64,000 nt of DNA from Mobula hypostoma (taxonomy: Eukaryota): positions 130,636,001 through 130,700,000 of the forward strand of contig NC_086097.1 in the NCBI RefSeq assembly GCF_963921235.1. Direction: 5' to 3'. Below are positions 1 through 64,000 of the stretch, piece after piece. Below the pieces are notes generated by a model. That model did no database searches. It was not told where the DNA came from and saw only the letters and a program-made list of their open reading frames with translations. The position numbers were made by a program, and so were the translations under genes. Positions within the stretch are counted from its first letter, which is position 1, and every line of letters begins with the position of its first letter.

Positions 1-559
1 TCCTCAGCTACTAACCATAAATCAGAAGGATATGGGTCATTCAGGAACCTAAAGTGCCCTTCTACTTTGAGAATGAGTTGGAGGAAAGCATCCCCACATT
101 AAATGAAAATATCTTACCTCATTTCAGCAATGTTGTTTGTCACAATGAATATGCACATATTACAAATGCATTACTTCCCACTAATTCATTTAGCAAATGA
201 TAAACATGAATATCCAAGAAGTTTGAAAGGTGAGTCAACACTGTCAAGGGAGCCAGCTGAGGAAAAGGGTTCAATATTCTTCAATACCTCTGTAAAGTTA
301 CTAGTGCCAGGAAGATTTTGCATCATGATATTGCAAGTATAAATATTGTGAGTCTGTGTCAATTTGCCTTTTAATTCCAATCTGACTATACTTGAGAGAT
401 TGTACTAAAGAAAGTCGCTAAAGCATTATATTCAATATTTTTCTGATTCTTAAGGAATGATTTCTCTTTTTGCTTCAACTACAATGACCGCCTTTCTCTA
501 CTGTTGTTATTACTATTTCAGTATAGTGGATTTATATCCAGCATTTTGTGTAGTTGTTT

Positions 560-870
560 TCAGGGATGTGGGAATTGCTGGACTAATTGTCTTTGAGAAG
601 CTGCTAATGTCTTCTTGAACCACCGCAGCCTGTCTGGTGAAGGTGCCTTCCACACCCCCAGTGCTGTTAGAGAAGAAGAGCGGATGGGTTTCAGGATTTA
701 GACCCGATGATAGATTTCCAAATTAGAACAGTGTTCTACTTGCAAGGGAACAAGCAAGTGAAGGTATTCCCATGCATCTGTTGTCTTGACCTTCTGGTGG
801 GAGGCGATCACGAGTTTCAGAGATGCTGTTGGAGTAGCCTGGATGAGTAACTCTAATGCATATTTAAATC
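560..870 (-). mobile_element. Old LINE (CR1/L2-group) 3' fragment
   Basis: Degenerate match, from recall, to a widespread chondrichthyan LINE 3' end (gggatgtggg..ctaattg..ttgagaag..cttcttgaacc..gtgctgttag); related plus-strand pieces at ~32790-32920 and ~55880-56410. Confidence 0.5.
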
Positions 871-894
871 GGACACCACCCCAACTTCATCGTG

Positions 895-1510
895 AATTGG
901 AACTGGAGTTACTTATTATTGTCATTGAGGGACAGTAAAAAGCTTTGCTACTCCAAGCCCAACCTGCCAACTGGTTGACTCAAGCTTTATACTTGCTTAC
1001 TGTTCATACAGATCAAATCATTGCACAGCACATTGAGGTAGTACAAGGTAAAACAATAACAGAATGCAGAATAAAATGCAACAGCTACAAAGAAAGTGCA
1101 GTGCAAGTAAGCACTAAGCTCTGCACTGGGCTCATATACAGCGGCATGGTAGCATAGTGCAATTGTACTACAGTGCTAGCAATCGCCAATCAGGGTTCGA
1201 TTTCCACTGCTGTCTGTAAGGAGTTTGTATGTTCTCTCCGTAATCACGGGGGGGGGGGGTTCCTCTGGTTGCTCCAGTTTCTTCCCACATTCCAAAGACT
1301 TACAGTTAGGATTGGGGTTAGTTGGAGGCACGCTATGTTGGCGCTGGAAGTGTGGCCAGACTTGTGGGCTGCCCCCAGCACAATCCTTGGACTGCACTGG
1401 GCATTGAGACAAATGATGCATTTCACTGGACTGTACGCTTTAATGTACAAATACAAATAAAGCTATCCTTTAAGATCATGATGAGGTAGATTGCGAGGTT
1501 AAGAGATAAC
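895..1510 (-). mobile_element. Rex1/L2-type LINE 3' tail, interrupted by a V-SINE
   Basis: Tail-type sequence (ttattattgtca..catacagatcaaatcatt..acaataacagaatgcagaataaa) resumes after the SINE at ~1475. Confidence 0.45.
1140..1472 (+). mobile_element. V-SINE (tRNA head + V domain)
   Basis: A-box-like tggtagcatagtg, B-box ggttcgatttcc, V-domain ggagtttgtatgttctc..tcctctggttgctccagtttcttcccacattccaaagac, and an AATAAA-containing tail. Confidence 0.8.
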
Positions 1511-3682
1511 AAATAATAAGAGTACTTATCCTATCTTGTAGTTTGTAAACAGTAAAGAGGCTTTGGCATGTCTTATTCTCTTGTCCTGCACACCCAGCCT
1601 TTTACCTGCTGTTATAGATACAGCTTTTGTGTGGTTTCTTCATTTGAGTTTCTGGTGAATGGTAGTGCCTTTCAATGTCAAGGGTAGATGGCTAGCTTCC
1701 TCTTGTTGGAGAAGTAATTATGCGGTTAAAAAAAATAGCTCCAGACAAAACAGAAAAATTACAAAGGGACTATTTACTTTCAATTGCAACAGTCTGCCCA
1801 TGTTATTTTTAAGGGGAAAAGTTTAAACAGCTTAAGTGATTTTAAAGTGTTTCTTTAAAACAGCTAAATTATACAATTAATCACAAGTGCTAAGTGTTTT
1901 ATCATCAGATTTTCTTTCCTAATATGCATCCCTCAGTGCACTGCAGTTCACTGAGCCTTTCTGGGAGCCTGATTCATCTGATTCACAGTGTACAGCAGAA
2001 ACAGGCCATACTGGGTTCGATGGAGAAACCTTGAGAGTGGCCAAGAAGGACTAGGATGGAGGCCAGAGACCCCAGGAATGAGAACAGGAGTGGGTTTTAC
2101 ATTCCAGCCACTGCTTTTGCAGGGCCTAAACTTCCATAAAAATGCAATTTATGTCAGGTAAGATATTCGTTGTGATTTTTTTTATGAAGTTGATGAAGAT
2201 TAGATCTTAATGATTTATCATTGAAAACCGCATTCATATATTTCATGGTACTCAATATTTTTCTCAGTAAATAATTTCTAATTATTAAATAAAATGCACA
2301 AGGTCCTAGAAACACTCATTAGGTCAGGCAGCATCTATTAAAATAAGAACAAAGTTAACATTTCAGGTTAAAGAGATCCTTCATCAGATGCATTAATTCC
2401 AATTTTCTCTCTCCACAGTCACTGCCTGGGCATTTCCAACATTAATTGATTCTCTGCAACTGCTAAAACCTGCATTTCACAGCTTTCATGCCTTTCACGG
2501 CCTTTGATTGTCTTCTTTTTCTTTAGCTGCCCTTAGTAATCTATAAAGCAGACATCATTATAAACAATGTATCACAATGGCAAACCAAACCTTACCCGAT
2601 CAGAGATATTCACGTGGTCCAACTCATCAAGCTTAAAACTTACTTGTTTTCTTATTTATCTGATTTTGATGATTGGTCCTTTGCATCTCTTTCCACAAAT
2701 GCTAACTGACTTGCAGTGTTTCAAATATTTACTCCTTTTATTTCAGATTTTTTGCATCTGCAGTTTTTTTTTCATTATCGGGCATTAATTTTTACAGTAT
2801 CATACAATATAGGGAAAAATATTAATATTCAGGAAAATGGAATGGGAATTAGATTATAGGAGAGGGTTAAAATTTAACTGACAATCAAATTTCTTGAGGT
2901 CAGCTTTCATCTTTAATAAATGTGATCTGCATAATTGGTATTTAGTGAATATGATTTTATAAAAAGCAACAACAAATCTGCCAGAAGTTCTCAGCGGATT
3001 GAGCAGTAACTGTTGGGGAAAAGGAATTCTCATTGTTTCAGGTCGTGATACAGGGAAACACATCGACAATTTCATCTCCCTCCCCCCACCCCCAGATGAT
3101 ACGCAACCAAATGAGTTCCTCGAGCAGATTGTTCATTTGCTTCAAATTCTGCCATGTACAGTCTGTCATTTCTCACCTTCAAGAAGGAATAGTTTACAAA
3201 TCAACATTAGTTTTGATAATCTCTTAAACAGCTTGTGGACATAAACTTTAACAGCTTCTCTGGCTTCTCTTGTTCCTCATTATATTCAGTTCTCTGGTTG
3301 TTCTATTTTCCATTCACTACAAGGGAAATTGGTCATGTACTTTGTAGGGTGCCTGCACCTATTCAATTTAATATAAATGATGCAGACAAGCGATCTTCTT
3401 GGAACTTTACACTGTTTCCTTGCAGTAAGTCTGTTATCTGTTTATGCAATCTATTGGAAAAGATGGGCTATCTCATCAAGATATGAGCTTTTGGCCTTTG
3501 GTTCTCATCTTAAACCTCAATATTTGGTATTTAGAAGTTGTGAAAGCAGTGCAAGTATTAAAAACTGAATTATTTAATTAAAAATTAAGAGGCACTCTTT
3601 ATTTAAACACTCAAGGCAAACCTGAGATCTATCAATACTATTCCTGGTTTACTTTTAAAACGCCAATCATTTTGTCTGCTTA

Positions 3683-4688
3683 GACCGTAAGACCATAAGA
3701 TATAGCAGCAGAATTATGTTACTCAACCTATCAAGTCTGCTCCACCATTTGATCATGGCTGATGTACACATTTTCCATCTCAACCCCATTCTCTTGCTTT
3801 TTCCCAATAACCTTTGATACCCTTACTAATCAAGAACCTACCAACCTCTGCTTCAAATATACCCAATGACTTGGCCTTCACTTTGGTCTGTGGCAATAAA
3901 TTCCACAGATTCACCATCTACTGGCTGAAGAAATTCCCCTTCCTGTTCTAAAGGGAAATCTTCTACTCTGAGGTCAGCTGGTGGCGCAGTGACATCAGTG
4001 CTGGACTCCGGAATGGAGGTTCCCGGGTTCGAATCCAGTCCGGCCATTCCCGAGTTACGCTTTCCATCCGTGCCGGGTTGAGTGTTGAGCTCGCAACTCG
4101 AGATGTCTGTGTGAGCGCCACACAGTCTCTCGTTCCGCGCCTTGTAAGGCCTGAAAATGCCCGACGCTGGCCTCTCAGGCCTGAGTCAACGTCATCATCA
4201 TCATCATCTATTCTGAGGCTGTGCCCTCTGGTCCTAGACTTTCTCACTATTGGAAACATCCACTCTATCTGCAGTTTGTTTCAATGAGATCCCCATCATT
4301 CTCCTAAACTCCAGCAAGTACAGGCTCAGAGCCATCAAACGCTCCTCATATGTTAACCCTTTCATTCCAGGGATCATTCCCATAAACCTCCTCTGTACTC
4401 TTTCCAATACCTACACACCCTTTCATAGATATGGGGCCCTAAACTTCTCACAATACTCCAAATGTGGTCTGACTAATGTCTCAACATTACATCCTTGCTT
4501 TTATATTCTAGTCCTCCAGAAATGAATGCTAACATTACATTTATCTTCCCTATATCCTAAGCAACCTGCAAGTTAACCTTCAGAAAATCCTGTAGTAGGA
4601 CTCCTAGGTCCCTCTACACATCCAATTTCTGAGTTTGCTTCCCATTTTGAAAATAATCTACAACTTATTCCTTCTACCAAGTTGCTTC
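3683..4688 (-). mobile_element. CR1 LINE 3' fragment (RT C-terminus + 3' UTR), interrupted by a SINE
   Basis: CR1 3' microsatellite end (gaccataaga); translation MFPIVRKSRTRGHSLRI; same family as 60400-60940. Confidence 0.85.
3974..4206 (+). mobile_element. Young tRNA-derived SINE with (TCA)n tail
   Basis: A box TGGCGCAGTGAC 3982-3993, B box GGTTCGAATCC 4026-4036, (TCA)n tail, 12-bp TSD tctactctgagg/tctattctgagg (3962-3973, 4207-4218), CpGs retained. Confidence 0.9.
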
Positions 4689-4699
4689 ATATTACATAT

Positions 4700-4870
4700 A
4701 GAGTTTGGTGGTGTTCAACAGATAGTACTATTGCCTGCAAGTCAATAGATTGTAGGTTCAAATCCCAAACCAAACTTGAGTACAAAAATGTAAGCTGATG
4801 CTGAAAGACTGCTGCTTTGTAAAGGGTGCAACCATTTAGATGATAATCAAACCAAGTTCTTATCTGTACA
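4700..4870 (+). mobile_element. Deu-domain SINE, 5' half (3' half at ~8368-8620)
   Basis: B-box-like ggttcaaatccc followed by ttgagtacaaaaatgtaagctga..tttagatga..aaaccaag, a degenerate DeuSINE core. Confidence 0.55.
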
Positions 4871-5728
4871 GAGAGAGAATAATGTAAAAGACCACCTGAA
4901 AGGATGAAATGTATGTGTGTGTATGTGTACTTAGGGAGGCAGTGACAGGGTTCTCTCTCATAAATCAAAGAAAAGTTTGTCTTGGTTGTTGGTGCTAAAC
5001 ATATGTGCAATGCCCTGATGAAGCATCTCAGGCCAAAACACTGATTGCTTATTCGTTCTTCTCCATAGATGCTGCCTGGGTTGCTGAGCTCCTCCAGCAT
5101 TGTGTTGGCTTTGCTCTGGATTTCCAGCCTCTGCAGAATCTCATGTTTACTATCATCACTTATCAGACACTCTACACAGAATCCATTGTTAAAGTCAATA
5201 AACACAGCCAGACAGGTGGGTAAGGTGGTTAAAAAAGGCACATGGAATGCTTTATTTTATTAGCAGAGATATAGAATACAAGAGAGGTTGTGCTAGATCT
5301 ATATACAACACTGGCCAGGCCATACCTTGAGTACCGCCTGCAGTTCTGGTCATTACATTACAGAAGCATGAGATTGCACTGAGAGGGTGCAAAGATGGTT
5401 GATGTAAATATTACCAGGACTACAAAATTCATGCTGACAGAAAATTGGATAAAGTAGAGCAGTCTTTTTTGGAATAATGGAGACTGATGGGAGATTTATT
5501 TAAGGTATAACAATTACATAGGGAAGGATCTGATTCACTGTTTTTTTTGTGTTTTTATATTATTATTTGCTTTTTTTGTATTTACAGTTTGTCTTCTTTT
5601 GCATATTGGCTTTTAGTCTGTCTTTTTGTACAGTTTTTTTTTATTAATATTAATTCTATTGTATTTCTTTGTTCTACTGTGAAGGCCAGCAAAAAATGAA
5701 TCTCAGGTGACACCTATGGTGACATATA

Positions 5729-7682
5729 CCCTCAATTGCTACTTTATTGGGTACACCTACTTGTTAATGCAAATATCTAAATCAGACAATCATGTGGCAG
5801 CAAATCAAAGCATAAAAGCATGCATACACGATCAAGAGGTCCAGTTGTTTTTCAGATCAAACATCAGAATAGGGGAAAAAGGTGTTCGAAGTGACTTTGA
5901 CTGTGGAATGATTGTTGGTACCAGACAGGGTGGTTTGAGTACCTCAGAAACTGCCTATCTCCTGGAGTTTTCACACACAACAGTCTCCAGCGTTTAAAGA
6001 GAATGGGGCAAAAAAACAAAATACATCCAGTGAGTGGTAGTTCTGTGGGTGAAAACGCTTGTTAATGAGAGAGATCAAAGGAGAATGGCCAGACTGGTTT
6101 AAACTGACAGAAAGGTGACAGTAACTCAAATAACCACTTAAGTGACACCAGTGTGCAGCATGCCTGAATGCACAATACATCAAACCTTGAAGTGGATGGA
6201 CTACAGCAGCAGAAGACACAAACATACACTCAGTATCACAAAAAAAAGAAAATTTGTAGATATTGGAAATCCAAAGCAACACACACAAAATGCTGGAGGA
6301 ATTCAGTAGGCAGCATCTATGGAAAGGAGAAAATCTGAGGACAGGGTGGAAGTTGGAGGCAAAGTTGATGAAGGCAACAATGTAGTGGAGGAAAAGTTGG
6401 GGAAAAATACCGGTGTAGGCTTGGAACATGGACTGTTCCATGTAGCCGAGAAAAAGACAGGGCAAGCTGGAACCCATGCAAGTGGCCATGGCTACACCTT
6501 CGATTTGAAGGAAGTGGGAAGAGCCGAAGAAGAAATTATTCAGGGTGAGGATCGGTTCCACCAGACAGCAGAGAGTGGTGGTGGAGGGGAACTGGTTGAA
6601 TCTGTTGTTCAGAAAGAAGTAAAGAGCTTCAAGACCCTCCTGATGTATAGAGACTGGACATCCAAAGTAAAAATGAGACAATAAGGGCCGGGGAACTTAA
6701 GGTCATTGAAAAAGATCAAGAGCGTGTGAAGTGTCACGGATGCAGGTAGGAAGGGATTGAACTGGGGGGATAATAGAGTCAAGGTAAGCAGATACAAGTT
6801 TGGTGGGGCATGAACAAGCAGAAACAATGGGTCTACCTAGACAGGCAGATTTGTGGATCTTGTAGGAGCTAGAAATGGGAGGTACAGGGTAAGGGAGCTA
6901 TGAGTTTGGCGACAGTGGATGGGAGATCCTCGGAGTTGATAAGGTCAGTGATGGTATGGGAGACAATGGCCTGGTGCTCTTTAGTGGGGTCCTGTTCGAG
7001 GGTTAAGAGGAGATATCTGAGATTTGTCGCCTGGCCTCAGCAATGTAGAGGTCAGTCCACTAGACTTCTACTGCGGGTTTGATGGTGAGATCAGGATTAG
7101 TGTGGAGAGTGGACAGCAACGCGTTTGGAAGGAATGTGGTTAGAATTGGAGAGAGGAGCACTAAAGTCAAAATGATTGATGTCTCGTCGGCAGTTAGCAA
7201 TAAACAGTTCCAGAGCAGGTAGAAGACTAGAGTGGAGTGTCCAAGAAGAGGAGGAGAGTTGAAGGCAGGAGAAGGGGTCGCCGATGTGGGCTGGAGAGTC
7301 CTTGTCAAAGAAGTACAGTAGGTATGGAGACAGAGGCCTCAGAAGAAGAGCTCGCAGACATGCAATACTGAGGTACGAGGACAGAGGACAAAGGCAAGGT
7401 CCTTACTGAGGACAGAGGGAATTGTGAAGATCTGGCACAGATAAGAGCTGGGATGAGAGGGTGGAAGAGGGTTAGTAGTGTCTGAGGAGAGGGTGGGGTT
7501 GGGGCGTTCAAGAAAGGTGGGGTGGGAGCAAGATGGAGGCGCTGATGAACCAAGAGCTGATGGTGGGACCTAAGAGACATGGGATTGCAGAGTGGTGGTG
7601 AGAGAAGAGGAGATTTGCAGAGTGGTGCATGCACTCGGAGACTATTAGGTACAGGAGGTATCTATTAAGTGGCCATCGAGTA
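5729..7682 (+). mobile_element. Tc1/mariner non-autonomous DNA transposon (transposase N-terminus only), interrupted by a Penelope-like element
   Basis: ORF 5707-5997 encodes a Tc1 paired-like HTH (SDFDCGMIVGTRQGGLSTSETAYLLEFSHTTVS). Left TIR ccctcaattgctactttattgggtacacc follows TA; right TIR is ggtatctattaagtggccatcgagta. Confidence 0.8.
6236..7631 (-). mobile_element. Penelope-like retroelement, internally deleted
   Basis: RT motifs LTLNNFFFGSSHFLQIEGVAMATCMGSS and NPDLTIKPA; terminal repeat at 6236-6330; homologous to 50022-53000. Confidence 0.85.
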
Positions 7683-8367
7683 CGCATACCATAATAATAA
7701 ATTTACTTTGAACTTTGAAATAGAGGGGGTGAGATTGTTTTCAGGTAAGATAAGACTTTATTTATCCCAAAGGGAATTATTGTTGCAAGGTTTCCCAGTC
7801 AGAAATCTATAAAATACAAAATGTAATCATTGAGGTATGAAAAAAGATACAAAATGTGCATGAAAAATAGTGCAAAATACCGATGTGTAATGAAATCATT
7901 ATACTAAGGAGGAGGAGTTGTAGAGTCCTACAGCCACAGGGAGAAAGGATCTCTTGTAGCGTTCAATGGTGTACCTCGGAGGAATCAGTCTGTACTAAAG
8001 GTGCCCCACTGTTTGTCCAGTATGTCATGGAGTGGGGTGAGAGGGATTGTGTATAATGCGCTGTAGCTTCTACAGCATCCTCCTCTCAGAAACAACCACC
8101 AAGGAATCCAATGTAATTGAGGACTAAATTATAGGGAGACTAAGGGAACGTGTTTTCTTCCAGAGGATGGTTGGGTGTCTGGATCCCTCTACCTGAAAGA
8201 ATGTGGAGGCAGAAACCCTCACCACATTACAGAAGTGTCAGATTGTACATCTCTGACTTACAGGGTTCTTAACCTAGTGCTAGAAGATGGGATTAGGTTG
8301 AGCAATTCTCTTGTAACTGGCAGAGACATGATGGTTTTATGTATTATGTATTAACTTTTCAAGGATT

Positions 8368-8620
8368 CCATGAAACCACTTGAAGTGATTACAAGTGACA
8401 GCCATTTCTTGTCCATGAGGAGAACATTGGTAACCACTGACAGATCTCTCTGTGTCACTATATTTTTTAAATCACAGTGTGATCTGCTGGACTTTGCACA
8501 AGGCAGCTACTACATTGCCATTACAACAATGACTATACTTCAGGAGTATCCCATAGGTCGTAAGGCAGTTGGAGATGTCCTGAGGTCATGAAAAGAACAA
8601 TAGAAAGTGCTAGTTTTATT
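8368..8620 (+). mobile_element. Deu-domain SINE, 3' half
   Basis: cattacaacaatgactatacttcaggagta..gatgtcctgaggtcatgaaaag matches the DeuSINE 3' region as recalled. Confidence 0.65.
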
Positions 8621-9344
8621 TTGTTGGTCAAGTAAGGCAAGGTAAAGCTGAGTTTTCCATTATATTTTAACAATAATGGTTAAAAGTAGCTGCTATGTTG
8701 AAGCAGAGAATATAACTGAAATATGTAGTTGATAATTTATTCAGTTATTAGTTTCACGTTTATTTATAAGATATTTTTTCTTAGAAATTGATGGAGTCTA
8801 AAAAAGGCAGTTCAATTAAAAGCTGATAATTAGCAACAATGTCCAACATTGACTGTAAGGCTCCTGTTTTTCAAAAAAATATTTCAATCATGTTTTTTAA
8901 AATTTAACCTTCCAAGGTAAAGTAATTCAGCAGTGTAAAAATAAAATTTGCAATATGCAACAATGATTAGGCTAATATTAGATTCTCTCTAAATCTTGTG
9001 ATACTTGCATGCGTATGGATTTTAACTGTACTTTTTGGCCTACGGTTTATTTCAATTTTATTTTTCAAAATATAGTAACCTAATCATAGAACATAGAAGA
9101 GAGCATCCAACCCATCATGTGAGGATCTGAAAAGAATAAAATAGGTATTCTGTAAACTGGTGCTTGATGGGCGATAGCTCCTGCTTCTGAACTGCACGAC
9201 TCTATGACCATATTGACTCTTGACCTCACAGTCTATCTCATCATGGCCTTGCACATAACTGTCTGCCTGCACAGCACTTTCTCTGTAACTATAACACTAT
9301 ATTCTATGTTCTGTTATTGTTTTTCCTATAGCACTGTCAGAACA

Positions 9345-11695
9345 TTAAACATAGAACAGTACAGGTCCTTCAGCCAATGATATTGTACTGACCTTTGAAC
9401 CTACTGCAAGATCAATCTAATGCTTCCAGCCTGCATTACCCTCCATTTTTCTTTCATCCATGCACCTATCTAAGAATCTAAATGCCTCTAACATATCTTC
9501 CTTTACCACCATGCCTGGCAGCACATTCCACACAATCACCACTCTCTGTGTAAAAAAACTACCTCTGACATCCCACCCACCATACTTTCCTTCAATCACC
9601 TTAACATTACACCCTCTCATCTTAGCCATTTCTGCCCTGGGAAAAAGATGCTGGCTCTCCATTCTATAAATTTACCTTGCATCCTCCTTCGTTCCAAAGA
9701 GAAAGCCCTAGCTCACTTAATCTATCCTCATAAGACATGCTGCTCTAATCCAGGTAGCTTCCTGGTAAAGTTTCTCGGCACCCTTGCCAAAACTTGAGCA
9801 TTCTTCCTATAATAAGGCAACCAGAATGAAACACAATACTCGAAGTGTGGTCATACCAAAATTTTATAGAGTTGCAGCGCTACCTCACAGCTTTTGAACT
9901 CTGACTAATGAAGGCCAACACACCGTATGCCTTCTTAACCACCCCATTAACTTGAGCTGCAACTTTGAGGGATCGACTGATGTGAACCCCAACCTCAATA
10001 GCTGCCTCACTGCTAAGAATTCTGCTATTAAACCTGTCTTCAAGTTTGACACTCCAAAATGTATTACTTCACATTTTTCACACTGAACACCATCTGCCAC
10101 TTCTTAGCCCTGCTCTGCATCTTATTAATGTCTCATTGTAACCGACGACAACCTTCTACACTATCCACAACACTATTAACTTTTGTGTTAATAACCTACC
10201 CTTCCACTTCCTTCATCCAGGTCACTTATGAAAAAAATCATAAAGAGCAAGGATCCCAGAACAGTACAGATCCCTGCAAGAACACCGCTGGTCACCAACC
10301 TCCAGACAGAATATTCTCTATCTATTACCACCCTCTGTGGGCAAGCCAGTTCTGAACCCGTGCAGCCAAATTTCCATGGATCCCATTCCTCCTGATTTTC
10401 TAAAAGAGCCTACCTTGGGGAACCTTGTTGAATGCCTTACTAAAATCTATATACACCACATCCACTGCTCCACTTCCAATAATTTGTTTCATCACTTCCT
10501 TGATGAATTCAATCAGGCTCATGAGACATGACCTGCTCCTCACAAAGCCATGCTGACTATCCTTTATCAGACTATGCTGCTCCAAATGCCTGTAAATCCT
10601 GTCTCTAAGAATCCGCCCCAAGGGTTTGTTCTCCACTGATGTAAGATTTAATGGTCTATAATTCTCAGGATTATCCGTATTAATTTTCTTGAACAAACAA
10701 ATAAGCTTTCCCATCCTCCAATCTTCAAAAACTACTCCTGTGGCCAGTGAGAACATGAAGACCATCACCAATGGCACAGAAACCTCCACACATCTATGCG
10801 CATTTCCCTGAGTTTGTCCGTTCCCAATTGATGCTCCCAAGTTCCCACCTAATTGTATCATAATTCTCCCTACACAATTAGTTACTTTCCCTTATTGTCT
10901 GCTCCAGCCCTGTCCAAGCTATGTTAAAAATCAGCTAGTTGTGGTCGCCATCTCTGAAATGCTCACCCATTAAGAGACCTGTCACCTTGGCCTGTCTACA
11001 TATTGTGTCAGGAATCATTCTTACACACCTAATAAATTCAACCCCAACTAAACCTTTTTCACTGAGGATGTGCCAATCAATATTAGGGAAGTTGAAGTCA
11101 CCAATGACAACAACCCTGCTATTTTCGTATCTTTCCAAAATCTGCCTCCCGATCTGCATTTCAAGTCTCTGTTGCTATTGTGATTTCTATAGAAAACTTC
11201 CAGTAGAGTGATTGCTCCCTTCCTGTTTCTGATCTCCACCCACACGAACTCAGCAGACAATCCCTCCAGGATGTCCTCCCTTTCTGCACCTGTGATACTA
11301 TCCCTGATTCGCAAGTTACTCACCCACCTCTTTTACCTCCCTCCCTGTCCATTTTGAAACATCTAACCCTGGAACATCCAGCAGCCATTCCTTCCTTGGT
11401 TACATCCAAGTACTTGTAATGGCCACAACATTGTAGATCCGACCCATCTCCCTTGTTCCTGATACTTCTTGCATTAACACAGATAAATTTCAATATGTCC
11501 AACTGACTGCTGTTCTGCTCTTTCCACTGCCTGTCCTTCCTCACAGTCTCTCTACATGCTGCATCTACCATTACACCATACCATCTGCTCCTATCCTTGT
11601 CCAAGACTATACTAAAGGTCAGGGAGTTGTAGTCACAGACTCCAAAATGCTTGTGCACTGAGAAATCTGAAACCTGATCAGATTCATTGCCTAGC
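9345..11695 (-). mobile_element. CR1 LINE mosaic (endonuclease, RT, 3' end), degraded
   Basis: VNARSIRNK, VVIGDFNFPNIDW (APE endonuclease); NYRPLNLTSV, SQHGFVRSRSCL, DVVYIDFSKAFNKVP (RT); FFTQRVVIVWNVLP. Segments are out of order, so at least two copies contribute. Confidence 0.85.
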
Positions 11696-11699
11696 AGGT

Positions 11700-11991
11700 A
11701 TCTCCTAGTCTCCACCCAGCTAACAGGAGTCACCTGCTGCTTGTTTCTAACTCATCACCTGCAGTCTATTTAAACCCAGCTCTCTTCCACAGTCCTTGTT
11801 CACTCATTCAAACCAACCAGCCTCAACTAGTTGCTCTTAGCCTTCAGGTACTTTGTTGTGTTAAGTATTTATTCTCTTGTTTTGTGACCCCTTGTGGCTT
11901 GTTATTATGCAGTTTATTATTAAAGTTATTGCTCACTGTCAATAGTCTCTTCTGCTCTGCTTTTTGTCTTGCTTCCTCTACATTTCCTATC
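11700..11991 (+). mobile_element. Probable solo-LTR fragment (Gypsy-type)
   Basis: Two CACCTG motifs, TATTTAAA, ATTAAA poly(A)-like signal, T-rich U5 ending in CA; interrupts CR1 sequence. Confidence 0.45.
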
Positions 11992-12479
11992 AATTCTGGA
12001 TTCACTATGCCCTCTCTTCTAGTTGGCCTGTTGTGTCAGGAATCCTTCTTGGACACACCCAACAAATTCTGCCCCATCTGAACCTTTTGTCATGATGAAA
12101 TCATTTGTATGGATGGAATGCAAAATAAAGTTTTTCACTGTACCTCACTACATGTGACAGGAATAAACCAATTTACTAGTTTAACTAGCCCCACTTCTGT
12201 AGTCTTGGAAGTTGCAATATTCCAAGTCACTATAATGAATGTTTCTGCTTGGACCATCCCTTAGGCAGTAAACCATTCTTCTGGCCATAACCTGGCCTTC
12301 TAACAATGCAAGAGTCAAAAGACTCTTGCCCTCTGATCTTCATTCACTTGCTCTTGGGAATAATCTCATTTCATCTCATTCTCTTCCTAATAATTGAAAC
12401 AAAAGCAGCCATTGAAGGCAAAACTGAAGACAATTTTGAGATTCAGGAGTTGGAATGAAAGGAGAGTTTGTTCTGGATT

Positions 12480-13860
12480 TTTCAAAAGCATTATGGATTT
12501 TCAAAAAGGGAATCATACTTGAAAAATGTACAGATTTTTCTTGGAACCAGTAACTGGTAGAATGGATGGGGAGGAACCAGTGTATTTGGAGTTTTAGAAG
12601 GCTTTTATTAAAATCTTATATTTGAATGCAAAAGTAAAACATAGGATTTGGTGTAATGAGGTGATATAGTTTTGAGAACGAGTAGACAAGAAACAAAGGA
12701 TAAGAATAAATAACTAATTGCCTAAGTGATATTTGTTGACCAGTGGGAGGCCCCAAGGATCAAAATTGGACCTTCGCTATTCAGACGATGTATTAAAGAT
12801 TTAGTTCAGTGAATTGAGTCATATCTCCAAGATAGCATATCAAAATGCCAGGTAAGAACCTGAGATGTGAGAGGAGGATGCAGGGAGGATTCAGTGTGAT
12901 CCTGATAGGTTGAGTAAATTAGCAAATGTATATCAGATGGATAAAATATAGATACATGTGAGGGTAGCTAATTTGGTGGCAGAAACAGAAAGACAGATCA
13001 TTATCTGAATAATAATCTTCCCGGTTCTGCCACCAAAAGGAGGTCTGGTCAATTAAATCAACCACACAGATACAATATGTAGTTAAGGCGGCAAATTGTA
13101 GGTAGGCATTCATAGCAAGGGGATTAACGTGCAGGAGAAGGGATATCCTAATACAATTTATATGGCCTTGGTGAGACAATACGTTGAGTATCATGTGAAG
13201 TGTTAGTCCACTATGTGAGAAACTTTACACTTGTTACGGGAGGAAGCACAGCAAAAGTCCAGAAAACTGACTTCTGGAAAGACAGGACTGACGTATGAAG
13301 AGAGATTGGGATAACTACATGTATATTCACTAGAATTAACAAGAATGAGAAGAAACTTATAAAATCCTGATGGAGCCAGTCAGATAATACATGGGGAAAA
13401 ACTTGCTGGGATTAGCCAGAACATGAGATAGGTCATTTAGGACTGAGCTGAGTAATTTCTTCATCAAAAGATTGGTAAGCATGTAAAATTCTAAAATTCT
13501 CTCCCATAGTAAACAATTAAGAATAAACCATTAAGTACATTGAGAATGAGTTAGATATCATTCTAGGTTCAAAATTACAGTGCTTAAAAGACATTTGGAT
13601 ATGTATATGGTTGAAGGGCTGTGGACTAAATGCAGGCAAATGTGACTAGCTCAGGTAGGCAACTTGGTCAGCATGGACAAGCTGGGCCAATGTACCTGTT
13701 TATGTTTTGTATTAACTCTATGACATTCTCTGTCTCGAGTTTAGCAAAATCCAGGGAGATGGAGAGAAAGCAGGAATAGGGCTCCAAATTGGGACCATCA
13801 GCCATGATAATACTGAATGACAGAAGATGCTTAAAGGGCCGAATAGCCAACTCCTGTATA
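12480..13860 (+). mobile_element. Old CR1 RT/3' fragment with a nested CR1 3' tip
   Basis: Heavily mutated RT-region sequence; CR1 3' UTR ends at ~13725 and ~13860. Confidence 0.7.
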
Positions 13861-14880
13861 ACAGACAGCAAAACAGTTTTGATGGGAAGGAGGGTCAGGA
13901 ACTAGGTGACAGATTTTTAAGATAATTTGCAGAAATTCCAGAGTGGTTGATGGTAAAGGAGAAAATAGGGAGATGTTTCTGAGGCAGTTAGTTGTTTGGA
14001 TCTAGGACATATTTCCTGAAGGGATTTAATAGCTGATTTTTGAAAAGGTATTGTCCGTATACTTTAAAAGGAGAAACACTCAGAGAGGACTGCAATACTA
14101 ATTGGATTTCTCTCTCTTTCAAAGAGCTGGCACAGTGACAAAGAATTGAATGGCCTTCATCTGTAGAGGATTATCATAGGAAAACCACAGTGACATCACG
14201 TGAGATATTACTGGGCAATGAGTGAAGTAGTTTGAGTTAGGAAGTGTTGCTTTAAGCCTACATTCACATTCATGACTGTAGGCTTCTGGGTGGTGATATG
14301 ACCGGCTGGAAAACTGCAGACAGAAACAGCAATGTTAAATCTCTACTCTGCTCCAAAATTACACAAGCATTTTGCCTGACGCAGAAATGGAATCTGCAGA
14401 GGCATTGATATTTCTGGCAAGACCCATGGGCCTGCTCAAACACAAGGAATATATATTCTGGTTTCACAGCTACAGTCTGCTTGACAACTGAGCCATGTGC
14501 CTTTGTTGTCAGAGAGAATGATATGCATTTTGCACTCAGCTGTGCTGGAGAGTTGCATTTGTCAGGGAGTCATTGTTCCTAGTTTTGTTCCACAATCAGC
14601 TAACCCTTCCAGTGCAGTGGTGGGAGAGTTCTATAGTGTCAGATGTACTATCCTTCAAAAGAGGCCTGTCAGATAAATCACAAGAGACTATTTTGCATAA
14701 AAGTTGGGTGATGCTGGTTTATATTTATCTCTCATTCCTGTGTATGTACTTCAACGTAAACAAACTGGTGGCCTCATCACAACAGTGTCTGTGGTTTAAT
14801 AACTACTTCGACTGAAACATTAACTCTTGTTTCACTTACCATAGTTGCTGCCTGACCAGCTGAGTATTTCTAGCATTTTC

Positions 14881-15590
14881 CAAAGCAACACCCACAAAAT
14901 GCTGGAGAAACTCAGCAGGTGAGGCAGCATCTACAGAAAAGAATAACAGTCAACATTACATGCCCAGACACTTCTTCAGGACCAAGGGGGGAGATGTCAT
15001 AATAAAAGGTTTGTGGACCGCTTTGTTGACCACCTCCGCACCGTCCGCCACCAATGAGACTTCCTGATGACCAAACATTTTAATTACCACTCCCATTCCA
15101 ACATGTCAGTCCATGGCCTCCTCTTGTGCTAAGATGAGGCCACCCTCAGGGTGGAGGAGCAACACCTTATATTCTGTCTGGGTACCCTCCAACCTGATTA
15201 CATAAATATCAATTTCTCCTTCCAGTAAACAAATCCCCACCCCCTTTCGATTCCCCACTCTGACCTTTTCCCTCCCAGCTGCCTATTACTTCCACCTGGG
15301 TCCCCTCCTCCTTTCTTTTCTCCTGTTGTCCACTCTCCTCTATCAGTTTCTTTCTTCTCCAGACCTTGACCTTTACCACCCACCTAGTTTCACCTATCAC
15401 CTTCCTTCCAACCAGCCTCTTTCCCCTCCCTCTGCTTTTTTTTTTATTCGGGCATCTTATTTGTTAAGAAGAGTCTTGGCCAGAAACATCTATGGAAATA
15501 AGTAGATGTTGCCTGACCTGCTGAGTTCCTCCAGCATTTTGTGTGTGTAGCTCTGGATTTACAGCATCTGCAGACTTTCTCCTGTTTATG
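14881..15590 (+). mobile_element. 5'-truncated Penelope-like element with inverted terminal repeat
   Basis: GIY-YIG C-terminal coding remnant at ~15010-15225 (DEATLRVEEQHLIFCLG); terminal repeat in opposite orientations at both ends; 12-bp TSD tctagcattttc/tccagcattttc (14869-14880, 15591-15602). Confidence 0.75.
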
Positions 15591-15799
15591 TCCAGCATTT
15601 TCTAATTTTTAATTCAAGAAATGTTTCATTGTTGCAAAGCGAGGTTCTAAAAGGTGTGGTGGAAATGAACATTATTCATATATTTAAAATTTTGATTAAA
15701 ATGGCAAAATAGATAGAAACCAGCAGGATTTCCTCTTAAAAGCTGCATCAAAGGGGGTTCATCTGTATGTTGTGTGCACAAGGACCTTTGAGGAACTGT

Positions 15800-15925
15800 A
15801 AACACAAAAGATTCTGCAGATGCTGGAAATCCAGAGCAACACACACAAATCGCTGGAGGAACTCAGCAGGTCAGGCAACATCTATGGAAATGAATAAACA
15901 GTCGACGTTTCGGGCCGAGACACAG
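15800..15925 (-). mobile_element. Penelope terminal-repeat mini-insertion with hammerhead 3' half
   Basis: 13-bp TSD tttgaggaactgt/tttgaggaacagt (15787-15799, 15926-15938); minus strand reads gtctcggcccGAAACGTCgactg. Confidence 0.8.
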
Positions 15926-16083
15926 TTTGAGGAACAGTGATTATTGTGTTTCACGTCTGTTATTTTAAGATATATGTCCGCTGAAAATCCTTTATCAATC
16001 AGCCGTAAAAATTGATTTTAAAACTGAATCTTATTTTCTGCTGATCTGAGAAAAAGTACTGCAAAGTAGACTCCCTTTTGAAG

Positions 16084-16091
16084 TGACGTCA
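16084..16091. promoter_or_regulatory. Full palindromic CRE (TGACGTCA)
   Basis: Exact CREB/ATF consensus in a CpG-retaining, repeat-free stretch; a TGACGT half-site lies ~65 bp downstream. Function is unproven. Confidence 0.4.
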
Positions 16092-17554
16092 AGGAAAACA
16101 ACATCCATAGCGCGAATTAAGCTCACCGCTATTACCGCTTGGATGTAGTGACGTGTCAGAATTCTACATCCCTAGTCTATTCAACCAAGCAGCGATGTGG
16201 CAGCAAGCGGATAACATCGCTTTAAAGAGATGGACTCTCATGCCCGTTACCAGCTGAAAGCTAATTTCTTCTCAAATCTCTTTTTGAAAAACTTTTTTTT
16301 TTGGACAATAGATTCTACCAGGAACCGGCAGCTCGGAGTTAGCTGTGGATTTCAATGGTGTTGAGACTTTGCAATGATCGCCTTTGCTCGGGAGACCACT
16401 AGCGGTTACGGTCCAGATGTGCTGTTTTCACAACCACGCGGTTCGCATCCCACCCCCTTCTGTTTGCTGAATCTCAAAGTGATGACTGTTACTTGTACAG
16501 GCGATTCTTTATTCAAACCAAGTCACCCAACCCCACCACCCCCTCCACACACACACACACACACAACAAATCTACTCTTCCTTCCATATTCCCTTTGCTA
16601 TTCCCGCTTTCCGACTCTACAATATTTCTCATTTCTATTACAGGGAATTAAATCTAAAGATGATGCAAAATATGAGCGCAGAGAAGAGGGTCCAATCAGA
16701 TGCAAACCAATACCAGACATCTTACTGTATAAAAAAAAGTAGGTAACGGGACTAAGTTTTGTTTTGCTAATGTTCAGGATTAAGCAAGAACGAGTCTGGA
16801 TTGAAAGTTCCAGGGGTCTTAATATAAACGCGGGTCTTTGTAGGTCTACACATGGTCTGTGATGATAATCCAGTTGGTTTATATCCTGTTGACATCCCGT
16901 TAATCATAAGAGACGCGTGCAACGTCTTAAATAAATGCCAAGTGGTGTGAATTAGAATGTGTACTTTGGCACCGATCGCCGCTGCCCAGACGATTGAATT
17001 AGACCATTCAGAAGGGTTTCTTTTCCCCTCCTCTTCCCCGGCCACTCCTGCCAGAAAGAGAAAGAGAAAATATTTCCCTCGTCTGCACAGAACGTTGATG
17101 TTGCCGGCAATTAGTATCACAATAATAGGTGAGTATGATTAATGCTAATACAATATTCAATATAATACACACAGACATACTCACATACAGACACATGTCA
17201 ACGCACATCGGTTTACAAACAGTGATTGGAGCTTTAGAGCAACCTTCCTGTGTGCAGACAGGACATCTCGGCAAACAACGATACTTAACACACGTCTGCA
17301 CTGTGCCACTGGGAAAAACCTGGGAATCACCTCACGGACCCTCTGAAATCAGAGCAACTTCAATTCCACCCTTCCAATTTCTAATGAAAGTAATGCACCC
17401 TCTTTAAACTTTCCCGTCCTTAATACCTCGCAATTATTATTAACAATATAATTTGTCAATTCTTAAGAATTTTGTCACGGTATCGAACTCTTCTCACAGT
17501 TTAATCAAAGATCGATTTCTCAGTCTAGCAAGTTCAGTAAAAAAGATAAATTAC

Positions 17555-17573
17555 CTTCCTCTGCAGACTTCAT
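17555..17573 (-). CDS. Candidate first coding exon segment of an unidentified host gene (MKSAEE + 1 nt, phase-1 intron)
   Basis: Minus strand gcagcATGAAGTCTGCAGAGGAAG|gtaatt: A at Kozak -3, AG|GTAATT donor, ~300 nt of unique 5'-UTR-like sequence and a CpG-rich promoter upstream. No downstream exon identified in the window. Confidence 0.5.
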
Positions 17574-17859
17574 GCTGCCTCGGAGATAAGCGAGAATAAT
17601 AAAGTGACTTCCCCCTCTCTCCTTGTCTGGCCCTGGGAATTCTGAAGCTAAACACCGCTCTGTGAGAGATGGACAAAGTACCCAGTCAGTTGCATTCTGG
17701 TGCAACCGCTTCCTTGCAGAGGGCTGGTTGCTGTCACTGCTGGAGTTCCCACAGAGCTGTAATGCTGTGTGGGTGTAGGGCTGGTGCTATCCCTGCCGCT
17801 GCCTTGATGGGCAGGAGTTTCCTCAGGCTCCAGTGATGTGCAGTGTGTCTGTGTATGTG

Positions 17860-18420
17860 ATGGAGAGCCGCCAGCGCCCGAGCCCCGTGTCAAACCAAAC
17901 ACACACACACACACACACCCTCCCTCTGCAAAAACAATCAAAGAAGCAAAACACCCACCTTCGGCAGAGCGCGCGCACTTGCCTCTGCACGTACACTCCA
18001 CCCTTACCCTCTCGACTTGGCGTGCACACCGGCGCGCTACCCCACCCAAACCCCGCCACCCACCCCCACAAACACAAACAACTTTTGTGGCACATTCAGG
18101 TACCCGACCCCCAGCTCCCCCGCGCGCGTGAGCATTATGAGCCAACAGCGCGCGCGCGCGGTGCTCTCCGTGCACGCGCGTGTGTAATCCGAGTTTGTCG
18201 CCCGTATGAACATGACGCTCCAGGCAGCGCGTGCACAACTGGTGAAACCTCCCCAATGCGCTTTCCCGCTAAACAGTGTACACGCGCTCTGGGGAAAGCT
18301 TCCGACAGAGGGGCGACCCCACTTTCTCGGTAACTCCCTCGCCATACTCACTCACTGTTACGGCCGCCCAAGTCCCGGGCATACCCTCATTAGTTAACGC
18401 CATACAGCGCCCTTATATGT
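17860..18420 (-). promoter_or_regulatory. CpG-island-like promoter
   Basis: Highest GC/CpG density in the window (gcgcgcgcgcg, gtgcacgcgcgtgtgt), repeat-free, immediately upstream of the candidate exon. Confidence 0.7.
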
Positions 18421-19119
18421 GCTGGGTGCTGTCTCAAAGAGAAATAACAGCAGCCACCTTTACCTGTTACCTGCCTTAATAACATCCAATCAGTAAAGGA
18501 CAACTCTACTACCAGTGACGCTTGAACCGTGTTGATTAGGTGGGTTCCTTGCACAGCCAGCTGTGTAAATCAAACAGTTAACGAAGACGCAATATTTTCT
18601 ATTGGTTACTTGGACATTGAAACAATTTATTAAATATTTTCATATTATTCTATAAACAAATATATAATAAATCAAATGATAAAAATACACATTTGCAAAT
18701 CTTTTGATGATTCTACTTTAATACTGTTACAAATCATTGCCAGCATGACAAGCATTTTTGACATTCAAAAACAAAATAAAATGCTGTTGTAAATCAGGAA
18801 AGAATGTTGGAAGCTCCCAGCAAATTAGGTGGCATATATGGAGAAGGACCCAGAATTCAGGTTGGGGAAAGTTAGAGATGAAACAAATTTTAAGGACGAA
18901 ATACAAAAGATTTTGCAGATGCTGGAAATCTTGAGTAACACACAAATGTTTGGGCTGCCTCCAATCAGTGAATGGGAGCATGAGAAAAACCAGTGACTTC
19001 ACACAGGTCCACAACTGAAGATTAAAAAAGAAGTGCTTTACAACAGTTTTCAGAGCTTGGACTCCATCCAATCAATGAACGGGATTCATTTGCAAGGGCA
19101 AACAAAAATAAGGCACAGG

Positions 19120-21125
19120 AAAGTGGAGCGGCCCTTATGTGAGTGGGCCAGTGTTAGAGTGGCTTTGGCTCATCAGGCTTCAGCGGGATCAGGCTTGGGT
19201 GGGATAAGGATCTAGTAAGTTTCTTTTTCTTTATTCTCCATTCCTCGGCTGTTAGGGCACAGTTAGTGCAGCGAGAACGGCTCCAGGGGCTGTGTTGTGA
19301 TCTTTGTGTGAGATGTGGGAGTTCTGGGACAACTTGAGTCTCCCAGAAAACCACAACTGCACCAGGTGCACCAAGCTGCAGGTCCTCGGAAAACATGGTA
19401 AGGAACTGGAGCTGCAGCTCGATGACCTTCAGCTTATGCAGGAGACTGAGAAAGTGATAGATAGGAGTTACAAGGATATAATCACCCCAAGGTTGGAGGA
19501 TGCAGGTAACTGAGTGACTGTCAGGAGCAGAAAGGGAAATGGGTAGCCAGTATAGAGTACCCCTGTGGCCATTCCTCTCAATAATAAGTATACCAATTTT
19601 TGATAATGTTGAGGGGGTGACCTACCAGAGGTGAGATGCAGCAACTGGGTCTCTGGTACTGAGTCTAGGGCGGTGGTTCAAAAGAGAAGCAAGGGAAGAG
19701 GACTGCAGTAACAATAGGAGATCCCATAGTTAGAGGAATAGCGCCAAGATTTTACGGACATGATAAGAGACACACAGGTATTATGTTGCATCCCCAGCTG
19801 CCACAGATCAGGGATGACTCAGACTGGGTCTATGGCATTCTAAAGGGGGAGGGTGAGCAGTCAGAAGTCAGTACATATTGACACCAATGACATAGGTAGG
19901 AAAGGTGAGGAAGTCCTGAAGAGAGATTTTAGTGAGCTAGGTAGAAAGCCGAAAAGCGGGACCACCAGGCTAGTAATCTCTGGATTGCTGTCTGTGCCAC
20001 GTCCCACTGAGGAGCATTTGTCAGATAAATGCGTGGCTGAGGAACTGGTGCAGGGGGCAGGGCTTCAGATTTCTGGATCATTGGGACCTCCTCTGGGGGA
20101 GGTAAGACCCATACAAATGTGATGGGTTACACCTGAACCTGAGGGGAACAAATATCCTTGTGGGAAGGTTTGATAAAGTTGTTCAGGAGGGTTTAAACTA
20201 ATTTGGCAGGGGAATAGGAAATGGAGTGATAAGGCTGAGGAAGGGGTAGTTTTACACAAAAAAAAAGCAGAGTGTAGTGAGTCTGCTAGCAAGGACAGGC
20301 TGATGATAGGGCAAGAGTGAAGTCAATGGAATAAGTTGCAATGTAAAAGGGAGACAAAATCAAAAAAGGTGATGAATACAAGACTGAAGGTGTTATATTT
20401 GAATGCATGCAGTATACGGAATAGCGTAGATGAACTTCTAGCAGTTACATATGGCATGTATGATGTTGTGGGCATCACTGAATCATAGCTGAAAGATTAC
20501 AGCTGTGAGCTTAATATCCAAGGATACTCATTGTATCGAAAGGACAGGGAGGTAGGAAGAGGGGGTAGAGTGGCTCTGTAGGTAAAAAATGAAATCAAAT
20601 CCTTAGAAAGAGGTGACATAGGATCGGACAATGTAGAATCCTTGTGGGTACAGCTAAGACTCTGCAACTGTAAAAAGAACCTGATGGGAGTTATATACAG
20701 ACCTCTGAACAGTAGCAAAGATGCGGGCTACAAATTACAGCAGAACATAGAAAATACATGTCAATAGGGAAATATTATGATAGTCACAGGGGACTTCAAT
20801 TTGCAGCGATATTGGGAAAATCAGGTTGGTACTGAATTGCAAGAAAGGGATTTTGTAGAATGCCTACAAGATGGAATTTTAGAGCATCTCATGATTGAGC
20901 TTATGGTAAAGGAACTTTACCAGTGATCATAATATGATAGATTTCACTCAACAATTTGAGAAGAAGCTAAAGTCTGATTTATCAGTGTTACAGTGGAGTA
21001 AAAGAAATTATAAATGTATGAGAGAGGCGTTGGCCAAAATTGATTGTAAGGGGACACTAGCAGAGCAGCAATGATTGGAGTTTCTGGGAGCACTTTTTTC
21101 AGTGTTATATATCGATGATTTGGAT
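19120..21125 (+). mobile_element. CR1 LINE 5' portion: 5' UTR, ORF1 (Zn finger-leucine zipper, SGNH esterase), endonuclease
   Basis: CEMWEFW..CTRCTKLQ..ELELQLDDL; VHIDTNDIGRK; endonuclease start (LYLNACSI); many stops and frameshifts. Confidence 0.9.
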
Positions 21126-21835
21126 TTTGGCTTTTACATTAGCTTTGAAATCCCTTGTCAGCCATAGTTGTACTGTTTTGTCATTTGAGTATTTCTTTGT
21201 TTTTGGAACACATCTATCCCACACCTTCCTCATTTTCCCAGAGACTCACGCTGTTGCTGTTTTGCTGTCGTCCCTGCCAGCATCTCCTTCCAAATAACTT
21301 TGTCTAACTCCTCTCTCATACCACTGTAATTTCCTTTATTTTCTCCATATCAAGTCTCAAGTTGAACTCCATCATACTGTGCCCACTGGCTCCTATGGGT
21401 TATCTTACCTTAAGGTCCCTAATTGCCTCTGGTTCATTACACAACACCCAATCCAGTATAGCTGATCCTCAAGTAGGCTCAATGACAAACTGCTCTAAAA
21501 AGCCATCTCAAAGGCATTCATCAAATTCTCTCACTTGGAATCCATTTCCAACCCAATTTTCCCGATCGACCTGCACGTTGAAATCTCCCATGACTATCAT
21601 AACATTACCCTGGTGACATGCCTTTTCGATTTTCTGGTACAATCTGTGGTCCACATCCCAGCTACTGTTGGGAGGCCTGTATATAACTGCCATCATAGTC
21701 CTTTTACCCTTGCAGTTTCTTAACTCAACCCACAAGGATTCAACATCTTTCTACTGATTTGATGACATTCGTTACCAGCAGAGCCATAACACCCCCTCTA
21801 CCTACCTTCCTATCCTTCTGATACAACTTGTAACC

Positions 21836-22620
21836 ATAGAATCATAGAACACTACAGCACGGAAACAGGCCTTTTGGCCCTTCTTGGCTGTGCCAAACCA
21901 TTTTTCTGCCTAGTCCCACTGACCTGCACCTGGACCATATCCTTCCAGACACCTCTCATCCATGTACCTGTCCAAGTTTTTCTTAAATGTTAAAAGTGAG
22001 CTTGCATTTACCACTTCATCTGGAAGCTCATTCCACACTCCCGCCACTCTCTGTGTGAAGAAGCCCCGCCCCCCCAATGTTCCCTTTAAACTTTTCCCCC
22101 TTCACCCTAAACCCATGTCCTCTGGTTTTTTTCTCCCCTTGCCTCAGTGGAAAAAACCTGCTTGCATTCACTCTGTCTATACCCATCATAATTTTATATA
22201 CCTCTATCAAATCTTCCCTCATTCTTCTATGCTCCAGGGAATAAAGTCCTAAGCTATTCAACCTTTCTCTGTAACTCAGTTTCTCAAGTCCCGGCAACAT
22301 CCTTGTAAACCTTCTCTGCATTCTTTCAACCTTATTAATATCCTTCCTGTAATTTGGTGACCAAAACTGCACACAATACTCCAAATTCAGCCTCACCAAT
22401 GCCTTATACAACCTCATCATAACAATCCAACTCTTATACTCAATACTTTGATTTATAAAGGCCAATGTACCAAAAGCTCTCTTTGTGACCGAATCTACCT
22501 GTGACGCCACTTTTAAGGAATTTTGTATGTGTTCCCAGATTCCTCTGTTCTACTGCACTCTTCAGTGCCTTACCATTAACCTTGTATGTTCTACCTTGGT
22601 TTGTCCTTCCAAAGTGCAAT
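21836..22620 (-). mobile_element. Younger 5'-truncated CR1 (RT C-terminus + 3' UTR) nested in CR1
   Basis: 160-aa open frame (LYKALVRLNLEYCVQFWSP..RRMREDLIEVYKIM) and atagaatcatagaa tail; the host sequence rejoins as gtaacc|ttggac. Confidence 0.9.
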
Positions 22621-23083
22621 ACCTTGGACATTCAGCTCCCAACTTCAGCCATGATTCAGTGATGGCCGCAACATCGTACCCAATAATCTGTAAAAGTGCA
22701 ACAAGATCATCCACCTTATTTCTTATACTTTGTGCATTGTGACATAACGTGCACTGACACTCAACTCTGCTGGCTACAATTATGTCCTGTCATCGGCCTG
22801 CCCTTCCTGACAGTCTGACTGAATGCAATCTTTACGTTTTTAACATCCATCCTATCCTGAGTCCCTTCACTCCAGTTCCCACCTCCCTGCTAAATTAGTT
22901 TAAACCCTGCCCAACAGCTCTAACAAACCTGTCCGCAAGAATATTGGTCCCCCTCGGGTTCAGGTGCAACCCATCACTTTTGAATAGGTCATACCTCCCC
23001 CAGAAAAGATCCCAATGATCTACGAACCTGAAGCCCTGCCCCCTGCGCCAGCTTCTCAGCCACACATCAATTTGCCAAATCAT

Positions 23084-23288
23084 TGTTGTTGCGTATGTGG
23101 CTGGTTTACACAACAAATATATAAATAAAACGCTGGAGACGGGAACTAAATCAACAGGGTTCTTTACTAACTAAAACCGAACTGAACACACACGTACAGA
23201 TCAATACGCGCCTAATAGCGCATGCTCAATACGATGTATTACTACAATATAAAGTAGTCCTATATGATACAGTAGGCTATATGGTACA
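23084..23288. mobile_element. Solo LTR, 205 bp
   Basis: TG...CA ends and perfect 5-bp TSD ATCAT (23079-23083, 23289-23293), inside a CR1 esterase region. Confidence 0.8.
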
Positions 23289-23639
23289 ATCATGTTTCTA
23301 CCCTCACTGGTGCATGGAACACGCAGCAAGCCAGAAATTACTACACGGGAGGTTCTGCTTCTCAGCTTTCTCCCTAGCTGTCTAAATACTCTTTTCGGGA
23401 CCTCTTTGCTTTTCTTTCCTTTGTCATTGGTACCAATATGTACCAAGACATCTGGCTGCTCTCTCTCCCTCTCCAAAATGTTGTGGACATGACCCAAGAC
23501 ATCCCTGACCCCGGCACCTGGGAGGCAACATACCATTCAAGTGTCTTGTTCATGTCTACAGAATCTCCTGTCCGTTCCCATGACTATTGAGTCCCCTATC
23601 ACTACAGCTCTTCTCTTCTCTTACTTTCCCTTCTGCACC

Positions 23640-26600
23640 ACGGATCTGCCACTTTTTTGCCCATTCTTCCAATTTGTCTAAATCTTGCAGCAATCATATT
23701 GCTTCCTCAACACTACCTACCACTCCACCTATCTTCGTATCATCCGCAAACTTTGCCACAAATCCATTAATTCCATTATCTAAATCAGTGACAAACAATA
23801 TGAAAAGCAGCAGTCCCAATACTGACCCTTGAGGAGCACCACTAGTTACTGGCAGCTAACCAGAAAAGGCCCCTTTTATTCCCACTCGCTGCCTCCTGCC
23901 TGTCAGCCATTCCGCTAACCACGCCAGTATCGTTCCTGTAATGCCATAGGATTTTATCTTGTTAAGCAGCTTCATTTGTGGCACATTATCTAATGCCTTC
24001 TGAAAATCCAGGTAAATGACAGCCACTGCTTCTCCTTTGTCCACCCCGCTTGTTACTTCCTCGAAGAACTCTTACAGATTTGTCAGGTAAAATTTCCCTT
24101 TACAGAAGCCATGCTGACTTCAGCTTATTTTATGGTTAGTCTCCAAGTACCTTGAAACCTCATCCTTAATAATAGTCTCCAACACTTTCCCAACCATTGA
24201 GGTTAGACTAACTAGCCTATCATTTCCTTTCTTTTGCCTTCCTCCCTTCTTAAAGAGTGGAGTGACATTTGCAAACTTCCAGTTCTCCTATCTATGCCAG
24301 AATCAAGTGATTCTTGAAAGATCATGACCAATGCATCTGTAATCTCTTCAGTAACCTCTCTCAGGACTCTAGAATATAGTCCATCTGGCCCAGGTGACCT
24401 ATCCACCTTAAGATCTTTGAGTTAGCCTAGCAATTTTTCCTTTGTAATAGCAATGGCACTCACTCCTGTTCCCTGACACTCATGGACTTCTGGCACACTG
24501 CTAGTGTCTTCCAAAGTGAAGACAGAAGCAAAGTACCCATTAAGTTCATCTGCCATTTCTTTGTCCCCCATTACTACTTCATTTTCCAGTGGTTCAAGAT
24601 CAACTCTCACCTCCATTTTACTCTTCATATTACTGAAAAAACTTCCGGTATCCTGCTTTATATTATTGGCTAGTCTGCTCTCATATATAATCTTTTCCCT
24701 TCTCATAGCTTTTTTAGTCACATTTTCCCTTCTTATAGCTTTTTTAGTTGCCATTTGTTGGATTTTAAAAGCTTCCCAATCACCTAACTTCCCACTCGCT
24801 CTTGCTACCTAATATGCCCTTTCCTTGGCTTTTGTGCAGTCCTTAACTTCCTTTATCAGCCATGGTTCCCTACCTCTGCCATCTGAGAACTTCTTCCTCT
24901 ATGGGACATATCTATCCTGCGCCTTGTGAACTACTCCCAGAAACTTCAGCCATCTCTGCTCTGCCATCATCTCTACCAGTATCCTCCCCCAATCCACCTG
25001 GGCAAATTTCCCTCTCATGCCTCTGTAGTTCCCTTTTATTCCTTTGCGATACTGTTAAATGTCAGTTATGCTTCTCCCTCTCAAATTGCAGTATGAATTC
25101 AATCATTTTATGATCACTGCCTCCTAAGGGTTCCTTTATGTTAAGTTCCCTAATCAGATCTGTGTTATTACACAACACCCAATCTAAGGTAGCCTTTCCC
25201 CAAGTAGGGTCAAGCACAAGCTGCTCTAAAAAGCCACCTTGTACGCATTCAACAAATTCCACCTCTTGTGATTTGACACCAACCTGATTTTCCCAATCTC
25301 CTTGCATATTGAAGCCCCCATTACAATTGTGTCATTACCCTTATTACATGTCTTTTCCAGCTCCCTTTGCAATCTTAACCCCACCTCTTGGCTACTATTT
25401 GGAGGCCCATATATATGATTTCCATGATGGTTTTTTACCCTTGCAATTTCTTACCTCCACCCACAAAGATTCAACATTCTCCGACCCTCTGTCACCTCTT
25501 TCTAAAGATATAATTTCTCTCTTACCAACAGAGCCACACCACCGCCTATGCCTTCCTGCCTGTCCTTTCGATAAAAAACTAATATCCTTTGATGTTAAGC
25601 TCACAGCTATGGCCTTCTTTCAGACACGACTCAGTGATGCCTACAATGTCATACTGACTAATCTCTAATTGTGCCACAAGTTCACCAACCTTATTTAGAA
25701 TGCTACGTGTATTTAAATACAACATCTTCAGTCCTGCATTCTTCACCCTTTTGAATTTTGCCTCTGTGGTACAATTTAACTCTTTGCTCTGTCAGCATTT
25801 GTACCTAATTATTGGCTTGTCCTTCTTTACTTCCATGTTACACCTATCATCTACTTGTGAACCTGCTGGTTCATCCTCAGCTCTACCATATTGGTTCACA
25901 TCCCCCTGCCATATTAGTTTAAACCACTCCCAACAGCTCTAGTAAATCTGTTCGCAAGAATATTGGCTCCCCCCTCTGATTTAAGTGTAACCTATCCCTT
26001 TTGTACAGGTCACACCTGCCCGAGAAGACGACCTAATTATCCAGAAATCCCTGCTCCCTGTTCCAATTCATCAGCCGCACATTTATCTGCCACCTCATTC
26101 TATTCCTATCCTCAATGTCGCATGGAACAGGCAGCAATCCAGAGATTATTACCCTTAAGGTCCTGCTTCTCACCTTCTTTCCTAACTCCCTATATTCTTT
26201 ATTCAGGTCATTCTCTCTTTTTCTTCTTATGTCATTGGTATCGATATGTACCACGACTTCTAGATGCTCACACTCCCTTTTCAGGATATTGTGGACGTGT
26301 CTAGAAACATTTCAGACGCTGGCACCTGGTGGCAAACTACCATCCATGTCTCCTTTTCGGGTCCACAGAATCGCCTATCTGTCCCCCTGACTATAGAGTC
26401 CCCTATTACAGCTACCATCCTCTTCAGTTTCCTGGCCTTCTGAGCCACAGGGCCAGAATCAGTGCCAGAGGCATGGCTGCTGTTGCTTCCCCCAGGTAGA
26501 TTCCCTCCCCACCCCCAACAGTACTCAAAATAGAGAACTTATTGTTGAGGGGACAGCTACAAGTGTGCTCTCCACTATCTGATGTTCCTCCTCCTGACAA

Positions 26601-26690
26601 TCATCCATTTATCTGTCTCCTGTAGTCTTGGGGTAACTGTCTCCCTGTAGCTCTTGTTTATCACCTTTTCACTCTCCCTAACAAGCTGAG
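23640..26690 (-). mobile_element. CR1 LINE (ORF1 esterase, endonuclease, RT), degraded
   Basis: VHIDTNDIR, SPGPDGLYSRVLREV, IYLDFQKALDNVP. Confidence 0.9.
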
Positions 26691-26779
26691 GGAAATGAAT
26701 CAGCCATGATGAAACAGCAGAGCAGACTCAACGGGCCAGTACTCTAATCCTGCTCCCGTATCTTATGTTCTTGTGGTCT

Positions 26780-27465
26780 AAAATGCTGGAGGAAGTCAGC
26801 AAACGGTGCAGCATCTATGGAGAAGAATAAACAGTCGAAGTCTTGGAAAGGGACCATTTATCAGGACTGGAAAGGAAGGGGCAAGGCCAAAATAAGAAGG
26901 TGGGGGAAGGAGGGGAAGGAGGGGAGGGAGTACAAGCTAGCAGGTGATTGGTGAGACCAGGTGAGGGGAAGGTGGATGGGCAGAGAGAGGGTGGATGAAG
27001 TAACAAGCTGGAAGGTGATAGGCGGAAGAGGTAAAGGAACTAAGAAGCAGATACCTAATAGGAGAACCACAAAGGAAGGGTGTGGGGGCCCAGAGGGAGG
27101 TGATGGGCAGGTGGAGAAGAGAAGGGGTGAGAGGGTATCCAGAATGAGGAATGGAGAAACAGGGAAGGAGGGAGGGGTGAGAATTTACCTAAAGTGAGAG
27201 ATATCAATGTTCATTCCATCAGGCTGGAGTCTATCCAGACGGAGTATGAGGTGTTGCTCCTCCAATCTGAATTTGGCCTCATTATAGTAGTAGAGGAAGC
27301 CATGGACAGACATGTCAGAATGGGGATGGGAAGTGGAATAAAAGTGGATAGCTACTGAGAGATCCTGCCTTTTGCAGTGGACAGAGCAAGGATGTTCAAC
27401 AAAGCAGTTTCCTAATCTGTGTCAGATCTCACCAATGTAGAGATGGTTGCAATAGGAGTGGCAGG
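26780..27465 (-). mobile_element. Penelope-like element 3' fragment (GIY-YIG region + terminal repeat)
   Basis: Homologous to 50060-50760; degenerate hammerhead at 26831-26870. Confidence 0.8.
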
Positions 27466-27715
27466 GATAGTGGACAAAAGAATAGGTCTATAGCAGGATG
27501 GAGCACAAGGCCAACTAATTAAGCATTTCCCTTCACCTTCCCCATTAATACATTCAGTCCATCTTCAGCAATGTCTTACAGATTATTCTGAATTCTGATA
27601 AATAGCCATCAATCTGCAATGCTAACTTTATCTTGACAAATATGTAAATCATAATACCTACTTGTGCTCCCCCATCGAGAGCTCACAACACTTTGCAACC
27701 CTTGTCCCCAACTTT

Positions 27716-27871
27716 GGTACCGTACCACCCAGCTAAAATGGCTTTGAGAAAAGGTTTGTTCAGAGTCTAGAGAATGTATTGCGAGTAGTGTCAGCAGAAC
27801 GCACTACACTGAATCAGAAGCTTGCCAATTGCCTTCTTGCATATCGCAATGCAGCGCACTCCACAGCCAAC
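27716..27871 (+). mobile_element. Inverted Gypsy integrase fragment
   Basis: Translates, across a frameshift, as PYHPA..RFVQSLENVLR..LNQKLANCLLAYRNAAHST, the direct continuation of the minus-strand integrase broken at ~28338. Confidence 0.8.
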
Positions 27872-27962
27872 TGCCATTACATAGGAGCTTCGTGTGGTCA
27901 CACATGGAGTACTGCGCACAATTTTGGCATCCTTGTTTAATGGCCTGGTTCCTACTGCTATG

Positions 27963-28337
27963 CTGTGAGGTAGTTTACATTAGCAGTTTTCTGTAAAAGC
28001 AGTGTGACCTGCTGGAAAGTGTATTTTGGCTTCAGCTAAGATAAAGACCTATGTTGTCCAACTGAGGAATGTGAGTCAGCCTATCAGGATTGTGGGATGT
28101 GAGAAAAGGTTCTAGAGAGCTGTGGGAAAGAGTTTCCTGAAGGACAGTAGTCTTTTTTGGGTCATTTGGCAGGAGCTGTGGAGTGGGGCACAAGGGAAGA
28201 TACCACAGAATGCTGTTGGAAGGAGAGTCCCTATTGCAAGAAGCGCTTTGCGCAGATGAATGGCTTCAAAAAGGAAGGGCCAATACTCATGGGAGAGCCA
28301 GTTCATTCAAGGTGGTCTTCGAGGGGAGTTTGTAATG
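27963..28337. mobile_element. Probable LTR fragment of a second element
   Basis: Non-coding block that abuts the integrase breakpoint; LTR-like composition only. Confidence 0.35.
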
Positions 28338-31300
28338 TGCCAATGTAATAAATCTTATTCTATTCATTTTCAGGATTGACTGAAACTGTTCCACAACAAA
28401 CCGTGGTCCATTGTCACTGTCTAAGTGTTCTGGAACACAAGTCCTTGAGAAAAGTCCTCTCAACAAATCAGCAGTGTGCAAGGCTATAATGGAGGCTTTT
28501 GGAACACTTGGCCACTTTGTCGACGTATCCACTACTGCCAAGAAATTTCTGGTCAAGAAATGAATGGTCAGTCAAAATCCACATGTATCCTCTGCGAGGA
28601 CAATGCAGGCCATTCCCAGGGATGGCGAGGCGTTGCTCTTTGGCCTCTTCTGGATGTGTTGGCATCCCAAACAGTGCATGGTGAACTGCTCAGTCTATCC
28701 CAGGCCACCAGACAAAACTTTGGGCCAACACTTTTATTTTGACCGCTCCTCGAAGACCGGAATGTAGCTCCCCCAACACTTTAGCTGTCAGCTTGGATGG
28801 TACAACAACTCTCAATCCCCACATAAGGCAAACCCTGTCAAGGGGAAGTTCATCCTGAAGCTGGTTAAAAAAGGGAACTGGAATTTCTGTTCCACATTCC
28901 AGCCATTTTGAGATGCCATGTAGAACTGAGACAGTGACTTTTCTAATTTTTCTTTGGATTATCTCTGCCGTAATAGGGAGAGTTTTGATTTGCATTGGGG
29001 AGAATACATCAAGAGGAGTGTCCTCTTTTGTCAACTTTTCAAGTATTTATTTTTCCTAGGATAAACAGGAAAATCCATAAGCATTTCCATGATTAGTTGT
29101 CCTCTTGAATTCGATTTTGTAATTGTGTCCTCCAAGAAACGGGCCAATCTCTGCATTCGTGCTGCTGCTGGTAGTGGAACACCCTTCTGGGAATTGAAAA
29201 TGGACACTCGTGGCTGATTTTCAGTAACGACAGTAAGCTCTCTCCCAGACAACACTGACTGAGGCATTTTATACCCCAAAGCAAACTTAAGGCCTCTCTG
29301 TCAATATCTGTGTAATTTTTCACAGCAGCAGTACGGGAACATGATGCAAAGGCAATGGGGTGTTCACTTCTATCGCTCATAATGTGACATGACTACACCT
29401 ATACCATAAGGCGAGGCATCACGGGCAAGTTTCACTGTATGATGTGGATTATAATGTGCGTGTATGTGTCTGTGATCACCATTACCTTTGCCTTTTAGAA
29501 ATCCACCTCACAATGCTTTGTCCATTCCCATTCCTCCCGATCTGTAGTAATAAGTTCAAGGGGCGGAGCACAGTAGCCAGGTTTGGCAGGAACCTGTTAC
29601 AGTAAGTGACAAACCCTAAAAAAGGACCACTACTGTGACATGTCCTTTGGCTTTGGTGCATCCACCACTGCTTGGATTTTCTCAGCAGACTTGAGTAAAC
29701 CTTGAGCGTCAATAGTGTGACCACAGTAAGTGATGCTTGGTTTAAAGGATTCACACTTTTTATATTGTGCTCTGAACCCATAATGTTCTAATATTTTAAC
29801 ACTGTCTTGCTCTTCAGCCTTACCAATAACAATGATGTCATCTAGGTAATACATGGTGCTGGGACATCTTTGCAGTACTTGGTTCACAGCTCTCTGCCAA
29901 AACGCAGGTGCAGATACCACTCTAAAATTAAACCTATTATAGTGATAAAGCCCTCTGTGAGTGTTTATAGTGAGAAACACTTTGGACTATTCTTCCATCT
30001 CTATCTGTAGGTAGGGTGCTTTGCTGAAGTGTTTTTCTCCAGAAGGTTTGCAAAGATATCATCTATCCTGGGCGGAGGGAATTGATTTACTTTCAGTACT
30101 GGGTTGATGGTGACCTTAAAATCACCACAGACCCTGACAAACCCATTCTTATTGGCTACTGGGACCACTGGCATTGCCCAGAAATTTCAATCAAACTTGA
30201 CAAGAATTCCTTCAGCCTCCATGCGATCTAGCTCACTGGCTACTTTATCGCGGATGGTATAAGGAACTGGATGGGCTTCATAAAACTTGGGTGTGGAATT
30301 TTCATTTAATGCTATTTTATCCTTGATATGTTTGAGCTTTCCAATGCTATCCTTGAACACTGCTGTGGCATCACCCAGTACCTTTCTTAATTCACTTTTG
30401 GTTGACTCTATAGCAGGGGATGGATCTCCTATCAAGTTGTAGCTGCCTCAGCCACTGTCAGTCACTCAATGCTGGCCCTCCTGTTTTAACCACATACAAG
30501 CTCAATGTGGCTTGTTGGTTGTTGTATTTCACTGTTATGAATGTCATTCCCACAGGAGTTAACTTTTCTCCAGTATAAGTCCTTAGTTGAGTATCTGCAG
30601 ACTTCAGTTCTGTATCTTTTAAATGCTGTTCAAACTCATTTTGTGGAATGATTGAAACAGCCGAACCTGTGTCCAATTCTATTTTAAATAATTTGCTGTT
30701 CCCTTCTGGTATAAGCCTTATTGTTTTTCTCTTCTTAGTTTTCACACTGTAAAGCTCAAGGCCACTCAGTCCTGTGTCACTCTCGTCATTATCAAATTTT
30801 TCATGAACAGCATACAGAGTAATCCTGTTTTTGAAACTGCAACTTGACTTTTTATTTTATTCTCTTCCCTGTGCAGTCCATTTATTTTTGTCTGCCCAAC
30901 ATGCTCTTTGTATTTGTCCTACTTTGTTGCATTTTCTGCAGGTTTTGCCTTTAAATCTGCATTGATCTGGTGTACACAAGCCCCTACCACAAGGGCAACA
31001 CTATTTGTTCGGCCAGGTGGGTTTCTGTTTAGATATTGCAATTTTGTTCACACTCACTGTCATTCTTGACTGCAACTCTACTGCATCTCTGTCTACTGTT
31101 CCCACTGCAGCTATTTCAACTGTTCTTTTAAATGTGAGTTGTGCTTCAGTTGGAAGCCATTTTGAATGCTTTCTTGTAAGATTCCACTAACTAAACTATC
31201 TTTCAGTATATCATTAAGCCCATCACTGAACTAGCAATGCTCAGACAATTTCTTCAATTCAGCCACGTAAGCCGAAATAGATTCCCCTTCCTTTTGATTC

Positions 31301-32107
31301 CACTTATGAAACATAGCAACCAACAATGGCTTTGGTTCTAAATGTTCCTGCATTACTCTCATTTCAGCTGGTTTGGTTGGAGCAGTTAAACTTCTAAGCA
31401 AACGGTATGCTCTTCTACGTCATGCTCTCAGCCGAACTGGCACTTGTTTCTCATTGGCTATTTTATTTGCTTCATAATACTGCTCAATTCACTCAGTATA
31501 CATCAGCCAGTTATCAATTGTGAAATCAAATGCTTTTTTTATGTAACTAGCCATTTCTTCCCTTTTATTTATTTATGATTATTATCACTCAGTACTCACT
31601 GTTTATGAATCCATGAATTTTGTTCGTTCTCTGCCTTTATCTTTTATAACGAGCATCTCTGTCCCCTTCTGAAGAGGCACATGCTGTGCCTTTTTTTACT
31701 GGACCATTTTTCTCCTCTCGCAAAGAAAACGTGTTGTGCTTTTTCGTTACCTGACTGTTTCTGTCCTCTTGCAAAGAAAGCATACTGCCTTTGTTTTTTA
31801 AGTTCGAAAGACCGCCTGCGCTTCAACAAGTAGGTAGTTGTTTCGAGTTCACTTTAAAACTTACTCATTGCCACTGTTATGTTTTGTAACTCCAAACATA
31901 AAGTCAATTGAAAGAAAAACATGGAGCTGGGGATATGTCTCTGTCTTCATGTTTATCTCAGTGAGGCATGGACTTATGACGTGGTGGCATATTGACCTAT
32001 TTCATTCATGTACTTTTATAAATAACCCATAATGAATTATTGAAACAATAAAAAATGCTTAAATAAACAATATATTTACAATATTACTGAAAAATTGACA
32101 CAACCAT
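28338..32107 (-). mobile_element. Ty3/Gypsy LTR retrotransposon (Mag-like), degraded, 3'-disrupted
   Basis: 5' LTR ~31875-32107 ending AACA, then PBS-like TGGCAATGAG; gag ATG at 31554; protease LDTGSAVSII; RT YLDDIIV; RNase H PIAFAS..DREAL; integrase LHSG..SFVWWPGID, SDNGPRF. Confidence 0.9.
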
Positions 32108-33229
32108 AGTGTTACCATTACAGAGGAGGTGCAGTTCAGGCAGACAAATAAAATGAGAGGGACTGGAACAATGACTCACTAAACTGGTTAGTGGGAAGTT
32201 AAATCTGTCATATGTGGAGAGTTTGAATAAGCTCCGTCTTAATTCTCCAGAGCTTAGAAGAATAAGATTTGACTTCATTAAGAAGCAGAGGCTATGGTCT
32301 CAAAATAAAACTTGGCCATTTAGGGCCAAAATGAAGAGAAGCTGCTTCATTAAAAGAATGGAAAATCTTTGGAATTCTCTAGCTTGGTGGCTCAGTCAAT
32401 CATTGCACTAAAACAAGGTTCTGATATTGGAGGAACCAAAGAAAATGGTAATAGGTCCGGAAGATAGGTATGATCACAGTGGCCTATTCTGCTTATAGAA
32501 TATTATTTAAAGAATCCAATGACCTACAATAAGCAAATGCAATTTGAGGAAGTTGCCCTGAAATTGTATCTGAAGGAGGATATTATTATGTGTCCCGTGG
32601 TCTGATTCTAGCTTCTACAGTTGTGGTCCACAAAGTTATGAGGTATCACCTGAGCATCACATGGTCACATTAGCCATAACAAGTCTTCATCCTGTTTTCA
32701 ATTGTTTACATGTTTCACATCAGGCCCTCCTCTAACCTGCATGCCTGCTCTCTGCTAATTTGGAAATATAATATTGTTTCTGCATTGTCACTGTAGTTTC
32801 CTGGCCAACAGCACAGTACCAGTGTCTTCACCAGACAGGATTCATCATTTCAAGGAGAAGACTCACCTTCTCAGGGTAAATTAAGGATGTCAGCTACTTC
32901 CAACTTCTTTAAATGAATGAAAGATATATACTATATTTTTTTACCTAACTATCTCATAAGGTTTTAAGTAATCTTGCAAGCTTTGGATAGTCCTGATATA
33001 GGTTTTCAACCTAAAATGTAGACAAGTATTCTCATTCCTGATACTGAAATGTTTAGAATTTCTTTCCCCCTTCAGATGCTGTTTGATCCATTGAGTTCCT
33101 CCAGCAGGTTGTTCATTGTTCCAGATTCTGATATCTCCAGTCCCTCATGTCTTCCTTGAATAATCTCGATCTGATTGTTGTGTGAAATACTGCCTTCAGG
33201 TAAATTTAATTCTGGAAGAAAATAAAATC

Positions 33230-33460
33230 AAGAAACTATCTCAAGGAAGACTAATGGAGCTTCTAGCCAAAATTGAACCCTTTGCCACCATCAGTAAAAC
33301 TGATCACTTGGTCATTATCAATTGCAGTTTGTATAAGCTTGCTCTGTGCAATTTGGTTGTCACATTTTTTTATAGTGTAATGGTAATTGGTTTTCAGTGT
33401 TTCATTAGCTGTGAAACAATTGGGACATTACGAGGTAGACAGAAAGAAAATACAGTACTT
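33230..33460 (+). mobile_element. Deu-domain SINE fragment
   Basis: ggtcattatcaattgcagtttgtataagcttgctctgtgcaatttgg..ttcattagctgtgaaacaattgggac; further Deu pieces at ~14600-14735 (+), ~40360-40415 (-) and ~54740-55010 (-). Confidence 0.6.
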
Positions 33461-33482
33461 ACTTTAGTCATTATTTTGCGTG

Positions 33483-33700
33483 CCACAGTCCTGAGGAGAC
33501 ACTGGGTTGTGTAGAGGGGGAGAGAGAGTTTAAAAGAAGTGAAGGATGGCAGTTGGCACCTTTTGCACACCACAATCCCAAAGAGACACTAGATTGTGCA
33601 CAGAGGGAGAGAGAGAGATTAAAAGAAGTGAACGGCGCCAGTCGTTACTTTTTGCACACCACAGTTCCCAAGGAGACATTGGATTGTGCAATAAAAAGAA
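33483..33700 (+). repeat. ~88-bp tandem repeat (about 2.4 units) at a CR1 5' end
   Basis: Units start at 33483, 33570 and 33659 (ccaca..gagacac..ttgtg..aaaagaagtgaa..ttttgcaca). Confidence 0.8.
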
Positions 33701-35415
33701 GTTAGGTTGAAACAGAGTGGCTATTATGTGAGTGGGTCAGTGTTGGACTGGGAAGTTGAGGCTTTGGCGAGGGGAGGCAAAGGTCATAGATAGATTTTTT
33801 GTTATTTCTTCTTTATTTCTTTCTTATTGCACATTTAGAGCAATGGGAATGTCAGGCAGGGCACTGGAATGCTCCTCTTGTGAGATGAAGGAAGGCAGGG
33901 AGACATCCAGCATCCCTAATGACTATACCTGCAAGAAGTATGTCCAGCTGCAGCTTTTAACAGACTGTGTTATGGAGCTGGAGCTGGAACTGGACCATTC
34001 ATGAGGCTGAGGGGTTGATAGACAGGACATACACAGTGGCAGTTGCACCCAGGCTCCAGGTCACAGGTAACTGGGTGACCATCAGAAAGATGAAAGGGAT
34101 AGGCATCCAGTGCAGAGTACTCCCCTGGCCGTTCCTCTCAACAATAGGTATACCACATTGGATAATGTTGGGAGGGCATGACCTAGCAGAGAAGAGCCCC
34201 AGTGGTCCAGTCTCTGGCACTGAGTCTGGCTCTGTGGCTCCGAGGGGAAGATGGGGTGGAGGGTGGAAAGAGGCAACTGTAGTGATAGGGGATTCATTGA
34301 TTAGGGGAATAGAAATGTGGTCAGTGGATGAGAACAAGATTCCCATACGGTTCATTGTCTCCCGGGTGCCAGGGTCAGGGACATGTTGGATTGAAAAGAA
34401 CTGGCAAGTGTGGATTGGAACAGGTTGTTTTCTAGCAAAAGTGTGTTTGGTAAATGGTAATTTTTGAAAGTACACAGTTTGAATGTTTCTGTCAGAATAA
34501 AAGGCAAGGGTAATAGGTTTGGAGAACTTTGGTTTTCGAGGGATATTGAGTCCCTGAATAAGAAAAACGAGGAGGTGCATAGCAGGAATAGACAGGCAGG
34601 GACAAATGAGGTACTTGAGGAGTATAAGAAATGCAAGAGAACACTTAAGAAGGGCTAAAAAGAAGGCTAAAGGAAGACATGGAGTTGCTCTGGCAGACAA
34701 GGCGAAGGAGAATCCTAAGGGTTCCTACAGATACATTAAGAGCAAAAGGATAGCAAGTGACAAAGTTGGTCCACTGGAAGATCAGAATGGAGCTGAAAGA
34801 GAGGTGGGAGATCTTAAATGGAGATTTTGCATCTGTATTTACTTGTGGAAGGACACAGAGTCTGTAGATGTTAGGCAATGTAGCAGCAAGGTCATGAACC
34901 CTCTGCAGGTTACAGAGGAGGAGGTGTTTGCTGACCTGAAGCAAATTACGATGTATAAATCCCCAGAGCCTAACAATGTGTTCCCTTGGACCCTGACAGA
35001 GGAGAGTGCAGAAATTGCAGAGGCCTTAGCAGAGATACTTAAAACAGCCTTAGCCAAGAGTGAGGTGCCAGAGGATTGAAGGATAGCTGATGTAGTTCTG
35101 TTGTTTAAGAAAGGCTCTGAGAATAAGCCAGGAAGTAATAGACCGGTGAGCCTGATATCAGTTGTGAGAATGTTATTGGAAAATATTCCAAGGCACTGGA
35201 ATAAGTATTTGGATAGACATGGGCTGATTGTCAGCATGGCTTTCTGCATGGTAAAGCACATATAACCAATCTTATAGAGTCTTCCAAGAAAGTTACCAGG
35301 AAAGTTGATGAAAGCAAGGCAGTGGATGTTGTGTACATGGACTTGGACAAGGACAAGGCCCTGCACACGAGGTGAGTCAAGAAGGTTCAGTTCCTTGGCA
35401 TTCACGGTGAGGAAA
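33700..35415 (+). mobile_element. CR1 LINE with large internal deletion (ORF1 joined to the EN-RT linker/RT)
   Basis: LECSSCEM..CKKYVQLQLL..ELELEL; VVIGDSLIRG; KENPKGSYRYIKSKR; the endonuclease is missing. Confidence 0.85.
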
Positions 35416-35419
35416 CCCT

Positions 35420-36038
35420 TGCTGATGCACAGGAAGAAGATGGTGCCAACGAGGAACTGTACCAAAGGTGATATCCTCAAGACAGGTCATTAAGCAATTC
35501 TTTTCACTTCCTTTACATCTTCTTTTTAATTCAGATATGGCTCTGCTAATGTTAGAGCCTGTTACCTACACTCTGGCTATGTGATTTTGGGCTGATCAGG
35601 CAATCTGGCGCTTTGCTGTCTCTGCAAGGCTGTGACCAAAGCATGCGGTGTGGAGACAAGGAAGCCAAGAGATGGGGCATGGGCCCATGATCTCTCGCCA
35701 ATTGAAGCACAGAGGAAGACTGAAATCAACGAGATGGGTGCGGGTGTTCAATGGCGTCCACCAACCTCTTACTGGCTGCTGCCGGAGAAGGTGTCTGCAT
35801 ATGGGGGTCTCTTGATTTATCATTCTCTGCTCCCGAGGGACGGTCCCTGTGTTCAAGTGATCTCTCCCTTGACGCTGTCAGTAGATGGTTCCGGAGCAAG
35901 GTTTGATCAATGTGGATTGTAGATTTGACCTCTAATTCAGTTTTTCTGATGTGGTCTAGTTTTTAGTTCTAGTTCTAATTGTTCTTTTTTGTTACTACAT
36001 TTGGGCGATTTTTGAATCAAGGCAGCTTGCAGATAATA
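35420..36038 (+). mobile_element. Probable non-autonomous LINE-derived repeat
   Basis: Starts with an aagatggtgcc (YY1-like) motif, has a T-rich 3' part and separates two CR1 copies. Similar tails at ~37955-38200, 40957-41365 and 55156-55505. Confidence 0.35.
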
Positions 36039-36039
36039 A

Positions 36040-37422
36040 AGTGAAAAAGAGAGGTGAGAGTGGATATCAGACCACTGGAAAATGATGCTGGAGAGGTAGT
36101 AATGGGGGCAAGGAAGTGGCAAATAAACTGAGTAATTACTTGCATCATTCTTCACTATGGAAGGCACTAGCTGTATGTTGGAAGTTCCAGTGTCAGGGGT
36201 CATGAAGTGTGTGAAATTACTATTATAAGGGCGAAGGTTTTTGGAAAACTGGAAGGTCTGAAGGTAGATAAGTCACCTGGAACAGATGACGTACACCCCA
36301 AGGTTCTGAAGGAAGTGGCTGAAGAGATCGTGAAGGCATTAGTAATGATCTTTCAAGAATCGCTCGATACTGGAATGCTTCTGGAAGACTGGAAAATTAC
36401 AAGTGTCACTCCACTTTTCAAGAGGGGAGAGGGGCAGAAGGAAGGAAACTATAGGCCAGTTAGTCTGACCTCAGTGGTTGGGAAGATGTTGGAGTCGATT
36501 ATCAAGGATAAGGGTGCTTGGAAGCACATGATAAAATAAGTATTGTTTTTACGTTATATGTCAACGATTTGGATGATGGAATTTCTTGCAAAGTTTGCAG
36601 ATGATATGAAGATAGGCAGAGGGACAGTTTGTTTTGAGGAAATAGGCTACAGAAGGACTTAGACCGATTAGGAGAGTGGGCAAAGAAATGGTGGATGGAG
36701 TACAAAGTCAGGAATTGTATGGTCATGCACTTTGGTCGAAAAAATGAAAAGGTTGACTATTTTCTAAATGGAGAGAAAGTACAAAAATCTGAGACACAAA
36801 GGGATTTGGGAGTCCTTGTGCAGGATTCCTTAAAGATTAATTTGCAGGTTGTGTCTGTGTGAGGAAGACAAATATGTTAGCATTCATTTCAAGAGGACTT
36901 ACATAAAAGCAAGTATGTAATGTTGTGACTTTATAAAGCACTGCTGAGGCCTCACATGGAGTATTCCGAGCAGTTTCTTAGGAAGGATGTGCTGAAACTG
37001 GAGAACGTTCAAAGGAGGTTCACAAAAATGTTTCCATATGAAGAAAGTTTGATGGCTCTGGGCCTGTATTCACTGAAATTCAGAAGAATGAAGGAGACAT
37101 TGAAATCTATCGAATGGTGAAAGGCCTTGATAGAATGGATGTAGAGAGGATGTCAGCCTCAGAATCGAGGGCATCCTTTTAGAATGGAGATTAGGAGGAA
37201 TTTCTTCAGCCAGAGAGTAGTGAATCTGTGGAACTCTTTGCCACAGGCGGCTATGGAGGCCAAGTCTTTATGTATATTTAAGGCAAAGGTTGATAGATTC
37301 TTGATTGATCATGGGATGAAGGGGAAGGCAGGAGATTGGGAAAGTGGATCAGCCATAATGAAATGGTGGAGCAGACTCAATGGGCCAAATGGCCTAATTC
37401 TGCTCCTAGACTTTGTGGTCTT
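36040..37422 (+). mobile_element. CR1 LINE RT + 3' UTR, with internal deletions
   Basis: KSPGTDDVHPKVLKEVAEEI..NYRPVSLTSVVGKMLESII; NFFSQRVVNLWNSLP. Confidence 0.9.
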
Positions 37423-38209
37423 AATGGCTCTCAGTAATTCCCTTGGGTCACGAACATGCTTTTGTAATTTTTGGACAAACTATGCAAAAGAAAATAGCAA
37501 CTTGGTCAAATAGATGAAATAGGAGCAAGCAAATTGGATGGACGGATTGTATCAAAGAACTACTTATCTACCTGCACTATGCTGGATTATAAAAGGCTAT
37601 TAGGAGTCATCCCTATGATACCAGTCTATGGAGATTACCTTCAACTTGAATAAGGTGCATATGAATAGGCACATCCCAAGGACAAGTCAACATTTTACCT
37701 TATTTTTGGTCATGTGGCTGAATATTAGCCTTCTCTTCCTCTTCCTCTGAATAGTGCTTAAAGCCAAATTGCCCTACCCCAATTCTTTCTTGGGACTATT
37801 ATAATTTATTGTCCTCTCCTAGTTCTCCCTGCGGATGCATATGTGAGCCACTCTTTTGACCTTGTAGAAGTACTTGCCGGAGCTTAGAAGAATGATGGAG
37901 GGGATCTCATTGAAACCTATCAAATAATGAAAGGCCTAGTCAGAGTGGATGTGAGCTGAGCAGTACCGAAATATGCCTTTTAATTTTGTGTTTTACAGTA
38001 TGTTCTGCATTTTCACTTGTTTTTTTGGTTGCTGCTTGTGCAATTTGTTTTGCCATGGTGGAGGGGGACTTGATATTTGATATTTAATGGTTTTTGAATG
38101 GATTGATTCCATGGTTCTTCTTTGTTTTGTGACAGTTTGTGAGAAAGATGAATTTGAGAGTTGTATACTTTGATAATAAATGTACTTTGATTCTTTGAAA
38201 TGGGGTTAA

Positions 38210-39728
38210 ACATAGGCTTTGCAGAAGAAGCCAGAGAGTAGTTGTAAATGGTTGCATCACTGACTGGAGGCCTGTGACAAGTGGTTTGCCAAAGGGATCG
38301 GTGCTGGGCCTGTTGTTGCTTGTTATCTATATCAATGATCTGGATGATAATGTGGTAAACCGCATCAGCAAATTTGGGGATGACACCAAGATTGGGGTGT
38401 AGTGGGCATTAAGGAAAACTCTCAAAACTTGCAGCGGGATCTAGACTAGCTGAAAAATGGCAGATGGAACTTAAAGCTGACAAGTGAGAGGTGTTGTACT
38501 TTGGGAGGACCAGCCAGGGTAGTCTTACACAGTGAGAAGTAGGGCACTGTTGAGTGTAGAACGGAGGGATCTGGGAATACAGATCAATAATTCCTTGAAA
38601 GTGGCGTCACAGGTAAGTAAGGTCATGAAGGGAGTTTTTGGCACATTGGCCTTCAGAGTTCAATATATTGAATGCAGGAGTTGAGTTGTTACGTTGAAAT
38701 TGTCTAAGTTGTTGCTGATGTCTCATTTGGAGTGTTGTGTGCAATATTAGTCACCTAGCTACAGGAAAGAAGTTATTAAGATAGAAAGAGTGCAGAGGAC
38801 GATGTTACCGGGATTTAAGGAATTGAATTATAGGGAAAGATTGAATACATTAGGAGTTTACTCCCCAGAATGTATAAGATTGAGGGGAGATTTGCTAGAG
38901 GTATACAAAATTATCAGGGATATAGTTAGTGTAAATGAAAACATGCTTTTTCCTTTGAGGTAGGTTGAGACTACAACGAGGCCATGGATTAATGGTGAAA
39001 GGTGAAACGTTTAAGGGGAATATGAGGGGAAACCTCTTTACTCAGATTGAGAGTATGAGCTGCCAGAGCAAATGGTGTACGTGGGGTCAATTTCAACATT
39101 TAAGAGAAATTTGGATAGGTACATGAATAGAAGGGATGTGGAAGCATTGGGAAGGGTACAGAGGAGATTTACCAGGATGCTGCCTGGTTTAGAAAGTATG
39201 CATTATGATCAGAGATTAAGGGAGCTAGGGCTTTACTCTTTGGAGAGAATGAGGATGAGAGGAGACATGATAGAGGTGTACAAGATAATAAGAGGAATAG
39301 ATAGAGTGGATAGCCAGCACCTCTTCCCCAGGGCACCACTGCTCAATACAAGAGGACATGGCTTTAAGGTAAGGGGTGGGAAGTTCAAGGGGGATATTAG
39401 AGGAAGGTTTTTTACTCAGAGAGTGGTTGGTGCGTGGAATGCACTGCCTGAGTCAGTGGTCGAGGCAGATACACTAGTGAAGTTTAAGAGACTACTAGAC
39501 AGGTATATGGAGGAATTTAAGGTGGGGGCTTATATGGGAGGCAGGGTTTGAGGGTTGGCACAACATCGTGGGCCGAAGGGCCTGTACTGTGCTGTACTAT
39601 TCTATGTTCTATGTTCTATAAAGAACCATGGTCCAGGTGCAAGTCAATGGAACTAGGCAGATTAAGGGTTTGGCATGGGCTAGATGGGCCGAATGGCCTG
39701 TTCCTGTGCTGCTGTTCTATGACTCTGT
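38210..39728 (+). mobile_element. CR1 RT/3' fragment containing a younger CR1 3' insertion (~39130-39618)
   Basis: PKGSVLG..YINDLD..FGDDTK; the nested copy has an open frame (RVQRRFTRMLPGL..FFTQRVVGAWNALP) and a (ttctatg)n tail. Confidence 0.9.
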
Positions 39729-40729
39729 TGAAGCAAAACGAGTGAAGTAATTGCTGGTGCTCAGCTGTGGACATACCGTCACAGGCCAACCGGTGTGTCA
39801 AGCTACAATGGCCACAGCTGGGAAAGAATATGATAGAATGTTGCCGAGAGCGTCACATGGGCTTAAATTTCACATTTTCTCTTGAAAGCTGATGGGAGAA
39901 AGGCATGTGATTATGTGACTCAGTGATTCCCAAATTTTCATCAGTCTATAAGTGGGTGTTGCCATTTACAAAGCCAGAAACAACATTGAAAAGGAAGTCT
40001 GAGATTTAGAAAGCTTAAGTTGGTGGTGAGCTGCTGTTCAGTTGAAAAACAAATTACAATAAAACTATTATTTATTAGGAGGCGGTCAATTTTTAGTAAC
40101 TGGTTCCAGCTATAATAGGTAGTTGACCTGAAACCTGAGCAATGTATTGCTGCCTCTACATCTTACAGTTTGCTCACTGATACAATAATTGTTTCATTAA
40201 TGGATCCGGATAATGGGCTGCTTGTGGAATTAGACCACACTGTAAGTTTACGTTATGTTGCATCATCCTACAATGGCCTCCAGACTGACTTAAATCCAGG
40301 ACAAGCTTGCCTACTGCCCAACCAATAAACATGGGATGTGAATGGATTTATTATCTTCGATTCTCTCCAAAATAGTACCATGGGATCTTTTACCTGCCCT
40401 GAGAGAGCAGATGTGAGAGGCACTCAGAAAACTGAAAATCTTCAATCCGGAGACTCATTCACTAAAATCTGAGATCATTTGGATTTTGATCAGAGGAAGC
40501 AAGGGATGTGGGAATCAAGCCAAAAATTGTGTCATTTAAATAGAAGATCAGACATGGCCTTCCTGAATTACAGATCAGGCTTAAGGAGTTGGTTGGAATG
40601 CTTCGATTGCTTCCATGTTCATGGTACAGTGGGCCACCATAAAAGGGTTTTTAAGCTGAAATCTCAAAGTAAAACTGACTAGATCTAAGAGTGTAATCTC
40701 CAACAGGTGAGCTTAAGTGATTTAATACA

Positions 40730-41790
40730 GAATGTTGCCATGCAAGTTGATAGGATGGTAAAGAAGGTGTATATATTGTATGTTCGCCTTCATTAGTTAG
40801 GGGATTATTTTCAAGGGCTGCGAGGTAATGTTGCAGCTCTGTAAAGCTCTGCTCAGACCATACTTGGAATATTGTGTTCAGTTCTGTTTGCCTCATGATA
40901 GGGAGAATATGGAAGCCTTAAAGAGGGTGCGGAGGAGATTTAAGAGGGTGCTGCCCGGAGATTTGCAAGGTGCTCACTATCTTGTATGTGCAAGGACTTG
41001 GCCTCAAGCCATGGTGCCATCTGTTTACAGCCACTAAGAGAGGGGCATCAGGGCCGGTGCACTCCACCAGGGGCAGTGCTGCCCAGCATCCAGGCTGGAG
41101 TTGGTGCCCCCTCCCCCCACCTCCAGTATTTGCTCAGCAGAAGATGAGCTCTATTGTGGTTGTCTGCAGATTTCTGCAGAGTTGGATGGCTTGAGGTTGG
41201 GCTCTTTTATTGCATTGCTGTATCTCATGCATGCTTTGTGCTGTGTGTGAGTGTCGGTACTATGTTTTGCACCTTGACTCTGGAGTAACGCTGTCTCATT
41301 TGGCTGTATTCACGGGTATACCTGTATGATTGAATGACAATTAAACTTGAATGGAATTGAACTGATCAGAGAACATGTCTTAAGAGGAAAGGTTGCACAA
41401 GCAAGTGCTTTTCTCTTTGGAGCAAAGGAGGAAGAGAGGCAACGTGATCAGGGCACAGGTGATGATTGGATGTATTGACAGAGTTGACAGTCAGCACCTT
41501 TTTTGCAGGGCAGCAGTGAGATGACATATATTTAAAACAACTGGAGGAAGGTATGGGGGGGGTGATATCAGAGGTAGGTTGCTTACACAGTGCATAGAGC
41601 TGGGGATAATGGTAGAGGCAGATTCATTAGGGAGATTTAAGAGATTTTTAGATAGGCACATGAAAGAAAGAAAAATGAAGGACTATGTGGGAGGAAGGTG
41701 TTAGATTGATCTTGACTAGTTTAAAAGGTCAACACAACATTGTGAGCTGAAGAGACTGTACTGTGCTGTACTGCTCTATGCTCTACAGTA
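40730..41790 (+). mobile_element. CR1 3' fragment interrupted by a LINE-tail repeat (40957-41365)
   Basis: LCKALLRPYLEYCVQF; CR1 3' UTR ..ctgtactgtgctgtactgctctatg. Confidence 0.8.
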
Positions 41791-43094
41791 TGTTCCATGA
41801 AATAGCTCACTTGTACTGTAGCCCAGCTAAAAGCTACCAGGTGTAAAACATTTTAAGTAACAAATACATAAAATCAACCTATAAAATTATCCATAAAGAA
41901 TAGCCATTTGGAATGTTTTGGAAAGCATAATGCATTTAAAGACAGAGGTAGGTGCAGTCAATGCAATAACATCAAATCACTTAGACTTCACTCACAATTT
42001 CTAATATTCCTCCCCAACAGGTATTGGCTGAAATGGCATCGCGTGCCTTTGGTAATATGGAATGCATTCCCCAGCATCACAGGTTTTATGTAAATATGAT
42101 GTAAAGATAATTAGAAGGAAGAGAATATCTTCACGTTTTACTGTTGGAAAAATGATGGTAATAAGCGTAGCTCTAGATAAATTTTGTATTCCTTCAGTTC
42201 CCTGTCAACAAATCTAATGTTTGTTTTAGATCCTCCAACACTGAGCCAATATAGCATGGGTACCTGGAGTGATTGCAAAGCGGTTCTCCCATTGGACTCA
42301 AATGATGTCATAGGTGTTCATAATTTATAAACATCATTGGGAACCTGAGCTGCAATTACAATCTAATGTTGCTCAAAGGTGTCAAAAATAAAGTGAACTG
42401 TTAAGTCTATCACGGTTGATCGAGCCAATCATTTCTTTGTAATGGAAGACACGTGCATTTGATTCATGATGCTAATGACATAACAACAGCAAAGGAATCA
42501 AGCTATAATCCACAATGGAGCATGAAATACAGGCAATGAACAATGGCCAAGTGTAGTGGAAGGGAACTTGAGGAGTTCAGAAAATATATAAACTACTAAA
42601 ATAGACTTTAAGTGGATTATAGTCATTAAAAGCCCAGACAGCGCGCTCTGGCAGGAACAAATGGCTAAGCTATATTTTATGTTTATATTTCTATTTTATT
42701 ATACAAACAGTTTTCATATGATTTACCATTCTGGATGCGTTCCAGAGAAAGTCTGGGTGTACCAGAACTGCTACCATTGCACCACTGAAATTCTGACATT
42801 GCAGGAATAAGCTTTATACTAGCAGACCGAAGAAATCTTGAGGTCAGGCTATTAAGAAGAAAGTTTTATTTTATGGAGATATTTTAAGCTCTATTGCTCT
42901 CCTGCATTTTGAATGATCATTTAACATATACTGGCCATTGTTTCCTGGTAATTAAGAACAGATTCTTTCTTGATAAATTGTAGTGAACTGTGATTCATTG
43001 TACAGAAAGCTACCAAGGACACTTGTAGAAGCAGCTTTCATTTGCGTCGCAGCTTGACTATGGAAAGTGATCCTAAAAGGCACTTAGTAGAGTC

Positions 43095-46000
43095 TCCACC
43101 TATCTTCATATCATCTACGATCTTTGCAACAAAGCTATCAAGTCTATCATCCAAATCATTGACATAAAACGTAAAAACAATCGGTTCCAACACAGACCCC
43201 CATGGAACACCACTAGTCACCAGCAGCCAGTCAGCAAAGGCTCCCTCTAGTCCCACTCTTTGCCTCCTGCCAATCAGCCAATGCTTTATCCATGCTAGAA
43301 TCTTTCCTGTAATACCAGGGGCTCATAGCATATTAAGCAGGCTCATGTGTGGCAACTTGTCAAAAGTCTTCTGAAAATCCAAGTACACAACATCAACCAA
43401 ATCTCCTTTCTCTATCCTGCTTGTTATTTCTTCAAAGATTTCCAAAAAATTCATCAGGCAAGGTTTTCCTTTGAGGAAACCATGCTGACTATGGCCTGTT
43501 TTATCATCTGCCTCCAAGTACCCTGAGACCTCATCCTTAATAATTGAGTCCAGCATCTTCCTAACCACTAAGGTCAGATTAACTGGCCTATAATCTCCTT
43601 TCTTCTGCCTCTCTCCCTTCCAGAACAGCGGAGAGACATTTGTAATTTTCCAGTCTTCTGGAACCATTCCAGAATCTAGCGATTCTTGAAAAATCATTAC
43701 TAATGTTTCCCCAATCTCTTCTGCCACCTCCTTCAGAGCCCTGGGGTGTAAAACATCTGGTCCAGGTGACTCATCTATCTTCAGACCTTTCAGTTTCCCA
43801 AGAACCTTCTCCCTAGTTATGGTAACTTCACACACTTCATGACCCCAACACCTGGAACTTCCATCATACTGCTAGTGTCTTCCACAGTGAAGACTGATGC
43901 AAGATACTTATTTAATTTGTCTGCCATTTTTGTCCCATATTACTACCTCACCAGCATCATTTTGCAGTATCCCTATATCCACTTTCCCTCTCCTTTACAC
44001 TTCATGTATCTGAAGGAACTCCTGGTATCCTCTTTAATATTATTGGCTAGCTTACTTTCATATTCCATCTTTACCTTCTTAATGAATTTTTAGTTGCCTC
44101 TGTTGGTACTTAAAGGCTTCCCAGTCCTTAACTTCCCATTAAAATTTGCTTTATTATATGCCTTCTCTTTGGCTTTTATGTTGGCTTTGACTTCCTTGTT
44201 CGCCATAGTTGTGTCATCTTGCCTTTAGAATACTACTTCCTCTTTGGGAGGTATATATATTTTGCCTTGCAAATTACTTCCAGAAATTCCAGCCATTGCT
44301 GCTCTGCCTTCATCCTTGCCAGTGTTCTTTTCCAATCAATTCTTTTCAACTCATCTCTCATGCCCCTGTAATTTCCTTTGCTCAACTGTTTGTACTGATA
44401 CATCTGACTTTAGCTTCTCCTCAAATTTCAGGGTGAAGTCAATCATATTATGATCACTTGCCTCTAAGGGTTCTTTTACCTTACGCTCTCTGATCAATTC
44501 CTGTTCATGGAACATCACCCAATCCAGAAAAGCTGATCCCCTAGTGGGCTCAATCATGAGCTGCTCTAAAAAGCCATCTCAGAAATTCACCCTCTTGGAA
44601 TTACGTACCTATCTGATTTTCCAAATCGACCTACTTAGTGAAATCCCCCATGACTAGTTTAACATTTCCCTTTTGGCATGCATTTTCTATCTCCTGTTGT
44701 GATTTGTAGACCACATCCTTATTACTGTTTGGGGGTCTGAAGGTTAGTGGTTTAGTGGCATCAGCACTGAACTTCAAGGCAGATAGTTCTGAGTTCAAAC
44801 CCAGCTGGGTCCCAGCCTGGGCAGCAGCTGTATCTGTGCGGAAGAAAGGCCTGGCAGTCCACTTCTGTATCTTGCCATGAAAACCCTACGGACCCTATGG
44901 TCCATGAGGTCAGGAAAAGTCAGACTTGACTTAACGACTGAACAGCAATACAACCCCCATCAGGGTCTTTTTACTCTTGCAGTTCCTTAGCTCTATCCAC
45001 AATGACTGAACACTTTCTGTCTCTACGTCACCTCTTTTTAATGATTTAATTTAACGTTTTACCAACAGAGCCACGTCTACTCCTCTGCCACCTATCCTCT
45101 CGATACAATGTGTATCCTTGCACATTAAGCTCCCAACTATAATCTTTCAGACATGATTCAGTGATGCCTGCAACATCATACTTGTCAATCTATAACTGTG
45201 CTGGAAGTTCAGCAACCTTATTCTGTATTCTGCGCGCATTCAAATATAATACCTTTGGTCCTGTTCTCGTCCCTTTTGATTTTGTCCACCTTTTACATTG
45301 CAACTCATCCTGTTGACTTTAATTTTGCCCTATCATCAGCCTGTCCTTGCTAGGAGTCTCACTACACATTGCTTCTGTTTGTAAACCCAACTTCCTCATC
45401 TTCAGCACTACTACTCTGGTTCCCATCCCCCTGCCAAATTTATTTAAACCCACCCAAACCACTCCTGCCAACCTGCCCACAAGATATTGTACCCTCTCCG
45501 GTTCGGGCATAACCCATCTCTTTTGTATAAGTCATATCTTCCCCAAAAGAGATCCCAATGATCCATAAATCTAAACTCCTGCCCCCTGAACCAGTTCCTC
45601 AGCCACGCATGCACCTGCCGAATCATCCTATTCTTACCCTCACTGGCACTTGACACAGGCAGCAATTCTGAGATTGCTACCCTTGAGGTCCTGATTCTCA
45701 GCTTTCTACCTAGCTCCATAAAATCTCTCTTCAGCACCCCCCTCATTTCATCTACCTATGTCACTCGTGCCAATATGTACCCAGACTTCTGACTGCTCAC
45801 CCTCGCCTTTGAGAATGCCATGGACACAATCTGAGACATTCCTGATCCTGGTCCCAGGGTGAGGCAACGTACCATCCAGATGTCTTTATCACACCCACAG
45901 AACCTTGTCTCTGTTCTTCTGACTAAATAATCTCCTATCAACACCGCAGTTCTCTTTACCAATCTACTCTTCTGAGCCACGGCACCAGACTCAGACCACG

Positions 46001-46660
46001 GCATCAGACATGGGCACTGTGGCTCCCCCTGGTAGGTCATCCCCCTCAATAATATCTAAAGTTTTATACGTATTATTGAAGAGAATGGCCACAGGGGTAC
46101 TCTGCACTGGATGTGCATTTCCCTTCTTTCTCCTGACAGTTACCCAGTTACCTGTCTCCTGAACACTCGGGGTGACTACCTCCCTGTAGCTCCTGTTTGT
46201 CATCTCCTCATTCTCCTGTATGAGTCGAAGGTCACCAAGCTGCATCTCCAGTTCCTTTATACGTTTTCTCAGGGGCTGCAGGTCAGTGCACCTGGTGCAG
46301 ATGTGTTTATCTGGGAGAATGGACACCTTCTAGACTTCCCACATGCAGTACAAAATACTATCCCCTGGAGCCATGCTCACTGTACTATGCACTAATAGAT
46401 GAGGAATGGACAAACAAGAGCATAAAGAGAGCAACTTACGAGATGATCTACCTCTCCCAAGCCTGATCTTGCCTAAGCCTGATGAGCCAAAGCCACCCTA
46501 AAGACTGGCTCACTCAGGAAGAATAGCCACTCACAGAATGGCCACTGTGTTACTTGTATTCCTCTTTCTAATGAAACCCTCTTGCTGACTGATCACTCCT
46601 CAACTCAGAGAAACTGCCACGGAACTGAGCCTTTGAAACCTCGGTCACTGCCCTGTTTAA
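43095..46660 (-). mobile_element. CR1 LINE, 5' UTR to mid-RT
   Basis: CTRCTDLQPLRKRIKELEMQL; VLIGDYLVR; DHWDLFWGRYDL; SPGPDVLHPRALKEV..YLDFQKTFDKLPH; GVPWGSVLEP..VDDMK. Confidence 0.9.
44741..44948 (+). mobile_element. tRNA-headed SINE with RTE/Bov-A-like 3' tail, inserted in CR1
   Basis: A box TGGTTTAGTGG 44748-44758, B box AGTTCAAACCC 44792-44802; tail tggcagtccacttctgtatcttgccatgaaaaccctacggac..gtccatgaggtc..agtcagacttgacttaacgactgaacagcaa. Confidence 0.75.
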
Positions 46661-46724
46661 AAAAAAGCTCTTTTCACACACCCCTGGTGTGGATTGTCCA
46701 ACTCAGATGAGATTGTCCAACTAT

Positions 46725-48488
46725 TGGGAGTATGACTGAAGAGCACATACAGAACTGTTTCAAATTGGTGAACTGGGCTGTGTTCAAGCACTCATCAGAG
46801 GACATGAATGAATACATGTGGGTGACATGGACTTTGTAGTACACTCATGGACAAGTGTGACCCACAAAATCATTCAGAGTCTTCCCCAACCAGAAGCCCT
46901 GCATGAACCAAGATATTCAAAATCTGCTGAAGGCCTAGGTCAGTTGTATTCAGGAATGGTGATCCCGTGAAGTACAAGAGTTCCAGAAAGCCATCTCACA
47001 TGCAAAGTGCCAATTCTGGACAAACTTGAATCGCAGAAGGATGCTTGACAACTGTGGCAAGGCTTGAATATATCACCTCCTACAAAGCAAATGCAAGCAA
47101 CGTAAGTGACAAGCTTCTTCTTCCCGATGAGCTCGAGGCCTTTTATGCTTGCTTTGACCAACAGACCATAGAGGTGCCTTCACAAACCCACAGAAACCAC
47201 AACAACCCTGTGATTTCAGTCTCTGAACTGACGTGAGATCATCCTTCAGGAAGATGAATCAACAGAAAACATCCAGTCAAGACGATGTACCTGGCCAAGT
47301 ACTGAAGACCCATGCTAATTAACTGGCTGGAGTGTTCAGTGACATCTTCAACCTCATGCTTCGACAGGCTGTGGTACCCACCTGCGTCAAGCAGGTTTCA
47401 ATCATACTGTTGCCCACGAAGATGGTGGTAAATTGTATCCAGTAGCACTTATATTCACTGTGATGAAATGCTTGAAAAGGTTGGTCTTGAAGCACATCAG
47501 CTACTGAATGAGGAGATCTTACATCCATTCCAATTTGCCTACTGTCACAACAGGTCAACAGCAGTTGGCTCTTCATTGGCTCTTCACTCAGCTCTGGAAC
47601 ATCTGGGCAATGAAGATACATACATCAGGGTGCTCTTCATTGACTGCAGCTTCAACAGTATCATCTCCTCAAAAATAGCTCACTAAGTTCCAAGTCTGGA
47701 TGCTCAGGTTTCTCATTTGCAGATCCCAGTCAGTATGGATTTGCTACATCTCCTCTGTAATCACCATCATCACAGATGCCCCACAGGGCTGTGTGCTTAG
47801 CCCCCTGTTCTACTCACTTTATACTTATGACTGTGAGGTTATGCACAACTCCAATGTCATATTTGTGTTTGCTGATGACAACACTGTTGTTCGCCAAGTC
47901 AAAACTGGAGACAAATCTTCATATTAGAGGGAGATTGAAAATCTGGCTGAATGATGCCACAATAATCCCTCACTCAGTGTCAGTAAAACCGAAAAGCTGA
48001 TACTGACTACAGGAGGAAGAACCCAAAGGTCCATGAACCAGTGCTCATCAAGGAATCAGAGGTGGAGAGGAACAGAAACTTTAAATTCCTTGGTATCATC
48101 ACATCAGAGGATCTGTCTTGGGATCAGCACATAAGTGCCAATACAAAGAAAGCACAACAGCACCTCTACGTTCTTAAAAGTTTGTGTAGATTCAGCAGGT
48201 CATCTAAAACTTTGATGAACTCCTATAGGTGCATATGTATCCTAACTGCTTGCATCACAGCCTGGTTTAGAAACACCAATGTCTATGAATGGAAAAGTCT
48301 ACAGAGAGTGGTGGATAGAGACCAGTTCATTACAGGCAAATCCCTCTCCACTATTGAGCATATTTACAAGTAGTGCTACCACAAGGAAGCAGCATCGATC
48401 ATCAAGGAAACCCCACCCTCCAGGCCACATGTTCTTCTTGCTATCACCATCAGGTTGGAGGTATAGAAGATTTGGTCCTGTGTATGTG

Positions 48489-48532
<44 letters not shown>

Positions 48533-48665
48533 GTCTTCTTTTGCACATCGGTTGTTTGTCGGTCTTCATACATACATAGCTTTTCACAGATTCTATTGTA
48601 TTTCTTTATTCTCCTGTAAATGCCTGCAATAAAATTAATTTTCAGGTTGTGTTTGGTGACATATA
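46725..48665 (+). mobile_element. Rex1/Babar-type LINE, RT and 3' tail, degraded
   Basis: [67 protein letters not shown]. Confidence 0.85.
48480..48530. repeat. (TA)n microsatellite
   Basis: Read directly from the sequence. Confidence 0.95.
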
Positions 48666-49610
48666 CATAGTACTGTGCAGAAGTCTTAGGCACGTGCAAA
48701 AAAAGTTCTGTAAAGCAAAAGAGCTGTCAAAGATAATGACATGAAAAGTTTCTAAATAACAAAAAAATTCTATAAAGTGCAATAAACAGTAAAAAAACTA
48801 AATTAAATCAATATTTGGTATGGCCACCCTTTGCAGTTCTCTAGGTGCACTCAGGTGCACTTTTATAAGAAAATCAGCTGGTAGGTTGGAGAACTTTGCA
48901 CAGTTCTGCAGAATTTGGCTGTCTCACTTGATTCTGTCTCTCCAGGTAATTCCAATCTGTTGCAGAACTCCTTGTTCTTCTTTTCGCTAATGATAGTTCT
49001 TTATGACCTTGGTCAGTTGTTTGGGGTTAGTTGCCTTCCGGATGTTATTGCCTAAGGGATGGGAATCTGCGTGTCCTTCTCAGCATTGAGAATTCCATTA
49101 ATTCTGACCAGATCACCAAATACAGCCCAAAACCTGCTGGAAACCTCCACCAGACTTCACTGGTGGCTGCAGATACTCTTCCATATAGCACTCCCCTGCT
49201 CTTCTGTAGGCAAAAATTTCTTTGAGCCAAAAATTTCAAATTTTAACTTGTCAGTCCAGAACACTTGCTGCCATTGTTCAGCACTATAGTTCTTGTGTTC
49301 TTGTGGCTGGGTGAGTCTCTTGGCTATGTTTCCATTTCGGTGGAATGGCTATTTGGCAGCAACACTTCCATGAAGACAACTTCTGACAAGACATCTCCAG
49401 ACTACAGAGAGGTCTACTCGGGTTCAAGTGTTTTTTGTGAGTTCAGAACTGATAGCAATGCTGGCCATCTTCCAATTTAGAAGGAAGATCATTTTGATGT
49501 ATCTCTTGTCTGCTGAGCTCAGTTTCCATGGCCAACCACTGCACTTCTGGTCCTCAACCATGCTCGTTTCTTTGTGCTTCTGCAGAAGACCCTAGACAGC
49601 ACATCTTGAA

Positions 49611-49710
49611 CGTGATGAAGGGTCTCAGCCCAAAACATTGACTGTTTATTCCCTTCCACAGATGTTGCCTGATCTGCTGAGCTCCTCCAGCACATTGTGT
49701 GCATTCGTCT
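49611..49710 (+). mobile_element. 100-bp Penelope terminal-repeat mini-insertion
   Basis: Perfect 10-bp TSD ACATCTTGAA (49601-49610, 49711-49720); begins at the hammerhead core (gTGATGAagggtctcagccc). Confidence 0.85.
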
Positions 49711-50021
49711 ACATCTTGAATCTCCCAATGCCATAAAATTTCTGCTTGGCTAAGACCTTGTTGATGCAGGATGACCACGTTGGATCTTGTTACTTTGCTC
49801 ACTCTTGCCATGGTGTAACAAGATGGTTTGAAGGTTAAGCTGTTACATCTGCCACTCTCTCTCCTTTTATTTTGGTTGTCCTTCACCCAGTTTGATTCCT
49901 TTGACACCCGTGCCTGTTTCAGTTAAACAGTTTAATTAATTCAACTCTTTGTATCATTGATCATTAGTACCTGTTTGTTATCTTTGTTAAATCATGCACC
50001 AGGCTATATATTTATAAAGTA

Positions 50022-53000
50022 CGCAAACACGAGGAAATCTGCAGATGCTGGAAATTCAAGCAACACACATAAAAATTGCTGGTGAACACAGCAGGCTAGG
50101 CAGCATCTAAAGGAAGAGGTACAGTCGGTGTTTTGGCCCAAGACCCTTCGTCAGGACTAACTGAAGGAAGAATTAGTAAGAGATTTAAAAGTGGGAGGGG
50201 GAGGTGGAGATCTGAAATGATAGGAGAAGACAGGAGGGGGAGGGATGGAGCTAAGAGCTAGAAAATTGATTGGCTAAAGGGATATGAGAGGATCATGGGA
50301 CAGGAGGCCGAGGGAGAAAGAAAGGGGGAAGGGGGAAGCCCAGAGGATGGGCAAGGAGTATAGTGAGAGGGACAAAGGGAGAAAAGGGAGAGGGAGAAGA
50401 AAAAAATTGATAATTAATAGATAGATAGATAGATAAATAAATAACGGATGGGGTACGAAGGGGAGGTGGGGCATTAATGGAAGTTAGAGAAGTCAATGTT
50501 CATGATATCAGGTTGGAGGCTACCCAGATGGAATATAAGGTGTTGTTCCTCCAACCTGAGTGTGGCTTCATCTTGACAGTAGAGGAGGCTGTGGATAGAC
50601 ATATCAGAATGGGAATGGGACGTGGAATTAAAATGTGTGGCCACTGGGAGATCCTGCTTTCTCTGGCAGACAGAGCGTAGGTGTTCAGCGAAACGGTCTC
50701 CCAGCCTGCACCGGGTCTCGCCAATACATAGAAGGCCACATCGGGCACCGGATGCAGTATATAACCCCAGCGGACTCACAAGTGAAGTGTCGCCTCACCT
50801 GGAAGTACTGTCTGGGGCCCTGAATGGTGGTAAGGGAGGAAGTGTAAGGGCATGTGTAGCACTTGTTCCGCTTACAAGGATAAGTGCCTGGAGAGAGATC
50901 AGTGGGAAGGGATGGGGGGGGAACAAATGGACAAGGGAGGCGCGTAGGGAGCGATCCCTGTGGAAAACAGAAATGGGGGGAGGGAAAGATGTGCTCAGTG
51001 GTGGGATCCATTGGAGATGGAGGAAGTAACAGAGAATTATATGTTGGACCTGGAGGTTGGTGGGGAGGTAGGAAAGCATAAGGGGAACCCTATTCCTGGT
51101 GGGGTGGCGGGAGGATGGAGTGAGAGCAGATGTGCGTGAAATGGGAGAGATGTGTTTGAGAGCAGAGTTGATGGTGGAGGAAAGGAAGCCCCTTTCTTTA
51201 AATAAGGAGGACATTTCCTTCATCCTGGAATGAAAAGCCTCATCCTGAGAGCAGATGCGGTGGAGACGGAGTAATTGCGAAAAGGGGATGGCATTTTTGC
51301 AAGAGACAGGGTGAGAAGAGGAATAGTCCAGGTAGCTGTGAGAGTCCGTAGGCTTATAGTAGACATCAGTAGATAAGCTGTCTCCAGAGATAGAAACAGA
51401 AAGATCAAGAAAGGGTAGGGAGGTGTCGGAAATGGACCAGGTAAACTTGAGGGCAGGGTGAAAATTGGAAGCAGAGTTAAAGAAGTCAAGGAGCTCAGCA
51501 TGCGTGCAGGAAGCAGCGCCAATGCAGTCGTCGATGTAGCAAAGGAAAATTGGGAGACAGATACCAGTATAGGTTCGGAACATGGATTGTTCCACAAAGC
51601 CAACAAAAAAGCAGGCATAGCTGGGACCCATACGGGTGCCCATGGCTAGACCTTTAGTTTGGAGGAAGTGGGAGGAGTCAAAGGAAATAAGAGTAAGGAC
51701 TGATTCCGCTAGATGGAGCAGAGTGGTGGTAGAGGGGAACTGGTTAGGCCTAGAATCCAAAAAGAAGCGGAGAGCTTTGAAACCTTCCTGGTGGGGGATG
51801 GCAGTATATAGGGACTGGACATCATGGTGAAAATAAAGCGGTGGGGGCCAGGGAACTTAAAATCATCAAGAAAATTCATAGCATGAGAAGTGTCACGAAC
51901 ATTGGTAGGAAGGGATTGAACAAGGGGGGATAAAACAGTGTCGAGGTATACAGAAATGAGTTCGGTGGGGCAGGAGCAAGCTGAGACAATGGGTCTACCT
52001 GGACAGGCAGGTTTATGGATCTTGGGTTGGAGGTAGAAACAGGAAGTGCATGGTGTGGGATCTATAAAGTTGGTAGCAGTGGATGGGAAATCCCCTGAGC
52101 GGATAAAGTCGGTGATGGTGTGGGAGACAATGGCCTGGTGCTCCTTAGTGGGGTCATGATCGAGGTGTAAATAAGAGGAGGTATCTGCGAGTTGTCGCTG
52201 TGCCTCAGCAAGGTAGAGGTCAGTATACCAGACTACAACAGTACCCCCCTTATCGGCAGGTTTTATAGTAAGGTTAGGATTAGTGGAGAGGGAGTGGAGA
52301 GCAGAGCATTCGGAAGGAGTGAGGTTGGAAAGGGCACAAGGTGCGATGAAGTCGAGACAGTTGATGTCCCGACGGCAGTTAGCAATAAAGAGATCCAGGG
52401 CAGGCAGAAGACCAGAGCGGGGTGTCCATGAAGAGGAGGAGGGTTGAAGACGGGAGGAGGAGTCATCGGTGGGGGTGGGAGAGTCCTTGCTGAAGAAGTA
52501 GGCTCGAAGACGGAGCCGGCGGAAAAAGAGTTCAGCGTCATGGCGAACGCGGAACTCGCTGAGGTGTGGGCGAAGGGAGACAAAGGTAAGGCTCTTACTG
52601 AGGACAGAACACCCTGCCTCAGACAGTTGAAGGACAGAGGGGATGGTAAAGACCCGGCACGGATGAGAGCTGGGATCAGAGGGGGAAGGGGGAGGGAGGC
52701 TGGTAGTGTCAGTGGAGAGGGGAGGGTTGGGGTGAGAGGAAGAAGGAGCCTCTGAGGGCCCAGGAGTAGATGATGGAATGTGAAGGAGATGGGGTTGTAG
52801 AGTGGTGGTGGGGAAGGGCAGATGGGTGTCTTCTCTTATCATTTCAGATCTCCCCCTCCCCCTCCCACTTTCAAATAGTTTACTATCTCTTCTTTCAGTT
52901 AGTCATGACGCAGGGTCTCAGCCCAAAATGTCGACTGTACCTCTTCCTATAGATGCTGCCTGGCCTGCTGCGTTCACCAGCAATTTTTATGCATGTTGTT
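50022..53000 (-). mobile_element. Penelope-like retroelement (RT + GIY-YIG endonuclease), near-complete, frameshifted
   Basis: IKPADKGG, PKIHKPACPGRPIVS, GLAMGTRMGPSYA, YIDD, TDVYYKPT (PLE RT); TCESAGVIYCIRC..IGET..RFAEH (GIY-YIG); ~174-bp inverted termini; TSD atttataaagta (50010-50021, 53001-53012). Confidence 0.95.
50121..50160 (-). ncRNA. Minimal hammerhead ribozyme motif (degenerate copy) in the Penelope terminal repeat
   Basis: Minus strand agtc-CTGACGA-agggtcttgggcc-AAAAC-acc-gact: stem I agtc/gact and the CUGANGA core are intact; GAAAC-GUC is mutated here but intact at 15899-15921. Confidence 0.65.
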
Positions 53001-53554
53001 ATTTATAAAGTAATCAAGTCTTTATTTGTAAAATGGTCTATTAATTAATGTGTTACTTTCTTTAATGAAATACAAACATTTTTCTGTCACTTAACTTTTT
53101 TTTGAAAATGTATGTTTAAAAATCTAAAAATTGTTCTTTTCTACTGACACGCTAATACAGAAAACAAAAAAAATCTAAAACAAAGTTCATATTAAAAAAT
53201 CTAGGGTACCTAAGTCTTGTGCAATACTCTATATACAGAGCTTTTTACTAATTCTATTGCATTTCTTTATTTTCCTGTAAATGGCTGCAAAATGAATTTT
53301 GAAGTAGTATATGGTGACATATACTGTATGTAGTTCAATAATAAATTACTTTTGACTTTGTCCGTGGTGTTTTGAGTGATCCTCTTCTATCAGGACCAGG
53401 GAAACCAATGTTCCCATTTTGTCTTTTCCTAAACTCTGGAATTTCCTCTATAAAATATTCATTTTTGTCCTCTATAGCACCTCTTAGGATCAGCCCCTTT
53501 TATCCAGCTTTGGTCATTTCCCTCAATATTTCATATTTTATATTTCTTACCAAT

Positions 53555-54115
53555 GAGGAGAGAAGCTATTCAGCCCATCAAAACCATGACAGATCTCAGA
53601 GCAATCTCAGGACATTGATTTAAGTTGACAGTGGAACGATTTAATAGGAACTTAAGGGGCAACTATTTTACACAAAGTGTGATCCGTATATGTAATGAGC
53701 CAGAGGAGGTGGTTGAGACAGGTACTATCGTTCCCTGAAAAGACATTTGGACAGGTACATGGACAGGAAAAGTACTGGGTCAAATGCAGGCAAATTGGAC
53801 TAGCTTGGATGGGCATCATAGTCAGTATGGACCAGTTGAGCTAAATGGCTGTCTCCATGCTGTGTGACTCTATCAACCCCATTCCTCATTTATGTTCCTG
53901 TCACCTATTGCCCCTTGGCATCGCTGATTATTCGCACAAGCACTCAGGATAATTTACAATGGTTAACTAACCTACAAATCAGCACTTTTCCTTTTGGATG
54001 TAGGAGGAAATCAGAGCGTCTTCACAAACCCATATCGCCACAGGTAGGATGTGTAGACTCTACACAGATAGCACTGGAGCTCAGCATTGAACAGGTTGCA
54101 CTGCTTGCAACTGCA
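53555..54115 (-). mobile_element. V-SINE with CR1-like tail, interrupted by a plus-strand CR1 3' fragment (~53610-53872)
   Basis: Reverse-complement V domain ttttggatgtaggaggaaatcagagcgtc; related copies at 55503-55760 (-), 56486-56628 (-), ~63330-63530 (+) and 63545-63780 (-). Confidence 0.65.
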
Positions 54116-55502
54116 CCCTGCATTTCAGAATCTTTTTTTGTTCAGTAACACTCATATCAATGTTTTGCGACATTAATAATGCTACTTAAATGAGACTGTT
54201 TGTTAAATATTCTGCACTGCACATATAACTCTCCTGTCTTTTTAAAACAGTATATTCTCTGAGCTACCTTGCGCAACACCAAGAGAAATCCATTGCATAT
54301 ATTGAAGCATGCTGAGCAGTCTCAAATTAATAATTGGAACTGGCACTGAGAGTTTAATGTTACGTGGCCCTTTAAGTTTGGCTGACATTATGTGGCAGCT
54401 GCACTGTATTCAGCAAATATCCTAATAGAATTCCCAGCTAATTTTACTCTGCAATATTGCTTGATTACTCATTGTGTGGTTCAAATAACCTCACTGTGTT
54501 TCTGCTACTTACTGCGTATTTTTCTCTGAGATTATTACTGAGCAATCACTCCCTGCTGTCTGTTATTTAACCCCCAACTATTGACCATAACTACAATGTT
54601 ATTGGTCTGTCCATGATATGAAGCTACTGATAGATCCATTCATTAAAAATACCAGTCTCCTTTACAAATTTGTCTTAGATCAGTGAAATTATGATCTTCA
54701 AACACAAATCCTAGAAGAGCTCTTGTTTTCATAGGGCCTCACTGAATATCTCAAAGTGTGTCACGATTGAGTTATACTTCTGAAGTCTGGTCACCATTGT
54801 AATTTCTAAGAATTACAACTGCGACAGGAACATTGTCCACAATCAGCTATGGCAGAAGTGACCTGAAAGAAAACATTAACTGGTGCCTCAGCAAACTGGA
54901 ATTAATGTTTTATCGATAAGTTGCCATCTCTGACAACATGATGCTCCCTCAGCACTTCACCGAGGTGTTAGTCGAGAAAACTGAAAACTTTGGATCTCAA
55001 AACGAAATCTGGCACTTGTACTGGTTAACAATAACAGATGATCATCAATTTTCTAACACCACTTTATCGTCCAAGTACCTAGGGGTTAAGGAAAATGATT
55101 TAATTTGTTTATTTGTCAAATGTATATCAAAATGGAGACACCACTTTTTCCTTTATTAGGGAGAGAGAGAGAGCCTGTGGAATGTCGAAGTACCGGGTGA
55201 ACGAGTAGGCTTTGGGGTACTGCAAGTCTGTGTCTTTATTGATGCTTTGCTGCATGCTTGAGTGCTCAGTAGACAGTGCCGATGCTTTTTTTTTGCAGGT
55301 GGGGGGAGGGGGGTGTTGTTGCTTTGCTGCTGCTTACACGTGCTAGGGGGGATCTGGAGGAGGGGGCTTTGGGGTTCTAACATTTAACTGTCATTCATTC
55401 TTTGGGGCACTCCTCTGTTTTCGTGGATGTTTGCGAAGAAAAAGAATTTCAGGATGTATATTGCATACATTTCTCTGACATTAAATGTACCTTTGAAACT
55501 TT

Positions 55503-55760
55503 GAAACATATGTCAATGACCAACACAGTCCAAGGATTGTGCTGGGGACAGGCGCAAGTGACAGCGTGCTTCTGGTGCCAACATAGCATGTACGCAACTC
55601 ACTATCCGGTACATCTTTGGAAGGTGGGAGGAAACCAGAGCACCCAAAGGAAACCCATGCCATCATGGGGGAGAACATACAAAGTGCTTCCAGACACTGG
55701 CAGGAATTGAACCCCGATTGGATATCACTTGTACCGTAGAGCATTGAGCTAACTGCGGGG
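55503..55760 (-). mobile_element. V-SINE
   Basis: Reverse complement of the 1140-1472 family (ctttggaaggtgggaggaaaccagagcaccc..ggaattgaaccc). Confidence 0.8.
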
Positions 55761-56898
55761 GTAATTTAAGGCTAGACCAGTCATTAATCGGCGTGGAGCT
55801 TGGCTCACTCTCAAAGCCATCACATTGCACGGGGTAAATGCTCTGATTAAATTATTGAAATAATGGCCTGGTCTTTGGGGTCTTTGGTGAAGCATTCCAA
55901 ACCATCATCAAAGAAATCTGGCAGTCCCTGCTGCTCCGACAATATCCAGCATGGAGCAGGCTGCTTGACTGACACAGTTTCCTCTCATTCCCTGCATGAT
56001 TGGCTGCATCAACAAAATGCATTCACCAACATTACTCTGACAACACCTTGCAAATCCATGACCTCCAGAAAGACCAGGACATCACTAACATGGGAAAACC
56101 GGCACTCAAGCTTCACAGGCAAAGCCTGTATATTTAGAATTGTAATGTCATTCCTTGATCTTGACTGGCTCAAAATTCTGGAACTCTCAATCTACCAGCA
56201 TGGAGTACCTTTATCACACAAGGGGTTGAAGAGGGTGGTTCATGGTCGATTAAGAATGGTTGATGAATACAGGCCTTTCCAGCGATACTCAAAGTCAAGT
56301 TTATTACCATATGCACAAGTACATGTATGCACAGATGCAATGAAAAGCTTACTTGCAGCATCACCCGGCACAGAGCATTAGTGACACAACAATCACTTCC
56401 CAAGAATGTGTATGAAATTTTTGGATTAAATTATAAGGACTGCCTATCATTGAACTCAAAATATGGGTATCCTGCAAACCGTCAGATTCAGACTTAGTTT
56501 TATCTATCACTTGTACATTGAAACATACAGTGAGATATGCTATTTGCATTAACAATCAATACACCCAAGGATGTGCCGGGGACAGATTACAAACGTCACC
56601 ACACATTCCAGCGCCAATATAGCATGCCTACAGGAGGCTCTCAATGAGTCAGGGTCAACCACGGATATTGCATCCTAGCTGTGTATGTGATACACAAACC
56701 AGGGCAGTACGATACGGAGAGCAATCTGTTGCCCATGCAGCAAGCTCCCCCTCTTCATGCGGCTGATGAATCCAAAGAAATGGCAGAGACCGATACAGTT
56801 TGGCACCAGTGCCATTGTAGGAGTTGCCAGTCAGCATTGAACTTAACATAGGACTGCCTTAGGGGCTGCAGTTCAGGACTTTTCCTTGGATTTACTCC

Positions 56899-59800
56899 AT
56901 TTATTCCAGCGGCAGGTGCAGGCCATGCCGACGAGCTCTCTGGCAGGTTTAGCGATGCTGGGTTAAAAGGAGAACTTTGTGGGCGTTCAGGCTCAATCTG
57001 GCGGCCCAATCAGTGGCAGGAGCAGGCCACAGCAACGAGGTTTCTCACAGGTTAGTGACGCTTGTTTAAAAGTACAGATGGCACAAGTGGGGCAGCCACT
57101 GTCAGGGTGGCTATTGTTGGGAGTAGGCCAGTGGTGAGAGCAGGAGTGTCAGGATTTGGCTCAAAGGAGGCTTCAGCTCAGAAGAGGCACTGGATCTGGG
57201 TAAGCTTCTGTTAAGGTTCCATTTTTTTTTTTATCTCTCTTACTGTACCTAGTGTAGTAAATGGCTGTTGTGTGTTCTTCATGCCGGATGTTGGAGTCCT
57301 GGGAGACTGCATCCAGTTGTAGCTCCTTGAAGACCGTGTTAGGGGTCTTGAGAAGCTTGAACAGGAGAGCGAGGAGATCCTTGATCAGAGTTACAGGGAA
57401 GTAGTCACCCCTAAGTTGCCAGACATGTGCAGCTGGGTGATTTTCAGAAGAAACGGAAATGTGAATAGGCAGTTAGTGCAGAGCACCCCTGTGGCTATTC
57501 CCCTCAATAATAAGTATTACGCTTCGGATACCGTTGGGGGGTTGACCTCCCAGGAGACTGGGTTTCCTCTGGGAACATAGGTCCATGGTGCAGAAGGGAA
57601 AGTGGGAGAAGAGGGGAGTGATTGTGATAGGGAACTCTATAGACAGGAGATTCTGTAGATTCTATGGTCAAGGGCCATCCAGATGGTATGCTGCCTACCT
57701 AGTGCCAGGGTCAGGGACATTTCGGATCGCACCTACAGCATTTTGGAAAGGGAGGGAGAGCAGCCAGATGTCTTGGTCCATATTGGTACCAATGACATAG
57801 GAAAGAAACCAAAGAGGTCCTGAAAAGAGAATTTAGAGAGCGAGGTAGAAAGGCCTCCCAGGTAGTAATTTCTGAGTTGCTGCCAGTGCCATGTGCCAGT
57901 GAGAGTAGAAACAGGATGATTTGGCAGACTAATGCGTGACTGAGAAGCTGGTGCGGGAGGCAGCGACTGGGGTTCATGGATCATTGGGATCTCTTCTGGG
58001 GGAGGTATGGGTTGCACCTGAACCCAAGGAGGACCAATATTCTTGCGCGCAGGTTTGTTAGAGCTGTTGTGGAGGGTTTAAACTAATTTGGCAGGGGGGT
58101 ATGAACTGGAGTGAAGGGACTCAGGATATTATGGATGGTAAAAAAGCAAAGATAGCGTGCAGTTAGACTGTCAGGAAGGGCAGGCAAATGATAGGACAAA
58201 ATTGGAGCCAGCAGGGTGAGTATCAGTGCATTTTGGATGCAGAATCTAAAAGGATAGCAAATACATGCTCAAAGTGTTATATCTCTGTGGTAAACCATGT
58301 ACATATGTTGTAACTCGGTTACCTGTCTGGACACACACCTCTGCTGACTGCCCCTGTGGCTCCTCTGACTGCCCCTGTGGCTCCTCCCACAGAGTCCTGT
58401 ATAAAGGTGTTCGCCTTGCCCCTCCCCCTCAGTCCGGGGGCAGACACTCACTGTGGAGGTCACATTGTACAGCGAATAAAAGCCTTTCAGTATTTTACCA
58501 AACTTCAGTCTTTTGGAGTAATTGAAGGTGCTTCAATTTTATTCGCTGTACAATACGACCTCCACAGTGAGTGTCTGCCCCCGGACTGAGGGGGAGGGGC
58601 AGGGCGAACACCTTTATACAGGACTCTGTGGGAGGAGCCACAGGGGCAGTCAGCAGAGGTGTGTGTCCAGACAGGTAACCGAGTTACAACATATATACAT
58701 GGTTTACCACAATCTCAATGCATGGAGTATAAGAAATATAGTGGATAGTCTTGTTGCACTTATGCAGATTGTCAGGTATGATGTTGTGGCCATCACTGAA
58801 CTGTGGCTGAAGGATGGTTGTAGCTGGGAGCCAAACGTCCATGGTTGTACATTGTATTGGAAGGATAGGAAGGTAGGAAGAGGAGTTGGTGTGGCTCTGC
58901 TGGTAAAGAATGGCATCAAATCAGTAGGAAGATGTGACGTAGGATCAGAAGATGCTGACTCCTTGTGGGATGAGTTAAGAAACTGCAAGGGTAGAAGGAC
59001 CCTGATGCCAGTTATATACAGGCCTCTGAACAGTAGCTGGGATGTGGACCACAGATTACAATGGGAAATAGAAAAGGCATGTCAAAAGAGCGATGTTATG
59101 GTAGTAATGGGAGATTACAATATACACATTGATTGGGAAAACCAGGTTGGTAATGGATCTCAAGAGAATGAGTTTGTTGAATGCCTACAAGAAGGCTCTT
59201 TAGAGCAGTTTGTCATCCAGCCTACTAAGGGATCAGCTATACCGGATTGGGTGTTATGTAAAGAACTGGAGGTGATTAGGGAGTTTAAGGTAAAAGAACC
59301 CTGAGGAGTACGTGATTCAAATATGATTGAATTCAACTTGAAATTTGATAGGGAGAAAATAAAGTCTGACATAGCAGTATTTCAATCAAGTGAAGTAAAT
59401 TTCAGGGGTATGAGAAAGGAGTTGGCTAAAGCAAATTGGAAGAAGATGCTGGCAGGGATGACAGCAGAGCAGCAATGGTGTGAGTTTCTGGGAAAAATAA
59501 GGAAGATGTGAGTGAGATATATTCCAAAAACAAAGAAATACTCAAATGGAAAAATTGTACAGCCTTGGCTGACAAGGGAAGTCAAAGCTAAAGTAAACGC
59601 AAAAAAGAGGGCATACAACAAAGCAAAAATTAGTGGGAAGACAGAGGATTAGGAAGCTTTTAAAAGCCTGCAGAATGCAACTAAAAGAGTCATTAGGAGG
59701 GAAAGATGAAATATGAAAGCATGCTAGCAAACAATATCAAAGTGGTTGGTAAAAGTTTTTTCAAATATGTAAAAAATAAAAGAGAGATGAGAGTGGATAT

Positions 59801-60940
59801 AGGACCATTAGAAAATGAGACCGGAGAAATAAAAATGGAGGACAAGCAGATGACAGATGAACTAAATGGATATTTGCATCAGGCTTCACTTTGGAAGACG
59901 CTAGCAGTGTGCCAGATGCTGAAGGGTGCGGGGGAAGAGAAGTGAATGCAGTTACTATTACAAGAGAAAGGTATTGGTATTGGGACCACTTCTTTTTATG
60001 CTGTATATTAATGATTTGGGTGATTGAATAGATAACTTTGTTACCAAGTCTGCAGATGATACAAAGATTGGTGAAGAGACAGGTAGTGCTGCGGAAACAC
60101 GTAGGCTGGAGAAGAACTTAGACAGATTAGGAGAATGGGCAAGAAAGTGGCACTCTGGTATAGAAATAAACATGCAGACTATTTTCTACATGGGGAGAAG
60201 ATCCAAAAAATTGAGATGCAGAAGGACTTGGCAGTCCTTGTGCAGAACAACCTAAAGGTTAACTTGCAGGTAGAGTTAGTGGTGAGAAAGGCAAATGCAA
60301 TGTTAGCATTCATTTCAAGAGGTCTAGAATACAAGAGCAGAGATGTGATGCAGAGGCTTCAAAAGGCACTGGTGAGGCCTCATCTTGAGTATTGAGAACA
60401 GTTTTGGGCTCCTGATCTAAGAGGAGATGTGCTGGCATTAGAGAGTGTTCAGAAGAGGTTCACAAGGACAAGTCTGGGAATGAAAGTGTTATCATATGAG
60501 GAACATTTGATAGCTCTGGGTCTGTACGCACTGGAATTTAGAAGGACGAGGGGGGATCTCATTGAAACCTTTAGAATGTTGAAAGGCCTAGACGGAGTAT
60601 ATATGGAAAAAATGTTTCCCATGGTGGGAGAGTCTAGGACAAGGGGGTACAGCCTCAGGATAGATGGGCATCCATTTAAAACAGAGATATTTCTTCAGTC
60701 AGAGAGTGACAAACTTGTGGAATTTATTACCACAGGCAGCTGTGGAGGCCAGGTCATTGGGCGTATTTAAGGGAGAGTTTGATCGGTTCTTGATTGGACA
60801 CAGTATCAAAGGCTACAGGGAGAAGGCTGGGGAGTGGGATTGAGGAGGGGAAAAAAGTATCAGCCATGATTGAATGGAAGAGCAGACCTGATGGGCCAAA
60901 CAGCCTAATTCTGCTCCTATGTCTTATGGTCCTATGATCT
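56899..60940 (+). mobile_element. CR1 LINE with both ends present and internal deletions
   Basis: 5' UTR, ORF1 remnants, LNAWSIRN..ITELWL..YRPLNS..MGDYN endonuclease, RT C-terminus, 3' end cctatgtcttatggtcctatgatct. Confidence 0.9.
58286..58711. mobile_element. LTR-derived fold-back (palindromic) insertion, 426 bp
   Basis: Arms 58286-58481 and 58537-58711 are inverted copies; TG..CA ends; 5-bp TSD ATCTC (58281-58285, 58712-58716); TATAAA at 58400, AATAAA at 58475. Confidence 0.9.
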
Positions 60941-62741
60941 AAGCCTTTCCCATGAGTGAGAATAGCTGCAAGTCAGTGGTGGTTTGAAATCAGAGTTTTC
61001 CTTCTAGATGAGCTGCCAAGCATGGAAAAGGAGCCCCAGCTGCCTGAAGTGACTGGTTTTAAAGTACCAGTAACCCATCTTTGCCCCTTATCCTGTCAGT
61101 AGAAACAGGTCCGCTGGGTTTAGTAGCTAAGCTCCATATGAAGGCCATGAGCTGGACTTGGTTGTACGAGGCTATTTGAGATGCATGCCACCAGGAGCAT
61201 TTAATAGGTAGTGGAAGCTTATCCCCACTACCCTCCTGGCTATCACGGCCTTAAGGAGCCCAGGATGCTCACAAGGCTCAGCAGAATAACATAGGCAGCA
61301 GAAGCAACAACAGAATAAAACATGACAATAACAGCAAAACAAGCCGCTTTCCCACACTCCCACTCACCCACCTCCTCGCACACACAGACCGGCCTCCACG
61401 TCCAGCCCTGAACGTGGCTTTGCCCACTTCTTCTATCCATGCAGTAAATGAAAATAAAAATTACCACCTGCCAAATAAAATAGACAATTTGGGAAACACT
61501 CTGCAGGTCAGGCAGCATCTGTGGTAAGAGAAACAGGGCTGACGTTTCAAGTCAAAGAGCGGTTACAATGTAGCTTCTATTTTTTTACTGTTCCTTCTTT
61601 AGCTTTGGCACCTTTGATTGATGGACATGGTTCCTAACCCATTACATAGATTCTGTCACTCAAATATTTAGTAAAGGGCAGTGCTGCATCATCGTGTTTC
61701 TGATTAATATCTCAGATAATATTTCCCCACTTACCCAGTTCAATTATTGATTATACTATCCTTACCACTACCAAAGTTACAACATATTATGTGCATTAGT
61801 TATGTAAATCCCATTGCTTTTAAATAATACTGTGCCCTGGTATCTTCCTGGTGAGGTGGGGGGAGGAGTCTTGTAGACAGAAGGCGCTATTCCCCTTCCT
61901 TTCTTTTTCTCCACTTTCCTTCCTGTCAGAGCAATGACGGAATCCCCAGCCTGTTTCCTCCTGTTGAATCCCGTTGCCTTGGACACCCTGGCACCTTTCC
62001 CAAAACTCCAAAGGAGTTTTGTACACTAGCAATTCCCTGAAGCCTCAGAGCACAGGGCTGTTTGTGATTGTTTTAGCAAAGACTCCCAGATGTTGCTGCA
62101 GCTGCTGTTGCTTATACAAAGCGAACTGGCAAAATCCAGAGATAATGGCACCAGGTTCCTGGCTTACTTCTGAAGGCTACCAAAAAGTTAGCTGCTTCTG
62201 AGCAACTTTGTATTAATTGGTAACTCAGATCTTGAAAAATAATTTCAATTTATTGGGCAATAACATACAGAAGAGTTCATGTTGGCATTGATTCCTTTCC
62301 CTATTAAAGCAACACAAATAACACACTTCTCATGATATCCTATAAATAAAATAGTTAGCAGTCATTCATGCTGTTTTTAAACAGTTTATGTCTGAACAAT
62401 TACAGAACAAACTTTAATTTGGATGATTTGATGTGGTCAGTGTCACAAAATAGAAAAATGTGCTATCCATGATAGATGCTGCTTATTGCTTGTTTGTTGA
62501 TATATTTATGCCTTGGATATTTTTCTAAAACTGATGCTGATGTGACTGAACAGAAATATGACTTCACAATGAAATGAATATTCCTCACAGTCTGATCTTA
62601 ATCATAGCCCTAATATTAAAATACTGTTTCAATCCCAGCAGTGGCTAGCAACAAGTAGATAATTCTTCAATCCATGAACGAATTGGAAGTTCAAGGCTGT
62701 CAAGTAGTTCATATTCATGCAATATTTCCCCTTAGCTGTTG

Positions 62742-62795
62742 ATGGATGGATGGATGGGTGTATGTGTGTGAGAGACCCCGACCGTGTATGTGTAC

Positions 62796-62827
<32 letters not shown>

Positions 62828-63088
62828 CTATGTGTACATGTATGTGTGTGAGAGAGTGTGCATGAGTGTGTGTGTGTGTGTGTGTGAGAGAGTGAGTGTG
62901 TGTGTATGAGTGTGTGTGAGAAAGTGCGAGAGTGTGCATGTGTGTGAGAGAGAGTGAGAGTATGAGTGTGTGAGAGTGTGAGTGTGAGAGAGTGTGAGTG
63001 TGAGAGAGTGTGAGTGTGTGAGAGAGAGAGAGTGAGTGTGAGTGTGTGTGGTGAGAGAGAGTGTGAGTGTGTACGCGTGTGTGTGCGC

Positions 63089-63120
<32 letters not shown>
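62742..63120. repeat. Compound (GT)n/(GA)n microsatellite
   Basis: Read directly from the sequence; it accounts for the His/Thr-rich spurious ORF 62715-63218. Confidence 0.95.
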
Positions 63121-63121
<1 letters not shown>

Positions 63122-64000
63122 CTACTGAGAATACCAGCTTCAATATATGTCGTAAATGTAACTTGATAGTATCTTGTTCATTCTCTTGGTCTCCAATTTG
63201 AATTCTATTAGGCAGCACAGAGCCCAGTCAGCAGACAAGGAGGGGCACTGGATAAATATACAAGTGATGCTGATATAATCTGCCCTTGAGAAAGTGGATC
63301 CCAGGTGCCCTTATGAACCAGTTGGGGAGGGAATTCCAGATTTATTTGGTTCTGTCAGGGTGGGGCTTGCATGTTCTCTGTATGACTGGTTGGGTTTCCT
63401 CAGGATGCTGCTGTACGTCTCACATCCCAACGATGCCTTGCTGGGATAATGGGGTACTGCAAATAACTCAGTATATGGGTGGTGGGAAAGTAAGGGGAAT
63501 TGTTGGGAACAGGTCACAGGAAATATTTTAAAATTTTGATTTAGCGATTCTGTACAGAAAAGGCCCTTCTGGCCCTTTGAACCCAGCAAATCCTGACAGA
63601 CCCAGTTAACCCTAACCTAATCACGGGACCATTTACAATGACCAATTAACCTGCCCGGTACATCTTTGGACTGTGGGAGGAAACCAAAAGACCCGGAGAG
63701 AATCCACACATTCCACTGGGAGGACGTACAGAGTCTCCTTGTGGAACGGTGCCCGAATTAAACTCCAATCTCCGGAATGCAGAGAATGAGTGAGGACAGA
63801 CCCATGGGTGTCACTGAAAGATATCGCTGTGTAGATCCTCCAGGAGAAAGTTGCTTGTGTGGGATTGAGAGATAATAACTATTAATGGGAAGTTAAGACG
63901 TTGGAGCTCTGTATTCTGGTCAAGATAAATTTGTGTTGAAAGTCCTTCATGTTACGAAGTAGGTTGATTGTGTAAACACGGGGGAGGGGTCAAGACCAAC

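What the first reader, a model, noticed from the sequence alone, without database searches (positions are those of the whole stretch)
58286..58711. LTR fold-back element: a palindromic LTR dimer apparently integrated as one unit with two U3 ends
Seen: 58286-58535 looks like a complete LTR (TG start, TATAAA 58400, AATAAA 58475, ends ..gcttCA). One base later an inverted copy of its first part begins (58537-58711). I count 4 mismatches in 175 aligned bp, plus a 21-bp tandem duplication (58344-58385) in the left arm only; the spacer is 55 bp. The whole unit has TGTGGTAAACC..GGTTTACCACA termini and one perfect 5-bp TSD (ATCTC), and removing it restores the CR1 endonuclease start (ttatatctcaatgc). 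Known: TG..CA ends with 4-6-bp TSDs are the integrase signature, and ordinary solo LTRs are not palindromic. Inference: a snap-back product (ATTTTATT just after the LTR annealing to the AATAAAA signal) gave a DNA with two U3 att ends that integrase accepted. It could be a MITE-like non-autonomous family bridging LTR elements and Ginger-type TIR transposons, and it would form a ~175-bp dsRNA hairpin if transcribed.
Basis: partly seen in the sequence, partly recalled or inferred. Interest (0 to 1): 0.75.

Follow-up and report, generated by a model that had tools for sequence, protein, structure and literature searches.

The report
Folded-back LTR from retrotransposon copying error
A 426-letter palindrome in a ray-like fish genome looks like a copying intermediate of a very common jumping gene that primed on itself and was inserted by both of its identical ends; it seems to be a rare by-product, and it points to how the parent family starts copying its RNA.

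Summary
In detail: a 250-bp LTR, one base, then an inverted copy of its first part, inside one 5-bp target duplication in a LINE endonuclease gene. Public contigs show that 58286-58535 is an ordinary, highly repeated LTR: 63, 53 and 10 contigs end at 58535 with unlike flanks. Nine contigs follow the window to 58552 and then enter a shared ATG-bearing sequence. Best reading (0.6): plus-strand strong-stop DNA primed on this self-complementarity, most simply two molecules on each other, giving two U3 ends for integrase. Three of four arm mismatches are family variants, which leans to two templates. The palindrome is not the family's main form (arm/spacer depth 0.86, expected about 2). It is not a Ginger or MITE on the features tested. 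No listed contig spans the centre or right junction; parent clade and priming are untested. The scan's earlier notes describe a fungal head-to-head LTR insertion and self-pairing Gypsy primer sites on other DNA.

The parts
58281..58285 (+). left copy of the 5-bp target-site duplication (ATCTC)
   Evidence: single 5-mer at the matching place of another LINE copy
58286..58535 (+). complete 250-bp LTR (TG...CA) of a highly repeated family
   Evidence: 63/53/10 contigs of X1/X2/X9 end at 58535 with unlike flanks (agreement 0.36-0.44)
58344..58385 (+). 21-bp tandem duplication, left arm only
58400..58405 (+). TATA box
   Evidence: function inferred
58429..58434 (+). initiator-like TCAGTC; its A (58431) lies 31 nt after the TATA start, predicted transcription start and U3/R border
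   Evidence: the Inr motif TCAKTY is named in PMC3601003 (passage); not mapped experimentally
58466..58481 (+). 16-nt LTR stretch complementary to the primer-binding position; includes the poly(A) signal AATAAA (58475-58480); candidate self-primer
58482..58536 (+). 55-nt spacer: rest of R, U5 and one base after the LTR; can form a stem that brings the two 16-mers together
   Evidence: the family's majority variant at 58504 breaks one pair of the inner hairpin
58537..58552 (+). overlap where the parents' primer-binding position and the inverted arm read alike; the switch point lies here; no TGG (tRNA-type) start
   Evidence: 9 X1 contigs follow the window to 58552, then diverge into one shared sequence
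58537..58711 (-). inverted copy of U3 and the first part of R, ending in a second U3 att end
58712..58716 (+). right copy of the target-site duplication
58271..59301 (+). host: start of the endonuclease domain of a decayed LINE (CR1-type by recall), interrupted by the unit

Best explanation
The unit is an aberrant reverse-transcription product of an abundant LTR retrotransposon family, inserted by integrase. Shown: the left 250 bp are the family's LTR, and both ends are exact U3 ends inside one 5-bp duplication. Indirectly shown: in parent elements the sequence right after the 5' LTR is complementary, over about 16 nt, to the LTR's own R region around AATAAA, and is not a tRNA site. Inferred: plus-strand strong-stop DNA (U3-R-U5-PBS) therefore ends in a sequence that can pair with R of a plus strand instead of its proper acceptor. 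Extension from there copies U3 backwards and gives exactly LTR + 1 nt + inverted arm. The simplest integration-ready form is two strong-stop molecules priming on each other: a linear duplex with two blunt U3 ends and a central unpaired bubble, resolved by host replication or repair. A one-molecule hairpin later made double-stranded gives the same sequence. The copy is a dead, probably rare by-product. The parents' self-complementarity most likely serves Tf1-like self-priming (about 0.6) and may also hide the 5' poly(A) signal.
For: Geometry: 250 + 1 + 175 = 426 with no foreign base at the centre. LTR status: loose ends at 58535 in 63/53/10 contigs and at 58711 in 45/51/9. Parent leader: 9 X1 contigs laid up to 58552, then a shared sequence (agreement 0.83) with an ATG after nine letters, opening M-E-H-A-L-R-P (my translation of the row). 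A 16-nt self-match arose in 0 of 5000 LTR shuffles, 10 nt in 1, 8 nt in 36 (informative only if parents really carry it). DNA fold of 58286-58552 pairs 58539-58552 at 0.92-1.0; 16-mer duplex -17.9 versus 7-mer -4.5 kcal/mol. For 58460-58552 the dimer with reciprocal pairing (-41.9) is slightly below two monomers (-38.6). At 3 of the 4 arm mismatches both letters are common among laid contigs (58462: 5,468 of 18,240 in X1; 58463: 11,404 of 19,812; 58602: 315 of 890; similar in X2), far above the depth of 19.5 and 12.1 of the junction contigs, as two templates would give. The same stretch meets the self-primer criterion of Neumann et al. (at least 10 bp complementary, starting 0-5 bp after the LTR; PMC6317226, passage).
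Against: The parent leader rests on one table row (24 of 932 loose-end rows were shown), in one run, laid at 88% likeness, so some of the 16 nt may mismatch; no full-length parent with gag-pol was recovered. No listed contig spans the centre or right junction. For the whole 58286-58552 strand the lowest-energy dimer does not use the reciprocal PBS pairing. One of the three shared variants (58462) is a CpG site and may be decay; the fourth mismatch is not among the 40 of 98 rows shown; gene conversion could also explain them; placement on a palindromic reference is ambiguous. The predicted start (58431) puts the self-match at +36 to +51, unlike Tf1's first 11 bases (PMC7175516, passage). That integrase accepts two U3 ends of this family is assumed, not tested. 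The two-cDNA rival gives the same sequence.
Confidence: 0.6

Rival explanations
1. Two longer cDNAs were inserted at one site by their U3 ends (in one integration complex, or as a double insertion in opposite directions), and the inner parts were later lost by joining over the 16-nt sequence, which is a direct repeat between the first copy's PBS and the second copy's inverted R.
For: Gives the same final sequence and explains arm differences that match family variants. Double insertion at one target site is documented for Drosophila transposons (bioRxiv 10.1101/158386, passages).
Against: Needs two rare steps. Double insertions leave a target-site copy in the junction; none is here, so an exact deletion must be added. 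The passages read from that paper ascribe LTR tandems to LTR recombination and leave out inverted tandems.
Confidence: 0.17
2. A normal copy (full element, or one inserted by one end only) folded back at the 16-nt inverted repeat during host replication or repair, copied U3 and rejoined the chromosome.
For: Host-primed copying from an unintegrated viral end yields aberrant HIV proviruses, with viral DNA joined in either orientation (PMC5041404, passages).
Against: Those products have one normal end and usually larger duplications or deletions; here both ends are exact and the duplication is 5 bp. No inverted flank is copied. Arms should start identical.
Confidence: 0.08
3. The palindrome is itself a mobile non-autonomous family (MITE- or Ginger-like), moved as DNA by its long terminal inverted repeats.
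For: 175-bp inverted arms, TG...CA termini and a short target duplication; Bao et al. propose that Ginger1 TIRs could come from two opposed LTRs (PMC2836005, passage).
Against: The arm occurs as a normal LTR with free 3' ends in many copies. Arm depth summed over both arms is 0.86 of spacer depth in X1 and X2, where a mainly palindromic family would give about 2 (depth is no copy number, so only a rough bound). The 5-bp ATCTC fits neither Ginger1 (4 bp, CCGG/CCGT) nor the Ginger2 target RTATAY. One copy in 64 kb.
Confidence: 0.07
4. Assembly artefact: the true locus is a solo LTR and the inverted arm comes from a fold-back read or a mis-join.
For: No listed piece spans the centre or right junction; the exact left-junction contigs would also fit a solo LTR; the best runs hold only 0.57 and 0.53 of the sampled words.
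Against: Arms differ at 4 sites and by 21 bp, partly by family variants; the inversion stops exactly at the LTR start and is followed by the target duplication and the collinear LINE. No 58535-to-58712 joint is among the 15 of 60 joints listed (weak).
Confidence: 0.06

Closest known systems
Tf1/Tf2, Tj1 and the Tf1/sushi group (self-primed Ty3/gypsy chromoviruses)
   Same: No tRNA-type PBS; the PBS position is complementary to the element's own LTR; neighbouring stems recall the 'pretzel' (passages of PMC6317226, PMC4600332, bioRxiv 10.1101/2022.12.06.519325, PMC7175516).
   Different: The self-match is about 16 nt, covers AATAAA and lies at predicted +36 to +51, not at the RNA's 5' end. The parent's clade is unknown. 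No palindromic integrated by-product appears in the passages read.
Solo LTRs of Ty3/gypsy-type retrotransposons
   Same: Complete TG...CA LTR with TATA and AATAAA, 5-bp target duplication.
   Different: Carries the PBS position and a second, inverted U3; both outer ends are U3 ends, so it is not a product of LTR-LTR recombination.
Ginger1 and Ginger2/Tdd DNA transposons; MITEs
   Same: Long terminal inverted repeats with TG...CA ends (PMC2836005, passages).
   Different: Arms are pieces of a normal LTR; target duplication differs; no transposase; no sign that the palindrome is the amplified form.
Aberrant proviruses and double insertions
   Same: One-off rearranged insertions with element DNA joined in either orientation (PMC5041404, bioRxiv 10.1101/158386; passages).
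   Different: Both ends exact, one 5-bp duplication, no target copy at the centre, and a switch point fixed by the family's own self-complementary PBS.

Membership tests
LTR retrotransposon LTR (58286-58535) | TG...CA ends, TATA and AATAAA, many copies ending at the same base with different flanks | tested here: met
   63/53/10 contigs end at 58535
LTR retrotransposon LTR (58286-58535) | occurs as direct repeats around gag-pol, with a polypurine tract before the 3' LTR | tested here: inconclusive
   9 contigs run from the LTR end into a shared ATG-bearing sequence; no full-length parent found; no genome held
Ty3/gypsy (versus other LTR superfamilies or ERV) | RT phylogeny and pol domain order | not testable with these tools
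   no parent protein longer than 7 residues was obtained; 'Gypsy' is a recalled resemblance plus earlier AI notes
Tf1/sushi self-priming group | PBS position complementary to own LTR over at least 10 nt, no tRNA-type site | tested here: inconclusive
   about 16 nt implied by one row; no TGG after the LTR; exact parent letters not seen
Tf1/sushi self-priming group | self-primer is the 5' end of the RNA | tested here: inconclusive
   TATA/Inr spacing predicts a start at 58431, 35 nt before the self-match; start not mapped
Tf1/sushi self-priming group | chromovirus clade, chromodomain integrase, RNase H cleavage making the primer | not testable with these tools
   no parent pol sequence
Ginger1 | 4-bp CCGG or CCGT target duplication | tested here: not met
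   5-bp ATCTC against PMC2836005
Ginger2/Tdd | RTATAY target preference | tested here: not met
   duplicated target is ATCTC; one site only, and a preference is not a rule
Ginger1 / Ginger2 | autonomous partner with the same TIRs and an integrase-like transposase | not testable with these tools
   no genome
MITE | many copies of the TIR-bounded unit at different target sites | tested here: inconclusive
   not the main form (ratio 0.86); a minority of such copies cannot be counted

The most novel reading that the evidence does not exclude
LTR families with a self-complementary PBS regularly throw off palindromic 'two-U3' insertions with one fixed switch point. These form an unrecognised class of integrase-inserted inverted-repeat elements: a record of the priming step, a source of hairpin RNA against the parent family, and a concrete route from LTRs to TIR-bounded elements, some of which may be copied further.
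Probability: 0.25. Interest if true: 0.75.

Novelty: new variant of a known kind. Interest (0 to 1): 0.5.

Why it matters
If the reading is right, the insertion preserves a reverse-transcription intermediate: it marks where plus-strand strong-stop DNA ended and suggests that this vertebrate family's primer site pairs with its own LTR. In the passages read, self-priming is described experimentally for fission-yeast Tf1 and predicted elsewhere. It gives a cheap genome-wide test: self-pairing families should hold such palindromes with a fixed switch point, tRNA-primed families should not. It also offers a one-step way to make long terminal inverted repeats from LTRs, a step Bao et al. call unclear. 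As a single dead copy in a decayed LINE it probably has no effect on the host.

Tried and rejected
No genome is held, so copies could not be counted. Pattern scans for the LTR end or parent leader: 0 hits in viral contigs and metagenome contigs; 11 viral loci share at most 18-19 nt with the LTR and show no LTR pair, rejected as chance. Rfam: 0 matches; ARAGORN: 0. No RNA holder on record was listed; X9 is only guessed to be RNA, so nothing is said on expression. The 'opposite strands' joint 58410-58612 is not a second fold-back: 58612 mirrors 58406, so it is an LTR with a small insertion laid on both arms (my reading). The inner spacer hairpin is not relied on, because the majority variant at 58504 breaks a pair. 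Depth was not turned into a copy number. Arm divergence (2.3%, 95% range 0.6-5.9%) was not turned into an age, as the arms may have differed at birth. Earlier-finding look-ups by sequence and relatives returned nothing, nor did two word look-ups. Ten paper searches (listings only, apart from the papers named) showed no description of this structure; the library lacks most subscription papers, and PMC1563812 is not held.

Full report
Observation. The unit 58286-58711 has arms 58286-58481 and 58537-58711, 175 aligned bp with 4 mismatches, a 21-bp tandem duplication in the left arm only, a 55-nt spacer and ATCTC on both sides. As RNA it folds at -378 kcal/mol, z = -35.5. It interrupts the start of a LINE endonuclease domain: K-V-L-Y-L on the left, N-A-W-S-I-R-N on the right, Pfam Exo_endo_phos E 6e-08 ('CR1' is my recalled label). 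A LINE copy at 20385-20430 has one 5-mer at the matching place. There is one copy in the window. No genome is held. Earlier AI notes call this a ray genome; I did not test that.

The left 250 bp are a real, abundant LTR. I laid 4 of the 24 listed runs on 58100-58900, all as Logan contigs, at 88% likeness. Contigs stop matching at 58535 and go on into unlike sequences in X1, X2 and X9 (63, 53, 10 contigs; agreement 0.36-0.44), and likewise at 58711 (45, 51, 9). These are the two ends of an ordinary LTR at many sites. Summed depth over the spacer is about 5e5 in X1 against 19.5 for the contig on the left junction; the tool warns that this is no copy number, so I say only 'highly repeated'. The left junction is matched without a difference in two species labels (X1, X2), 29 and 30 letters into the unit, which is under the tool's 31-letter bar and would also fit a solo LTR. 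No listed piece (32 of 21,479) spans the centre or the right junction. No joint from 58535 to 58712, the sign of a plain solo LTR here, is among the 15 of 60 listed; that is weak. X16 (organism D) has almost no depth at 58289-58315 and loose ends that suggest a sister LTR subfamily.

The parents' leader. Nine X1 contigs follow the window beyond the LTR end up to 58552 and then diverge into one shared sequence (agreement 0.83) with an ATG after nine letters, in an A-3/G+4 context, opening M-E-H-A-L-R-P (my translation). I read this as the start of gag; that is untested. It implies that 58536-58552 is close to what parents carry after the 5' LTR. That stretch is the reverse complement of LTR 58466-58481, which includes AATAAA, and has no TGG. 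Such a match arose in 0 of 5000 shuffles at 16 nt and 36 at 8 nt. The limits are real: one row of 24 shown out of 932, one run, mismatches allowed. By contrast, an unrelated Gypsy relic in the window has a TGG site one base after its LTR (31875). TATAAA (58400) lies 31 nt before the A of an initiator-like TCAGTC (58431), so the self-match would sit at +36 to +51 of the RNA. In the predicted leader 58431-58552 the AAUAAA is paired (unpaired probability at most 0.01); in the LTR alone, as at the 3' end, five of its six bases are mostly open (0.75-1.0). This fits self-priming, masking of the 5' poly(A) signal (a need described for retroviruses in PMC12789967, passages), or both.

Mechanism (inferred). 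Plus-strand strong-stop DNA is U3-R-U5-PBS (established knowledge). With a self-complementary PBS its 3' end can pair with R of a plus strand. Extension copies U3 back to its first base and gives LTR + 1 nt + inverted arm, which is the unit (250 + 1 + 175 = 426). A single hairpin has one duplex end, while a 5-bp duplication needs two. Two strong-stop molecules priming on each other give at once a linear duplex with two U3 ends and a central bubble, with arms from two templates. The arm differences lean this way: at 58462, 58463 and 58602 both letters are common in the family (X1: 5,468 of 18,240; 11,404 of 19,812; 315 of 890; X2: 11,979 of 25,766; 15,752 of 29,453; 320 of 947). Against over-reading this: 58462 is a CpG site; the fourth site is not among the 40 of 98 rows shown; gene conversion would do the same. 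Folding is equivocal: the reciprocal dimer wins slightly for 58460-58552 (-41.9 against -38.6) but not for the full strand. Two longer cDNAs joined later over the same 16 nt give an identical sequence and cannot be excluded.

Is it a family? If most copies were palindromes, depth over the arm (both placements summed) would be about twice the spacer's. It is 0.86 in X1 and 0.86 in X2 (from table 2; bins overlap the borders, so rough). The palindrome is thus not the main form; a minority cannot be counted. Ginger1 has 4-bp CCGG/CCGT duplications and Ginger2 prefers RTATAY (PMC2836005, abstract and passages); neither fits. That paper does suggest that Ginger1 TIRs may come from opposed LTRs and calls the chain of events unclear.

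Comparison with what is known. The parent works like the Tf1/sushi self-priming elements in having an LTR-complementary PBS: PMC6317226 (passages), PMC4600332 (passages), bioRxiv 10.1101/2022.12.06.519325 (passages), PMC7175516 (passages). Membership is not shown: clade unknown, and the predicted primer is internal, whereas Tf1 uses the first 11 bases. LTR motifs were compared with PMC3601003 (passages). PMC6934838 (passages) added nothing decisive. Aberrant HIV proviruses have one normal end and mostly lack the 5-bp repeat (PMC5041404, passages). Double insertions keep a target copy in the junction (bioRxiv 10.1101/158386, passages). Of Butler et al. 2001 and Atwood-Moore et al. 2006 I saw only reference-list titles (not held). 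No supplements were read. Ten searches listed no paper on an integrated LTR-PBS-inverted-U3 unit; Repbase entries and subscription papers were not searchable, so absence from print is not established. Unchecked notes of this scan describe a head-to-head mini-LTR insertion in a fungus (e1-7146264), Gypsy families whose PBS pairs with their own poly(A) signal (e1-7857539) and a copy with an over-long self-complementary PBS (e1-7803750). They are leads, not support; the self-priming idea was in my notes before I saw them.

Verdict. A real, integrase-type insertion of a folded-back LTR product, most likely a rare by-product of a family with a self-complementary primer site. New variant of a known kind; interest 0.5. 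It would deserve about 0.75 if such palindromes prove to recur with a fixed switch point (probability about 0.25).

Noticed in passing
window 28300-32100 (-): Decayed Gypsy-like element (RVT_1 hit at 29633-29986); its 5' LTR seems to end at 31875 with a TGG-type primer site one base later. Unrelated to the palindrome's LTR.
   Followed up: partly
window 50795-52902 (-): Two long overlapping frames (353 and 397 codons) of a broken retroelement, Penelope-like by recall; no Pfam hit at E 0.001.
   Followed up: partly
window 3985-4210 (+): tRNA-like head followed by a (TCA)n tail, SINE-like by eye (printout); ARAGORN and Rfam find nothing.
   Followed up: no
window 33513-33690: 89-bp unit repeated twice, 83% matches, just before a LINE 5' region.
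   Followed up: no
run X16 laid on window 58289-58700: Organism D has depth on the middle of U3 but almost none on the LTR's first 30 bp or on R-U5, with different loose ends: a sister LTR subfamily, so this subfamily may have spread after the split from D.
   Followed up: no
window 58504: Most laid contigs have C here (383,845 of 436,549 depth in X1), so this copy's T is a minority letter that happens to complete the inner spacer hairpin.
   Followed up: partly
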